From Paraphysomonas bandaiensis (lineage: Eukaryota; Protista; Chrysophyceae): 64,000 nucleotides of DNA. The position numbers and the translations under genes are program-made. Under the pieces are notes generated by a model. That model was given only the letters and a program-made list of their open reading frames with translations. It did not search any database and had not been told where the DNA came from. Positions 1 to 64,000 of the stretch are shown one piece after another. Location: positions 62,001-126,000 of the forward strand of contig CBFFRP010000094.1 of assembly GCA_965644295.1 (NCBI GenBank), read 5' to 3'. Positions within the stretch are counted from its first letter, which is position 1, and every line of letters starts with the position of its first letter.

Positions 1-1055
1 GCATCTCCAATAGATCCTAGCGCTGATCTGTCCGACTCTATTGATGCTAGTGTAGAGTTGCTGCGGACTGACCACTCTGAGAGGTCATCACCGTCACCCA
101 CAGTTCGCTTGAGTGGTTTGTAGTCCCTGTAACGAATCGAACCTCTACCAGACCTCCCTCGCTTACCACAGGTCAGTACCCAGTAGAGAATAGATTCAAT
201 ATGATCTTTAGTCAGACCACAAAACCACCAGTCATCATCCTATTTACGTTCATAATGTATGGTCAGAAACACGGTTTCAAGTGTACAAAAGTCGTGAGCT
301 ATGCTACACAGCAGAAGTCAGCATACTTGCATACTCACCTCATCATCTGAATCCTCTCCCCACTTCACATACTTTTGTCGCACCTTATTCACCGCAATAC
401 GGGCTTTCGTCTGTACGATTCATTTTTAGAAAAAACACAGGATCAACAGCACGCTACCATAGGTTCTTTGGTAATCTGAATGAGATGGTCGTCGGGAACG
501 GGCATATTGTAGATATCCACAGTGTATCGGCATATAGGCTCAGTCTCATCTTTACCGTACAATTCTTTAAATATGTAATACACCGTTGGTGGAACACCCC
601 TGAATTTCAACTTACAGAAGTGTCGAGAGTGTTAGATATAAGGACCTGTAATCTATCTTGGCTTGCAGACCGGGCAATATACGCCCATTTTCGTCCCTGA
701 GATCAGCCGTTGATAATTTACCTGGTAACTCAGCATCTTCCTTGTTCTCTACATAGTCTGACCATGCTGTCAGCCATCGCGTATCCATCAAAAACCAGCA
801 TTCACGCCTCGCGTTAATTTTCGTTCTGCATGCAACGATAGTTAGTGGAGAGCACCGCGCACAAACACAGTATCACTTGTCAAACTTCTTGACGAGTCTA
901 ATTTCTAAACCACGCCGAATCTCAACCCTCTCAAACCTGTCCTCCTCCTCAAACTCCTCATTACGGCTCTCTATGTCTCTTATGATACCAGCTGTGTGGG
1001 GCTTCAGCTCTCCACTCTCATAGGGCTCGAGAGCTGCGAGTTCTAGACTATTCAT
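1..1055 (-). CDS. DUSP-domain protein (domain present in ubiquitin-specific proteases); multi-exon, 3' end runs off the window
   Basis: ATG at 1055. Splicing four GT-AG introns gives ...RECWFLMDTRWLTAWSDYV...LPGKLSTADL...LPGLQAKIDYRGVPPTVYYIFKELYG..., which fits the DUSP pattern. No USP catalytic box is seen within the window. Confidence 0.75.
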
Positions 1056-3948
1056 TCCAATATATCACAGTGTAAGGCTATTGACAGATACAGCTCAAGA
1101 TCTCTGATAGATGGTGGAGTGATTCAACTACAGGATGCTCCACGGACCATCTGCTGTCCCACCATATACACGCACAGTACTGTATATAGTGGTGCATGAG
1201 CAAAATAACTCCTATAAAAACTGGAAAAAAAGGAACTGCTAATCAGAAATTGGCAATTTTAAAGTTTTTACGAGTGCATCCTTCATAAAAACTCAGCCAT
1301 CGTAACTAAAAAGTCCAACTTCTTGCACTTTTCCAAGCAGCAGAGCATCAGGATGATCTCCTCGCTCTATTCTCCTTGTTGCGTTCTTGTGGTACAATGA
1401 ACAACGATGCTGCTCCATTGAAGACCACGGCAAGGATGGACGATGCTGACTCTGTTAGGGGACAACCGATTCCTCTGAATGTGAGAGGAGATACATGAGC
1501 AGTGTTCATTGATCGGTGTGCGTATTCTAATAGAAAGAAGCTCATACAAGAGTGAAACGTTAGTGGCTGTCACTGCATGATGTATATGCATATATAAAGA
1601 CGATCCTTCTGGTACAACGCTACGGATACAACACACTTATTTATGCTTCTACATCGCATGGTATAACAGGGACGGGAGCACAGCAGTGTGTTATCATTCT
1701 AATATATGCACTTAGTGCGGAAACACACGAAGTCTTTCACGGTTTCCACAGACAACGTTTTCTAGCAAACCTCATCCCTGTTGTACGTTAGATTTCTTCT
1801 GTACACTTTTCGTATGTACAGAACCGTAGCTATGAAAGAGATACAATTCAAATATAGTCCCTTAAATAAGTTACTCAGATTCTTTTCGTTAAAATATTTA
1901 TTTCTCTTCCCTCACATTCTAACACACAATGAAAACTGGAAGAAACACTAATCTTGTTGTTCTTCTCACACAATACCTTCAGCAATTTATACAACGTTTT
2001 TGCTTCAATGTAGCTCTTTTTTCAATTTATAGTCATAACATATAGAACTAGTACACAGGTCGCTATTGTCACTTGCGGAGTAAAGTACTTATCACTTTAG
2101 AGCATCAGAATCAAACAGTGCTATACTAGTATTCCAGTACTCTGAAGTGCATGAGTGAGTTCAGGTGCTATTGACAGAAATAATACTGATGATTCGAATG
2201 GTTTCAATAGTTGTTTCGTAAACATGTTTTACAATGGGCGTTCTGTGTAATCCTTAACTTTCACAATGGTGTGTTTTGGGTACATCAACAGAATTCTCAG
2301 TATTCTCTATATCATCAATTGTAAGATATGTAGAATGAAGTGGTATAACTATGTTTTGATCATCTCTAAACATCCCAAATATCTAGAAAATGTGCGATAT
2401 GGTATGGTCATCACTTCAAGACGTATGACTTGTGCAAATCTAACTGGAAGTATATTAGCCGATAGTATAAATAATTACGTGTGTACTTAAGTGGTATGCG
2501 ACGAGCTCACGTATCACTTGTTTTGTTAAAGAGATATGCTTTAAATGTACAAATGTGATGGCATTTACTGCCTGTGTTGCCGTTCTAGATTGATAGATAT
2601 AGACCAGACATTGAAACTGATTTTAAGTCACGTACGTGGTAATATAGTTCAGTATTGTTTACCAGCGCTCACGTTGAATGACTTATAGCTATTTACATCC
2701 TTGTAGTATATGCGTTGAATGACAATATACATGAAAATGTTTAAATTACAAAACAACACTATGGTTTAATACCTGTACAATACTCAATATCATAATTTTA
2801 GTTTCGCCATGCGCCCGTTCACACATGACACTGATAACTGTCTATCATGATCGGTTTTTATAATAGGAAAAGTTATTATGTTAATTAGATTTAGATAAAG
2901 GCTTACTTCGTTATACTACTGCAGTAAGTGCAGAGCTTATTCCCACTATTATACTATTCGTGTAATTGTGTATGATTGGTGAATACAACGCTTGTTGCTA
3001 CTTCTGTAATTGCAAGCAATTTGAAAATTTAAGGTATTCGATTTATAATCGTTAGTTTAAGAATACAGCAGTTGCAGAACTGTAGAACATGAAATTTATG
3101 ATAATATAAATTACATTAGTGTTGATTATAATTTTACCAATAAATTCCTGTGTAAGTTAAAGTTCAGTTACAGAAGTTATATGTATATGTAGTGAAACTG
3201 TCCCTCAACACCTTAGTGTTAACCGGGAAACTAACGTGATCCGCATAATATATATAGTCAGCAGATAACGTTCTGCCCACTCACAGCCTAAAGCTTGTGT
3301 GGTACAAGGGACACTAATTAGTGTCACTTGTGTAGTAGGCGTTGTTGGGCCTTGACAAAAAAACAGGCATCCGCGAAGGGACCCACCTCAAGACCTCAAG
3401 GCTCAAGGGCATCAGGGGGGTTCACCTTAAGGACTCAAAAATCCTAAAGTGAGCAGATGTCAGGTATATCAACACTTTACTTGCTTACTGTGTTTGCTTT
3501 TAGTGATCGAGCGACTCTTACACGCCTATTGCTAATAGTAGGACATTCACTACTCTCTACTGTAGCGAAATATGAAAACTAATGCACACACAACAAGCGA
3601 AACAAACAGATTCCACGCATTTTTGTGTGCATGTATCAATACTAATATAATTTATTATTGTACAATATATTATTACGTAGCCTTTGTACGACTTGTAGAT
3701 GGCAGTAACTACATATCTATGTTACTGTCTGTTGTCAATAGTTGACTACTGCAATTGACAAGTTTAGGTCTAATACTGCTCTCGATATATATCGTTCCGT
3801 CGTTCGAGTGGATCAGCCTCTAGAACCGGCACAGCGAGCAACATCTGCTGTACTTATTCAATGTCTCTCGTAACTCGACAAGTTGTAAAAATGGTTGTTT
3901 TATATAATTATGACTACAATCTGCCAATTACTGATGCCACATACGCTT

Positions 3949-5388
3949 CTAATGTCCACCTCCATCACCGTCAGAACTCTCATATTTTAGCTCACGGAGA
4001 AGGACAGGGATAGATGTTGGTGGCACCTTTCCAACCTCTGTAACTATTGCAGATACGTTTCGGATGGGGGTAACGTCATACTTGAGATTCAGAACTTGGT
4101 ATGGTAGAGGGGAAGCAGATTCAGCCGAGCGGAATCCATCTCCCCGTTCTCTGGGTACATATACCCCATCTCCCGATTCACAGGGCTTCAAGAGATCAGC
4201 AGGATCCCCAAGCTCATTGTAAACAATGGAATCCATTTGTACCTTTTCGGTAAATTTGAAACTCTCTGCAGCAAATATCACCGGCACGCCTCGTGAGTGG
4301 GCCAGAGCAGCCACCATGGCAGTGCCTGCTGGAGCGATGACTGAACCGTTCGAGAGGAGTGCAGAGGCACCTGTAAAAACAAGGAATGAATATGGTAACA
4401 AAACGTTATCGGAGATACAGTACGATATTTAAGGCATCAGGAGAAATATTTCCATCAGTACCGCGTGCTCACCTAGGATGACCCTTGTGGCTTCCCGCAT
4501 GGCAGAGGCTGCCCCTGCCAAAGGAGCGTAGACACATCCTGCTAAGTCCTCATCAGACGAAGAAGATGTGAGAAGCTGCAGCGTGCGTAGACCCTCCCAT
4601 CTTGGAAGAGAGTCCACTATAATCACTCGAACGTTCTTATTCTTTCGCACTGTAGAGAGTACAGAACGAAGCAAAGGAGAACTACCAAAAGTCAACACCA
4701 CTTCCCCATCCCGGATTCCTTCACAGCACCGGGTACAGATGTTCTCACGAGAAAATACAACACGCTCTGTATGGAAATGACGTAGCTTACCGATAAGAAG
4801 GGCTTTCGCATCTGCCTCACTCAGGTCAGGGGATACCTGCGAGATGGCGAACCGCAGATACTTTATTATGTTACCCATTGCCATGGAATGCGGCCGGCAG
4901 CTGCTGACCAGATAATGCACCTGTAGTTTGATATGCTTGTCCAGGTCCCAGCTGAGAGTTGTTCGAGGTGGCGTCTTGTAGTCCTCAATCACATTACAGA
5001 ATGCAATTAAAAGGGTCTCTGCTCTGTCGTCGTCGTCATACACGATGCCACTCGCGAACAACGCACCAAGCTTGTGGATAGCTGGATGAATAGAAGCGTC
5101 AGGCTGAATAGTATTCTCCTTCTGCATGCAGCGAGGCTGGGGAAGGTGATCGAATAGCGCTAATCTCGGCGGTTTCTGATTGCTGCCTCTGCTGGCAGAT
5201 GCGGTGCCGGCTGTGCTGTTTCCCCTTTTGGACTCTGTCTTACTGGAGTTATTCCCGCCCTTACGCTGATTATCACTGTGTCCTGGTTTCTGCTTATGGT
5301 TCCCACCTACTGATGATGATGGCGGTGCCCCCCCTCTCTTCTGCGGCACCTTCTCCTCCTTGCTCTTAGATTCATTGGACGCACTCAT
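3949..5388 (-). CDS. EIF2B4: Translation initiation factor eIF2B delta subunit; 2 exons (intron 4371-4472)
   Basis: Motifs LFDHLPQ, IHPAIHKLG, CRPHSMAMGNIIKYL, DGEVVLTFGSS, VIIVDSLPRWEG, LG|ASALLSNGSVIAPAGTAMVA, ESFKFTEKVQMDSIVYNELGDP and YDVTP...IVTEVG. A canonical GT-AG intron joins the two ORFs. Confidence 0.95.
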
Positions 5389-6005
5389 GCTGAGTTTGGT
5401 TACTCTCAAGACTATCTATTTATGAAGTTAAGAGTGCTTCTCTATTTATGTTAGTGTGAGTAGAGCTCCGGCCCTTCAGAGTGCATAGGCTGGACACGAT
5501 GAGTTTGGATCATGCAGAGCATAAGTATGTATATTAGCTTCTGGTGGCTGGTTCTTCTTGTACAGAGTGGTGTATACATACCGGTATATGGTATACTCTA
5601 GACCAGCATGGTACATGTATGTGGATGAGTGATACAGTAGCAGAGTGGAGCATGCATGGGCATAGGAATCGTAGTGTGTCTGACCCTACAGTAATAATAC
5701 AATACCTGATACTGCTGTATTGTGGTCAATATATACGAGGGTGTATTCTACACTACTATAGTGTACGTATATACAATAGCTGCAACAGTACCAGTACCAG
5801 TACGCAGTGGGAGCTCATTCAAAAACAGAAGCAATGCGCCGGGCACTCAGCGGATATATATACGATACCATACCATCACGATACCATACTGGCCACGTGT
5901 TGATCTGCATGTATGTGTGTTATATGGGGGGCATGAGAGCGAGTGTATGAGTTATGTAAATCCGTCCATTGACCTCAAAATGAATCGTTTGGGAGCTGTT
6001 TAAAG

Positions 6006-7817
6006 ATGAAGAGAGTGACTCCCAAACGCATAGTGAGTAAGAGCGATTCCAAGGGAAGGGACCGCACAGGCACAGCCAGACATCAGAAGGATAAGGATTC
6101 AGTGGTTGCTTCTGATCGATCTAAGGATAAGGAGGTCCGCCTCTGCGACCTCTCTCCCACAGACAAGAATAAAGTTGCACGGTTGGTTGAGCAGGTGATA
6201 GAGCTCGGAAAAGAAAACGACCAGCTGAGAGATAGAGTAAGTGAGCTGGAGGACGGGGAGGACGATAGACAAAAGCTGTTGGCAGAGCAACTGGAATCAC
6301 GACACAAAATTGACGATCTATCGAAGACCAGCAGCCAGTTAGAGGCGGAAAAAGTGAAACTCTTAAGCATGTTGCATATGTATCAGCAAAAAATGCAGGA
6401 CCTGGCTAACGAACTCAAGATATCACGTCGACTGTTGACTGAGGAACAACTGAAGTCCACTGACTTGAAATCGGAAATTGTAAGGCTGGAGTCTCTTGTG
6501 GGGAGTCAGAAGTCTCTTATTGACACGACTAAGGAAAGGTATGAATCAACCTCAACAGGTCTTCTTGACGAACTCAAGAAATGCAGACTTGAGGTTATGG
6601 AGAAGACAGAAGAATGCAGCAAGTACCAGCACAAATATCAGCAGCTGGAAGCTAATACATCCTATCTGGCCAGCCAGTTGGACGAACTTCTGCCTCAGCT
6701 TAATGCGAAAAACAGTCGCATCAGGGCCCTGGAAGAGGCCGTTAAGGCTGCAGAGGAGGCCATGGTTGTTCCTAGAGAGCCTCTTACCTCAACTCATGCT
6801 ATGTCGCCTGAACAAGATAACCCTGACCATCAGAGCTCGGTAGAACACAAGGATCGCGACTCCGAAGGGGAGTTGTGGAATTTCGATTTGACGAAACCTC
6901 TACCACCAACTCCGCCTGGACACTTAATGCTCTCTAGTATCTCTCGTCATCTTAATGAGAACGGTAGGCATTGTCAATACGCTCAGGATACAGATGTTTT
7001 GTGGGAGAGAGCCGCGATGAACGATTCCAATGCGAACGGTACCTCTGACGTCAATCATTATCGGAATGACCAACATGGTCCCACAGTAATGTCTAATCCA
7101 CCAGATGCGCAAGAGACACAAACTTGCGGTTCGCCAGTTTTTGGGGAAGTGCACTTACAGGATATAGAACAACCAAAGACCTGTGGGTCACCGACTTCTC
7201 TGCAGGCACAAGAAGAACATACAATTGACACATTTGTAACACAGGGAACACAATCGTCTGTGCCACCTGTCACACGAAATGTACTCACGGGCCCATCAAT
7301 CGAACGGGAGGCACAAACAGTAAAAAGTAATAGTGAAATGGAAGAGGGTTCATGGGACACCCAAGGTGTCACTGTAAGCAGGTCAGTACAGACCACACCA
7401 GGAGCGTTCCACAAACACGTACCTACACATATTCACAACGCGGGGTCGTCTCAGCACCGACAACAGCAGAAAGGCAAGGTACAGAGCCGCTCTCAGCGTG
7501 TTAAGCCTCTAAAAGAAAGACCTATTTCTAACTCTACCCGACCAACTGTTCGAAACCGTGCTCCCGTTTCGTCAACCCGGTCCATGGAGCCAGAGCAGCC
7601 GCGCTTCCCAACTGCATCCTCAGTATCATCCCCAGGTATGCGTGTATGGACTGAGATAAGTAGGGACTATGACGCAGATAGCCTCTATGGTGCTCGCTTA
7701 TTTGACTTGGTTGATGAATTGGAAGACTCTCATTCTGTGAGGGGATTTCTTCGTGATGATACAGATTCTGGGTCTCTTCGGCTAAGTCTGACGGACTCGT
7801 TAAGCCGGTTGGAGTGA
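6006..7817 (+). CDS. Coiled-coil protein with a hinderin/KIAA1328-like N-terminal motif
   Basis: 603-aa single ORF. RLCDLSPTDKNKVARLVEQVIELGKE resembles the conserved hinderin motif (LKDLC.EDK.RIANLI.EL). A long coiled coil and a disordered tail follow. Confidence 0.6.
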   Translation: MKRVTPKRIVSKSDSKGRDRTGTARHQKDKDSVVASDRSKDKEVRLCDLSPTDKNKVARLVEQVIELGKENDQLRDRVSELEDGEDDRQKLLAEQLESRHKIDDLSKTSSQLEAEKVKLLSMLHMYQQKMQDLANELKISRRLLTEEQLKSTDLKSEIVRLESLVGSQKSLIDTTKERYESTSTGLLDELKKCRLEVMEKTEECSKYQHKYQQLEANTSYLASQLDELLPQLNAKNSRIRALEEAVKAAEEAMVVPREPLTSTHAMSPEQDNPDHQSSVEHKDRDSEGELWNFDLTKPLPPTPPGHLMLSSISRHLNENGRHCQYAQDTDVLWERAAMNDSNANGTSDVNHYRNDQHGPTVMSNPPDAQETQTCGSPVFGEVHLQDIEQPKTCGSPTSLQAQEEHTIDTFVTQGTQSSVPPVTRNVLTGPSIEREAQTVKSNSEMEEGSWDTQGVTVSRSVQTTPGAFHKHVPTHIHNAGSSQHRQQQKGKVQSRSQRVKPLKERPISNSTRPTVRNRAPVSSTRSMEPEQPRFPTASSVSSPGMRVWTEISRDYDADSLYGARLFDLVDELEDSHSVRGFLRDDTDSGSLRLSLTDSLSRLE

Positions 7818-10128
7818 TGACAGGGCGAGTGGCATTCATTGCAATTTATTGAAATCTGCGTAGTTTATACTTACTCAATGATATTGAACTTAACCTCCTT
7901 GAACACGCAGTGCGGGTGTATGCTACCCCTTTTTCTTTGTCAAATATAGAATGTAAGTCTGTTATTTTTATGGTATGTTATATATCTAGATTAATTTTAA
8001 TGTGAGAAATGTATAGCAGAAAAGTGCGATATTCATGTGCTATATCAACACATCGGTATGTTTAAACTTGTATCATGTGCAGTACCGCAAGTACATGTAC
8101 GCATGCCCATAATAGATAATAGTCAATTTGTAGATTCATATCACAAGTAGTATTAGTGGTATCAGGCTAATTGCACTGATGTGAAGGCCTCACACACATC
8201 AATGCCATCAGGAACACTGTGTGTAGTCCTAATCAACGTAATGTACCCTATTATTGATGTGCAAAAAGCGTACTGTAAGTATACAACTACTATTGTTGCA
8301 ATAAATAAATGTAGCACAATACTTTTGCATTTTGCATAATCGTGCATGTTTCTCTTGGATAGTACTGTAGAATACGTTAAATACAATGTGATAATACGTA
8401 GTCAAAGATACGATATAGCTATAACTATGAAACTGAAGCATTGTATCATGACGATTCAAGATACGGAAGTTGAGCAGTGGTTGACACGAATGAAATATAT
8501 TTTATTGTGTTGTTGACATTTGACATATGTTTTACATGACAACACACAATAGTGTATGCAGTTATAATAAAAGAGTCTATCTATTTTGATTACAATAAAC
8601 TTCTCTTAATGATTTTAATTGTGAAGCAAAGTGACCAATAGTTAATAAATGGTAGGATATTCAAAATGTGAAATATATTTGCTCAATGAGGATGACAGCG
8701 AGAGTCTAATTCAAAATGACCACACAGCGCAACGTTTGATTGATGGTAACAGGCAGAAGAAGTAAGCACGTCTTAACAAGCAAACTCGATACTGTAGTAT
8801 GACGCACGTTCATGCCACCACCAATAAGGCTGATTGATTATTCGGTAGGGGGGGTTGTTATAAGCTAGCTTCAATTAATTGATATAAAAATACCACCTTT
8901 TTATACTGAAAAGTTGATGAAAACGGCAATCTTTATTGCAAAAATCCAATTTTTACGATAAAAATCGAAGATTGATAAAAAACTATAATATCCATATCAC
9001 ATAATAATTCATTTAAATAATTGGCGGTATGATCTATAAACTGGTACCTGAAGTCATTGCAGGAGTATTTTTGAGAAAATAAATGATAGTATCGAAGAGG
9101 TTGCAATAATCCTTCCAATGCACATACCTCCCTCGCTAAGTTGTCTATATTGAATCACTTGTGGAAGAGAGCGGCAGCTCGCAAAGTTGTTTCTATCCCT
9201 GAGGAGAAGTGACAACGATGCCTCAACTCCTACTCTATGAAAAAGGTCCCTTTCAGAGAGCTTCACTTTCTCTGGGACGCATTCGAACCATCAACAAGCA
9301 GGAGTGTTGCCAGAGAGGGTCCGAGGGTGAGTTTTCTGGAAGAAGTTAGCTGGTGATATCCTATCTTTAGGAATGACTCTGGAGGGTACAGTGAAATACA
9401 ATGTACACCGTGGCGAAGAGGACAAACTATCTACCCTTATGAACATCAGACGCGAAGCTGTGTTTAAAGAACGCTGTTCAAGGGAATGTGGGAAAGGCTG
9501 AGCATTCAGTACCCCCACTGGGAGGGCTCTGCGAGAAAGCCAACCCTAACGTAGCTATAGAATACCCGAAAAGAGTTGGAGTCCCCCATAATATCGTAGA
9601 GCTGACGATGGAGAGACTCTGTCTCATCATACATGAACTAGCTAATAGAAGGACATTCAGAGCAGGCTGGCAGATTAGCAGCAGTATATATACAGAGCTG
9701 TATTTCACTGCTGTACAGCTGTACTACATTTTTTGTACTTGTATCAAAGTGCCTGCATTCTAGAATTCTGAACCACCGCAATATACGGTATACTAAAGTA
9801 TACAAACGCACCATAATTCGCTGATGACATTCCGACAAAATTTCAGATTCTGTACAAAAATTTTCTCTTCTGTTGCGTATTATACGGCAGCAGGAGTACA
9901 CAGCAGTGTATGATATGGAAGCCGCAATAGATACAGTCACTGCCTGCATTTTGCGTAGTATGCACTGTATATGAGATGCACTGTATATGAGTTGAGCTTT
10001 ACAACTGCAGCGATAGCGTGATATAACAGAGAGAGAAGATGGTTACGTCGACACCTTCTATTCATAACTAGCAATATCGCGCCCCGTACCTATCGACTGT
10101 CCGTTGATTGAGAGGATAGTATGAGAGC

Positions 10129-11620
10129 ATGACAACAGTCGAGAACCAAACAGATAGCGGACAGTCTTCTCCTCCCTCTGCGGGACCGGACAGCGCCGTT
10201 GCCGAGCGCGGGCAGCGGAAGTCGGTAACATTTGCCCCTGAAACTGTGTTTGTTGAGAGGCAGTGGGGAGCGCCTGTGATTATCACGCACACTGTCTCCA
10301 CTGAGGTCAGCAGCGCAACAGTGTTAAGTGTGTCGCTCACTGATTATCTGTTCTATACAGGAATGTGTTCTGTATGGCATACAGCTTGCCTACGGAGGAC
10401 GCAAGTGGAATATTGGCCGAAGATATCGTCATTTTGCAGAAAATCACAAAAATCTTATCAAGGAAGGTATAGTAGCTAAGTCCGACCTTCCTGACCTTCC
10501 TAGGAAGCGTATATTTCCAATTAAAAAATGGAGAAATAAAGTCGGACGGTCGTTGAACAAAGGCACAGAGAAGGAGGAAGAATATATTCGGGCAGAGAGA
10601 CAACATGTGTTTGAGCGTAAGTGCCAACTAGAAGTCTATTTATTTAAATTAGTTACTACTGATAAACTGATGGCGGAGTCACGAGTTCTTCAAGAGTTTC
10701 TTGAGATGCCAGGAACTGGTGGAGAAAGAAAATCCCGATCAAGTAGTGAGTTTAAGCTGAGCAGCGATTCTGCCTCGTTGACTAAGGCTTTGTTGTCTGG
10801 ACGCTACAAACCCGGGGCTTCTGAAGATGAGGATGATGATGACGCTGATAACGGTGCTGATACAGCTGTCAGTACAGTAGATATTGCGTTGGGCGTATCT
10901 CTTTCAGGAGGTGAAGCGGAACAACGAATTAGCGATGATATTGCACACGTGACGGCAGCTGAAAAGAAAAAGGTAGGACAATTTCATAATTTCACGCCTT
11001 TAATCTAATGACACTTGTGCGTACCCTATGCACAGACCCATGTATCCTACCGCCTACAGGTGAGTTCAATTGTTACGTGATGTATCGCGCATGTTATATT
11101 GTGCTAACTTCCTTTTTCTGTATCTACTTTCTAGATATCATACGGAGGGAGCACCTGGACTGTCTCGAGGAGGTACCGTAGTATCGCTGCCAATCACAGG
11201 GATCTCATCAAGGAGGGACTTGTCTCTCCTTCTGAGTTGCCGCACCTACCGAAAAGGCGCCTCTTCTCTCTGTCAAAGTGGTCAAATAAAATTGGTAGCA
11301 CTATTACCAGTGGCCCTAACGAATATGAAGAGCAGTATGTTGAGCGGCGGAAAGAGCAATTGGATGCATATGTAGCTCAACTTTTCTCTATAGAGCGACT
11401 TGTAACTGAAAGTAAAGTTATGAGAGACTTCTTTGAGCTTCCTTTTGATGTGAAAGAAAGATGGGGCAGCGGGGAACGATTCAACGCTGACTTGATATCT
11501 ATCGAAGACTTGGGTACAGACGGGGATGATGATGACGATGGAAGTGATGATGACGACGATGGTAGTGATGATGGGGATGATGAGATCGATGGCGACGGGT
11601 CTCAGGATGACACCAATTAG
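10129..11620 (+). CDS. Protein with two tandem PX (phox homology) domains and an acidic tail; 4 exons including a 24-nt exon (11036-11059)
   Basis: PX1: YGIQLAYGGRKWNIGRRYRHF...LPDLPRKRIF...ERKCQLEVYL...LQEFLE. PX2: SYRLQ|ISYGGSTWTVSRRYRSI...LPHLPKRRLF...ERRKEQLDAYV...MRDFFE. All introns are GT-AG. Confidence 0.85.
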
Positions 11621-11935
11621 AGATCACAGGCGTGATAAATGATGTTTTTACCTTTTGCGTTGATATAACAAGGTGCCATACCATGCCCCTTCTTTTGTAG
11701 ATATGTGGATGATGCAGCGGTTTGACCGTTGTTTCTTCCCTCTACGTTCAATTGGCTGTTTGAGATGATTTCGACTCTAGATCACATCATCTATATAATT
11801 TAATTTATGGTGGTAATTGATAACAAAATTTACCTAACCTATGTATGTGCCGATTGCTTAATTTAGCCTATATGGTTTACTACATGAAATATTGATTAGA
11901 ATGATTCCAAGAACAGCTTCTTTCTTGAAATGTGC

Positions 11936-12087
11936 CAGGGCTAGGAACGATATCTTGCAATTATATTATTGTAAGGTAGAGATCCATCAATAATATTGCA
12001 ATACTTTTATAACCTCCTACAATACTACTGCAATATATGTTGCTCCTTCCATACACAAATCTAATAATATCACAGTATATTTACTAC
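11936..12087. mobile_element. Diverged terminus of an older, related hAT element
   Basis: CAGGGCTAGGAACGATATCTTGCAA at 11936 resembles the TIR CAGGGATAGGGAACAATATATTGCAA at 12096. The downstream blocks (TCCATCAATA, CCTACAATA, TATTGCAATA) also occur in the 12096-12210 end. Confidence 0.65.
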
Positions 12088-12095
12088 ATTATAAT

Positions 12096-13826
12096 CAGGG
12101 ATAGGGAACAATATATTGCAATACTATTGTTAGGTAGCGTTCCATCAATAGTATTGATGGATTTTTTAAACCGGCCCTACAATATTACAATATATTGCAA
12201 TATATTAGTATGACTAATCAGTAAGTAAACACATCCGTAGTTTTCATTTTTAGTACTTGCCATATTTTATAAGGTCTAAGGTCACTTGATAATCAAACCC
12301 ACTACTCTTAACTAATTAAAAGTTTCCTCATACTCATCCTCTGAGCCATCATCGGTGACATCATCATCACCATATTCATTCAATATTGATTGAAATATGC
12401 TTGCATCCGGCCACAACTGTCGGTTAGCTTTCAGAAACAACAGCATATTAAGTGTAGTAGGATGCATACGTTTGTCAAGTCCAATTCTTCGCCTGCTTGG
12501 AGTTTTGCAATTCCATTCTCGAAATTCGGATCATTAACAATGGGACTGTTTTTCTGTAAAGCAGATAGTGGATACTTTGGCCTAAAGTCCCTCAATAAGC
12601 CATCCAATATGTTCCGGCATTCATAAAGATTCACTTGACTTGATCCTCCAGTTTGAAGCAATTTCGAGACGCTTTCAAACTTCCTCAGGTCGTCTACAAG
12701 GGCGATTATTTCGGTATTCTGTCGAGGAGTAGGAATCATATCAGTAACTGCAAGCGGTAAGTCTTCAATTTTTAATACATGATCTTTTATACGCATCCAC
12801 TTTATACGATAGTATCAAACCAATCCGCAGCAGTGAATCCGTAGAATTTCTCTTCATCAGGTAGATCTTCATCGAAAACAGTGTTGTCATCAATATCCTC
12901 TTGCACATTACAAGACAACAATAACAAATTCGGAGTATTGGTTCGGTCGCAAAAGGTTGCAAATATTGCACTGTAGTGGTGGGAGTCCGACGTCCAACCG
13001 TCCATGACTAGACCAAATGTTGGTGGTAATATATCTTTAATCATATCACGTAGCTTCAGTTCCAACAGTCTCATATATTTTTTCAGTGTTTTTGTAGTTA
13101 TCTTACCCAAAGAAGTCTTATTTCTAGTTAATTTCTTCTCACAGAAATTTAATGGAAGATTTTCCTCGACAATCCACTCCACCCACTCATAAATTGTTTT
13201 CGCCTTGTCTGAAGGCTGCAGAACAAAAGCATCCATGGGACCATTGGTGCAGACAGCCCGTAAATACCTCTTCAATGTCTCCTCCCACACATCATGAGAG
13301 AAAGTGTGATCCTTTAGATTGTTGTATCCATTCCGAATATTCTGTTGTCGTTTACGTCCGCAGATTTTACACTCGTGTTTGTTCGGGACACCTTCGACCG
13401 GACTCCAAAAACAGCGGTAAATGTCCCTACTCTTGTATGCACTCATCATTCAGTTGTCTCTTCTTGTCACTATAGGATATATATACTATATTAAGAGAAG
13501 TACTGTACATACATGTGGAGAGGTGTAGAGTGCTGTTTGAGCTGGCGATACATAAAAAATAGAAAATAACATCAAAAATAGGCTTTTTTTCTTATTTTCC
13601 GGATATTTGTATACAGAGGCGTATATTTTGCACCATACAGTTGAGGATCTTCTCTTATATGACTATCATAATATTGATTGCAATATATTGCAATAGTATT
13701 GTGAGCTCTATTAACAGAAACACTATTGATGGAATATTTGACCAGTCCACCAATCAATATATTTTACAATATATTGCAATATATTGTACAATATATTGCA
13801 ATACAATATATTGTTCCCTATCCCTG
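12096..13826 (-). mobile_element. hAT-superfamily DNA transposon, internally deleted and non-autonomous, 1731 bp
   Basis: Perfect 23-bp TIRs CAGGGATAGGGAACAATATATTG (12096-12118 and 13804-13826). 8-bp TSD ATTATAAT (12088-12095 and 13827-13834). Subterminal TATTGCAATA repeats. Transposase remnants inside. Confidence 0.95.
12312..13449 (-). pseudogene. hAT transposase remnant in three pieces: BED finger plus first catalytic Asp, a middle fragment, and the end of the dimerization domain
   Basis: CKIC...NLKDHTFSH (BED finger) and FGLVMDGWT (first D), then a frame break near 12800. KWMRIKDH...FESVSKLLQ...PNFENGIAKLQ, then a frame break near 12470. KRMHPTTLNMLLFLKANRQLW and an acidic tail end at TAG 12312. 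Confidence 0.85.
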
Positions 13827-13907
13827 ATTATAATTAATAATTAACCATAGGAGTGTAAGTTACAGTACTAATGTAGCTAAATAACTTAACTAGTGATTAA
13901 CTCTGAC

Positions 13908-13954
13908 ATCCTACTCTTTGGCGCTACAAAAGCTGCTTGTGCATCAATAGCAAG
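13908..13954. repeat. ~47-bp dispersed repeat, copy 1 (copy 2 at 27110-27155)
   Basis: ATCCTACTCTTTGGCGCTACAAAAGCTGCTTGTGCATC versus ATCCTACTATTTAGCGCTACAGAAGCTGCTTGTGCGTC: 34 of 38 identical, and both are followed shortly by GCAAG. Confidence 0.7.
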
Positions 13955-14108
13955 ACAATAGATAAACCCATGACAGAGTTCATATAATATGTCGAATGAG
14001 TAAGAATTAGTACCCGGTTGCCGATGCTTGTAGATAATAATATACAATCTAACAATTCTACTTCGTTGTTATATGTATCAACAAAACAACACACGGCTCC
14101 ACAGTAGC

Positions 14109-15492
14109 TCAATTCCAAAATGACATTCGCTCAAACATGGACATCTTCACTTGCCCATCAATATCGTCGCCGTCAATATCACTGTACATAAATTCCGTTG
14201 GATCTTCATGGAAAAACGCTATCATCTTTTTGTCTATCATGGTCAGCTCGTCTTGAAGCCGTGTGAAGTATGAACTGCTGAGAAAGCTGTCTTCAAAATC
14301 GGCTCTTAGAGTGGTCACCATATGGCTCAGAGCCTCAGAGAATAGGTTTTTCGGGTACTGGCCAATGAGGATCTTGTCCTGCATTGTGGTGCGGACGGAG
14401 TCTGGTAGAGGAAGTGGTCGGGGAGCGGAGGGACATATGAACTTATCGTATATGATAGCAGCTCTGGATGGTAACAAGGAGCGAGAAGAGATAGCCATGT
14501 ACTCTCGCACCGAGGTATAGAAGCTGAGCCACTGCATTGCTTCTTCTCCCTTAACATCCAACAGCCACTCTTGTATGAGCTTAAACGTATCCTGATGTCG
14601 CAGGTAGTTTATAAGCATAGGTCTGGTTATTAATGTTGACAGCTCTCGGCGGCGGGCCTGTAAAGAGTCCTTAAGAAATAGAGCCAATTGAGCAGCATCA
14701 TCTTGATAAGGTGCCATGATCTGGTTAAGGTTATTCAATAAGACCGCACGCTCTAGCTCTACATCCTGACTCATCAGAAAAAAGTCAAGGAACCCGCCAC
14801 TCACAAGGAACTCCCAGAAAGCCTGCAGTCTCTCACTGCAACTACTCTGAAGGGGGCAGAGAATGCTATATATCTGACGGTAGCAATCCTCGGCAAGAGA
14901 CAAAATTACTTGGGGATCCCGTAGATGTACAGGACATTGCAGTTGCTCTATTAGACAGAACATGAGCAGCACATTGCTTTCTTTACATGACCGCATCATC
15001 TATATAAAATATAAGCATACATGTTACATAGTCTAAAGTAATACCTCATCCGTTATGATGCCAGCATGAACTAACACCGCAGATTTGGTGGCGACTTTAT
15101 AAATATTGACACGCATCCCTTTCGCCACCCGCACATTAGAAACTAATGATACGCGCAACAATAAAAACAGAAATAAGTCCACAATATGGACTTACATTTT
15201 ACGAGAGCGCTGTATATGGCATCCATAATTTGGATCCCAATGCTGCCCGTGAATCTGTGGATTACTCTTCTACCGCTACTTGACTCACTGTTAATTAATA
15301 GCAGTCAACATATACTGGAAACAAAGAGAGGGGTTCGAAACCTCATTTTAGAGGCCAGAAATTTCTTCAGCTTGAGGGAGCTGTTTATTTCTGTCTTGGA
15401 TCGCGCAGAGCCTGCAGTACACGTTAAGACACAGCAGACACAGCGCACCGGCCTCTACCTTCGGGTGGAGTCGAAGTCTTTCTCGCCTCCAT
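14109..15492 (-). CDS. RGS (regulator of G-protein signalling) domain protein; about 5 exons
   Basis: The last exon has WLSFYTSVREY...RAAIIYDKFICPSAPRPLPLPDSVR...LFSEALSHMVTTLRADFEDSFLSSSYF (RGS). Upstream small exons from ATG 15492 (MEARKTSTPPE) join via GT-AG introns. Confidence 0.8.
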
Positions 15493-16012
15493 ATCTATGT
15501 AAGAATTTCTTACAGTTCGAGTCGACTCTGCTCTTCCTCGTGTTGTGTATCCACCAGAGGCCCTTGTAATAATATCTTGTCAGTGTGTGGGTATCTGCCT
15601 GCTCTCGGTCACTGGTAGGAACTACTCGCAGTGTTGTGATGTAGTGTATATGTATACACCTATATACGTATATACAGCAGCAGCATATTATTGTGAGTGG
15701 TAGTTTGTACTACAAGAAAATATACCACTGTATTTCTGATCGTTACAACTCTTATTGTATAAAGTACACTGTATACTTCTGTATTTCCTATGCATACTGC
15801 TGTGTATAGATGAAGGATGTGACTGATGTGTATGTACACGCCCATACAGAGACAGCACTGTAGACTGTGGATATACATACATGTACCCGCAGATGAACTC
15901 ATTGACATTCTCTTGAGACGCACGACGAAGATATATCTGTATTATCTCTTGCATCTATCGTTAACATCCTGTCAGTAGTTCACTGTATGGTCCCGGAGCA
16001 AAGAGAGATAGT

Positions 16013-17803
16013 ATGAGTGCCGAGGCCGAGGAGTGGATATGGGGGAACCATAGGGGGGGAGGGGGGGCTCCCGTGCGAAACACACACGGGGAACAGGTTG
16101 CTAATCTACGCACAGTGGTTAAGGGGTCTCCGCATAAGAGGCAGTCTCTCGATCAGCATCAGGAGGGCGGAGGCAGGTACCACAGTCCCATTAAAGGTCT
16201 GGAGACGCATTACAGCAGCCCTCAGCAGGCAAGCCCAGTGAGGTTAGGCCATCGAAATATTAACATTGACGATTCGGAACGAGAAATTAAAGCAAGGTGT
16301 TGTGATCTATATGATGTTGATATTTAGCTGATAGATTAGCAGAAAAGCTCGTGAATACCAGGAGCAGTTAAGAGAACAAGTGGAGGCCAAAAAGCGACAG
16401 AAAGAGGCTGAAAAACGGGAGAAAGACCGTGATAAGCAGAAGGAACTTGACGAGTACATGACTAATCACTACAGGGGGCCTCCACCCCAGGGTGGCCAAG
16501 TTAGTCCTCGTCGAGTGGTTAAAGATGATTTTTCTCCCCGTGGTGAGAGAAGGAATAATGGCAAGCGAGAAAATTTACACATGGAAAATGGGCAACCCAA
16601 TGACTGGGATAGAAGCGGACGGAGAGATAGAGAAGGAGGAGGTTGGAGGAGACAGGAGAGTGGAAGCCCCAGAGGTAGAAAGGACACAGATGGAGAGAGA
16701 GGTGGACGTGAAGACAGACGACGTGACGGTGCTACTCGGCACGAGGAGTATGTTGATAGTAGAGAAAGAGATTACAGAGACAGAAGTTCTCAGGATAGGG
16801 AAGAGAGAGATCGTGATAGAGGAGAGTGGGTCTCTAAGGCTGAGTACGATGAGCTCTCCGCTATCTGCAGAAAACTAATGGAACAACAGGCAGACCTGAC
16901 GTCACAACTTCAGCTCCAGGCTGAGATCATAGAGGTATGGGATGTGAACACTGCTTGTATATGTTCCGATAGATGGAAGTTGATTTGCTTGAATCCTGTT
17001 TGAAGCTCTGTGCCTTTTGAGAGTCAGCAGATTTTATACCTATACATGTATCGACGGAAATTGTTATGTATTTTATGACTCATTGTAGAACTAATAGCTT
17101 TGTATTGCAGGATCTGAGATCAGGGGCTGCACCTGTTGCTGGTAGGGCTGTAAAAGAGAAGGACACTGCCCGCAGTACAAAGCAAAATGCGGGAGGTGGT
17201 GTGGCATTTGGCCGGCGGAATGGTGCCAGGGCAGCTGGTGGCCGGGCCAGTAAGCAACAGTCAGATGTAAGCGGAACAGACGCCCTTCGGTCTCAGAGTG
17301 TTCATCAGAAGCTTCCAGGTACCCGGCGAGCGGCTGGGGCGGGAGTGAAGCTTCCTGCAGTAGATAGACGACCCTCTTCAATGCATGAGGCACCCAGAGC
17401 CCCTGCTGGCGGCGCTCCTGCTGCAACTGGTCGTAGAGGTTTGAAGGCCCTATCTGGAGCTACGAAGAAAGGTGGGTCGTCTCCTGTAGAACCTCCAGCT
17501 GCTAAGAGTGGTGTGAGTGGGTTCAAAAAGCTTCAAATGGGTATCAGTAAGCCTGCAGGTGGTCCTGTCATTGTGTCGTATGAGGATGAAGAACCCACTG
17601 TTGTCCAGAGGCGACCAGTCAAGGAGAGAACGCAGGGGGGCCGATCCCAGCTCCCAGTTGCTACCAACTCAAAGTTGAGAGAGAGTAATAATGAACTGGT
17701 AGGAGCTAGTGAGCACTTATATATGGGCAGTGCAGAGTCGGACGGTATCAGCAACGACCAACTAGACAGGCTTTTATATCAAGTCAGAGGAGCTAGAAAC
17801 TAA
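16013..17803 (+). CDS. CSPP1/CCDC66-like centrosome/cilium coiled-coil protein; 3 exons
   Basis: WIWGNHRGGGGAPVRN..GEQVANLR resembles the CSPP1 GGGGAP motif. After the first intron, KAREYQEQLREQVEAKKRQKEAEK is CCDC66-domain-like. Confidence 0.6.
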
Positions 17804-18342
17804 GGTACAAGCATTTTATACCATATAGAGCACTTCGTTAGATCGACATACCTATACCACGGAAATATGTCATGCGGTAAATCTTAGGAATGAGTACGAC
17901 GAATTATGCATCGAATGTTGCTTAGAAATCAGGATTGCCTTCTTTAGCCCACTCGTTTCATGTGCTATTGTGTATAATGTCATATACGCCCTGTTTTGTG
18001 AAGTGGTCATGCTCTCACGAGTAAGAAATTAATGAAAAGTCTGCATCATCATAATAACAATAGCTAGTCAGTTACAGTGTTTTCTTCGTTACAGAGTAAC
18101 ATTCAGCTTTTTGATTGTCAACTGACTGGAAACGGTGATGTTTCGCTGCAGGGAACTATATTATCAACAGAAATAAGAACTATTAATTCTCAATTCAGAC
18201 TGAAGTATTCTCAAAGGCTCAAAGGTAGCATATTGAGATCAATATGGCCCACAAGTTTGTGCAAGATAGCGAAGAATCATAAAAGCTATCTATGTAAGCA
18301 CAGGTAGTCGGTGGGATTCCATCATTTTACCCTCCTGGCCAG

Positions 18343-18360
18343 CAGGGCTGCGTAACAATT
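18343..18360 (+). repeat. Orphan CAGGG-type (hAT-like) transposon terminus
   Basis: CAGGGCTGCGTAACAATT is 17/18 identical to 48096-48113. A related CAGGTTTGCGTAAC lies at 26661. Confidence 0.45.
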
Positions 18361-18621
18361 GCAAATGTTTTTTTCCTGGTATTAACACTCATCCACTTAG
18401 TCTCTAAACTAATTAAATAATCAACATTTTTACTTGCCTTTGTAACATAACCGTTAAAGAAAAACATCAATATCAAAAGTTTGAGGTTTGACCACTACCT
18501 CGTCAGTAATATTTATAATATATGAACACAAAATCAAAATACTACCATAACTACTATATAGAGAACATAGGAGCACACCATCTCACAATAACTAATATAC
18601 GAGGATTACTACCACATTGAA

Positions 18622-21600
18622 CTATGATCTGAATGTATCACCAAATAACGTAACAAACTCGTCGAAATCAAGTTCATCATTGTGATCAGCATCGCCCTCA
18701 TCCACCATGCTGGCTATGGTGTCGTCATCAACTCCAGTTTCTATAACATAATCGCTACCCCTAAGGTTGTCACTTCCTGTTACGGCAGCTATCTGATCCC
18801 GATTGATGGCATTCTTAATTTCATTTCGGTCCACAGTCCCGCTATTATCAACGTCAAAGTAGTCAAATATTTGACGCAGCTGTTTTATCTCTCTTGCGGA
18901 ATAGACAACAACCTTGTCGGCACTCGTTTCATCTCTCGGAAGTCCGAAATACTTAACGCAATCCTTCCTCTCGGTTGCCGTCATCAATGGACACATCTGC
19001 ATCAGAGCTCGTTGAAGCGTTATAAATAGTGTACTATGCATAATTCCTCCGCCCTTATTGCTCACAAGATTTTTCTCTAATGAGATCTTGAAATGGGGCC
19101 TGGTGCGCACATACTTGTGCCTCAATAAATCATGAAGAGCAACACATCCGGTAGTTCCATCAGGAGATTCTTTGAGCTCCTCTACCCTAGATGCCGTTGA
19201 CGCTGTCAGAACGATATCTGTCCCAGTGAGATCTCTCTTTGGTAGAGATTTAAAAACCTCGAAGAATTGCAGCAACTCTGCCGCCTTGTATGGGCCAAAA
19301 GACTGCCTGGCTCTTAGTTTATCCTCAGCAGTTCTCTCGTTGAGCGTAGTGTGTGATTGAAACAGCCGGACAGAGGTTTGCTTTCTAGCGACGCACTTGT
19401 CTTCATTTTTCTCCTTGGTAGATATCCCCATGATATCAAAGTCGACTTTGTCACCCACAAGTGACTGTCGAACCTTTCTCACCCAGTTACTTTCCGCTCG
19501 CTGTTGTTGCTGCCCAAGGAGAAGCATTTCTTCAAATGTATCTTTCTTCGGCACTGTCAAAGAGGTGGCTTGATTTCCTATAGATTTTTGTGCATTACGC
19601 AAAGCCCGGGCGGAAGCTCGCTTTGAATTTCTTTTCCGGTTGCGGTCCGCCTTTCGGAATTCAGTTTCAGATTTTTCCATCCGCCTATCGAATTCTTCAA
19701 GAAGTTCTTGAGTATGTCGTCTAGCTGCTTCAGCACGAGTCTCAATAGCTCCATCTGGACCACATGACATCTGGCTGTTTAATCGTATAAAAGGGGTTGA
19801 TCGACTTTTGGAAAGTTCTCTATTTAGTGGGGAAGTAGGATTAAATGTCTTAGACTGCTGACGACTAGGAGAACGAGAAAATGGAATACGAGACGATCCT
19901 GGGTTGGTGGCCTCGTGACTCAAGCTTTGTGGCATTACTACCCGAGAGAGAGATCTACTTAAGTTCTCGATACCTCGCTGTTCAGGGCTTTGTTCCGGTG
20001 GCGCATCAGCCATATTAGCATCAAGACTCGTGCTTGGAGTCACCATTTGTCGGGACGGGGAGTTGCTATAACTTGTCACCACTCGAGATACACGCACCTC
20101 TTCATCAAGCGACGGAGTGACATCAGGTTCGCCGTCGTGTTTCACATCAGCTCGGGGAAATTCATTATCTGGGGCTACTGCAAAATCAACTTCCCGGCTA
20201 GCACTTGGAGTCACAATTGTACCAGACTTAGATTTCATAGCACTCTTAATAGCTTGAGGTTTCGGGTCAGTCTGAATTTTCGGGGTCGTATTTTCATCGT
20301 TACGCCCGTCACAACTGGCAGCATCTTTAACACTTGTCAAATCCGAAATATCTTCACCAGCGAAATCATCGTCATTAGCCACAACGTCATCATCTTCCAT
20401 CACTCCTACACGAGAAGCAGCAAGAATAGCCTCTTCACTTCGAGATTGTGTAATATGTTGTTGTGAAACGGCCACCACCTCTCCATCCTGATACTGATAT
20501 ATATCTACTTGGGCAGAGCTAGCAACAGCCTGGTCTTTACCCTTGCGTTTTCTCTTCCGTCTAGCAGCTATACGCGTAGCCTGTGAGTTCCTTAAGTACT
20601 CCAAATACTCCTCCATCTTTCCATCTGGGCATAGGTGCCGAATTTTCGACTCAATTATTTTGCTCTGATCAAACACAACGCCACGCTTCTCAATCTCTCG
20701 ATGCAAATTCTCATACATCGATCGCAGTCTGTTATCAGAAGTGATATCCCAGTTCGCCGGGTCTTGAGCTTCAATAGCAGCCATTTCACTCCTGTAGTGC
20801 CAATTGCCAACTTCAGTGGATATAGGCTTCTGACTCTGTTGCTGACTTGATTTTTGAAGACATGCGTCAGCAATTTTAATTGTCTCGAGATACTTTCTGT
20901 CTTCTGCATTCTCGACACTACTTGTGAGCGATGGCATTCTGACTTTTGACCTTTTCTTCCTTCTGCGCTTCAACTTCTTTCCGCGCCCACTGGAATTTTT
21001 AATAGCCGGAAGAGTAGACGAGTGCTGCAGTTGCATTCGTGCTATGTCTTTCTTGCTAGGGTCGTACGTCATCTGCCCACTGAGTTGACAAAGTACACGA
21101 GTTCTATCCGGGAATCCTTTGATTTTTTTCATCGACTGCTGCATTTGCTCGGACATAAGAGACCCTGATTGAGAAAGCTCTCCAAAAGGATCTTCTTCCT
21201 TTAAAAGCTTTTCCAAGTCCCTTGCGTCAGTGAGAGTTGTTCTGGGGCGTGGTGGTTTCACTTCTTTTACCGTCTTGAGTTGAAGGCTGTGTGCAGAGAC
21301 CACATCGGTTGAATTTCGCCTCTCTGTAACGACCTGGTCTAGATTAAGATCACTCACCCAACGCTGTGCTATGGCGATTCTTCGCATTCTGCGTAGCTGC
21401 ATGTCCTCGGGATTTCTCCATGCCTTACGAAATAACTTATCCATAGCACTCCCACGTGTCAACAACCCGCAAAACCGAGCGTCGATATTCCACATCTGAA
21501 TGCTACAGTCTTCTGATGCGGTGAGTATCCAGTCGTGTTCACCCACAATAGAGAGGCTAACCAGTGGGCCAGTATGCGGTCTCCATACTACTTCAAGGGT

Positions 21601-24237
21601 AGCACGATGGAATCTTTCTCTACGAGCGATTTCTTCGGGGGGAAGGATACGCCTGTTATCGCTATCACTCAAGTGGCGCGACGACTTAAGCTTCGGGTTA
21701 TAGCCAAGTTGCTCATGTACAAAATCTTCCGGTTGTATGGGCCCAATGTTAATCTTACGTAGTGCAGAAGTAAGATTCGTGATCGTCATCGTTCCATCTC
21801 CATATCCACACACTGCCCGTACGATAAGATTTTTAGGGAAATTATGTTTAGGGGCTGCGAAATCAGATGTGACTTCCGAACCACGAGATGACTCTTCAGC
21901 ACTTTTCGCTTCAGTAGGACACGAATTCACAGTGCTGCATTCATCTTCATCACAGTCATCCTCGTCGTATTCCTCGAAATGAATTACCATACGCTTAACT
22001 TCAGCGGTGCGTCTGAGAAAGAGCTGCGCTTTATGGCGCTGGAATGGTTTCGCACGTGCTCCACTTTCTCCGCCCTCATCGTCGCTGTCTTCATGTTCGC
22101 CATTCTCTTCATAGTCTTCTTCTTCTTCAATGTTATCAGATAAATGAGTTTCCAAACGCCACAACTCCATGCGTTGATTGGACGCCAAGGTCTCGAGAGA
22201 TATCACAGAAAAGTGTTTCGAATTATCGACCACAAGTAGAAGTGGGTAACTGCCAATGAAATCTATCCTTCCGATTTCAGAGTTGTTTCCACTGGCGTTA
22301 GGAATAATATACATAGGTGTCATGTAAGTATAGTCCCATAAAATCAGAAGGCCCATACAGTCCACAGTAACAACAAGACCCAGGGCATAAGAATACGCCA
22401 TGCACAGGATATCACTGCAGACACTTCCCCGTGGTATGCGCATCTCTCTGAGAACATAGTCAGGGGAAGTGTGATCTGCATTGTCATCCAATATATATAT
22501 GTCTGAGTTCTCAGCGAGAACCAAGACATTTTTGTCTGGTGAGTATATGATAGACTTTATAGGGCTAATAAAAGGTGGATACGTCTTTAATGTCACACCA
22601 TTAAGGCAATTCATATACCGTATTACCCCATTGGAGTCGCCGAGTATCATGCGTCTACCTCTGTCATCTAGAATGCCACATGTCACTCTTGCATGTTGGC
22701 CAACCAGCTTATTTATTGATTTGTACTGATATGCGTTGGCAGCACTCCAGAATATAATATCGTGAGTGTGAATGGTGTATACTGAGAGCAGGTCATGGCT
22801 ATATAGGGTGCACACTGGAGCAGACTCCTGTATACTGCAGTCCCGCAGCTTGAACACGTGTTGCCTACGCCCTCCACCAAGAAATATAGCACCATGTAGT
22901 GCATTAAAGTTATATGGTAGGTTTGTTAGCATATCAAATGTGCGCAGTCGGTCTTCTGGAGCGTCGTAGCTGTCAATCTGCCTACTCGTAGGGGTCGCAC
23001 CGGGGGTGTTTTTGGATATGTCCCACCACCTCACTGTGCCCCGCTCATCTAGAGTGGCACATCTCTCCAAACTCTCCGATGCTACTATTCGAGTAACACA
23101 CGACGAGTGCCCATGAAGGTAAAATAGTGGTCTATTGATAGCGGCCTCCAGGTCCCATACTATCACAGAGTAATCATAACCTCCGGCCAACAAGAAGCTT
23201 TTCCCACCAAAGGCAAGACACTCCACACCGGCTGAATGACCCGTCCTTACAGACACATAATCTAGTGATGCGAGATCCCACAGTACCACCGTTTTGTCCA
23301 GAGAGGCAGAAACGAGGAACTTGGCGACATCTGTGTCGACGGCGAGAATATCGCGCACATAATCCGTGTGTCGAGTTAACTCCTGGTGATCTGTCAATTC
23401 TGCATGACCATTGTTCCCTATTGGGACAAACAACCAGTGGTGGATCTTATTGCTGGTGCCAATTGCAAATAATCGAGTAGGACGGTTGTGCGCGCTCCGC
23501 CAGCATATTTTATGGCAAGGATAGGACAACGCAGTCTTTCCGATATGGTCAATTGTCTCCACTGAATAGTTGGACCGAGAAAGAAACTTAAAGAACTCAA
23601 CTTGCATATCACTACGAAGGACTGCTAATATGTCTCCTGCATCAAGGTATGCCATATGTAATACAGACATCATCTTTTCCCCAGGCAAATACTGGCTCAG
23701 AGGACGTTCCGAACCCACCAAGTGAAGAGTATAGCACAGGGAAGTAAAAGACGGCGCACACTTTTCGTCTGGCGAGTACAACTGAATGTCATGACCCACT
23801 CCCATTAAATACTTTCCGAGAGCAGGAACAGTCATGGAGCTGACGACAGGATTCCGTACAGCAGCAGACTGGACCTGTCGAGTAAGAATGTGAGTGTATT
23901 CCTCATTCTTCTTTCGCTCTTCCTCCTGCACCACACAATCGAGAATAAACATCACAAACTCCTCCCATTCCATATATCCATCTCCATTGATATCAACAAG
24001 ATGAAAGAAGTCGATCAAGTCTGCCACCATAAGCATCATATCGTTGAAGTCCAGCAGCTCCATGTTGCTGATAACCGCAACGAGAAAATCCGGTAAGCAT
24101 AATCCGTTCGGGTTCTCTTGAAATCTTGATCGAAGAGTCGACAGATTGTCTGTCGGTATCTTCATCATGATAGCGGACGACACCGAGGCGAATGACTCAT
24201 ACTTCTGAGTCTTGGCTTCGTCCTGTTGTGCAGCCAT
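18622..24237 (-). CDS. EF-hand/WD40-repeat protein (WDR49/EFCAB8/WDR64-like architecture); 1871 aa, single exon
   Basis: N-terminal EF-hand DINGDGYMEWEEF. WD repeats (HTDYVRD...SASLDKTVVLWD, GHSAGV...GGYDYSVIVWD, HTGPLV...TASEDCSIQMWN). C-terminal EF-hand pair DVDNSGTVDRNE and DADHNDELDFDEF. Confidence 0.85.
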   Translation of the reverse strand: MAAQQDEAKTQKYESFASVSSAIMMKIPTDNLSTLRSRFQENPNGLCLPDFLVAVISNMELLDFNDMMLMVADLIDFFHLVDINGDGYMEWEEFVMFILDCVVQEEERKKNEEYTHILTRQVQSAAVRNPVVSSMTVPALGKYLMGVGHDIQLYSPDEKCAPSFTSLCYTLHLVGSERPLSQYLPGEKMMSVLHMAYLDAGDILAVLRSDMQVEFFKFLSRSNYSVETIDHIGKTALSYPCHKICWRSAHNRPTRLFAIGTSNKIHHWLFVPIGNNGHAELTDHQELTRHTDYVRDILAVDTDVAKFLVSASLDKTVVLWDLASLDYVSVRTGHSAGVECLAFGGKSFLLAGGYDYSVIVWDLEAAINRPLFYLHGHSSCVTRIVASESLERCATLDERGTVRWWDISKNTPGATPTSRQIDSYDAPEDRLRTFDMLTNLPYNFNALHGAIFLGGGRRQHVFKLRDCSIQESAPVCTLYSHDLLSVYTIHTHDIIFWSAANAYQYKSINKLVGQHARVTCGILDDRGRRMILGDSNGVIRYMNCLNGVTLKTYPPFISPIKSIIYSPDKNVLVLAENSDIYILDDNADHTSPDYVLREMRIPRGSVCSDILCMAYSYALGLVVTVDCMGLLILWDYTYMTPMYIIPNASGNNSEIGRIDFIGSYPLLLVVDNSKHFSVISLETLASNQRMELWRLETHLSDNIEEEEDYEENGEHEDSDDEGGESGARAKPFQRHKAQLFLRRTAEVKRMVIHFEEYDEDDCDEDECSTVNSCPTEAKSAEESSRGSEVTSDFAAPKHNFPKNLIVRAVCGYGDGTMTITNLTSALRKINIGPIQPEDFVHEQLGYNPKLKSSRHLSDSDNRRILPPEEIARRERFHRATLEVVWRPHTGPLVSLSIVGEHDWILTASEDCSIQMWNIDARFCGLLTRGSAMDKLFRKAWRNPEDMQLRRMRRIAIAQRWVSDLNLDQVVTERRNSTDVVSAHSLQLKTVKEVKPPRPRTTLTDARDLEKLLKEEDPFGELSQSGSLMSEQMQQSMKKIKGFPDRTRVLCQLSGQMTYDPSKKDIARMQLQHSSTLPAIKNSSGRGKKLKRRRKKRSKVRMPSLTSSVENAEDRKYLETIKIADACLQKSSQQQSQKPISTEVGNWHYRSEMAAIEAQDPANWDITSDNRLRSMYENLHREIEKRGVVFDQSKIIESKIRHLCPDGKMEEYLEYLRNSQATRIAARRKRKRKGKDQAVASSAQVDIYQYQDGEVVAVSQQHITQSRSEEAILAASRVGVMEDDDVVANDDDFAGEDISDLTSVKDAASCDGRNDENTTPKIQTDPKPQAIKSAMKSKSGTIVTPSASREVDFAVAPDNEFPRADVKHDGEPDVTPSLDEEVRVSRVVTSYSNSPSRQMVTPSTSLDANMADAPPEQSPEQRGIENLSRSLSRVVMPQSLSHEATNPGSSRIPFSRSPSRQQSKTFNPTSPLNRELSKSRSTPFIRLNSQMSCGPDGAIETRAEAARRHTQELLEEFDRRMEKSETEFRKADRNRKRNSKRASARALRNAQKSIGNQATSLTVPKKDTFEEMLLLGQQQQRAESNWVRKVRQSLVGDKVDFDIMGISTKEKNEDKCVARKQTSVRLFQSHTTLNERTAEDKLRARQSFGPYKAAELLQFFEVFKSLPKRDLTGTDIVLTASTASRVEELKESPDGTTGCVALHDLLRHKYVRTRPHFKISLEKNLVSNKGGGIMHSTLFITLQRALMQMCPLMTATERKDCVKYFGLPRDETSADKVVVYSAREIKQLRQIFDYFDVDNSGTVDRNEIKNAINRDQIAAVTGSDNLRGSDYVIETGVDDDTIASMVDEGDADHNDELDFDEFVTLFGDTFRS

Positions 24238-24710
24238 CCTCGTTTATCACATCCTCAAACACACACACGCATCAGTAAATGTAATGACAGCGAATCCGAT
24301 CAGACACTATCACAATGTGAGTATGTTTAAGGGCCCGTTAGTGGTGCGTTCATCAAGCGCTGAGCATCCTCAGCGTGCGTGTAGATGCAGCAGACCTGCA
24401 GCAGTTATAACTACAGCATACACAATACACACGTATACCGTATACCGTATACCGTATACCGGGATACTGCTGTACAATGACGGTATACTGTACTACAGTC
24501 GTTTAAAAAAAACGATCCATGTATTCGTGCCGTATACCGGTATACCGTATAAACACATTCTGGCCAATCACATTCGTGGATGTGTTCTGCACGCAGGAAT
24601 TGTTCAGTGTGCGTGTGGGGGACTGACTGAAGATTGCAGATATGCATGTCAAGCCCAGAATACACACACACACAGTCCTCTCCGGTCCGATAATATACTT
24701 ATTTGAGACT
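24238..24710. promoter_or_regulatory. Putative bidirectional promoter with a (CGTATAC)4 array
   Basis: 473-bp spacer between divergent ATGs. Tandem CGTATAC x4 at 24432-24459 and further copies at ~24530-24551. Related TATACGGTATA words occur in other gene-upstream regions. Confidence 0.55.
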
Positions 24711-26021
24711 ATGAGTTCCGCTAGAAGCACAGAATGTGTTGATTTAGTTTGTTCCAGCCCCGGCACTAGGCGGCATGTGAAGATTCACACGTGGGGTCGA
24801 CCAGGGGCATACAGAGTGTACATTCAGGCTTCCCTTCACGCAGTACGCACACTACTTTCTGTCGTTGTGCATCTGATGTGTTTCTGTAGGATGAGATACC
24901 TGGACTCCTTGTAGCGAACCACCTCATGAAGCTGCTGGATGATGCAAACCTGCGGAAGGAGATTGTTGGCGAGGTTGTTATTGTCCCGTTTGCAAATCCT
25001 ATTGGTCTATCACAGCAACTGAACGGGCATCACTTGGGGAGATTTTGCTTCGAAACGGGACAGAACTTCAATCGTGACTGGATCGACTGTACCGACACTG
25101 TCGCAGAGGCTGTTACTGGAAAACTAACGGCTGATGCCGCTGAAAACATCAAAATGATCCGACAGGCAATATATGACTGTGTATCTCAAAAAGAAGCTCT
25201 TGAGGAGGATGTATATTTGAAGAAATTATTGTTAGAGAGAGCATGCGTCTCAGATGTGTGTCTGGATCTCCATTGTGACGGTGATGCCGTGCTTCATATG
25301 TACACCCACGATAGATTATGGCCGCAGCTTGCTGACCTAAGTCAGGAAATTGGCACCGAGTGTCAAATTGTGGACTCTGACTCAGGGGGTAACTGCTTCG
25401 ATGAAGCATGTATGAACATATGGGCCCGTCTAGCAGACAAGTTCCCGACTTTCCCAATACCGATGGGATGTGAAGCCTCTACAGTGGAGCTAAGAGGACA
25501 GGATTTGGTAAGCTACCGCACTAGCAACGTATATGTATAAGTATTGTAGTATGTGTCAATAAAAGTCATATGACGAAAATTCTCGTTTTTACAAATTATA
25601 GGTGTATGATGACATCGCCCGCACCGATGCCTTAGCTTTGTATCGATTTTTACAGCGCCGCGGAGTGGTCTTGTGCTCTCCCTATTCACCTCCGTACACT
25701 TACTTCTCTACGCCACCCGCTCTTGAAATTACAGTTCGTTCCCCCTCGCCCCTCACCGCAGTTGATATGGTGAAGTCTCCTTGTGCTGGGGTAGTAGCTT
25801 GGTTGGTACGGCCTGGTGCAGAAGTCGTTGAAGGCCAAGTACTTGGAGAAATAGTAAACGTGGATGACGTAGATGCACCCAGAGTGGCGGTAGTTAGCCG
25901 GACGACTGGGATCGTGTTCGGTATGAGGAACCACAAACTGGTTCGCCCCGGTCAGATTATAATAAAAGTGGCTGGTACAGTTCCCCTTCCCTGGCGATCC
26001 GGGAAATTGCTAACGTCATAG
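24711..26021 (+). CDS. Succinylglutamate desuccinylase/aspartoacylase family (M14-like zinc hydrolase); 3 exons
   Basis: VYIQASLHA|DEIPG (HxxE split by an intron), VPFANPIG, NFNRD, LDLHCD, TVELRG, and a C-terminal barrel-sandwich segment (VKSPCAGVV...PGAEVVEGQVLGEI). Confidence 0.9.
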
Positions 26022-27109
26022 TACTGTAGGTGATGTAGCCGATTGTGATATTTAATAGCTCCTTCAAGTTAAGAACTATAGCTGTTGTCAGGTTGTACTG
26101 TTCTGACTATGCTGTAAATACATTTAGACAAACCAAGTACAATTTCATATTTACATTGCTATCGTAGTCCCTAAAAACGAAGAGAGGGTAAAAATTGCAC
26201 ATTTTCCCCTTTCCTCGTTTTTTCCACAAACTTTTCGAAGAAGGTAGATATAATTTCATTCCGTTGATGGTAGTATTAAACACCGCAAATATTTGATGTT
26301 CCTACTGTGGTATAAGTATATTACCCATCATATGGAGTCGTATTTTAAAGTCACTGGTCGTAAATATTCGAGGTCGGGTAATTTAAGAATTAAAATTTCT
26401 CTTGATGAACACAATCGTCTGCACTTTTTTCACCGCTATTTTACAGTTCATATGTAGGAAATATTGCTACAAATTATAATATTTTAAACGAAATAAAATT
26501 TTGTGCTTCAGTACATGCTTCAACTTCATTTTAAAGCAAAGGACGGTGTAATGGACCCATTAGTTTCCGGTGGTAGCTGCTTCCTTCGCTTTTAATATTT
26601 CGGTGATTGTTATTGATTTTTCTTCTTTGTTAGCTTACTTACATCACAAGTACTAGTTCACAGGTTTGCGTAACGTATAATTAGCAATTAATTAGTGACA
26701 GGTATTAAACAATAGTAATTGCTACCAAATCCTGCTAGTTCACATGTTGTATTCTTTGGTATATTCTGAAGTTTTCCAAGTTCCTTTTGGCGACCTACTT
26801 TAGTTCCATAATATTAGTTAATATCACATATTGCGCTAAGTTCTTGCACTGAAGCCTATTTATAGCGTTCCTCATTCCTATAGAAAAGATAAAATACATT
26901 TCATGTATAATGTATAATTTATTTAAAGCAGTATGTTTTTGTTCTTGAGGCTCGTATTATGCAGAACAGAACTACATTACACTGAAAATACTTATATTGA
27001 AAGTCTTTTTATTTAGCAATAGGCGTTAGAAACCTGCATGTAGTGGCTAGTTGAATGCTAGACATACTATTTAGACCTCTATCCATAACTAAGCAGCACA
27101 AATTCTATT

Positions 27110-27155
27110 ATCCTACTATTTAGCGCTACAGAAGCTGCTTGTGCGTCGCCGCAAG
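27110..27155. repeat. ~47-bp dispersed repeat, copy 2
   Basis: Matches 13908-13954 at 34 of the first 38 positions. It marks the start of a GC-richer block (27120-27420). Confidence 0.7.
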
Positions 27156-28512
27156 CACCAAGGTGCATCCCACTTCCGTTCTTAAGGTTGATTGAGAGTT
27201 TCGCCCTGATCGTGTGTCCTAGGACTCACTGGTGCGTGTTGTCAGGGGGTCTCCCCTTGGGATGAGATTCCACAAGGCTCTAAGGTACAGGGTTCTGTAT
27301 TAAGGTCTTGAGTGTACCGAGTGCTAGATGTGTGTGCTGAGAGGTGGGTGGTGTGGTGGAATGTGGCGTTGTGTTTGGGCGTCAGGCATAGGTGGAGTTG
27401 CCGTAGACGGCATCGTTGTCACTGAAAATGCTTTATATCATGTATAAAGTATTTTAGTGTGTTTCTTTTGTATTGTACAGACCAAAACGACATCATGGCA
27501 GGTTTTGTTTCTTTAGTCAACAATCATTATACTGTCTTCAAGATATATTTAATCATATAAGCGTTATCATTCTAACGTCATCAATCATTACCTAATAATA
27601 TATCAACTCTTAACGATGTGGCGATCGGCGTCGATGATACACACTTCAAACTACACGGTACAGCAAACACTGTATATAATGGCAAAGCAAAAATTCCTAA
27701 TCTTAATATGTTATCACAGCATATCTACACTACTCAGTCCATTAAACGGCATTATATACACTCATTGAGGCTGAATTCACTGCATAATGGGAAAACTATA
27801 CCCGTAGGTGGAAGAAGTGTAGGACTATGGATGTCCATACTAGCTCGTCGAATAAATGCGCATAATTGCAAAATAAGAGGTGAAAGTCAAATATCAAGAA
27901 AGTTCATGATTCAGTAAACTGGAGGGTGTGTGGGGCCATTTTGTGCAACAAGAAGGCGCAATACGGAACATCCCCCTACTATGGCCTGCTTATATTTATA
28001 AGCAGAAGTGGAATTCAAATCTCGTCTTATTTAAGCAACTGATCTCTTATATACGTGTCACAGTGAACTCAGGAGCGAAGAATGATTGCAATCTATGAAG
28101 TAAACCTCCGCCAAAACATATGGAAGCTGAATTCCACTCTATTATGATAAGTGAGAGATATTCAGCGTACACTCGAGGGACAATGAAACGACACCATACA
28201 TATCTCTACATATTAGCAGCACAACACACTCATCACTATCACTGTCATCACAATGAACATACTGTGTATCGACAGAAACTCATTCTCTCATATGTAGCGG
28301 TATATATGCCACAAATGCAGCAGTACTGCACACTTCACTTCACTTCACTGATATGAATGGACTGGATATGACAAGACGATCATGTTCATGATAACTGCTC
28401 TGATAGGAATCTAACGGACTCCTACCACACAAGTCCAGAAAAATGAATTCTGTTTTTTTGTATGGGAGTGTGTGTAGGAGGGGGTTGAAGTGGAGATATT
28501 CTGGTCTGCAGA

Positions 28513-28552
28513 ATTCAGCGTTTATGTACGTGATTCAGCGTTAATGTACGTC
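28513..28552. repeat. Tandem duplication of a 20-bp unit
   Basis: ATTCAGCGTTTATGTACGTG followed by ATTCAGCGTTAATGTACGTC. Confidence 0.8.
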
Positions 28553-31138
28553 CCTCTTAACGACCATATCGAGCGTATGGCTGCATAAAAGTACTTATAT
28601 ATATATAGTCTTGTAGAGGACTCTTATTACTACTATGTGCCTTACTGACAATATCTACCGTGTGTAATCAGGTCAGTATTCCCAGTGAATAAGCGAACGT
28701 CATGAAATAACAAATATGTTCCAGTGGCCACCATAAGGCGCGATGACAATACCTAAGAACTGTTTAAGTATCGATATTAGGCAGTCTAATATGCCCTACC
28801 TCTCATTGGGTGGCTTCATACTCCACTACGGTTGCCACAAAGGTGTCTGGTATTACACTTACCAGGGTCAGTCAGAGCAGTGTAAATTGATTGATGATAA
28901 TTAGAATTGTTGTAGTTTCATAGAGATGTGCACAAACCGGTGATGTGGGAGTGCTTAATTCCTGTCAGTTGTTGTTTTTGCGATCCGAGCCAGGAAATGC
29001 ATTGACTGTGGCCACTGCCTTCGAATTGATTGGCAATCGAAGCAAGCCTTTGTAGTGCTACAGTTGAGAGACGTGTTGATGCGTATGCCGAACGGCAATG
29101 TCAGTGATGCCGTCAAATTACTTTTTAATGTTTGCATGTGTTGAAACGTTAAATATCGGGATGTACCAAAACCTTCATAAGATCAATTAGAAGCATATAT
29201 ATCGAGAGGACAAAACAAGAGTTATTATTGATAGTGATCCAAGTCAAGAACTATCCAGTATCAAGAATTATAGTCCAAAGCTTCATGGAATGTACAACTT
29301 GTGAAAGGTTTAAACTTGGCACAAAGGTGTACATGAATTTCTAAATGAGAAAGCAAAGAAATTAACTTCGATTAGTTTGGATATATATATTTTTAGTAAG
29401 CCAATCTTGCCTATGATTATTATTTCCGTAATTAAGTGTTTGAATCATCGCTTGGGGGTGTTGAAGTGCTGTCCGAGAAAGTTTCCGGTAGTTTTAATAT
29501 TCATAGATTTTGTAGTGCGTATGTATTGAGTTATATCCACACATTAAACTACAACCAACTCCATAATGGGGTAATAATATAATAAAAGCATACAGGGGTA
29601 CTGAGGGAAGGTTGTAAGGCAATGAGGTAGCATACATGGGTGCCTTGGCTAGTGGCTATACCTAGGCAGTACGCAGAATTAGGAGAGAGGAGTGCATAAT
29701 ATTCAATTGTTATAATATATATATATATACATTTTCAAGATTATAAAAGCATTGTAGACATAGAATAGAGTGTACTTTGTAGCTTTGGTTTCCTCTGGGG
29801 GCGATATGGGGGCTGATGGGGTGGTGCATGTAAGTGCTTGTGATTGGGGTATAATGTACAATTAGTAGTTGGTGTGAAAAGAGTTTCCATACGTGTCAAC
29901 ATGTGTATAAAGCCAAAATATAGCTAAACATACAATGTTCATATTGTATACAATGTACTTGTCATGTTTTTCATCATCTGGAGGTCACCTAACAGCCTCT
30001 GGTGGTTGACATATAGAGGAGAACTATATCTGTATTGGAATAGTAAATTACAAGCTTATTATTATTATATCTTGGGTTACCTGCTGTCACAGTATATATA
30101 CTTATGATTTATATGTTTTTACGATATCTATGAAGGTGCACTCGGCTCAAGGGCTCACTGTGATGAATACTGGTGATATGCATATTAAGGGTGTGAGCGT
30201 GTGTCAATGTGTTTCAACTCTGTACATATTTTCATACTCTCACTATAGAAAAGATAAAAGTTATACGCTCTATGAGTATAAATATATATAGACTCCGTAT
30301 ATTTAAGTCAACTTTTGGCCTTCTACTGCTCTTCTTCTTCATAATTACCAGATCGCCTGCTTGCTCAATAAGATGCTTAATAACGACTGGAATAACCCAC
30401 TTAATGATGCCACGAATAAACCTCGTCTTATCTTTGCTTTAAAGGGTTGTGACATTGCTGTCTTATGTCGATATTGTCTTGTATTTGTTGCTATCTTTTA
30501 ATGTGTCTATCACGTCTTTTATCTCTTCCACAGATAGAGCTCCATTATTGGGGTAAACCGTATGCAATAAATTACCTTTTTTACATCTACCCTTTTCTTA
30601 ATAGAATGCTGTATTTTTAGGGTAAAATAGTAAAAATAGTAAAAATGGGAGAAAAAAATAAATTGCCGCCATCCTTTAATCTGAGGGTGTGGGGAATAGT
30701 GAGTGGTGATGATGAGTGAGAACTTTTCTCGTTTTTCTGGACTTGTCTGGTAGGACGGACAGCAGCTGGAGGATACAGCAGGCTACAGGCACAGGCTACT
30801 ACTGTACGGTATACAGCAGAATACTGTGATTGTTCAACTGCTGTAGGAATAGAATACTGTCGGTGTATAAAGCGGACACAGAGCGAGCCATCAGAGATCC
30901 TCCTTCGCTGCTGTTGGACCCGCCCATACCAACCCAACTGTCACACTGTCATGATGTCATGGTTTCGTGTGCCTGTCGTGTCTCATGTCTCGTGTAGCTG
31001 TAGCAGAGGGTCATCCTCCTGTGCAGTTATGAATGCTATCAATATTCAATAACAACTCGAGCGTGAGATAACCAGTGGGCTCTTACAGACACAGACACTG
31101 TCACAGTGGCGGGTTTATTGTCCTCGTTGTCGTCTGAT

Positions 31139-34100
31139 ATGCTCACTATCGGGGTTATTTTTTTATTGTTTGGGATTGCAGCCACTCAAACCGAACGAAG
31201 TTTCTGCAGATATATTTCACAGTCTCACTGCGTTGGCGGCTATCACTATTACAGTGACGGTGATGTGAGTGTCTTCTCTAATATCGTGAAATCATATTAT
31301 GCGATTCCTTATTTCGTGGATGTTGATGGTGATGGTGACCTAGACATTCTTGTAGGAGATTTTTATGGCAAGCTGTATGTATATCTCAATGTAGGGAATG
31401 TTACTTTTCCTCAATTTACGGATTTACCGGTTGAAGGAACTATTTTTGACAAGTACAATTCCAGTTATAATTTGCAAGCGCAGCCTATTATGGAAGATTT
31501 TAATGGTGATGGTTTGAGGGACCTTGTTGTTGGCTCTGCTGGAGGAATACACACCTTTATCAATACTGGAAACTCGAGTTCCCCTTTCTTCAACTTTGCA
31601 AACAGTTCAATCCATTGGTTCGATTATATTGTAAATGGTAGCTCCCACGCTTTTAAAGTGTCGGCATTTGACTTTGATAACGATGGGGATCTTGATATTT
31701 TGGTAAGTATTCACGATGATGCCGACGCTTGCACTGTGCATTACCACGAAAATATTGGTGATTCGCACACACCGTCATTTGTGGACAAAACATCCAATGT
31801 ATTCGACGAAGCACCACTTCGTGCTCCAGAACTTGGAGGCTGCAGTGCAACCGCCTCTGATGTGGACAACGACGGGGATCTGGACCTTGTGCTGCTGTCC
31901 AGTGACCAGGTTTTTTTGATCGAGAACACCCTCTCCGCTCTACATCCGCAGTGGGTACTCCGTGACGGCTCCTTAACCAATCCGTTTGCCTACTATACCT
32001 CAAATTCATTTCCTTCTGGTGGTGTGCAGGCCGTTGACCTGTACAATGTGGGAGTGGATACTTTTGTTGTGCCAACCTCTTCGAGCAGCACAACTTTTAA
32101 TCTTATACAGGCGTTTAAAATATCCTCAACAGTGTCGGAAGCTGTCTTCACTGAAAATCGAGATGAATCGAATCCATTCTCGGTACTATCTGTGGGCCGA
32201 TCAGCTATCATTAGTTTTGTTGATTTCGCTGGGGAAGGGAATTTGCTGCCCGACTGTGTGGTGTTCCAATCCATGTACAATATGGATACTTCTTATTATG
32301 ACAGCACTGTACACTATTATCGACCCATCAATGCTAGTGACAGCATCCCAGACTATACAGACTTAACCAATTCCGTGGACGAAAATCCCCTCTACAACGT
32401 TCATTTTCCTATGGCTTCTCTATCGGCGGCGGATTTCGACAATGATGGAGTAAGTATTCTATTTAGTAAATCATGCACGTAAGTTGTAAACATAGTTTCG
32501 TTTATCTAATCATCGCGCGCAGGATATGGACCTGGTATTGAATAGTTACAACGGCCTATCAATTGTTGAGAATCAGGGTACCTCGCCTGAGTCAGATGCA
32601 ACCTTCGACTTTCCGTTGATGAATTCTTTCAAATTTGACGACTCGAATTCCGTTTCATTCGCGTCTCCCCAGTTGGTGGACCTTGATGGAGATATGGACT
32701 TAGATCTTGTGGTGTGTGCACACTTGCGAGGTATACTCTTCGTTGAGAATATAGGAACATTAGCGAAGCCGGAGTGGAGGGAAGTGCCAAACGACGACAT
32801 TTCAAATCCCTTTGTCTTGTTGAATAACTTGAGTATACCCGAAGGCATCTCCTTCGATCGATGTGACCTGGCTTTTTGCGATATTGATAACGACGGTGAC
32901 TCAGATTTGGTGTTCGCCGAAAAAGGTGGGCTTGTGACACTCATGAAAAACAGTGGCACAGTGTCGAGTCCATTTTTTGAGTACACTCCTCCACAGTCAG
33001 AGGAAAATCCGTTTCGACATTACACCAGCCAGTCGGCCTCTTCAGAAATGTTAGTTGGGATAGCTTGCGGCGATGTCGATGGCGATGGCGACCCAGATAT
33101 TATCATAAGCGAAAATGAAGATCGTTTACTTTATCTGGAGAGCGTCCGCATAAACTCAAGCTTAGTACCTCAGTTCGAAACGCATAACTCCTCATCTCCG
33201 GGGTATAATTTACAAGGAATCGATGACGACATTGGCATTCCACGTTTAGTTGATTTTGACAATGACGGGGTCTTGGATTTGGTGTTCACCTACACTTCGG
33301 GCACCCGGCATTACCTGTCGTTTTATGTTGGGTTTCCACAGGACTCTCGCAGGCGCCAACTGAGTGACAAAGATGACGACAACTTGGTCTCTTCGTCTGG
33401 CTACTACTACTATTATTATGACTATGGTGATGATGATCCGCAGCCCAGTGCTCAACCTAGTGCATCTCCAACCATTCTTACTTCGTTTGCAAAGATCGAT
33501 CCTCTACTCTATTCACTCAACATTGATAATTCTCTTGCAGTTCGTCCAGCATTCGGCGACTTAAATGGCGACTCCGTAGCCGATATGATGGTTGGACTCG
33601 AATTCACGGGATGTGTTTTGTATTATGAAAGTGTGAATGGCCGTTTCGATGGCTATAATGTTGCCGATGCTAATAGGATAACAACGACTTCAGTCACAAC
33701 TGGTGATATCAATGGCGATGGCTTGATTGATCTAGCTTTTGGCGCCAGTAATGGAAATGTATATGTTTCTCTGAATGCAGGCGGGGCGCTACATGATGCT
33801 TTCCCTGAGAAACTCGCAGTTTTAGTTAGCTTAGGCTTTCCTGTAGTTGAACTGATAGACGTTGATGACGATGGTGACTTGGACATATGTGTTTTATCAG
33901 ATCCAAACTTCCGAATATTTGAAAACACGGGTAACCACACAGCCTTCGTGTACAGTTCTCTGAACCAAATTGAAATGGCAAGCGCAGTTGAGGTGTCGGA
34001 CACTCAATCATTTGTATTTCGGGATATCGACCGAGATGGGGATGTCGATATTTTGTTGGGATTATCAAATGGGGGTGTTGAATTGTATTCCAACAATCGT

Positions 34101-36796
34101 TGTTTCAAGTCTAGTTCCTCTCAATGTTCTTCAAGAGGAGCTTGCGTAGATTCAAAATTTCATCCTAGTTGCGTCTGTTTCACTGGATATTCAGGTGACC
34201 AGTGCAACGCTTGTCAAGATAAATTCTACGGCTTTGAGTGTGATCCATGCCCGGGAGGGGGCACCAAGACTGCTACTAACCTGCAGAACGTCTGCAACCA
34301 ACAAGGCACGTGTCATGATGGTATATCTTCTGATGGGGTTTGTACCTGCATATCTCCCTTTTTTGGTGACTCGTGTGGAAAAGGAGACTGTGGCGAATCT
34401 GAACAGCGCGCTTTTAATCAGTCCTCAGATACTTATTTCTGTGAACCATGCCGTGTAGGTTACATCAAGTCTGCTTCACTTGGTGTGTGCGTGGAGTGCC
34501 CAGACGGTCGTTCGACAGCTGCAGAAGGATCCACGACATGTGATGTCTGTTCTATTGGAAATTATTACGATAGGTAAAATGCAATTTGATAATAGGTTTT
34601 GATAAAATATGACAGACACTCTTGTGTGATTTTTGAACATTATAGGAACGCTGATGAGTGCCACAACTGTAAAAGTGGGATGAAATGTTCCAAAGACTTT
34701 GTTCCTGTGTATTTGGAGAGTATATACCTCGACAGAGATTGGTACCGCACCGACAATCTGTCGTCGATAGTTGAAAAATGCCCGTTTCAGAATTCATGTC
34801 GAGGTGGCAATATGAGCGGGGAGAATATCTGCATGGCTGGCACGGAAGGTCCACTGTGTGCAGTGTGCAGTTCTGGGTACTATTATGCAATCGCGTCGAA
34901 TTCTTGTTTGTCTTGCGGTGGCATATCTATTGTGGGGTCTCTAATCAGCGTGGGCATAATAGCAATTTTTTGTTTCATGGGTGGTATATTGACGTTTCGT
35001 TATTATTACAAAAGGTCGCCTCGGTTTAGAATGATGATCAAAAATTTTCATGACACGGCAGCCATGGTGCTGGGTATGCGCCTGGGCGTCGAGCAGCTTG
35101 ATACGAATATCAAATCGAATGGCAATAAGCGTCGTCATTCAGAATTAATGAGACAGGTCCAAGAAGTCAGTCCTATCAGAAAAATGCAATCGAAGGTTAA
35201 AATTGTGGTGACTCTTTTTCAAATAGTAACGTCACTGCCTTGGGTGTTGTCAGTGCAATTTCCTAACGTATTTTCATGGTTTTTAAGTATCTTGTACTTA
35301 TTCAACTTTGAAATGTCTGGAATAATTCCGTTGGATTGTGTGATGGATAATAATTTCTTCTACGAATTAATAGTTGCCACTTTCGTGCCGATTGGATTAG
35401 CTCTGGGCATAGGGCTTGTCTATGGGTTAATTTCTATTACAAGGTGGAACAATGGTGATGGAGGAGCAGAAAAATCTTCCTTGTTTAGGTTGTTTTTAAT
35501 GCTGACGTACTTAGTTTATCCTGGTGTTTCGTCTAAAATATTTCGTGGTTTGAGACCGTGCCATACTTTGGATGACGGAGAGTCTTACATGGTGGAAGAT
35601 TACAGTATCAATTGCAGCTCACAAACATACGCCTACCTCGTGTCACTTTGTTATATCATGACAGCTGTATATGTCATTGGCATACCTTTGATGTATATGA
35701 TTATTCTCTTACTTCATCGTCACCAAATTCGTGAAGAAGGTCAGGAACGAGTTCTGGAAATTGCTAAAGTTAAAGGAGTCCTTGACGAAATACTGAAAGA
35801 GAGTGATGAGAATGGCAATAGATCCACTGCATTGTCCTATGCGTCTGAAACTGAGGTACTAATTATGGAATTGGACCGACTTATCTGGTGTTACTCGTGG
35901 TCGAATGGGATTATGGCATTCGACTTTTTATTTGCAGCTTATCGAGCGGAAACTTGGTGGTGGGAAGTCTTCGAGACTCTTCGCCGACTAGCTCTCACTG
36001 GCTTGTTAGTGTTCCTGTCGCCAGGATCCCCCGGACAGTTATTGGTGGCCTTGGTGATTGCCGTTTTCTGTGGTATTCTATATATAGGTGTTGTCCCATT
36101 TATGGATAGTATGGATTCGATGGTGAGCAGCACGTCGCAGATAAGCTTGATAGTAGTTCTTTTTGCAGCTTTGGCGATTAAACTTGAATTAATGGTGAGC
36201 CGTATGGTTATAGAGTTCAATTTTTATGTGTCTTATTCTTTATTTTAATTTTACAGAAGAGCGAGACCTACTTGACAGCCATGGGTGTCGTTCTAGTCGT
36301 TGTTACTGTTCTTGTGCCCGTCGTGGGATGTTTCGCATCGTTTGCTTCAAATTACGACAACTTTCACTATACTGCGAAGGCATTACTTGATCGGAAGCAG
36401 CAAAATAAAGTCGCGCCTGATTCGGTGCATAGCAGTGACATCGTCAATACTACTCACAATAATAAAGGAATTCTCGACGATATATCCGACGCAGTCGAGG
36501 GGGATATGGAGCAGGGAATTTCACCAGAAGGGCATAGTAGTGATAACATCCATATTCCTTCTGATAACCAAATGAACAAAATCTTGCCTGAAGGGATGCA
36601 AAACAGTGACATTGATGTCCCTGCCGATATGCGACGTAACAAAGTCTTGCCAGAAGGGGTGCACGGCAGTGATATTAGCATCCCGATTGATAAAGCAATT
36701 CTAAATGACACTTCAAAATCACCTGAAGAGGATTCGCAGTGCAACATACATGGCACAGAGGATGTCAGACCGACTTCCCTAAGTGAAATAGGATAG
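31139..36796 (+). CDS. Large cell-surface receptor-like protein: signal peptide, ~13-15 FG-GAP/VCBS repeats, EGF and Cys-rich repeats, ~9-TM C-terminal domain; 4 exons
   Basis: Hydrophobic N-terminus MLTIGVIFLLFGIAA. Repeated Dx(D/N)xDGDxD motifs. EGF-like segments CSSRGAC...CVCFTGYSGDQC and CNQQGTCHDG...CTCISPFFGDSC. C..GTEGPLCAVC..GYY motif. TM block with KIVVTLFQI, YPGVSSKIF, DYSINC, IGIP and Y....WWWEVFETLRRL. Confidence 0.85.
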
Positions 36797-37959
36797 GGCA
36801 AAAATCTAGCAACTGAAATTGCAAGTGTGTGTATTGTTAATGTGCGTATTCGGACGAAATGTGGTCAACACCACAAGTTCGTTTTTATGTGATAGAGGAT
36901 CAGAGTTTAACAGAGCTCATAAAGGTCCAATTTCTTCTCGTCTCTAGTGTGTGACGTCATTTCTATGTTAAAGTTACAGTTTATAACTTTTCTTCCGTGT
37001 ATCACTATAACCCTTATGAGTAAATAACTCAACCAATTAAAATTGTGATAATCATTTCTCATCATTCAATGCAACTTGTTATATTTATTGGCTTCACAAT
37101 TACCAATCACGATATTTAATTTAAGCTAAAATGTTCCATTTATTACGATATCTGGAATATAACGAGTTTACAAGCAGACTATTGTCAACACTTTTTTACT
37201 GTTTGAGCTCTCGCCATTCTAACCATATGATACCAATAATATACATTAACTACAAGAACAAAGCAATTTGCATCCACCTACCTCAAGAACAAACAAACAA
37301 CAGCCATGAATAGTAGTGCACTGAACAATATCAGGATGAGATTGCCCTGCAAACCAGGCAGATGAGGTTGACAGAGTACCCGCAGGCAACACGCAGATAA
37401 GATCAGGGCATTTTCACATTGGCATGATGAGCATTACCCCATCTGCGTGAACAGAGGCAACGATGATAAGCTATCACCAACACTAGATGCACTATGACCC
37501 TCCGCAATATCACTCGCTCTCACTCGTTGATATCATCTCATTTCATGACACTGTTGATAGTTTAATAACATATGGAGAGTTGTGTCATACGTTGGATGCA
37601 CTGTAACACCTCACACATCACTTCATCATTATTGGGTTAATCCGACTCCGCTCCTATCCGGAGGCAGAACAAAAATTTCATACTTCGGTGTACCCAGCCA
37701 CCCCACACACTCCACGCTGTCTCGAGGGCAGGACCTGCAGGCTATACAGCTGCTGGATACGCAACAGTATACACCCCCATGTACACATAGATGCTCTAGA
37801 TATACGTATATATGTATGTACAGTATGTAGTATACGGTATACGATATACCTATACACACAATGCACCTAAAAATAGGAGGCGAGTCCGAGAGACTGTACA
37901 CAAGAATAGTATACACAGAAGACGCAGCAGACACTGTGTTGCATGCGTACAATAGAGTG

Positions 37960-40900
37960 ATGCGCTCTCTGTTGCTATTGATGTTAGCGTGTCTGATCGA
38001 CCCGCATGTGTGCTACTCTGATGTGGAGAAGGAGCACATGTCTATGGCGATATCTGCGGCTGTATCATCGCCCGGGTCGATGGCTGTCATGTCATCTCGA
38101 TCTCTGGCCCGATACTCTCATAGGGTCGCCACAGATCACCTCAGTGGCCACTATCTGACTTGCAGCGAGTACTCCTCTGCCGATGTCTCTAGAGCACGAC
38201 TGGTGTCCGAGCACAGTCAAGACAGAGTACAGACCGTGTTCGTTTCCAAGTCTAGGGACTTGGTCTGCTTTCTAGTTTTCACTGAGGCTCACGAGAGAAT
38301 GGCATCATTGAAAGAGGACAAGCAGGGTGTCGTGAAATCTGTTGTTTTGATTACACCGATGCTCAAGTTATCACAATCTCTTATGGGTGCGCTGCACGAC
38401 CGATCGGTGCATGACCTCGACTGGGCAAGAATGGAACTCCATGTCTCTTTTGGATTAGGATCAGGATCCCATATTATTGATAGTGTAGCGTTTAAAGAGC
38501 ACCTTCAGCGTTCAGTGCAGCACCGTGCTCATTCAGTGCTGTCGGAATTTCGAATACTTTCGTCTTCAACCGTCACACCTTGGGAACGCGCAGTGGATAT
38601 GATGAAGAGACAGAGAGAAGACGAAAGTCCGAACTCTCAGCTCTTTCGAATATGTGGATTCGGTAATTTGCGCTATCGATCCGCCGCGTCTGTACTTATA
38701 ATTGACGAGCTACAGCAATTGTCTAAGTCAGGGGCAGGATCAGAGTGCCTAGCGGCTCTAGCGGCAGTGTGTGGAGATTCGGAGGGAGCTCTTCACGTGA
38801 CAATTGCAGAGAAACCGAGTCTACGCAATGAGTTCGTGGCGGAGTACATTCAGTCTGGCTCATCTGGGCAAGGGCGAGTCTACGAATCTGTGGGGTTGAA
38901 TGGAACTGGTGTTTTGGTAGGTGTATCTGATACTGGTGTCGATGAAGGTAGTTGCTTCTTCGATAACCTGGATGGATCATTGGTGGAGAGATCTGACTTC
39001 GCCTCACCCACTTATGACCTCACTAAGAGGAAAGTAGTGCAGTACGTTAGTTTCTACGATGGCATTGAGGAGTATGCATCTGCCCATGGCACACATGTAA
39101 GTTTGTAGTTGGAATGGTTCATTGTTTTTATTTGCGAGTGTAGGTATGCGGTACACTGGCTGGACACTCAACGGAATCTTTTACTGAAAACAATGGCGTT
39201 GCACCAGCAGCTAAGATTGCCTTCTTTGATATTGGTGAGGACTCAACTGGTGGATTATCTGTTCCCGCTAGTGGTATTCTGGAGCCAGCCATAGCTGCTG
39301 GTTCACACCTCCACAGTATGAGCTGGGGCTTCTACAGTTTTGACTACTTATACTATGATGTATATGTTGACGAAGCGGTCTATGGTAGCCCTTCTCTCAC
39401 TGTGATCGTGGCGGCAGGGAACGAAGGAACAGATGGAGGAAATGTACTCAGCCCTGCTCTAGCGAAAAACTGCGTCAGTGTTGGGTCATCTGGGTCTGGA
39501 CGAGGTCAGGGTATATCTACAGTGTCCTCGTTCTCTTCACGCGGCCCGACTTTTGACTCACGATTTGGTATTGATGTCCTTGCGCATGGCACTGGTATTC
39601 GCTCGGCAAAATCGTCCGGAAGCAATGCGACAACGTGCGCCCGTGTCAGCCTGTCCGGAACCTCCACATCAACACCGTAAGTTTTCACTTCTTCTAGCAT
39701 GTTTTCTTTGACCCTATATGAGTTTCTTGACTTGCATATTTAGCGCTATTCATTAATACATACAAATTTTTGTAGAGCTGTTGCGGGAGCTGCTGCTTTG
39801 ATACAACAATACTTTGAGGACCCGTCCTTTTGGGCAGCGACTTGTCGATCGACGTATTCGCTTTGTAGTTCTGGTCCTCTCCTTCCTAGCGGCTCGTTAC
39901 TGAAGGCCGTACTCCTCCACTCTGGCCAGGATCAGGGCAACGGTTATGCATATCCTGGCAACGAACAAGGATTCGGAAGGGTTCAGCTTGACCAGGTGCT
40001 TGTTGTGCCTGGAGTCACAATCGAGGGGCTTGACCTCTTCGTTATAGACGTCAATATATCAGCGCACAGTTCAGAGGTGTTTTATGTCACTGTTACGAGT
40101 GATTCTTCTCCTCTTAAAGCCACAATATGCTGGGCCGATCCACCAAATAGCATTGTAGCTGCAAAACAGCTTCTAAATGATATTGATTTGACTGTTTCCG
40201 GCCCAACTGGAAACCTGTACTACGGCAACAACAACTCCGCAGGTGATGAGTTCAACAACGCGGAGATCGTGCTTGTATCCTCTCCTTCTCCTGGAGAGTA
40301 CACCATCAACATATCCGCTTCCGTATTAGGCGCAAATTCTCAGCAGCTTGTCTCCCTCGTCATCACATCAATTGGTATCGTCGGAACTGAAATGCCGACC
40401 TCTGCACCCTCAACTATGTAAGTGTATGCTTTCTGTGTTGATTATTATTGAATGCTGTACATAGACCTACAGCAATGCCTACTACATCGTATCCAACTTT
40501 TGAACCATCAATCAACCCCACTGCTACCCCTACTTCTTCGCCGACACTTTGTCCAACTATTGAGCCGACGACACCATTTCCCACAATTACAAGTACCGCT
40601 AGGTGGGTTGCTTTACTCGTGAGCAACGTAAATTGTGACAATTGTTGTGTAGCCCAACTGACCACCCAGTTGCTAATACTCCAACTAATCGACCAGTTTT
40701 CACTCTTCCTACTCCCCTGTCTCCAGCACCTTCAGTGTCGCCGACTAATGCCCCTACAACACAACCTTCGTTACAAACGTAAGTATACCACATGCTAAAC
40801 TATTTGGATACCGCTCGGAGGGATTATAGGTCGATTCAGTGCGTGTTGCATGTTGTCACGCCAACTATATCTACACCATGCAACATACTTCTTGTACGGT

Positions 40901-41680
40901 AACAGTGATATTGTTTTCCAGAGCTTCGCCGACGATTACCGTAGATAACCACCCTACCCACCGCCCTGTGTTCTCAATAGTATCTCCCACGCAGGCACCA
41001 ACCATCCAAATGACGACTTCCGCCACTGAACCCCCGAACCCTGTGCCCACTCTAACTCCGAGGTGCTTGCAGTAGTGTGTTTAGCTTCCGAGTGTTAACA
41101 TGTTGTGCAGTTCAAGCCCTACGAAGAGAGACCCTTTTACTGCGCCGACCCAGCGGCCAGTGTTTGTGTTAACCTCTTCCCCGGTAGCATCAAGCTCTGC
41201 CCCAATTTATACCTCCACGGACGCTCCCGCTGCAGCACCATCAACCAGGTCAGTAATAACTAGCATCTGGAGTCCTTAAGTAAGCGTTATGTGCAGTATG
41301 CCCTCCCGAAGGCCGGTGTACAAGTCTCCAACAAGTCGACCAGTGTTTGTTATGACTCCACCACCAACACATCCCCCTACACCGTCCTCAACGGCGTCAC
41401 CCACACCACCTTCGGGGCCTGTAATGTACGTCGCTTTATTATTATAATGGACTTGACCTCATCTGAAAATTTCAGAGCGCCTCCCACGAATTCACCAGCT
41501 AACTCGCGTCCAACCCAGCGCCCTGTATTTATTTTGACTCCTCCTCCTACTCTAACACCCACAATCCAGATGACCGTGCCGCCCAGCATTGCCCCGACTC
41601 ATACACCTACACAGTCCTCTGTAGGAGGCAGTGACCGTAGACCGACGAGGCGTCCAGTTCTTTCATTTTGGGCGAGATAA
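37960..41680 (+). CDS. Secreted S8 subtilase (Kp43/TagC-like) with prodomain, C-terminal beta domain and Pro/Thr-rich modular tail; about 9 exons
   Basis: Signal MRSLLLLMLACL. Catalytic residues: VGVSDTGVD (Asp), HGTH|VCG (His), AAGNEG (oxyanion Asn), SGTSTSTP|AVAG (Ser). Also PALAKN, FSSRGPT.D.R, LLKA.LLHS, QGFGR and W.DPP...NDIDL. Confidence 0.92.
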
Positions 41681-42248
41681 ATATATGCAGTTTACTTATC
41701 TGACACATGTAAAATATTCGTAAATATTATTTTAATTAATGACGTATTATGAACTCACAACCTTGTTCAACGTAGACTGTAGAGCCAAGTAGTTGTTGTA
41801 GCAAGGAGCAAGGTGTAGGGGTATAAATACTTCGTACCACATAGCCCCTATATTTCCAGTGACTAAGTGGTACGAAGTTGCCGAAGGTAGAAAATAGACT
41901 AGACGCATTGAATATAGAATATAGTATTACTTGATTTTGCCTTGTACTATTTGCTGAAAAAAAATGTAGCTGTACAAGTGACAATCATATAAATTATAAA
42001 TACAAATTGCCAATTTATGTGGATTTGAAGCCATAATATATAACACACCAGAGAACTTTAGAAAACTAACATCTGTACAAAACTTTACAATCCCACAGGA
42101 CATGATGACGTGTACTATTTTCACATATTATCACTGAGTTTAAACAATTATTAATCAAAGATATTACACCCAAAACTACGACAATATCAAAGTAACAAAC
42201 ACAATAATACCAGAGATATCCAAGAATAAAAACAATTTCAGCTAACTA

Positions 42249-43014
42249 TTATTCCAGAATGTGGGAGTTATCCTCTCCGAGTGACGCCAAGCGTTGAGCT
42301 TTACCTTCACTATCATGGTTGAAGCTTGTGCTCCGATTTGCAGCGGTTCTACCTTCTTCTTGAATGCTCATTAGACCGGCGCTCGGCATTGAGTCTGCTC
42401 GGAATCGCTTTGGTGCCGTTGGAATAGCGAACCCAGCGAGTCCAGTAGATGACTGTGTTCTGTCAGATGTTTGGTCGTCTGCACTATTGTCTGTCATACT
42501 CGAGCACACTAGGCACTCAGTTGTAGAAGCCCCTCCTCTCCTCTGCCTATCCCATCTGCATAAGGTTACATGGTGGAGGAGTTTTTTTGTTTGATGACAA
42601 CCAGCAATGGGGCAGCTTTGCTTCCCTGTACAGACGATACAATGATGATACAACAGCTTAGCATTTTTACATATGTCAGGGTTGTTGCAGTCTCCACGAC
42701 ACTCCAACGAGTGAACCATTAATCTCAGGTATCGTCCAGCTTTACGAGCCTTTTCTAATTTCTCCTTTTCTTCCGTTATCGAGTGTTGTCGAGCAAGAAT
42801 GCGCTCCGCTTCGATTTTAATGTTTTGGTTCGCCGGACATGCCTCAGGCTGTGACATCAAGTGCACACAAGAATTCGACCAGTGACTCCACATCAACGAA
42901 ATAACATACTGAAGCCAAATAACAACTGTGGATAATGTGAGTCTCGAATATGTTGCCCTTGACTGGCTGTGAGTTTAAATATCTTGTCCACGCAACGCAT
43001 CCATCGCCTTTCAT
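42249..43014 (-). CDS. Stand-alone TAZ zinc-finger protein; 5' exon structure uncertain
   Basis: YLRLMVHSLECRGDCNNPDIC...LYHHCIVCTGKQSCPIAGCHQTKKLLHHVTLC...CLVC matches the H-x3-C-xn-C-x4-5-C TAZ clusters. A GTATGT...ACAG intron joins an upstream exon. Confidence 0.75.
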
Positions 43015-43566
43015 GCCGGAGCCACCCAATCAGCTCTCTTGATTTCGCGAAATTACTGGCTCTGATCTTCTTTTTTTTTCCTCCGTATCATTTTCAGCAT
43101 GTGGGAGCAGACTGCTGATGGTGATGGTGAGGATACCAGTCGTTTCATATGTCGCACTTGAAGGTAGTGATCGAAATACGGGCGTAGGGGAAACTACTGT
43201 GTCTTGAAACGGTCACTGTGACGTATACGGTCTGTATTTGTGGAATACAGAGAAAGTAACTGAAACCAATTGAGATGTTCTGTGTGTATACATACATATA
43301 CATGCTGCCGTGTATACCTCCACTACACACAGTACACACAGCAGTACATACAGTCACAGAAAGAGCGATTGGAATCCATATGCAGCATAGAGGCAGCATA
43401 CAGCGCAGTATATGCTAATACGCTGCTCCGAGAGTATCATACGAGCAGACCAGACCAGACCAGAGCAGAGCGAGCACATAACGCAACGAGCAGCTGAAAC
43501 ACCACTGCACTGAGCTGCTTATCTTTAAATTGAATATATTTGGTGGCGCAGGTCCCCGGCTGTCAT

Positions 43567-46500
43567 ATGAGTGTCAGTATTAAAGTAGCTATCCGGTGTC
43601 GTCCGTTCACTATAGACGATAAGCTCGGCGTGAGACTCCGTCAAGTCGATGAGGAGAATGGTGAAGTAGAACTAATCAATTGTGACTATTCGACAACACG
43701 TTTCCCTTTCACGTACGCATGGTGGTCTGCATACGGCTATCAGGTGAGTACTGCCTCTATACGGCTGTGTATTGTTTAATACTATGCTGTAGCGTCACTT
43801 GAAAGGTGACAATATGGGAGATGCAGATGATATGCTTCTTGTTGATCAAAACCTTGCGTACGAGTCGTGTGGTAAGAAGATTAAGGCAGACTTGTTGACA
43901 GGTAACGCCGTCGTACTCTTCGCATACGGTTTGTCTGGGTCGGGAAAAACTTTCACTGTGTTTGGACCGGACGCTGTTGATGCCCCGGAAGCATGGTTCA
44001 AGTGGGCTGAGCCGCATGGTCTATGGGTAAGGAGATAGAAATTCAAAGTACATTCATGATAGTCATGTCACAGGGTATCTTTCCACGCCTTGCCTATGAG
44101 GTGTTTCAGGAGAAAACCGATGGATGGAAAATATCAATGAAGTACTTTCAAAATGTAGTAGATATTGTACGCGACCTCATGTCTCCCAATGCAGAAGAAC
44201 AACATTACAAAAATGGTATGCGCAAGGATGCTGATGGATTTATGGATATTGAGTGGTGCGGATCGAAACAAATTCATAGTTGGGATGAACTCCGACAAGT
44301 GTTTCAGATAGCCAACGGCCGTAAGGCAATAGCTCCAACGCAATTTAACCCCATGAGTACACGCGGTCACTGTATCATGACCTTGGAAGTGGAAATGCCT
44401 CATCCAGAGACAGAAGGCATGAAGCAGCGCGGACGTGTGTATGTATGCGATCTTGCAGGAACAGAGCCTGCTGGAGACATTGTGTATGCCCTCTATGACA
44501 AAGTTCACTTTGACGATGGCTCATTCGAGTACAAGTATGCTGGTCCTCACAAAGATAGTAAAAAGACGAAAGAGTTGCAAGACCAAGGAAAGAAAATTAA
44601 CCTGTCTCTCTCGGAAATGGCGCAGTTCTTCATGAAGATGGCTGAGGCTGTGATGAAGAAGAAGCTAAAACCTGGCATGTCTATTCCGGGCTGTAACTCT
44701 TTTTTCTTATGCAAGTATCTAAAAGATACTATGCTTCAGGCGCGAACATACCTTTTCTGTGCCATTCGTCCGGAGGTCGAATATCTGAAGTACACATTCT
44801 CTACTCTTGGTTTCGCCAAGAATGCATCTGTTGTAAAGTTGACTCCCAAAAAGGCCACCACTGCCGCATCTCCAGCTGAGCGCAAATTGATGGCGGAATT
44901 GGAGGCGATGAAAGCTTTGGTAGAACAGCTACGGGCTGCAGGTGCAGGGGGCGGAGGTGGACCCGATGAGGCTTCGGCTAAAATGATTGCCGATTTGCAG
45001 GCCAAACTTGCAGCTAAACAAGAGGACCTCGCGAATGAGATATCTGGTGATGATGGGGCACAGGCAAAACGGGACGAGATGGCTGAGAGACAACGAGAGG
45101 AGTATGCCAAGCGGGGCATCTCCTTAGTAGCTTTTGAGTCGGAAACGGAACACCCTTACTTTATCAATCTTGATGAGGACGCATTCCGATCGAATCGTTT
45201 GATGTATATCATTCAGAAGGAGTTGACAGTTTTTGGAGCCAAGGGGGACATCCAGCCTATGTCTTTTCAGGTCGTTAAGGAGCATTGCTCGGTGAGGTTT
45301 GATGGGGAAAACATCTATATTATAGGAGGGAGGGGAGAAACCTTTCACAATGGTCACCTTGTCCCAGAGGGTACAGAGGAAGTTATGCAGTTGTACGACC
45401 GCCTCGTTCTCGGCGATCAGCTCATGCTTCTTCGATGGAAATGCAAAGAGAGTGACTCAGACCAGTGTATGACCGCCGAGGAAGCAGTGGAAGAGTTCCA
45501 AGAGGGCATGATATCCAGTCGAAGGAACCAGGCGGCTGAGGGTAGTGGGGGACAGGCTGCAGCGGACTTTGAAGAGGAGAGAAGGAAGATACTCGCCGAG
45601 CGGGAGAAGTGGGAAGAGGAAAAGAATCAAATGGCAACCCAGCGTAACGAGCAAGACTATCAGCGAGCCATGGCCTCTGTTGATAATGCTATTCTTGATC
45701 TCCTTCCGAAGGCAAAGGAGGCGAAGCAAACAGTAGACTTGCTAAATCGCGTTACAATGACTTTCGATGTTGTTCTTGAGAAAGGCACTGACCACGTGCC
45801 CAAAGTTAAGGTAACTTTATTCCTTAATCCAATTTAAAATAATGATAAACGCCTTTAATTTAGCTAAGTGTGGAGAACAGCAACCCGAAGTTATCAATTT
45901 TAATTGAGCCAACAGATTTTCTTCCGAAACTCTCATTGTTGAAAGATGAAATGATGAAGTTGCGTGGTGCTATTGAGGGGGGACGGGAGTACGAGCTACC
46001 ATCACGCCACGACCCCCTCTTTCTTATGTTCGACAACGATTTCCATCTCGGTAAATTCTTTTGCGATGTGTTATATTTGCTGAAATGCGTTTGATATATA
46101 GGCACTGCGACACATTGGCCGGAATACCTTCTTTACAATCTTGAGACAGACCCGGAGGAGAAGCAGCAAGATATTAAAAATGCAGCCGTGCCATATAATA
46201 CCGTCGGCCTGCTGGAGGTGCTCTGGACCCCACTAGCAGGGCCTAATGAAGAGGATTGGAGTAAAGAACCACCAGATATTGATTCTGAAGAAGATCTTCT
46301 TGGGAAGTCGTGGACCTACCGTTTAAACATAAAAACCGCCTCTAACCTGCCTGTATTCTGCGAGCAAGCTTACGTGGAATACCAGTTCTTTGGAGAGATC
46401 TTTACGACTGAAGTCGTTGAACAATCTACATTTTCCCCGGTATTCGATTATCAATATATTCATCATGTGGACAAGGTTACTCCAGAGTTTGTAGCCTTTT

Positions 46501-46904
46501 TGAAGGGGAGTATGGAGATGTATGTCCATGTCACCCAACATGTAGACGTTCCGTCTGGGGAGGTGTTGGGAACCAAGAACAGTATTGTTGTTGAGAGCAT
46601 TAAATCTGGTGTTCCGAAAGGATATGAGGTATGGTTGTTGTGCATGAACCTTTGAATTCTTCTTATATTGTTGTGGCGTGGGTAGGTTTCATCTGATACT
46701 ACAAAACCGAAAAGTGACGTTGAATTAATGAACGAAGAGCTGAAAAAGCGACTTGAGGAAGTAACAGAAGAGAACGTTGCCCTCAAGAAAAAAGTCGAGG
46801 AATTAGAGCTCAGAGTTCAGCATTTCGAGAACGAACATATATCGAAATCGAAAAGCCATTTGGCGGAGGCTATCATGACTGATTCCGTTGTGAATGGGGA
46901 GTGA
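43567..46904 (+). CDS. Kinesin with a divergent motor and a kinesin-3/KIF28-like tail (FHA-like, coiled coil, C2-like); 6 exons
   Basis: SIKVAIRCRP, FAYGLSGSGKTFT (P-loop), GIFPR, NPMSTRGH and DLAGTE. FHA region HPYFINLDED...HCSV...TFHNG...DRLVLG. C2-like LLGKSWTYRLNIK...YVEYQFF. Stop TGA at 46902-46904. Confidence 0.9.
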
Positions 46905-47763
46905 TAAGGTTTTGCAACTACACTCCGATCCATCGTGAGGATCTCATTGTTTTGTTTAGATATACTAAATCCTTGCTGTTAAGGTAAATATTCTTGAGTT
47001 TTAGGGTGTTGTCGCATGAGAATATGCTGTGTTTCAATTACCTCCGTCATGAATAACGACACGAAAGAATTCGTGCAGACATCAATATTATAATGTTGAA
47101 ACAAACGATTTTAATACAAAGAATTATAGCACCAGAAATGCCACGTTTCTTGGAAATACTTTCTGACTTTTAGAATTTTGTGTATAAAACTGAATTTTTG
47201 ATGGCGTAAGAGGCAACTCAAGCCAATCTACAGCAAAAATAGTTCACTTGTAAGATGATGCATATGTAGCAAAATTGGGCATAACAAATATAGATCACTT
47301 AGGAGAAAGTAGTGTAGGTGTAGTAGTATGAGGAGAGATGTAGATGGTAGTTATATTCAGATTAGAAATTAGAACATATGAGTATTAAGACCAGATATAG
47401 GGTTGGAGTATGCTGGGACTATCCGTACAACCTATCGTACTACCTATTCATATATTCATACCATTTGTGTACATGGAAGAGGAAGATACAATCATTGATA
47501 TTTCTACCAGTGATGCTATAAGACACCCCTAGTCGCGTCACATATTCTAGAATGTCACAAATTTAGTTTTCGAATGTTAAGTACAATGTAAAATAGTAAA
47601 ACAACTAGAATTAATTACTGGAAATACCATACATGGCGTACTCATAGCAAACGCAGTGAGCAAGCAGAATGTAGACACACGTGATATCAACTAACTTCAG
47701 GATTTTCCCCATCTCATGGAGTTCTGGATAAGTACTGGAGATATTTCTCCGGGAAACTAACGT

Positions 47764-47787
47764 TTAGGGTTAGGGTTAGGGTTAGGG
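47764..47787 (+). repeat. Interstitial telomere-type repeat (TTAGGG)4
   Basis: Four perfect TTAGGG units in an intergenic region, immediately preceded by CCGGGAAACTAACGT, which also occurs at 3223-3237. Confidence 0.85.
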
Positions 47788-48095
47788 TGCGAGGGCAACT
47801 TTGTTGAGGGCCTCAATTCATATTCTACCAACCAGATTGCATATCAACTTATTGGTAAAATATATATAATATGTAGTAGAAATGCGAGCGCTAATAATAA
47901 TAGCAAAAAATGCGAATATTATCTAATAATCAAAGTTTTCTTCAATTAGTTGTCAATTATTGCAAAATTATATAGAAATTATTTGATACTGAAAAAATAA
48001 AATAGGAATGCATATATATGTAACTATTACACACAAATTTTATATATAGCTAGTTCATGGTTCGAACTTTCTATATAGGAAGTGTGCGCAAAACC

Positions 48096-48113
48096 CAGGG
48101 TTGCGTAACAATT
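48096..48113 (+). repeat. Orphan CAGGG-type (hAT-like) transposon terminus
   Basis: CAGGGTTGCGTAACAATT, matching 18343-18360, followed by AT-rich CAATT/AATTG sub-repeats. Confidence 0.45.
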
Positions 48114-49560
48114 TTAATTGCATATATATTAATTGACGCAGGTTTTAGTCAATTATAGTTGCAATTATTACTTCATTCTTTCTGTCGCAGTTAGTTGAGA
48201 TGCAACTAATAGCAATTTAATTGATACTAAAAACTATGTATTCAAGTAGCTATATACACATTAACAAGCTTGCTCAACTACTGTTATTTCATCCAAGATG
48301 AGAGAATATATTATTAATTCGATCCTTACCGTCCAGGTAAGTGAGACCTTGTTGCCACCTTGAATCTTCACGACTTCCTTTTCGAAGCAGCGTTATGAAT
48401 AATAATGTTCATCTTCCTCCTGTAATTTTATTGACACTCATTGAAAGAATTTCAAGTCGTCCCGAAATTGCACTAGCATGGATGTTCACCTGAAATTTCA
48501 CTTGAAATTGGACTTAACACAGAAAAATCAAACGTATGACAGCAAGTGGCCAGATAGAAACAAATACCGGTCAATAATTACAAAAAGTGGAGTCCCTTCT
48601 GCTGGCATTTTGATAGACTACTGTGCATAAGAGATCTTACTACGAAGAAACGTATATGTCATCTTCACTATTTATTTGTATAAAACAATTTCGATGTTAA
48701 AAATGATTATTCACTATAATGAATGATTGATTTTTGCTTCTGCAGTTGTCTGACTTTCTCTTAGGCGTCGTCAATGAAGCATTTTCTAGAATCCAGCAAA
48801 TTGTATAATCCGTATTTCAGTTTCATAATAAATCATATAGAACTTTAAACTCTTAACTAGCTACACTCCAATTATCCCTTGCCTGTGTCAAATTGACGGC
48901 ATCTTTTTATCAATTATAATAGCAACTATGATTTTCTGTCCCAATGTCAATTAATGAAATTGATATATGCAGCCCTGACAAAAGTAAGACAGTGCCCTAA
49001 GAACTGAAACAATTGTCGCACCACTACTGCATACTTTGTACACCCCATAAATCCCAGTGCAAAAACTCTCGAAATTTTGTAATTGTATAAGGATAGAGTA
49101 AAGACCATTGCAGGTAGGCCTTGTATTCGCTAGGTCGCTAGGTACACTGCATTCCACTCCTGATTAACATGCACATTAAAGTGAATATTACTATAACAAA
49201 GCGACTATATTTAAAGGCTTTGGTACCACATTTCGATGTAGCGGCTTGACAAATATAAAAATGTGCCAATACGTCTTGTATAACACCAACATATATATAT
49301 TTATATGAAAATTTTATTGACGATGTCTGTCATAAAATTCTAAATAATCACCATTACAATTGAATACAACCTGCGTCAATTAAATGCTACGCATCCCTGA
49401 TACTAAAACGGCTTTTCATATCAAATATAAATTTCAGTTAACTCATTATTACTTCACTGAATTTCGTTATTCTTCCATTGTACTATCACCACACAGAAAT
49501 TCCAAAAAATACCTGCATTGGTGTTTATACTGCCGATAAAAACTACTCCAAATTGTCTTC

Positions 49561-52500
49561 TTAGACTGCATTTGGCGAGCTGGACCTGTCGGGAATCGTT
49601 TCTGAGGGACCAAATGACACTCGATTCGAAATCGGCTTCTTGTCCTGCACTTGATCCACTTGTGATGCTCTCTCAACAGCAAATACCTCTCCCAGGGCAT
49701 GTGGAGAAGGACCTGTGCGTTTAAAAAACTGAATAGTCTCCGTTTCATCTCCTAGAACCACATAATACATTCATAAGGTCAGAGCATGGAAAATTCTACA
49801 ACACCTGTCTTAAGATTCTTCTTAACGGTTACAAGTCGTAGCCTAGAGTCCTTTCGGGCAACAGTGGTTCCCCCAACAGATGGGGCATCCTCGAGATACC
49901 GTTTCATTATGAGCTCATAATCCCTGGATTCAGGAATTCTAATTCGCACACATGGTCACCACGACGAATGCCTCGATATGTAGCATACCTTTTCTGTACT
50001 AGCGCCTCTCCTTCCCAGTAGCATCGCTCGATGAACTTACGCTTATTGACCTGAAGAGTCACAAACCGCAGTTTCAATACTGGACTGCATATATATCACC
50101 ACACTGTTCTTACCACAGTTGATATGTAGTCCGCGCCAATGCGATAAGAATAGTCAGCACTTAGTGGACCATTGTTCTCCTGGACGATACATCAACACAT
50201 CGATACAAGCAAACAAATAGAAATGATTTACCTGAATCCTCACGCCAGAATAGAATGGAGGATCCATTGTGATGACATGAGATACTGCAACTGAAGAAAA
50301 GCCACCTAAAAAACCTACAAGACAATGTGATACCCTATACATATGCTGGGTGGTGGTAGTACCACTGGAAGCAGCCCCCGATGATCCCATCCCATCTTGG
50401 CGGGTCCACACACCAGATATATCCACCCTTATTTCACTAACGTCAATATTACGAAAGTGAAGTAGAGGATGCATACCGCAGAGAAGAACTAAGACTTCTC
50501 TTCTTTAAAGACCCTACGTCACCAGCGTCACCAGATTGGTTTACATCGCGGCTGCTTTGCGGAGTCCTCTCCCACTCAAGCATGCCACTGCTGCTACGCT
50601 GGTTCTTGTCTTCGCAACTCTTGTCTACATTTCCCCCGACATCACTACCAGTTGACTCGATTTTTCCTTGAGTATCATTGTCAATCTTGACAGATGGTTC
50701 TGGTGGGGAATCTACGTCGTGAAACACAATAATGGGCACATCATGAAATGACATAAAAAATTACTTGGTGAAGGCCCCGTTCGCTTAAACCACGATGTTC
50801 CCGTAGTCTCCTGGCCAGTGGCGTGATCCTTGTAGGTGGCGACCTGCGAGATGTCAGCAGGTAGTACGTATATATATTTGTATATTCTATATATATACCA
50901 TAACAAGAGTAGGCTCTCCACCAGTATCTTCAATAAATCTCTTATGAATAAGCGTGAAGTCATTGTCTTCATGAACCCTGAATGCAAAAGTAAGCAATAC
51001 AATACGAAAATTGCAGTGCAGCTCACCTCGTCACTTGCAGAGTAGGCGGGTTAGAATCTGTGATCCAGGTCGCAGTATCATTGAACTTTCGCTTCATGAT
51101 ATTCGTGGGCATGGGGGGAGTGTCAAGTGTATATAGCATATCACTGTTGAGAGGTCCACCCACTTCCTGTTCGAAGTAAAGGTGACAGCAATATCATACC
51201 CACGCATATCACACCTGTAGTCTAAAGGCATTTAGATCTGGTGGGTTCATGGTGATGGTGTGAGTCATTGCCATAGACGTCGCAAGCTTACGCTGCACAA
51301 ACCCTGCCCCTTGAGCACCTATCCATTTTCAATTGTAGTTAGCTGAATGCGGCGCTTGCTCAGTCATAGCGATTCCTCACCAACATATGAGTCTACATTG
51401 TGCGTTCTCGTTCTTTCCCAAACTCCACTTAGGTCAGTTTTTCCCGAAACTGTAGACGGAGTTGCCGATGCAGCGGTTTCGGCGTTCTCTTCATTCGCCG
51501 CTTCTGTAGATACTCGGCGCACAGTCGCTGGTAGAGGGTTTGGAGACGGCCCAACTTTGTCGAAAATCATGCTACACTTAACCCGCTTCTCAGGTGAAAA
51601 ACTGTGATATGTTGCATCCTGATTCCAGGTTAGCACATCACAGTTGCAAATTCAATGTAATCACCTCATGAAGTACTTCGCCATTGTTCTGTAACGTACA
51701 CAAAATGATCAATTCATACTCCTTCCCCGGAAGGGCCAATCTATTCGAAGAGTTAAATTGGCGACATATACTGCGTTAAACCACCCACTCTGTGATTTGA
51801 AGCACATCAGGGGAGTGCCATGTTGCACTACAGAGGTAGTTTTTCCCGTTTCTAACCATCTCTACCGCATCACCTCCAATAACCATGGCAATATCAGTCG
51901 TTATCGGCCCCCCTTTCTCCTGAAAAAAAGTTATAGAACATACTATAACTGTAGCAACTTACCTGGACCCTGCACACTGTGAGCTCTTTGTCCATGGTAA
52001 TAGTGTGGACCATCTGGACAGACCCCGTTATCTTCCTCATTACGTAAGGCAAACCCTGAGCCGCTATACACAACATAAGTCGTGGGGAATTAGTGGACAC
52101 GAATGATGAAAATACCTGCGTAATCATCAAAATTCACGACTTTACCGCGCTTCCAAACACCAGAAAAGTTAACACTTCCCTTCACTTCACTACCAGCAAC
52201 ACGCAGAGACTGGCTCGATGACAGAAAGCTGCAGCGAAATTGCAATTTTAAATGGCTGCTACGCCTGATTAAACATGCTATTCTTACCGACGCTGCGATG
52301 AATCCGTGTTGGACTCGGAAACTTCCACACCAAGTGCGCGTTTCCAAGTATTCCATGTGTTTTGATCGGGGAGCTGGAGCACAAACACAAGTCCACACAA
52401 AAATATCGGGGGGAATTTAAAGTTGAGATAAATAAGCGATGCAGCAACGATCATCACAGCGGCGAGGGTTGCTTGCAGATTACTGCCAACGGCAGATATT

Positions 52501-55394
52501 ATAACCCCTGTCCCTTGTTTTACAATCTCGACTAAGACAGAACCAGTCGTAGCGTCTTCTTTCACCAGTGGGGATCCAGTTGAATTAAGGCTCTTATCAC
52601 CTGATGTTGTAGCTACTTCAATTCGAGGTTCTGTTGTCGGTGACTTCATTCCCTCAGATTGAGATTTCACGTCCTCGACCAGGGGCTTATAAAATGCCGT
52701 CGTTAGCTCACTATGCACAATATTTAGCACCGTATAACACATTAAAATGACACTCACTCAAAGTGGTCTCTTAGAACACGGTGGCCCAGAATGAGATAAT
52801 CTTTAGCATTGAGCTTTTTGAGGCGCTTACAAATTTCAGTTTGCAAAGGAGACGGTGCCGGCTCTGAAGGTAACACAAGCAAACCCTGGTATTATCTGTA
52901 AGAGACGCGAGTTTAATTCTGCAAACCCACAATACTTACTGGAGTGTAGACGCCTTTATCAGAAAGCTTTTTCCACACCACGAAGCTACGAGAGAAAAAA
53001 CTTGGGGTACGGTGCTCCTTCTTCTTCTTTTTCGAACCCTTGGACGGCCCTTCAGATGTACCCTCAGTCTCTGAGGAGCGAACTCCTGCTTCGACATTAA
53101 CTACATTCTCTGCACCCAGAAGACATTGTAAATACATGTTCGGCTGGAAAGATGAACAGGACTCTACATATGCATCAGCACAAGAGATGAACGCACCTGC
53201 TGCTGCAAATTCATCCCGGCTACTCGAATACACAGTAGCCTGCTGCTCCTCCTCAGTAGGGAATCTTACTACAGCAGAGAATTTGCTATTGTAACGCTAC
53301 AGACCACCAGGTCAGCTAACAAATATCAACAATAAGGTTATACCAGAAGTGATTCCTCCTCCATGTCTTCCATAGTTAAGTTCTTGTTCGCGCCGGCAAT
53401 CTTTCCACTAAAACTGGCGCGTTTCTCTGCCTTCATGACCACCCCAGGAGACATCTCATACGCACTCCTGCCCTGGCGCATAGGGGACAGCACTATTAGA
53501 GCAGAAAAGTGCCGGAAATCCAGCAGTAGTGTAGGATCGGTAATCCCCACAATGTAACTGAATAAATAGAATTAGCACGAGGCATGCAGATTGATCCGTC
53601 CGTACCTCCCGCGCTCTGCACTTCGAATATTATCGCCCACAGAAGCTTCTTGCTACATGATATATACACATAAACAATAGCTATACTCCAGATAAGCTGC
53701 TTCTGATAGTGTATTACCTTGCGTTTCTTCTTAACGGCATCTGCAATCAAAGACACGTCCGAATCATGTTTGGAGATGAAGGGTCGGAGATTATCTCCGG
53801 CGTACCCATTCAACGGGGTGAGTACCAAGGATGAAAGTGCAATCACCATCTTCATATTACCATAAGTCCACAACTTCACGACTTGTGAAACATACCTGCG
53901 AACATGCATCTGGGGTTGAGGCGAGTACAAGAACATCTCTGCCTCCCACAAGCAGCTCCCATAAGGTCCACAGGTGTGGGATAAGGCCATATGGGCCAAA
54001 CTGAGATATTATATTCGTGCCACTTGAAAACGAAACCGCAGGACCTAAACTGAGGGAAGAGAAGTCAAGGCTGTTCTTGGTGGCAACAGGGCGGGGAATT
54101 GCTACAGTGAACTGGAAGATCTGCAAGGGCATGGCAAACAGTCACAAAACAGTGTATAAAGGGTGCTTAAAGTCTGTATTACATCGCCGAACAAAGGTAA
54201 AGCAAGCGCACCGGAGTACGCAGTCCCCCCCCCTTCCTGCAAGATCAAGTCCAGAATTGGCCAGCTATTTATTTGCTCTAATGTCACCTCGAAGGTCTTT
54301 TGGATACCCTCTTTGACACTATCATCTGCACACACAGAACTGAGGAGAAATATAATAAGAGGCAAAGTGGCTGCAGATATTACAACATGTAGTGCACCAC
54401 ATCGAATCAGTATAAGTACCCACCGACTCCCTCCTTGTGCCTGACATGATAGAGGGTTGTCTCCAACGTAGAGAGAATGGAGTAAGCTAGACTTGGTATC
54501 GGCATACGCGACACCAATACAAGCGACTGCTGTTGCAGCTCACTTCTGGACGCCCTCAACGCCACAGATTGCCTGTATGAGACAAAGCAGTATAAAAGCT
54601 CAGCTAGAGCACGCTCAGAGTCAGCTGAGTCGTTTCCAGGAACAGCAGTCCCCCTATTGCCGGCCTTGGTGGTGCGCACAGTGAAGCAGAAGTTGTAGTC
54701 AACTGTCTCTTCCTTTTGCTGAGACATATGGGACTGTGGTATTGACATGGAGACAATATCCTCAACCAGGCATGGCGGGAGCTGAAATAGCAATGTCAGA
54801 TTGGAACATGTTATTAAGTTCATCGCCATAACCTGTGAAGGAAACATAGAATCCACAGCCGGCCCATTCTCACCGCTTGCCACAAGCAAAACAGCATCAA
54901 CCCAACCGGAAGAGTCATCTGCATCATTCTCACTTCCCGAAAAACTCTGGCGACTGGCAATTTCCAATTTCTCCTTATCATTAAATTCCGTATCTTTTGA
55001 TATACTGACACGAGGAAGGGGTATCGTTGCAGTACCTCCGTTCATGACAGTTGTGTAGCAATCGACACAGGCCTAAATAACAAAGTTACAACCTTCTAAA
55101 AATATTTTCGATTCTTACCCTCTTAAGAATTCCATTAATAACCAGCTTGCAGTTACTGCAGTGTGTACAGAACACCTGCCCGCACTCTCTGCAGTGGTGT
55201 TTGCGGTTAGTGAGAGTGAAGGCGGCAGAGCACTTATGGCAATTCTTCACTTTAGAGCTATCGATCCAGTCGGAACGTCGTCGAGAGGCAAACTCTTGAG
55301 CATCAAACGTGACACTTCCTTTACGAGATTTTTCCCCCTTGAGAACAGTTGCGACGAGATCTGGATTACCGGATATGCCGTACTTCTGAGCCAT
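49561..55394 (-). CDS. FYVE - DENN (DENND6/FAM116-like) - TM - three FABP/lipocalin-like domains; more than 20 exons
   Basis: FYVE: WIDS...CHKC..FTLTNRKHHCRECGQVFC..CS...R|ACVDCY. DENND6-like: LYCFVSYRQ...QQSLVLVSRMP, LWTLWELLVGGRDVLVLASTP, LRPFISKHDSD, IVGITDP, LRDHFE|LTTAFYKPL. Hydrophobic segment at 52375-52470. Three repeats that begin (F/L/I)SGVW.R and end F.(R/K).GPSP. Confidence 0.85.
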
Positions 55395-55612
55395 CTGTGT
55401 GCCCTCTGTCACAAACAACCCTCTGAGTCCTTACGATCTTTCGATAGAGTACAATTGACAAATTGCAGCTCTCACAGTGACACTGCGGTGACAGTAATCT
55501 TCAGGTAACTGAGAGAGCCCAACACACTGCATGATATACGCCCCCACATGAATAAACACACACTCCAGATACACCATACGCATACTACTGTACTACCAAA
55601 TACAGTATGTCG

Positions 55613-55880
55613 TATGTATGTATGTATGTATGTATGTATGTATGTATGTATGTATGTATGTATGTATGTATGTATGTATGTATGTATGTATGTATGTATG
55701 TATGTATGTATGTATGTATGTATGTATGTATGTATGTATGTATGTATGTATGTATGTATGTATGTATGTATGTATGTATGTATGTATGTATGTATGTATG
55801 TATGTATGTATGTATGTATGTATGTATGTATGTATGTATGTATGTATGTATGTATGTATGTATGTATGTATGTATGTATG
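55613..55880. repeat. Perfect (TATG)n microsatellite, 268 bp (~67 units)
   Basis: Uninterrupted TATG array between the divergent ATGs at 55394 and 56073. Confidence 0.98.
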
Positions 55881-56072
55881 GGAATGGTTGTGGGTACGTA
55901 TACTGCTGTAGTATGGTGTACTTGTTGTTTGAAAGTCTATCATTGTTGTTGTTGTTATTGAGGTGTGGGATATAGAAGTTACTTGTGTTAGATAATGCTC
56001 TAGTTGTGTTGCTGCAATCTGCTCCTCTAGCATTGGTCAGGGGTGGACTCGTTGCAGCTGATAATAGTTATC

Positions 56073-59000
56073 ATGAGCGGTAAGAGTTACCAGTCCTCCC
56101 TGTATAAGTATGAGCAAGAGAGGATTCGTTCTTCCCTCAAGACTCTATTCGAGTATGTGGGGGACACTGTGTACTTAAGCTTGAAATCTGAGTCGGAGAT
56201 TGAGGGCATGCAGCGTCTGGCATTCTCTCGACTGACTTCTCACAACTACACCTCTCCAGATAACAGCAGTAGCGAAAGAAGTCTAGAGGGGATCAGAGAG
56301 AAGCTCAAGATCAATGGCCGTCATAAGGAAAGGTCGATTGAGCTATTGTTGTTGTGGGTTTGAGTAACATATGTTGCAGCAAGCTTTTGGCCGACATATG
56401 GGCCTTTGTATCCAGTAGTCACGGAAGTGAACTAGATCAGCGTGCACTTACACTATCCTCAGATATATCGATTCCTCACAGAATGATAAAGCTTATGGTT
56501 TTACTGGCAAATTCCCCTTCCCAGCCTGGAAAAAGCAGTGACGTGGCATATTTCCCAAGTTTATATGTTGATAGCGGATCTGTTGCTCAACAAGATGGAG
56601 CTAATGTGCATATTGAAGGTGACGAAAGTGATGACGAGAGGATAGAGAAAGATTTAGAGGCTCTACAGGAGTGGAAAATGGAGTGCGAAGAGGAGGAGGA
56701 CGAAAAATTCAGTGACGATGAGGACGAAGAATATTGTGATGATAGATGGGTGCAAGTAGAGAAGAGTAATGGTTATGCACAATCTGTTTCTGTGATGCAG
56801 AAAGATGATAGCACCCCCAAGGTTACAGTCGAAGTATCATGGGAAGATTATGAAGAGGATATATGGTGGTCAAAGTCTGCCACATTACAGTATGGCGTTG
56901 ACCTTCTCCATCCCAGCCATGCAATATCGTACCGCCATACTACCCCTTCCTACAGCACGTCATTACTGCCTGAACTGCCAACACCACTTCCCCCTGCTGT
57001 TGTTTGTGCTGAGGATGCAATATGCCGAGAAGTGCTACACATGCTCTGTGGGGCGACTTCTGAGATGTTCGTACCGACTCACCCACAGGGAGAGGGTAGT
57101 GCTGAAAGCTCTGTCCATGTACGGTTCCGTCTCTCTCCTGCAGCCAGTCGTGCATCGCTTCTTCACATGTCTTCCCTGGCACTGAGATCACTGCTTCAGT
57201 GGTTTATAAAGCTGGGTAACTTCGCCCAAAGTATCCGTGCATCTCTTGATTGTCAATCCCCATTCATCATATCATCTGTATCGGAACGGCAGTCACAGGA
57301 TGACAACAGTCCCCCTGCACTTGTGGAGGCTCAGGCTAGCGTTTTGCAGTCTGTGAGAGAAATTATGGAAAGATTTGATACTCATCTCGCGCAGCTTGAA
57401 ATGTGCTTGACACGTACCCCCACTATTACTACTCTGATTGGGCTTCATTCTACTCTTAGACCTTGGATGAAGTTGCTGGGCTCAGCTGCAGGGTTAGGTC
57501 GAACGGCCGCCACCATGCGAGGAATTGCTTGGGAGTTCGCCCATCAGCATACGCTATCATTTCTCGCCCAACTCCAGACTGATGTGGATGCCACACAACT
57601 TATTTTAATTCACCCCGAAGTATTAGACTCTGTGAGTTCTTATAGCTCCCACCCTGCAGAGAGGGAAATTAATATACACATTCCGATCTACAGTTCCACC
57701 CACTTCGCATACGCTCACCTCATGCGCTGTGCTCTGGCGTCTCTCTGTGGTAGATATCTGGAACAGATGCTGGGATGGGTATTTAGCGGCGGGGGAGCTG
57801 ATATTTCTGATTCTGAAAGTACGAATACAGGTAATTTTTGTTGTGTCCCTTGATCAGTACTATATAAATTGCTTATATCAACTGTATCGTGTCATAGTGT
57901 CAAGCATGAAGTATCGAAGTCGCGGCGCGGCTATTTCTTTCGATCGCTATGATATTTCTGTATCTCCACCTCCGCTTTTCACTGGTATCATACAACATGC
58001 AGCATCAAGTTCTAGTGATGCTCATATCCTCTCCAAGCATCATCACGGGCGTGAGCACTCTCGGTCGACAAGCAGGTTGTTCTGGGTGTCTTATATACTC
58101 GTTTTTGGTGACTGTTTTGCTTGTGCTCTGTAATTGTAACTAATGGTGAGTGATACAGGGACTTTCTCTCATCAGCAGAAAAGAGTATATCTGGATGGCG
58201 TCATATGACAACAGTGTGGGAATCAACTCAAGACTTTTCAAGCCGGATGTCATCTGCAGTGCATGATGGCACATTCGATGAGAAAGATATTAAGATAGTC
58301 AACGGTGACTGTGTTAAGTATAATTCGAGTGGTTTTATATTCGGAGATTCCGCACCCAGAACTGATGTCATTGCACGAAATTTGATCAGAATAGGCGCAA
58401 CATTGAAATCACATAGGCTTACTGCCGAATCTAAGCCTTTTGTTCCACCAAATACCAATGGTGAAGCCCGTGACTGTGGACGCGTGTCGTGTAGGTTGTT
58501 GGCCGATATTTTCCCTTCATGCAGTGTGCTTATGCAACATATGGTACTGCGTCCCCTACATGCGACTCTCGAATGCACTCAGCGACAATGTGTATCCCTC
58601 CTTAATAGCGATAACATCAGAATGGTGGATAATTTGGTATTTATGCAGGAGGTGTTTCTGCTTTCTGGAGCAACGGGTATATATGAACCTCTGAGGGCTC
58701 ATCTTTTACTACCCCCTGCTGCATCTAGTGCCCCTCCCAGGAGAGGAAGACAGTCAAAGTTTGATGAGACTGCAGTTATCATAGCGTCTAGTATAGAGGA
58801 TAACATCTTGGGTCGGTTTCCGGGCACGTTCTCCAGCAATTTAGTCTCAGTATCTCTTCCCGTCACTCCCCGACAGACCACCTCAAGTGCAGGGGGCATG
58901 CTTACCCAGGTCATCAATGCCTTATCTATCGAGATTCATTTTCCGGCGCCTCTTGTAGAAATTCTTCCTGGAGAGGCAGTGGGCATATATAGAGAACAGC

Positions 59001-59737
59001 TTCGTCTCCTGCTGCATACCCAGTCCGGTGGCTGGGCGGCGGAAATTGCATGGAAGAAAATTACTTCCTCGAAGTCGTCTCTGCTGAGGTTCTGTTCCCG
59101 TGTATCATCTCTTGCTGTGGGGCAGTTCTTGAATACGTGTGCCTGTGGTGTTCAATGGATGCTGCATATCTGTCAGGCTGTACAAAGTTTTTATCTACGT
59201 CATATACACGATACCCTGTGGGTTGACCTTGTTAAAGCTCTTGCAAGATGCAGTTCTGTGGAAGAATTACGCAATGCTCATTCAAGCTTCTTGGAGGGTG
59301 TACAGGCCTGTAGTGGATTTATACGACCATTGGTGGACCGTTTTCTAAATCTATCACTGGGCTCTATAGATAACCTCAACGAGGCCTTTTCAGCTGCAGA
59401 GGCGTCGGAAGCAGCCCTCAATGCTATGGAATGGGGGGGAGGGGAGGGGTCCCAATCAACTGATATACTTATCATCAGATCGAGACTCAGTCAGGCGACT
59501 CGTGGGTTCTCAGTTATGTTAGATTGTATAAGGGATATTGTGAGGACTCTGGATGAAATCTCTAATGAGCAGCGTGGGCCGTTTCGCAGAAGCCAGGAAC
59601 CCTTCGAACATAGCTCCATCAGTGGCCCATCGCAGTTTTTATTGTATACAGAGCAGTATTTTTCGTCGTCGCTGCGTGCACTCATCGGTGACGTTGTTCG
59701 TGACAGGCTTATTCGTGTAGAAGAGAGTGGAAATTAG
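56073..59737 (+). CDS. TUBGCP5: Gamma-tubulin complex component 5-like (Spc97/Spc98 family); 4 exons
   Basis: LAFSRLTSHNY...SERSLEGIREKLKI resembles the GCP5 N-terminus. EDAICREVLHMLCG and LHMSSLALRSLL (GRIP1). MVDNLVFMQEVFLL, FPAPLVEIL...Y and SVEELRNAHSSFL (GRIP2). Introns join in frame. Confidence 0.75.
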
Positions 59738-61015
59738 TGCTATGGATTTGTGTTAGTTAAGATTTTGTACATCGAAACAACTCAAAGTCCGATGAGCACA
59801 TGAGACGACGTGACATCGGTATGTTTTTTTCATAATAATTATATAGTTGAGAAGTTTAGAATGATAAACAACTGTTCTTTCTATTGAAAAACCTAGACTT
59901 GCCTTGATACACAATTTCTTAGCTCTCAGATATCACAACTAGTACCTAATTAATTGATTCTGCTTCTCCTTAGTTAACTGCTTACCGCCATTCCATCATC
60001 ATTGTTGATCTGTACTCATGTCCCTATTTTGTTAAAAGAAGTCGGAGTCTTGCGAACGATAGAACTTATTACTCAGTTGTAAACAACAATGTAGTGACTT
60101 GAAAGAGCTAACTCTTGTAAACGCTTTAGACAAATTTCACTAAAATTATAATGACCTTTTACTATAAACAATCTGTATGGAAATGGTATTACAGTTACTA
60201 GTTTAATATCGTTTATTACTATCGTAATACATTATACTACAACCTACTATGTATTTTCGTACTTTGTACCCTTTATAGAAACATTTGTAGTTATTAGGGT
60301 CGCGAAACTATTACAGACAATAATTGAAATGGGGACAGCATATAATTGTCACAAGGACATGCTACTTTCTGATGAATCTCTCACAATTATACTTTGTAAT
60401 TAAAACTATTCTATATGTAGCTGACTATTACTGTGTGGGGTATAATTATATTTAACCTCGGGTAAGAAGGAGGCTATATCGTCTCGCGCTCCAAAGAAGG
60501 AGTGTTTGATGACCTGTTTTCGAAAGTTGACTCATCATTTTGGCTTCTCTAAAATTATGTAATATATAGAAATTACTTTCTCATGACCGTCAATATCACA
60601 AATAAGATAGATTTTTTATATTCAAACCGAATATTGAAATTGAATGATACTATGAGCGTTCTTTTACACCTCAGGCCAAAAAATAGTTTTGAGACAAAAT
60701 GGGGATAAGTTAATTGTGTCATATTAGAATTGTTGTATCCAATAGTATATCATTAGTAGCTTAAATACATTACATGCCATCAACATTTAGTATGGTGTGA
60801 AGCAAGTGTCAGTGCTCAAGTTTCAGCAGTGCTAGTATGATGAAGCACGAGATATACTGCTATACTACTATATAACAGTATTGAGAAAGAGTAAGTAAAA
60901 GTAAGAACTTAATTTGGCAAACTGTTTTTTAATTTTGCCTTGCGGCTGTACATAGCTACTCATTACTCACAATACATATTCTAGGATGAATCTTGCAATA
61001 CTTGGGCGAGACCTA

Positions 61016-61465
61016 TTACTTCTTGTCAGCTGGCATTGGAGCCTCGAAGCGCAGCTCTTTACCGAATCGGTTATAACGCTTTCCCATTTTGTATCTCAGT
61101 CCACAATACAAGCACGTCGCGGGCTCAGAACTTACGCGGTCCAGCTGAATATACTGAATCGGGTGACCAAGGGCGCCAGATCCTCCTTCACACACAGCGA
61201 GTGTACCAGGCACCTCAATTACAGGGACCTCAGCAATGCGTGCCTGCGCATCACTCTGCCATCGCGGGTCCGGAAATTTCTATATATACAAATTATCATT
61301 GCAAAATATCAATTCATTGTCATACCCGTGCTGCGGCACAGAGAGGCATGGCCTGCTGCTGGTGCTTCCACACCCTGACGCAACTGTTAAACTCATAGCA
61401 CCATAACACTAAAATAACACGCACCGAGAGATCGATGAACGAGAAATCGATCGAAAAGCCTGCAT
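61016..61465 (-). CDS. NDUFS6: Mitochondrial complex I 13-kDa zinc-finger subunit; 3 exons
   Basis: Arg/Ser-rich presequence MQAFRSISRSSISR|CVR..., then RIAEVPVIEV..TLAVCEGGSGALGHPIQYIQL...ATCLYCGLRY (zf-CHCC). Confidence 0.93.
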
Positions 61466-61883
61466 TATTGATGCTATGATGAAAGTGATGGGGTTTATTC
61501 ACCAGAGACAAGAGTGGCTGATGCAGTCGAATTATGTTAACATAATCAGCCATGACATGCTGCTGCTGCCTGTGCTGCTGATCTCCGCTCTGGACTACAG
61601 TACATATACAGAGTTCTACAGCCTTCAACATACAGCAGTATATTCAGTGTAGTTGACAGTATGCCGTATATACACAGCAGTACACCACACACCACACATA
61701 TAAAATCAGTTGGTGTCCAAGATGTACTACGGTGTGTACAGCAGTAGTGTGCATGGGTAGATGAGGAGTGATCGCTCACACGTGCTCCACATCACATGCA
61801 TCACATACTTATGACAAGTAAGTTAAATATCTGTCGACCTCAACTCCCTTCTCCTTGTAGATCAGCTTGATATTTTGAGCATT

Positions 61884-63965
61884 ATGGACAAAGACAGGGG
61901 GATTGTGTCGAAATCACAGTCTCAGCTGAGATGGATGATTCTCCTCCTCAACTGTATCTTGATGATTGGAAATTATTATTGTTACGACATTCCCGCTGCA
62001 TTGAAGACCCAGATGGACGATTATATGGTAGGCGATTGACGTCATGCTTGTGTTTTACTAATGTACTTTCAGGGCAATCCGGTAGACTAAATAATTACTA
62101 CGATCGTTATTGTGACTGTAATGAAATAATGCGCAGGGTAATTTTGAAACACTTTTCAGCTTATTGTATACAGTGTACTCTATTCCTAATATCTTTCTTC
62201 CATTTTTTGGTGGATATTTCGTGGACAAGTTTGGAGTCCGTCTGTGCTTGCTGTTATTCGTCTCCCTCATTGCTGCCGGACAGGTCCCGTGCGAGTGATT
62301 TATTTCATGTTTTTGATGCAGTTGTTTAGGTCATTTTTGCGTTTGGTTTGTCTATTAAGTCGTGGCCAATAATGTTTGTCGGTCGAGTTGTCTTTGGGTT
62401 TGGTGGTGAAAGTATCGCTGTGGCTAACTCTTCAATCCTCGGTAAGTTTGTGTACCCAATATTATTGCTAGGGCCTGATGAATGTAAATGCAGCTGACTG
62501 GTTTGCTGGCAAAGAAGTTGCCTTCGCATTTGGTCTTAATCTATCTGTAGCACGACTCGGCTCTGTCTTCAATAACCTTCTCTCTCCAGTATTGGCCGAC
62601 TCTGCTGGAGTACCCTTCGCATTGTGGTTCGGTACCATTCTTTGTGCTTCAAGTGTTTTCTGCGCTATGGTTGTCATCCCTATTGACAAAGGCTTGGAGG
62701 AAAAAATTGCCGCAAATAAACTTGCAGTTGAGGACTCAAACCTTGAGGTAAATAGTGTTATTCATGTTAGAGTGTGTATGATGGCTTTCAGGTTGATCTC
62801 AAACGACCTCGGGACGAGGAAGACGAAGACATTGAAGAGGAGGTAAAGTTCAAGGATGTGCTCTCTTTCCCAAAGCCGTTTTGGATTCTCGTTATATCTT
62901 GTCTAGTTGTGTATGGTAAGATTTAACATATTATCCAAAATTCTGTGTCACCGATTATAGGATGCGTATTACCTTTCAACAACATCGCTTCCAGTTTGCT
63001 TCTTGAGAGAGACTTTTTCATGGAACCACCGAATAAGTGCGTGCTGACTATTCCCAATGAGTGTCAGTCGAGCTCAAATCCACCTATTCACTGCCCCTCG
63101 TCTGACTTTTACCAACCACCCCTGCCTATTAACATCACTATTGATGACAAGTACTATGCCGAGTTAACTCCAGATGATATTGACTGCGGGGATGACGACT
63201 GGAGTGATGGATGTGCTAAGGAGTACTGCAACAGGCAGTCTGATGGCATCAAAGCTGCTGCCACTGTTATGTCTATCCCTTACATCATATCTGCATGCCT
63301 ATCTCCCGTACTTGGAGGGTTTGTTGACAAGTTTGGTATGCGGGCGATTATCGCTACCCTTGCACCTGGCTGTCTGGTGGCTGTGCACCTCTTAATGGCA
63401 TCCACATCAGTAGACCCTATCGGTATGAATGTAAAGCTGCTACATTTCATTTTGCGTGATCGTGTAAATATTTTGTTTTATATTCCACCTTATATCACTT
63501 TCAGGCCCTATGGTCGGACAGGGCCTCGCCTATTCTGCATTTGCAGCTGTAATATGGCCCTCGGTTCCTCTAGTCGTGGAGAAGAAGTTCATTGGCCTCG
63601 GCTATGGCGCCATTACTAGTATACAGAATGCTGGTCTCGCATGCTTCCCCCTTATTGTGGCGGCCATTTACAAATCGTCGGATGATGAGTACATTCCTAA
63701 CGTGGAGTTTTTCTTTGTGGCCTTGGCATGTCTCGGAGTTACAGTGGGCATTCTATTGAACGTGTACGACGTGTACCACAATAACGTTTTCAACTCCCCT
63801 GGTAAGCCAGAGGATGACGCTGTTTATGAGGCCCTGCTTGGTGTAGAAGAAGACCAAGGCGGACGTAAGCACTCAGCAGCTCTAGATGCCCCTCCACGAG
63901 CTGTTTCCAAGGGCTCATTCAGCGTGCAGGAGGAGATCTATCGTGCCAGGATGAAGTCTTCTTAA
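61884..63965 (+). CDS. MFSD1: MFSD1-like major facilitator superfamily lysosomal transporter; about 8 coding exons
   Basis: RWMILLLNC...GNYYCYDIPAAL, LLYTVYSIPNIFLPFFGG..VDKFG, GRVVFGFGGES, WFAGKEVAFAFGLNLSVARLGSV, YG|CVLPFNNIAS, SIPYIISACLSP.LG..VDKFG and WPSVPLVV...G.GYG.ITSIQN.GLA. Confidence 0.92.
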
Positions 63966-64000
63966 GATAACATCTGGCCATACAGACTAGCTACTGTCAG

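Follow-up and report, generated by a model that had tools for sequence, protein, structure and literature searches.

A chrysophyte gene that joins a FYVE finger, a DENN module and a hydrophobic anchor to three tandem FABP-type repeats

Textbooks present FABPs, CRABPs and CRBPs as animal proteins, and a locus of the chrysophyte Paraphysomonas bandaiensis raises the question of whether proteins of this kind also exist in a protist, fused within a single chain to a phosphoinositide reader, a small-GTPase regulator and a membrane anchor. The locus lies in a 64,000-nt stretch of contig CBFFRP010000094.1, referred to here as the window, whose coordinates are used throughout. According to a 2019 structural paper (PMC6646235), the iLBP family "appears to be confined to metazoans", with no report from protists up to then, and its known members are all cytosolic except for nematode and tardigrade forms. 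Our analysis demonstrates that one expressed gene encodes, in order, a FYVE finger, a DENN module, an anchor of two hydrophobic parts and, separated by flexible linkers, three iLBP/FABP barrels in tandem (Table 1).

Table 1. Features of the FYVE-DENN-FABP gene, in window coordinates
Feature	Position	Strand	Description
Whole CDS	49561..55394	minus	ATG at 55394, stop at 49561; 28 exons, 1450 codons + stop; transcript contigs X1 and X4 span all
FYVE zinc finger	55040..55270	minus	exon 1 and start of exon 2, divided by intron 55073-55118
uDENN/longin part	54183..54910	minus	end of exon 2 plus exons 3-4; relatives of exon 3 are 36-51% identical
Putative cDENN core and DENN part downstream of it	52700..54120	minus	exons 5-11 and first residues of exon 12
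Hydrophobic anchor, candidate hairpin	52368..52478	minus	~20 hydrophobic residues, K-F-P-P turn, ~13 more (hydropathy)
iLBP/FABP repeat 1	51541..52173	minus	exons 13-16 and first 26 codons of exon 17
iLBP/FABP repeat 2	50766..51438	minus	end of exon 17, exons 18-21
Low-complexity linker, repeats 2-3	50479..50709	minus	exon 22; no family match
iLBP-like repeat 3	49705..50426	minus	exons 23-28; homologous exon by exon to repeats 1 and 2

The continuous reading frame that the original prediction had obtained by splicing the sequence by hand is reproduced, at exactly the same coordinates, by a spliced model with a CDS of 4353 nt that encodes 1450 aa and contains no internal stop. Among the contigs of four runs, the single transcript contigs X1 (4601 nt) and X4 (4588 nt), which originate from two runs and two studies, cover positions 49500-55450 with 27 skipped stretches, and the exons add up to 4470 nt, the same length as the transcript record span of 37-4506. 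Fifteen introns were seen directly; all are CT..AC on the plus strand (GT..AG on the minus strand) and measure 46-63 nt. For the other 12 we infer the exact borders from a frame- and length-constrained search, and the 27 together form one short type of 43-98 nt. Transcript confirmation across 52100-52800, the anchor-to-repeat region, had been proposed as a check on the single-gene claim, and this region is crossed by X1, by X4 and by X5, a 2651-nt contig from a poly(A) metatranscriptome. The gene is expressed in poly(A) marine metatranscriptomes.

The spliced model returns the three repeat starts quoted in the original prediction, and the three repeats share 28-48% identity exon by exon with common intron positions; exon 17 holds a low-complexity linker between repeats 1 and 2, similar to that of exon 22. 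Exons 13-15 are 53-64% identical to a contiguous orthologous repeat 1 in another contig, L009. When a profile built from window exons and contiguous orthologous copies was compared with the PDB, it matched 212 distinct sequences, and the 60 that were listed are all iLBPs (CRABP, FABP or CRBP); the best match (E = 2e-7) aligns profile positions 6-128 with CRABP2 2-124, end to end. As a single sequence, repeat 2 of a further orthologue, L011, found FABP9 (E = 1.8e-5) and I-FABP (E = 3e-5). The fold was assessed on repeat 1 of the L009 orthologue, the copy 53-64% identical to window exons 13-15. Rows of the alignments A5, A8 and A11 in which MAFFT had misplaced short C-terminal exon pieces were dropped ahead of folding. 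The AlphaFold model of the L009 repeat (pLDDT 87.1, pTM 0.81) has one strand, two helices and nine strands, and its top 50 Foldseek matches are all iLBPs, with target-normalised TM scores of 0.79-0.89, rmsd values of 1.9-3.1 Å and identities to animal iLBPs of 17-24%. The barrel with a helical lid that had been named as a check on the FABP assignment is what the orthologue's model displays.

None of the repeats matched Pfam PF00061, and Lipocalin_7 (PF14651) reached E = 0.079 and 13.4 bits, below its cut-off of 25.4; a generic lipocalin in place of an iLBP was considered and rejected. In the PDB, no iLBP was matched by exon 13 or by the repeat-exon profiles A2 and A3, which are too short as queries; exon-by-exon Pfam scans of the gene detected FYVE only, and neither exon 12 nor the open frame surrounding exon 17 retrieved anything in word-based protein searches. 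As judged from profile similarity and predicted fold, the repeats are true FABP/iLBP homologues. The FABP-type assignment of the original prediction is supported for repeat 1 by profile and fold and for repeat 2 by sequence, in both cases on contiguous orthologous copies, and for repeat 3 by internal homology only.

At the N-terminus, exon 1 alone matches Pfam PF01363 with E = 5e-16 and 59 bits, the cut-off being 27.8. The translations of exons 1-2 contain eight Cys and the motifs W-x-x-D (as W-I-D-S), R-K-H-H-C-R and R-A-C, the last with Ala in place of the Val of R-V-C, and the orthologues likewise carry FYVE. These features support the predicted FYVE domain and its putative PI3P-binding motifs.

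Its folded part and its neighbours assign the middle module to the DENN proteins of the Afi1/SPA-AVL9-DENND6 group. AF2 modelled the DENN module of L011 (510 aa) with a confident longin domain at residues 40-210; the model is usable for this longin part only, the cDENN having pLDDT <50. The best structural match of the longin part is the uDENN of DENND1A (Z 11.2) and the third is DENND10 (Z 10.8), with other longin domains within 1 Z. Shape neighbours are Avl9, Afi1/SPA and DENN clusters; all language-model neighbours belong to the DENN type (score 0.96), with Avl9/DENN clusters first and a DENND6B cluster only at rank 27 (0.92). The orthologue L013 scores 22.1 bits against Pfam SPA (cut-off 22). 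The host genome also has a soluble DENN paralogue (L012), to which the module is 32% identical (E = 3e-18) and its exon 5 core 57% identical, and a separate Afi1/SPA gene (C133); an hhalign comparison of the cDENN profile with the SPA exon of C133 was not significant (E = 0.16). A DENN profile and a single DENN sequence found no PDB match by sequence, and exon 5 found nothing in language-model or PDB searches.

The DENN module that had been predicted is present; its description as a DENND6-type Rab-GEF is not supported in that form. Exon by exon, the window gene was unmatched by the Afi1, SPA, Avl9, DENN and DENND11 Pfam models, and SPA alone reaches its cut-off, in one orthologue only; the DENND6 subtype is not proven. 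The same Pfam searches (PF00061, Avl9, SPA, Afi1, DENN and DENND11) across the organism's own genome did match other genes. In the dDENN part, where model confidence is low, a resemblance to an L-R-x-H-F motif is the only likeness, and L012 carries a loop that is presumably DENND6-like. In Avl9-type GAPs of the DENN class, longin strands 4 and 5 flank a conserved Arg finger. A candidate Arg in the window protein aligns with the K-R-G Arg of L012; the loop varies among orthologues, with Lys residues in L009 and no basic residue in L011. DENND6A has also been reported as a GEF for Rab14 and Rab34. The Rab14 GEF activity that the original prediction ascribed to animal DENND6 is, however, contradicted by a 2026 preprint that reports DENND6A to act as a GAP for ARL8B and detected no GEF activity towards Rab14 (bioRxiv 10.64898/2026.01.05.697756).

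How might these parts work together? We propose, with a probability of roughly 55%, that the protein is a tethered lipid shuttle at PI3P membranes, held by a hairpin anchor and equipped with a DENN module that regulates an organelle GTPase. The FYVE finger would bind PI3P on endosomal or food-vacuole membranes. If the anchor is a hairpin, the N- and C-terminal halves of the protein would therefore both face the cytosol, and the three tethered barrels could bind fatty acids or other anionic lipids and exchange them between the PI3P membrane and the membrane that holds the anchor. The DENN module would bind or regulate an Arf-like or Rab GTPase of the same organelle, as a GAP or a GEF. In a prey-digesting phagotroph, as the source organism is reported to be (PMC4238902), such a protein would couple lipid salvage to organelle traffic.

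Much of this proposal turns on the anchor. Hydropathy bears out the predicted hydrophobic segment of ~35 aa, and in three lineages (the window, L009 and L011) it consists of 17-20 hydrophobic residues, a Pro-containing turn (K-F-P-P, K-L-P-P and A-P-G-F-P) and 12-14 more, a sequence pattern that looks like a hairpin. It is also possible, if doubtful, that the segment is a single-pass signal-anchor, with FYVE and DENN in the cytosol and the barrels in the lumen of an endosome or food vacuole, capturing prey fatty acids. Such a topology would suit a protein with a single hydrophobic region and an organism reported as a phagotroph, and in L009 the basic residues before the segment and acidic residues after it fit an N-in/C-out orientation. 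Against it, a single helix is not usually divided in this way by a conserved, charged, Pro-containing turn, the 12-14 residues of the second half are too few to cross a bilayer, and iLBPs are cytosolic apart from the nematode and tardigrade forms (PMC6646235).

The shuttle proposal also requires that the barrels still carry lipid. Of the 9 repeat copies compared across lineages, 8 have an Arg equivalent to the buried R111 of CRABP2, the carboxylate-holding residue whose counterpart in FABP4 is R106; window repeat 1 has Cys instead. This substitution, the shortened, Gly/Ser-rich lid region of repeat 3 and the lack of any Pfam iLBP family at cut-off would fit barrels that have lost lipid carriage and now bind proteins or act as spacers within a DENN scaffold. 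We consider this unlikely, given that the repeats are kept in three lineages, most with the buried Arg, and that the orthologous repeat 1 is modelled with high confidence as a barrel with its lid.

The whole architecture recurs in L009 and L011, which are probably from chrysophytes, with gene order and strand alike, and FYVE and DENN also occur together in L008 and L013. Contigs are no proof of a single molecule, and outside this work iLBPs are known from animals, but a chimeric assembly of neighbouring FYVE-DENN and FABP-repeat genes, or animal contamination, is highly improbable: the same joined contigs occur in independent runs and studies, one uninterrupted frame has no stop or start signal between its parts, L009 and L011 share its order and strand, the introns are uniformly short, and identity to animal iLBPs is only 17-24%. 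Both readings, two separate genes and contamination, were rejected. Three GC-rich bacterial contigs (L004-L006) from a metagenome scan with exon 17 were rejected as spurious, and P0005, P0006 and P0011, from a representative search with exon 3 that otherwise gave fragments only, are unrelated repeat proteins. In keeping with the expectation that the architecture is uncharacterised, we found no description of a FYVE-DENN-anchor-FABP protein in the literature or in named database entries.

These results place true iLBP homologues in stramenopile flagellates, expressed in the sea, in a use that is not known for this fold elsewhere: three tandem copies, anchored to a membrane, share their chain with a phosphoinositide reader and a regulator of small GTPases. 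The results bear on the origin of the fold, whether by ancient origin, transfer or loss, and on lipid export from the food vacuoles of phagotrophic protists. They also bear on the role of AVL9/DENND6-type DENN proteins, whose likely working partner would be lipid handling at PI3P membranes, because a natural fusion joins the two. We speculate further, as an unlikely extension of the tethered-shuttle proposal, that FABP/iLBP proteins are not an animal invention and that the chrysophyte tandem tethered modules represent a new class of lipid-transfer machine, which would sit between PI3P-positive food vacuoles and the membrane that holds the hairpin (ER or lipid droplet), coupling prey fatty-acid flux to Arl8- or Rab-type GTPase switching through its own DENN module.

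Comparison with known systems shows how far the resemblances extend. With the animal iLBPs (FABP1-9/12, CRABP1/2, CRBPs and myelin P2), the repeats share the predicted ten-strand barrel and helix-turn-helix lid, the N-terminal signature F-x-G-x-W ... N-F-D-x-Y ... R-K, the buried Arg of CRABP2 R111 and significant end-to-end sequence similarity. In contrast to the animal proteins, they occur in a stramenopile protist, as three tandem copies within a 1450-aa anchored protein instead of a free protein of ~15 kDa; their identity of 17-24% falls below Pfam cut-offs, and the third copy has a degenerate lid. The monomeric DENN proteins DENND6A/B, AVL9 and Afi1 likewise have a longin-type uDENN followed by a cDENN core, the latter putative in the window protein, and the nearest shape and language-model neighbours of the window protein carry Avl9, SPA or DENN families. 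Unlike these proteins, it adds a FYVE at the N-terminus, a membrane anchor and putatively lipid-binding barrels, and the loop with the proposed Arg finger varies among its orthologues. STARD3/MLN64 is an anchored contact-site lipid-transfer protein of the endosomal system with cytosolic lipid-binding domains. It may resemble the window protein in combining a membrane anchor with lipid-binding domains, a likeness of possible working and not of family, whereas its lipid-binding fold is START and not iLBP, and it has neither a GTPase-regulator module nor a FYVE.

The gene under study is expressed and conserved and encodes one protein in which a FYVE domain, a DENN module, a hydrophobic anchor and three repeats of the FABP/iLBP type follow one another. 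Stop-free stretches in three frames indicated a minus-strand gene interrupted by many short introns, and the resulting model of 28 exons, with its start ATG at 55394 and its stop at 49561, yields a coding sequence of 4353 nt (1450 codons) without internal stops; these ends fall exactly where the original prediction had placed them (49561-55394). The single continuous frame and transcript that it proposed were borne out by contigs mapped from four runs, since X1 (4601 nt) and X4 (4588 nt) are single records that each cover all of 49500-55450 while skipping 27 stretches. All 15 of the skipped stretches that are listed have GT..AG ends on the minus strand and measure 46-63 nt. The other 12 introns were placed so that each has GT..AG ends, keeps the frame open and is exactly as long as the record coordinates require, and the exons across 49500-55450 total 4470 nt, equal to the record span 37-4506. 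A third contig (X5, 2651 nt), from a metatranscriptome, runs from the 3′ end of the gene through the hydrophobic segment. In a search of sequencing runs, culture transcriptome-like runs contained the stretch at ~0.6 of sampled words, approximately the exon share of the gene; poly(A) marine metatranscriptomes also contained it, and it was present in full in three further runs of unstated kind, probably DNA.

Retention of any of the three stop-free in-frame introns listed in the table would insert residues into an otherwise unbroken protein. Beyond the 5′ end of the gene, a divergent intergenic region shared with a plus-strand neighbour that includes a 499-aa frame (56354-57853) holds an (ATGT)n microsatellite of ~300 nt (55600-55900; GC 0.29, GC skew 0.83).

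Features of the gene, its relatives and other DENN-group loci of the same genome (G000)
Feature	Location or source	Strand	Description
Stop-free in-frame intron	54782-54832	-	51 nt; skipped by listed transcript pieces
Stop-free in-frame intron	53110-53196	-	87 nt; among the 12 inferred introns
Stop-free in-frame intron	50315-50362	-	48 nt; skipped by listed transcript pieces
L008	metagenome scaffold		FYVE + uDENN
L009	NCBI assembly contig		same gene, fewer introns
L010	GCA_905231925.1, contig CAJNJV010011174.1 (5.7 kb)		filed under Symbiodinium assembly
L011	Logan contig		FYVE frame, single 510-aa DENN frame, anchor frame, 396-aa frame
L013			FYVE + uDENN, then 410-aa cDENN frame
DENN paralogue	L012:1781-4348 = G000:C123 ~29280-31847	-	intron-free; no Pfam match
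Afi1/SPA gene	L007 = G000:C133:101415-102708	+	matches Pfam Afi1 + SPA; separate gene

Homology searches were run per exon or on naturally contiguous sequences of relatives. Pfam and PDB searches with short exon pieces were uninformative because the pieces were too short, the sole Pfam match being FYVE in exon 1. A search of the full library with exon 3 retrieved fragments at 36-51% identity, several of which run into introns at their ends and thus originate from genomic DNA; the contigs behind them supplied five useful loci, the relatives listed in the table. The contents of L009 and L011 show that the order FYVE, DENN, anchor and three repeats is conserved in both, the 396-aa frame of L011 running from the last part of repeat 1 through a complete repeat 2 into the beginning of repeat 3. 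The source of L010 is probably a contaminating flagellate rather than a dinoflagellate; protein P0014, entered as 'unnamed protein product, partial [Symbiodinium microadriaticum]', shares 76% identity with the L009 repeat. One stop-free stretch of L009 (12384-13547), which contains the anchor and the complete repeat 1 and extends into repeat 2, corresponds to six exons of our gene (12-17), whose intron positions match introns of repeats 2 and 3. As judged from these sequences, the difference points to intron loss in L009 or to duplication of the repeat together with its introns.

The three repeats are FABP/iLBP domains. An alignment of the L009 repeat, four fragments from a word-based search and exons 13, 14, 15, 17 (end) and 18, which are 53-67% identical to the L009 repeat, was used as a profile against the PDB; with E allowed up to 10, it matched 212 distinct sequences. 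The 60 best-scoring of these are all CRABP2, FABP, CRBP-II, myelin P2 or squid FABP, and the top match (E 2e-7) extends end to end, from profile 6-128 to CRABP2 2-124. Repeat 2 of L011, as a single-sequence query, matched FABP9 (E 1.8e-5) and intestinal FABP (E 3e-5). The repeats did not reach Pfam cut-offs (Lipocalin_7, E 0.079; PF00061, no match). An AlphaFold model of L009 repeat 1, built on the repeat alignment (pLDDT 87.1, pTM 0.81), consists of strand A, two helices and then nine strands, and its top 50 Foldseek matches in the PDB are exclusively iLBPs (probability 1.00, target-normalised TM 0.79-0.89, rmsd 1.9-3.1 Å, identity 17-24%), so the predicted barrel with helical lid was obtained for this orthologue of repeat 1. 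Repeat 3 is assigned by sequence, being homologous to the others exon by exon; its lid-forming stretch is 6-12 residues shorter and Gly/Ser-rich. In the column aligned to the buried Arg of CRABP2 (residue 111), eight of nine repeat copies have Arg and repeat 1 of our gene has Cys. A profile of the repeat exons found no further copies in the genome.

At the other end of the protein, the expected FYVE domain is evident from exon 1 alone (Pfam, 59 bits, E 5e-16), and the W-x-x-D, R-K-H-H-C-R and R-A-C motifs and eight cysteines can be read in the translation of exons 1 and 2.

The DENN module belongs to the Afi1/SPA-AVL9-DENND6 group, with part of the support coming from the orthologues L011 and L013; the DENND6 subtype originally assigned goes beyond this group-level evidence. 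In a genome-wide search, the Pfam models Afi1, SPA, DENN and DENND11 gave no match to our gene; Afi1 and SPA matched a different gene, DENN matched 17 other loci and DENND11 matched a single one. No Pfam family or PDB sequence matched the contiguous 510-aa module of L011. Group membership follows from fold, neighbours, an SPA match and a paralogue. The model of the L011 module, built on a shallow alignment, is confident only for a longin domain at residues 40-210; the structure closest to this domain is the DENND1A uDENN (Z 11.2 over 136 residues), DENND10 ranks third, and other longin domains lie within 1 Z. Avl9, Afi1/SPA or DENN clusters make up most of the ESM Atlas shape neighbours, with weak TM, and language-model neighbours are all DENN-type (top score 0.96, 205 of 256 features in common). 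The cDENN frame of L013 scores 22.1 bits against Pfam SPA (cut-off 22). A profile of the module also led to the C123 paralogue, a single 856-aa frame (32% identity over 217 residues, E 3e-18) that lacks FYVE, anchor and repeats and has a K-R-G-F-F-Q loop, which we take to be DENND6-like; this paralogue is probably the genome's soluble DENND6-like gene. As the Afi1/SPA gene is separate, the genome has at least three members of the group. The loop between longin strands 4 and 5 varies among our gene and its relatives: an Arg in our gene aligns to an Arg of the paralogue, and the loop contains Lys residues in L009 and lacks basic residues in L011. This is where DENND6A, reported to be an ARL8B GAP with no detectable Rab14 GEF activity, carries its Arg finger (2026 preprint, bioRxiv 10.64898/2026.01.05.697756).

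Hydropathy confirmed the predicted hydrophobic segment and resolved it into two parts, with 17-20 hydrophobic residues, a Pro-containing turn (K-F-P-P, K-L-P-P or A-P-G-F-P) and 12-14 more, common to all three lineages. Because the shorter second part could not span a bilayer, we favour a hairpin that would keep the regions on either side of it cytosolic; such a hairpin would resemble those of lipid-droplet proteins. Alternatively, the anchor may be a single pass, with the barrels lumenal. The protein could act as a tethered lipid shuttle or sensor at PI3P membranes, into which the DENN module would be built as a GTPase regulator.

Full-text searches found no literature on a FYVE-DENN-FABP architecture or on stramenopile FABPs, and the relatives carry only 'hypothetical' or 'unnamed' as database names. 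An earlier paper described iLBPs as apparently confined to metazoans, with no protist cases reported at the time (PMC6646235).
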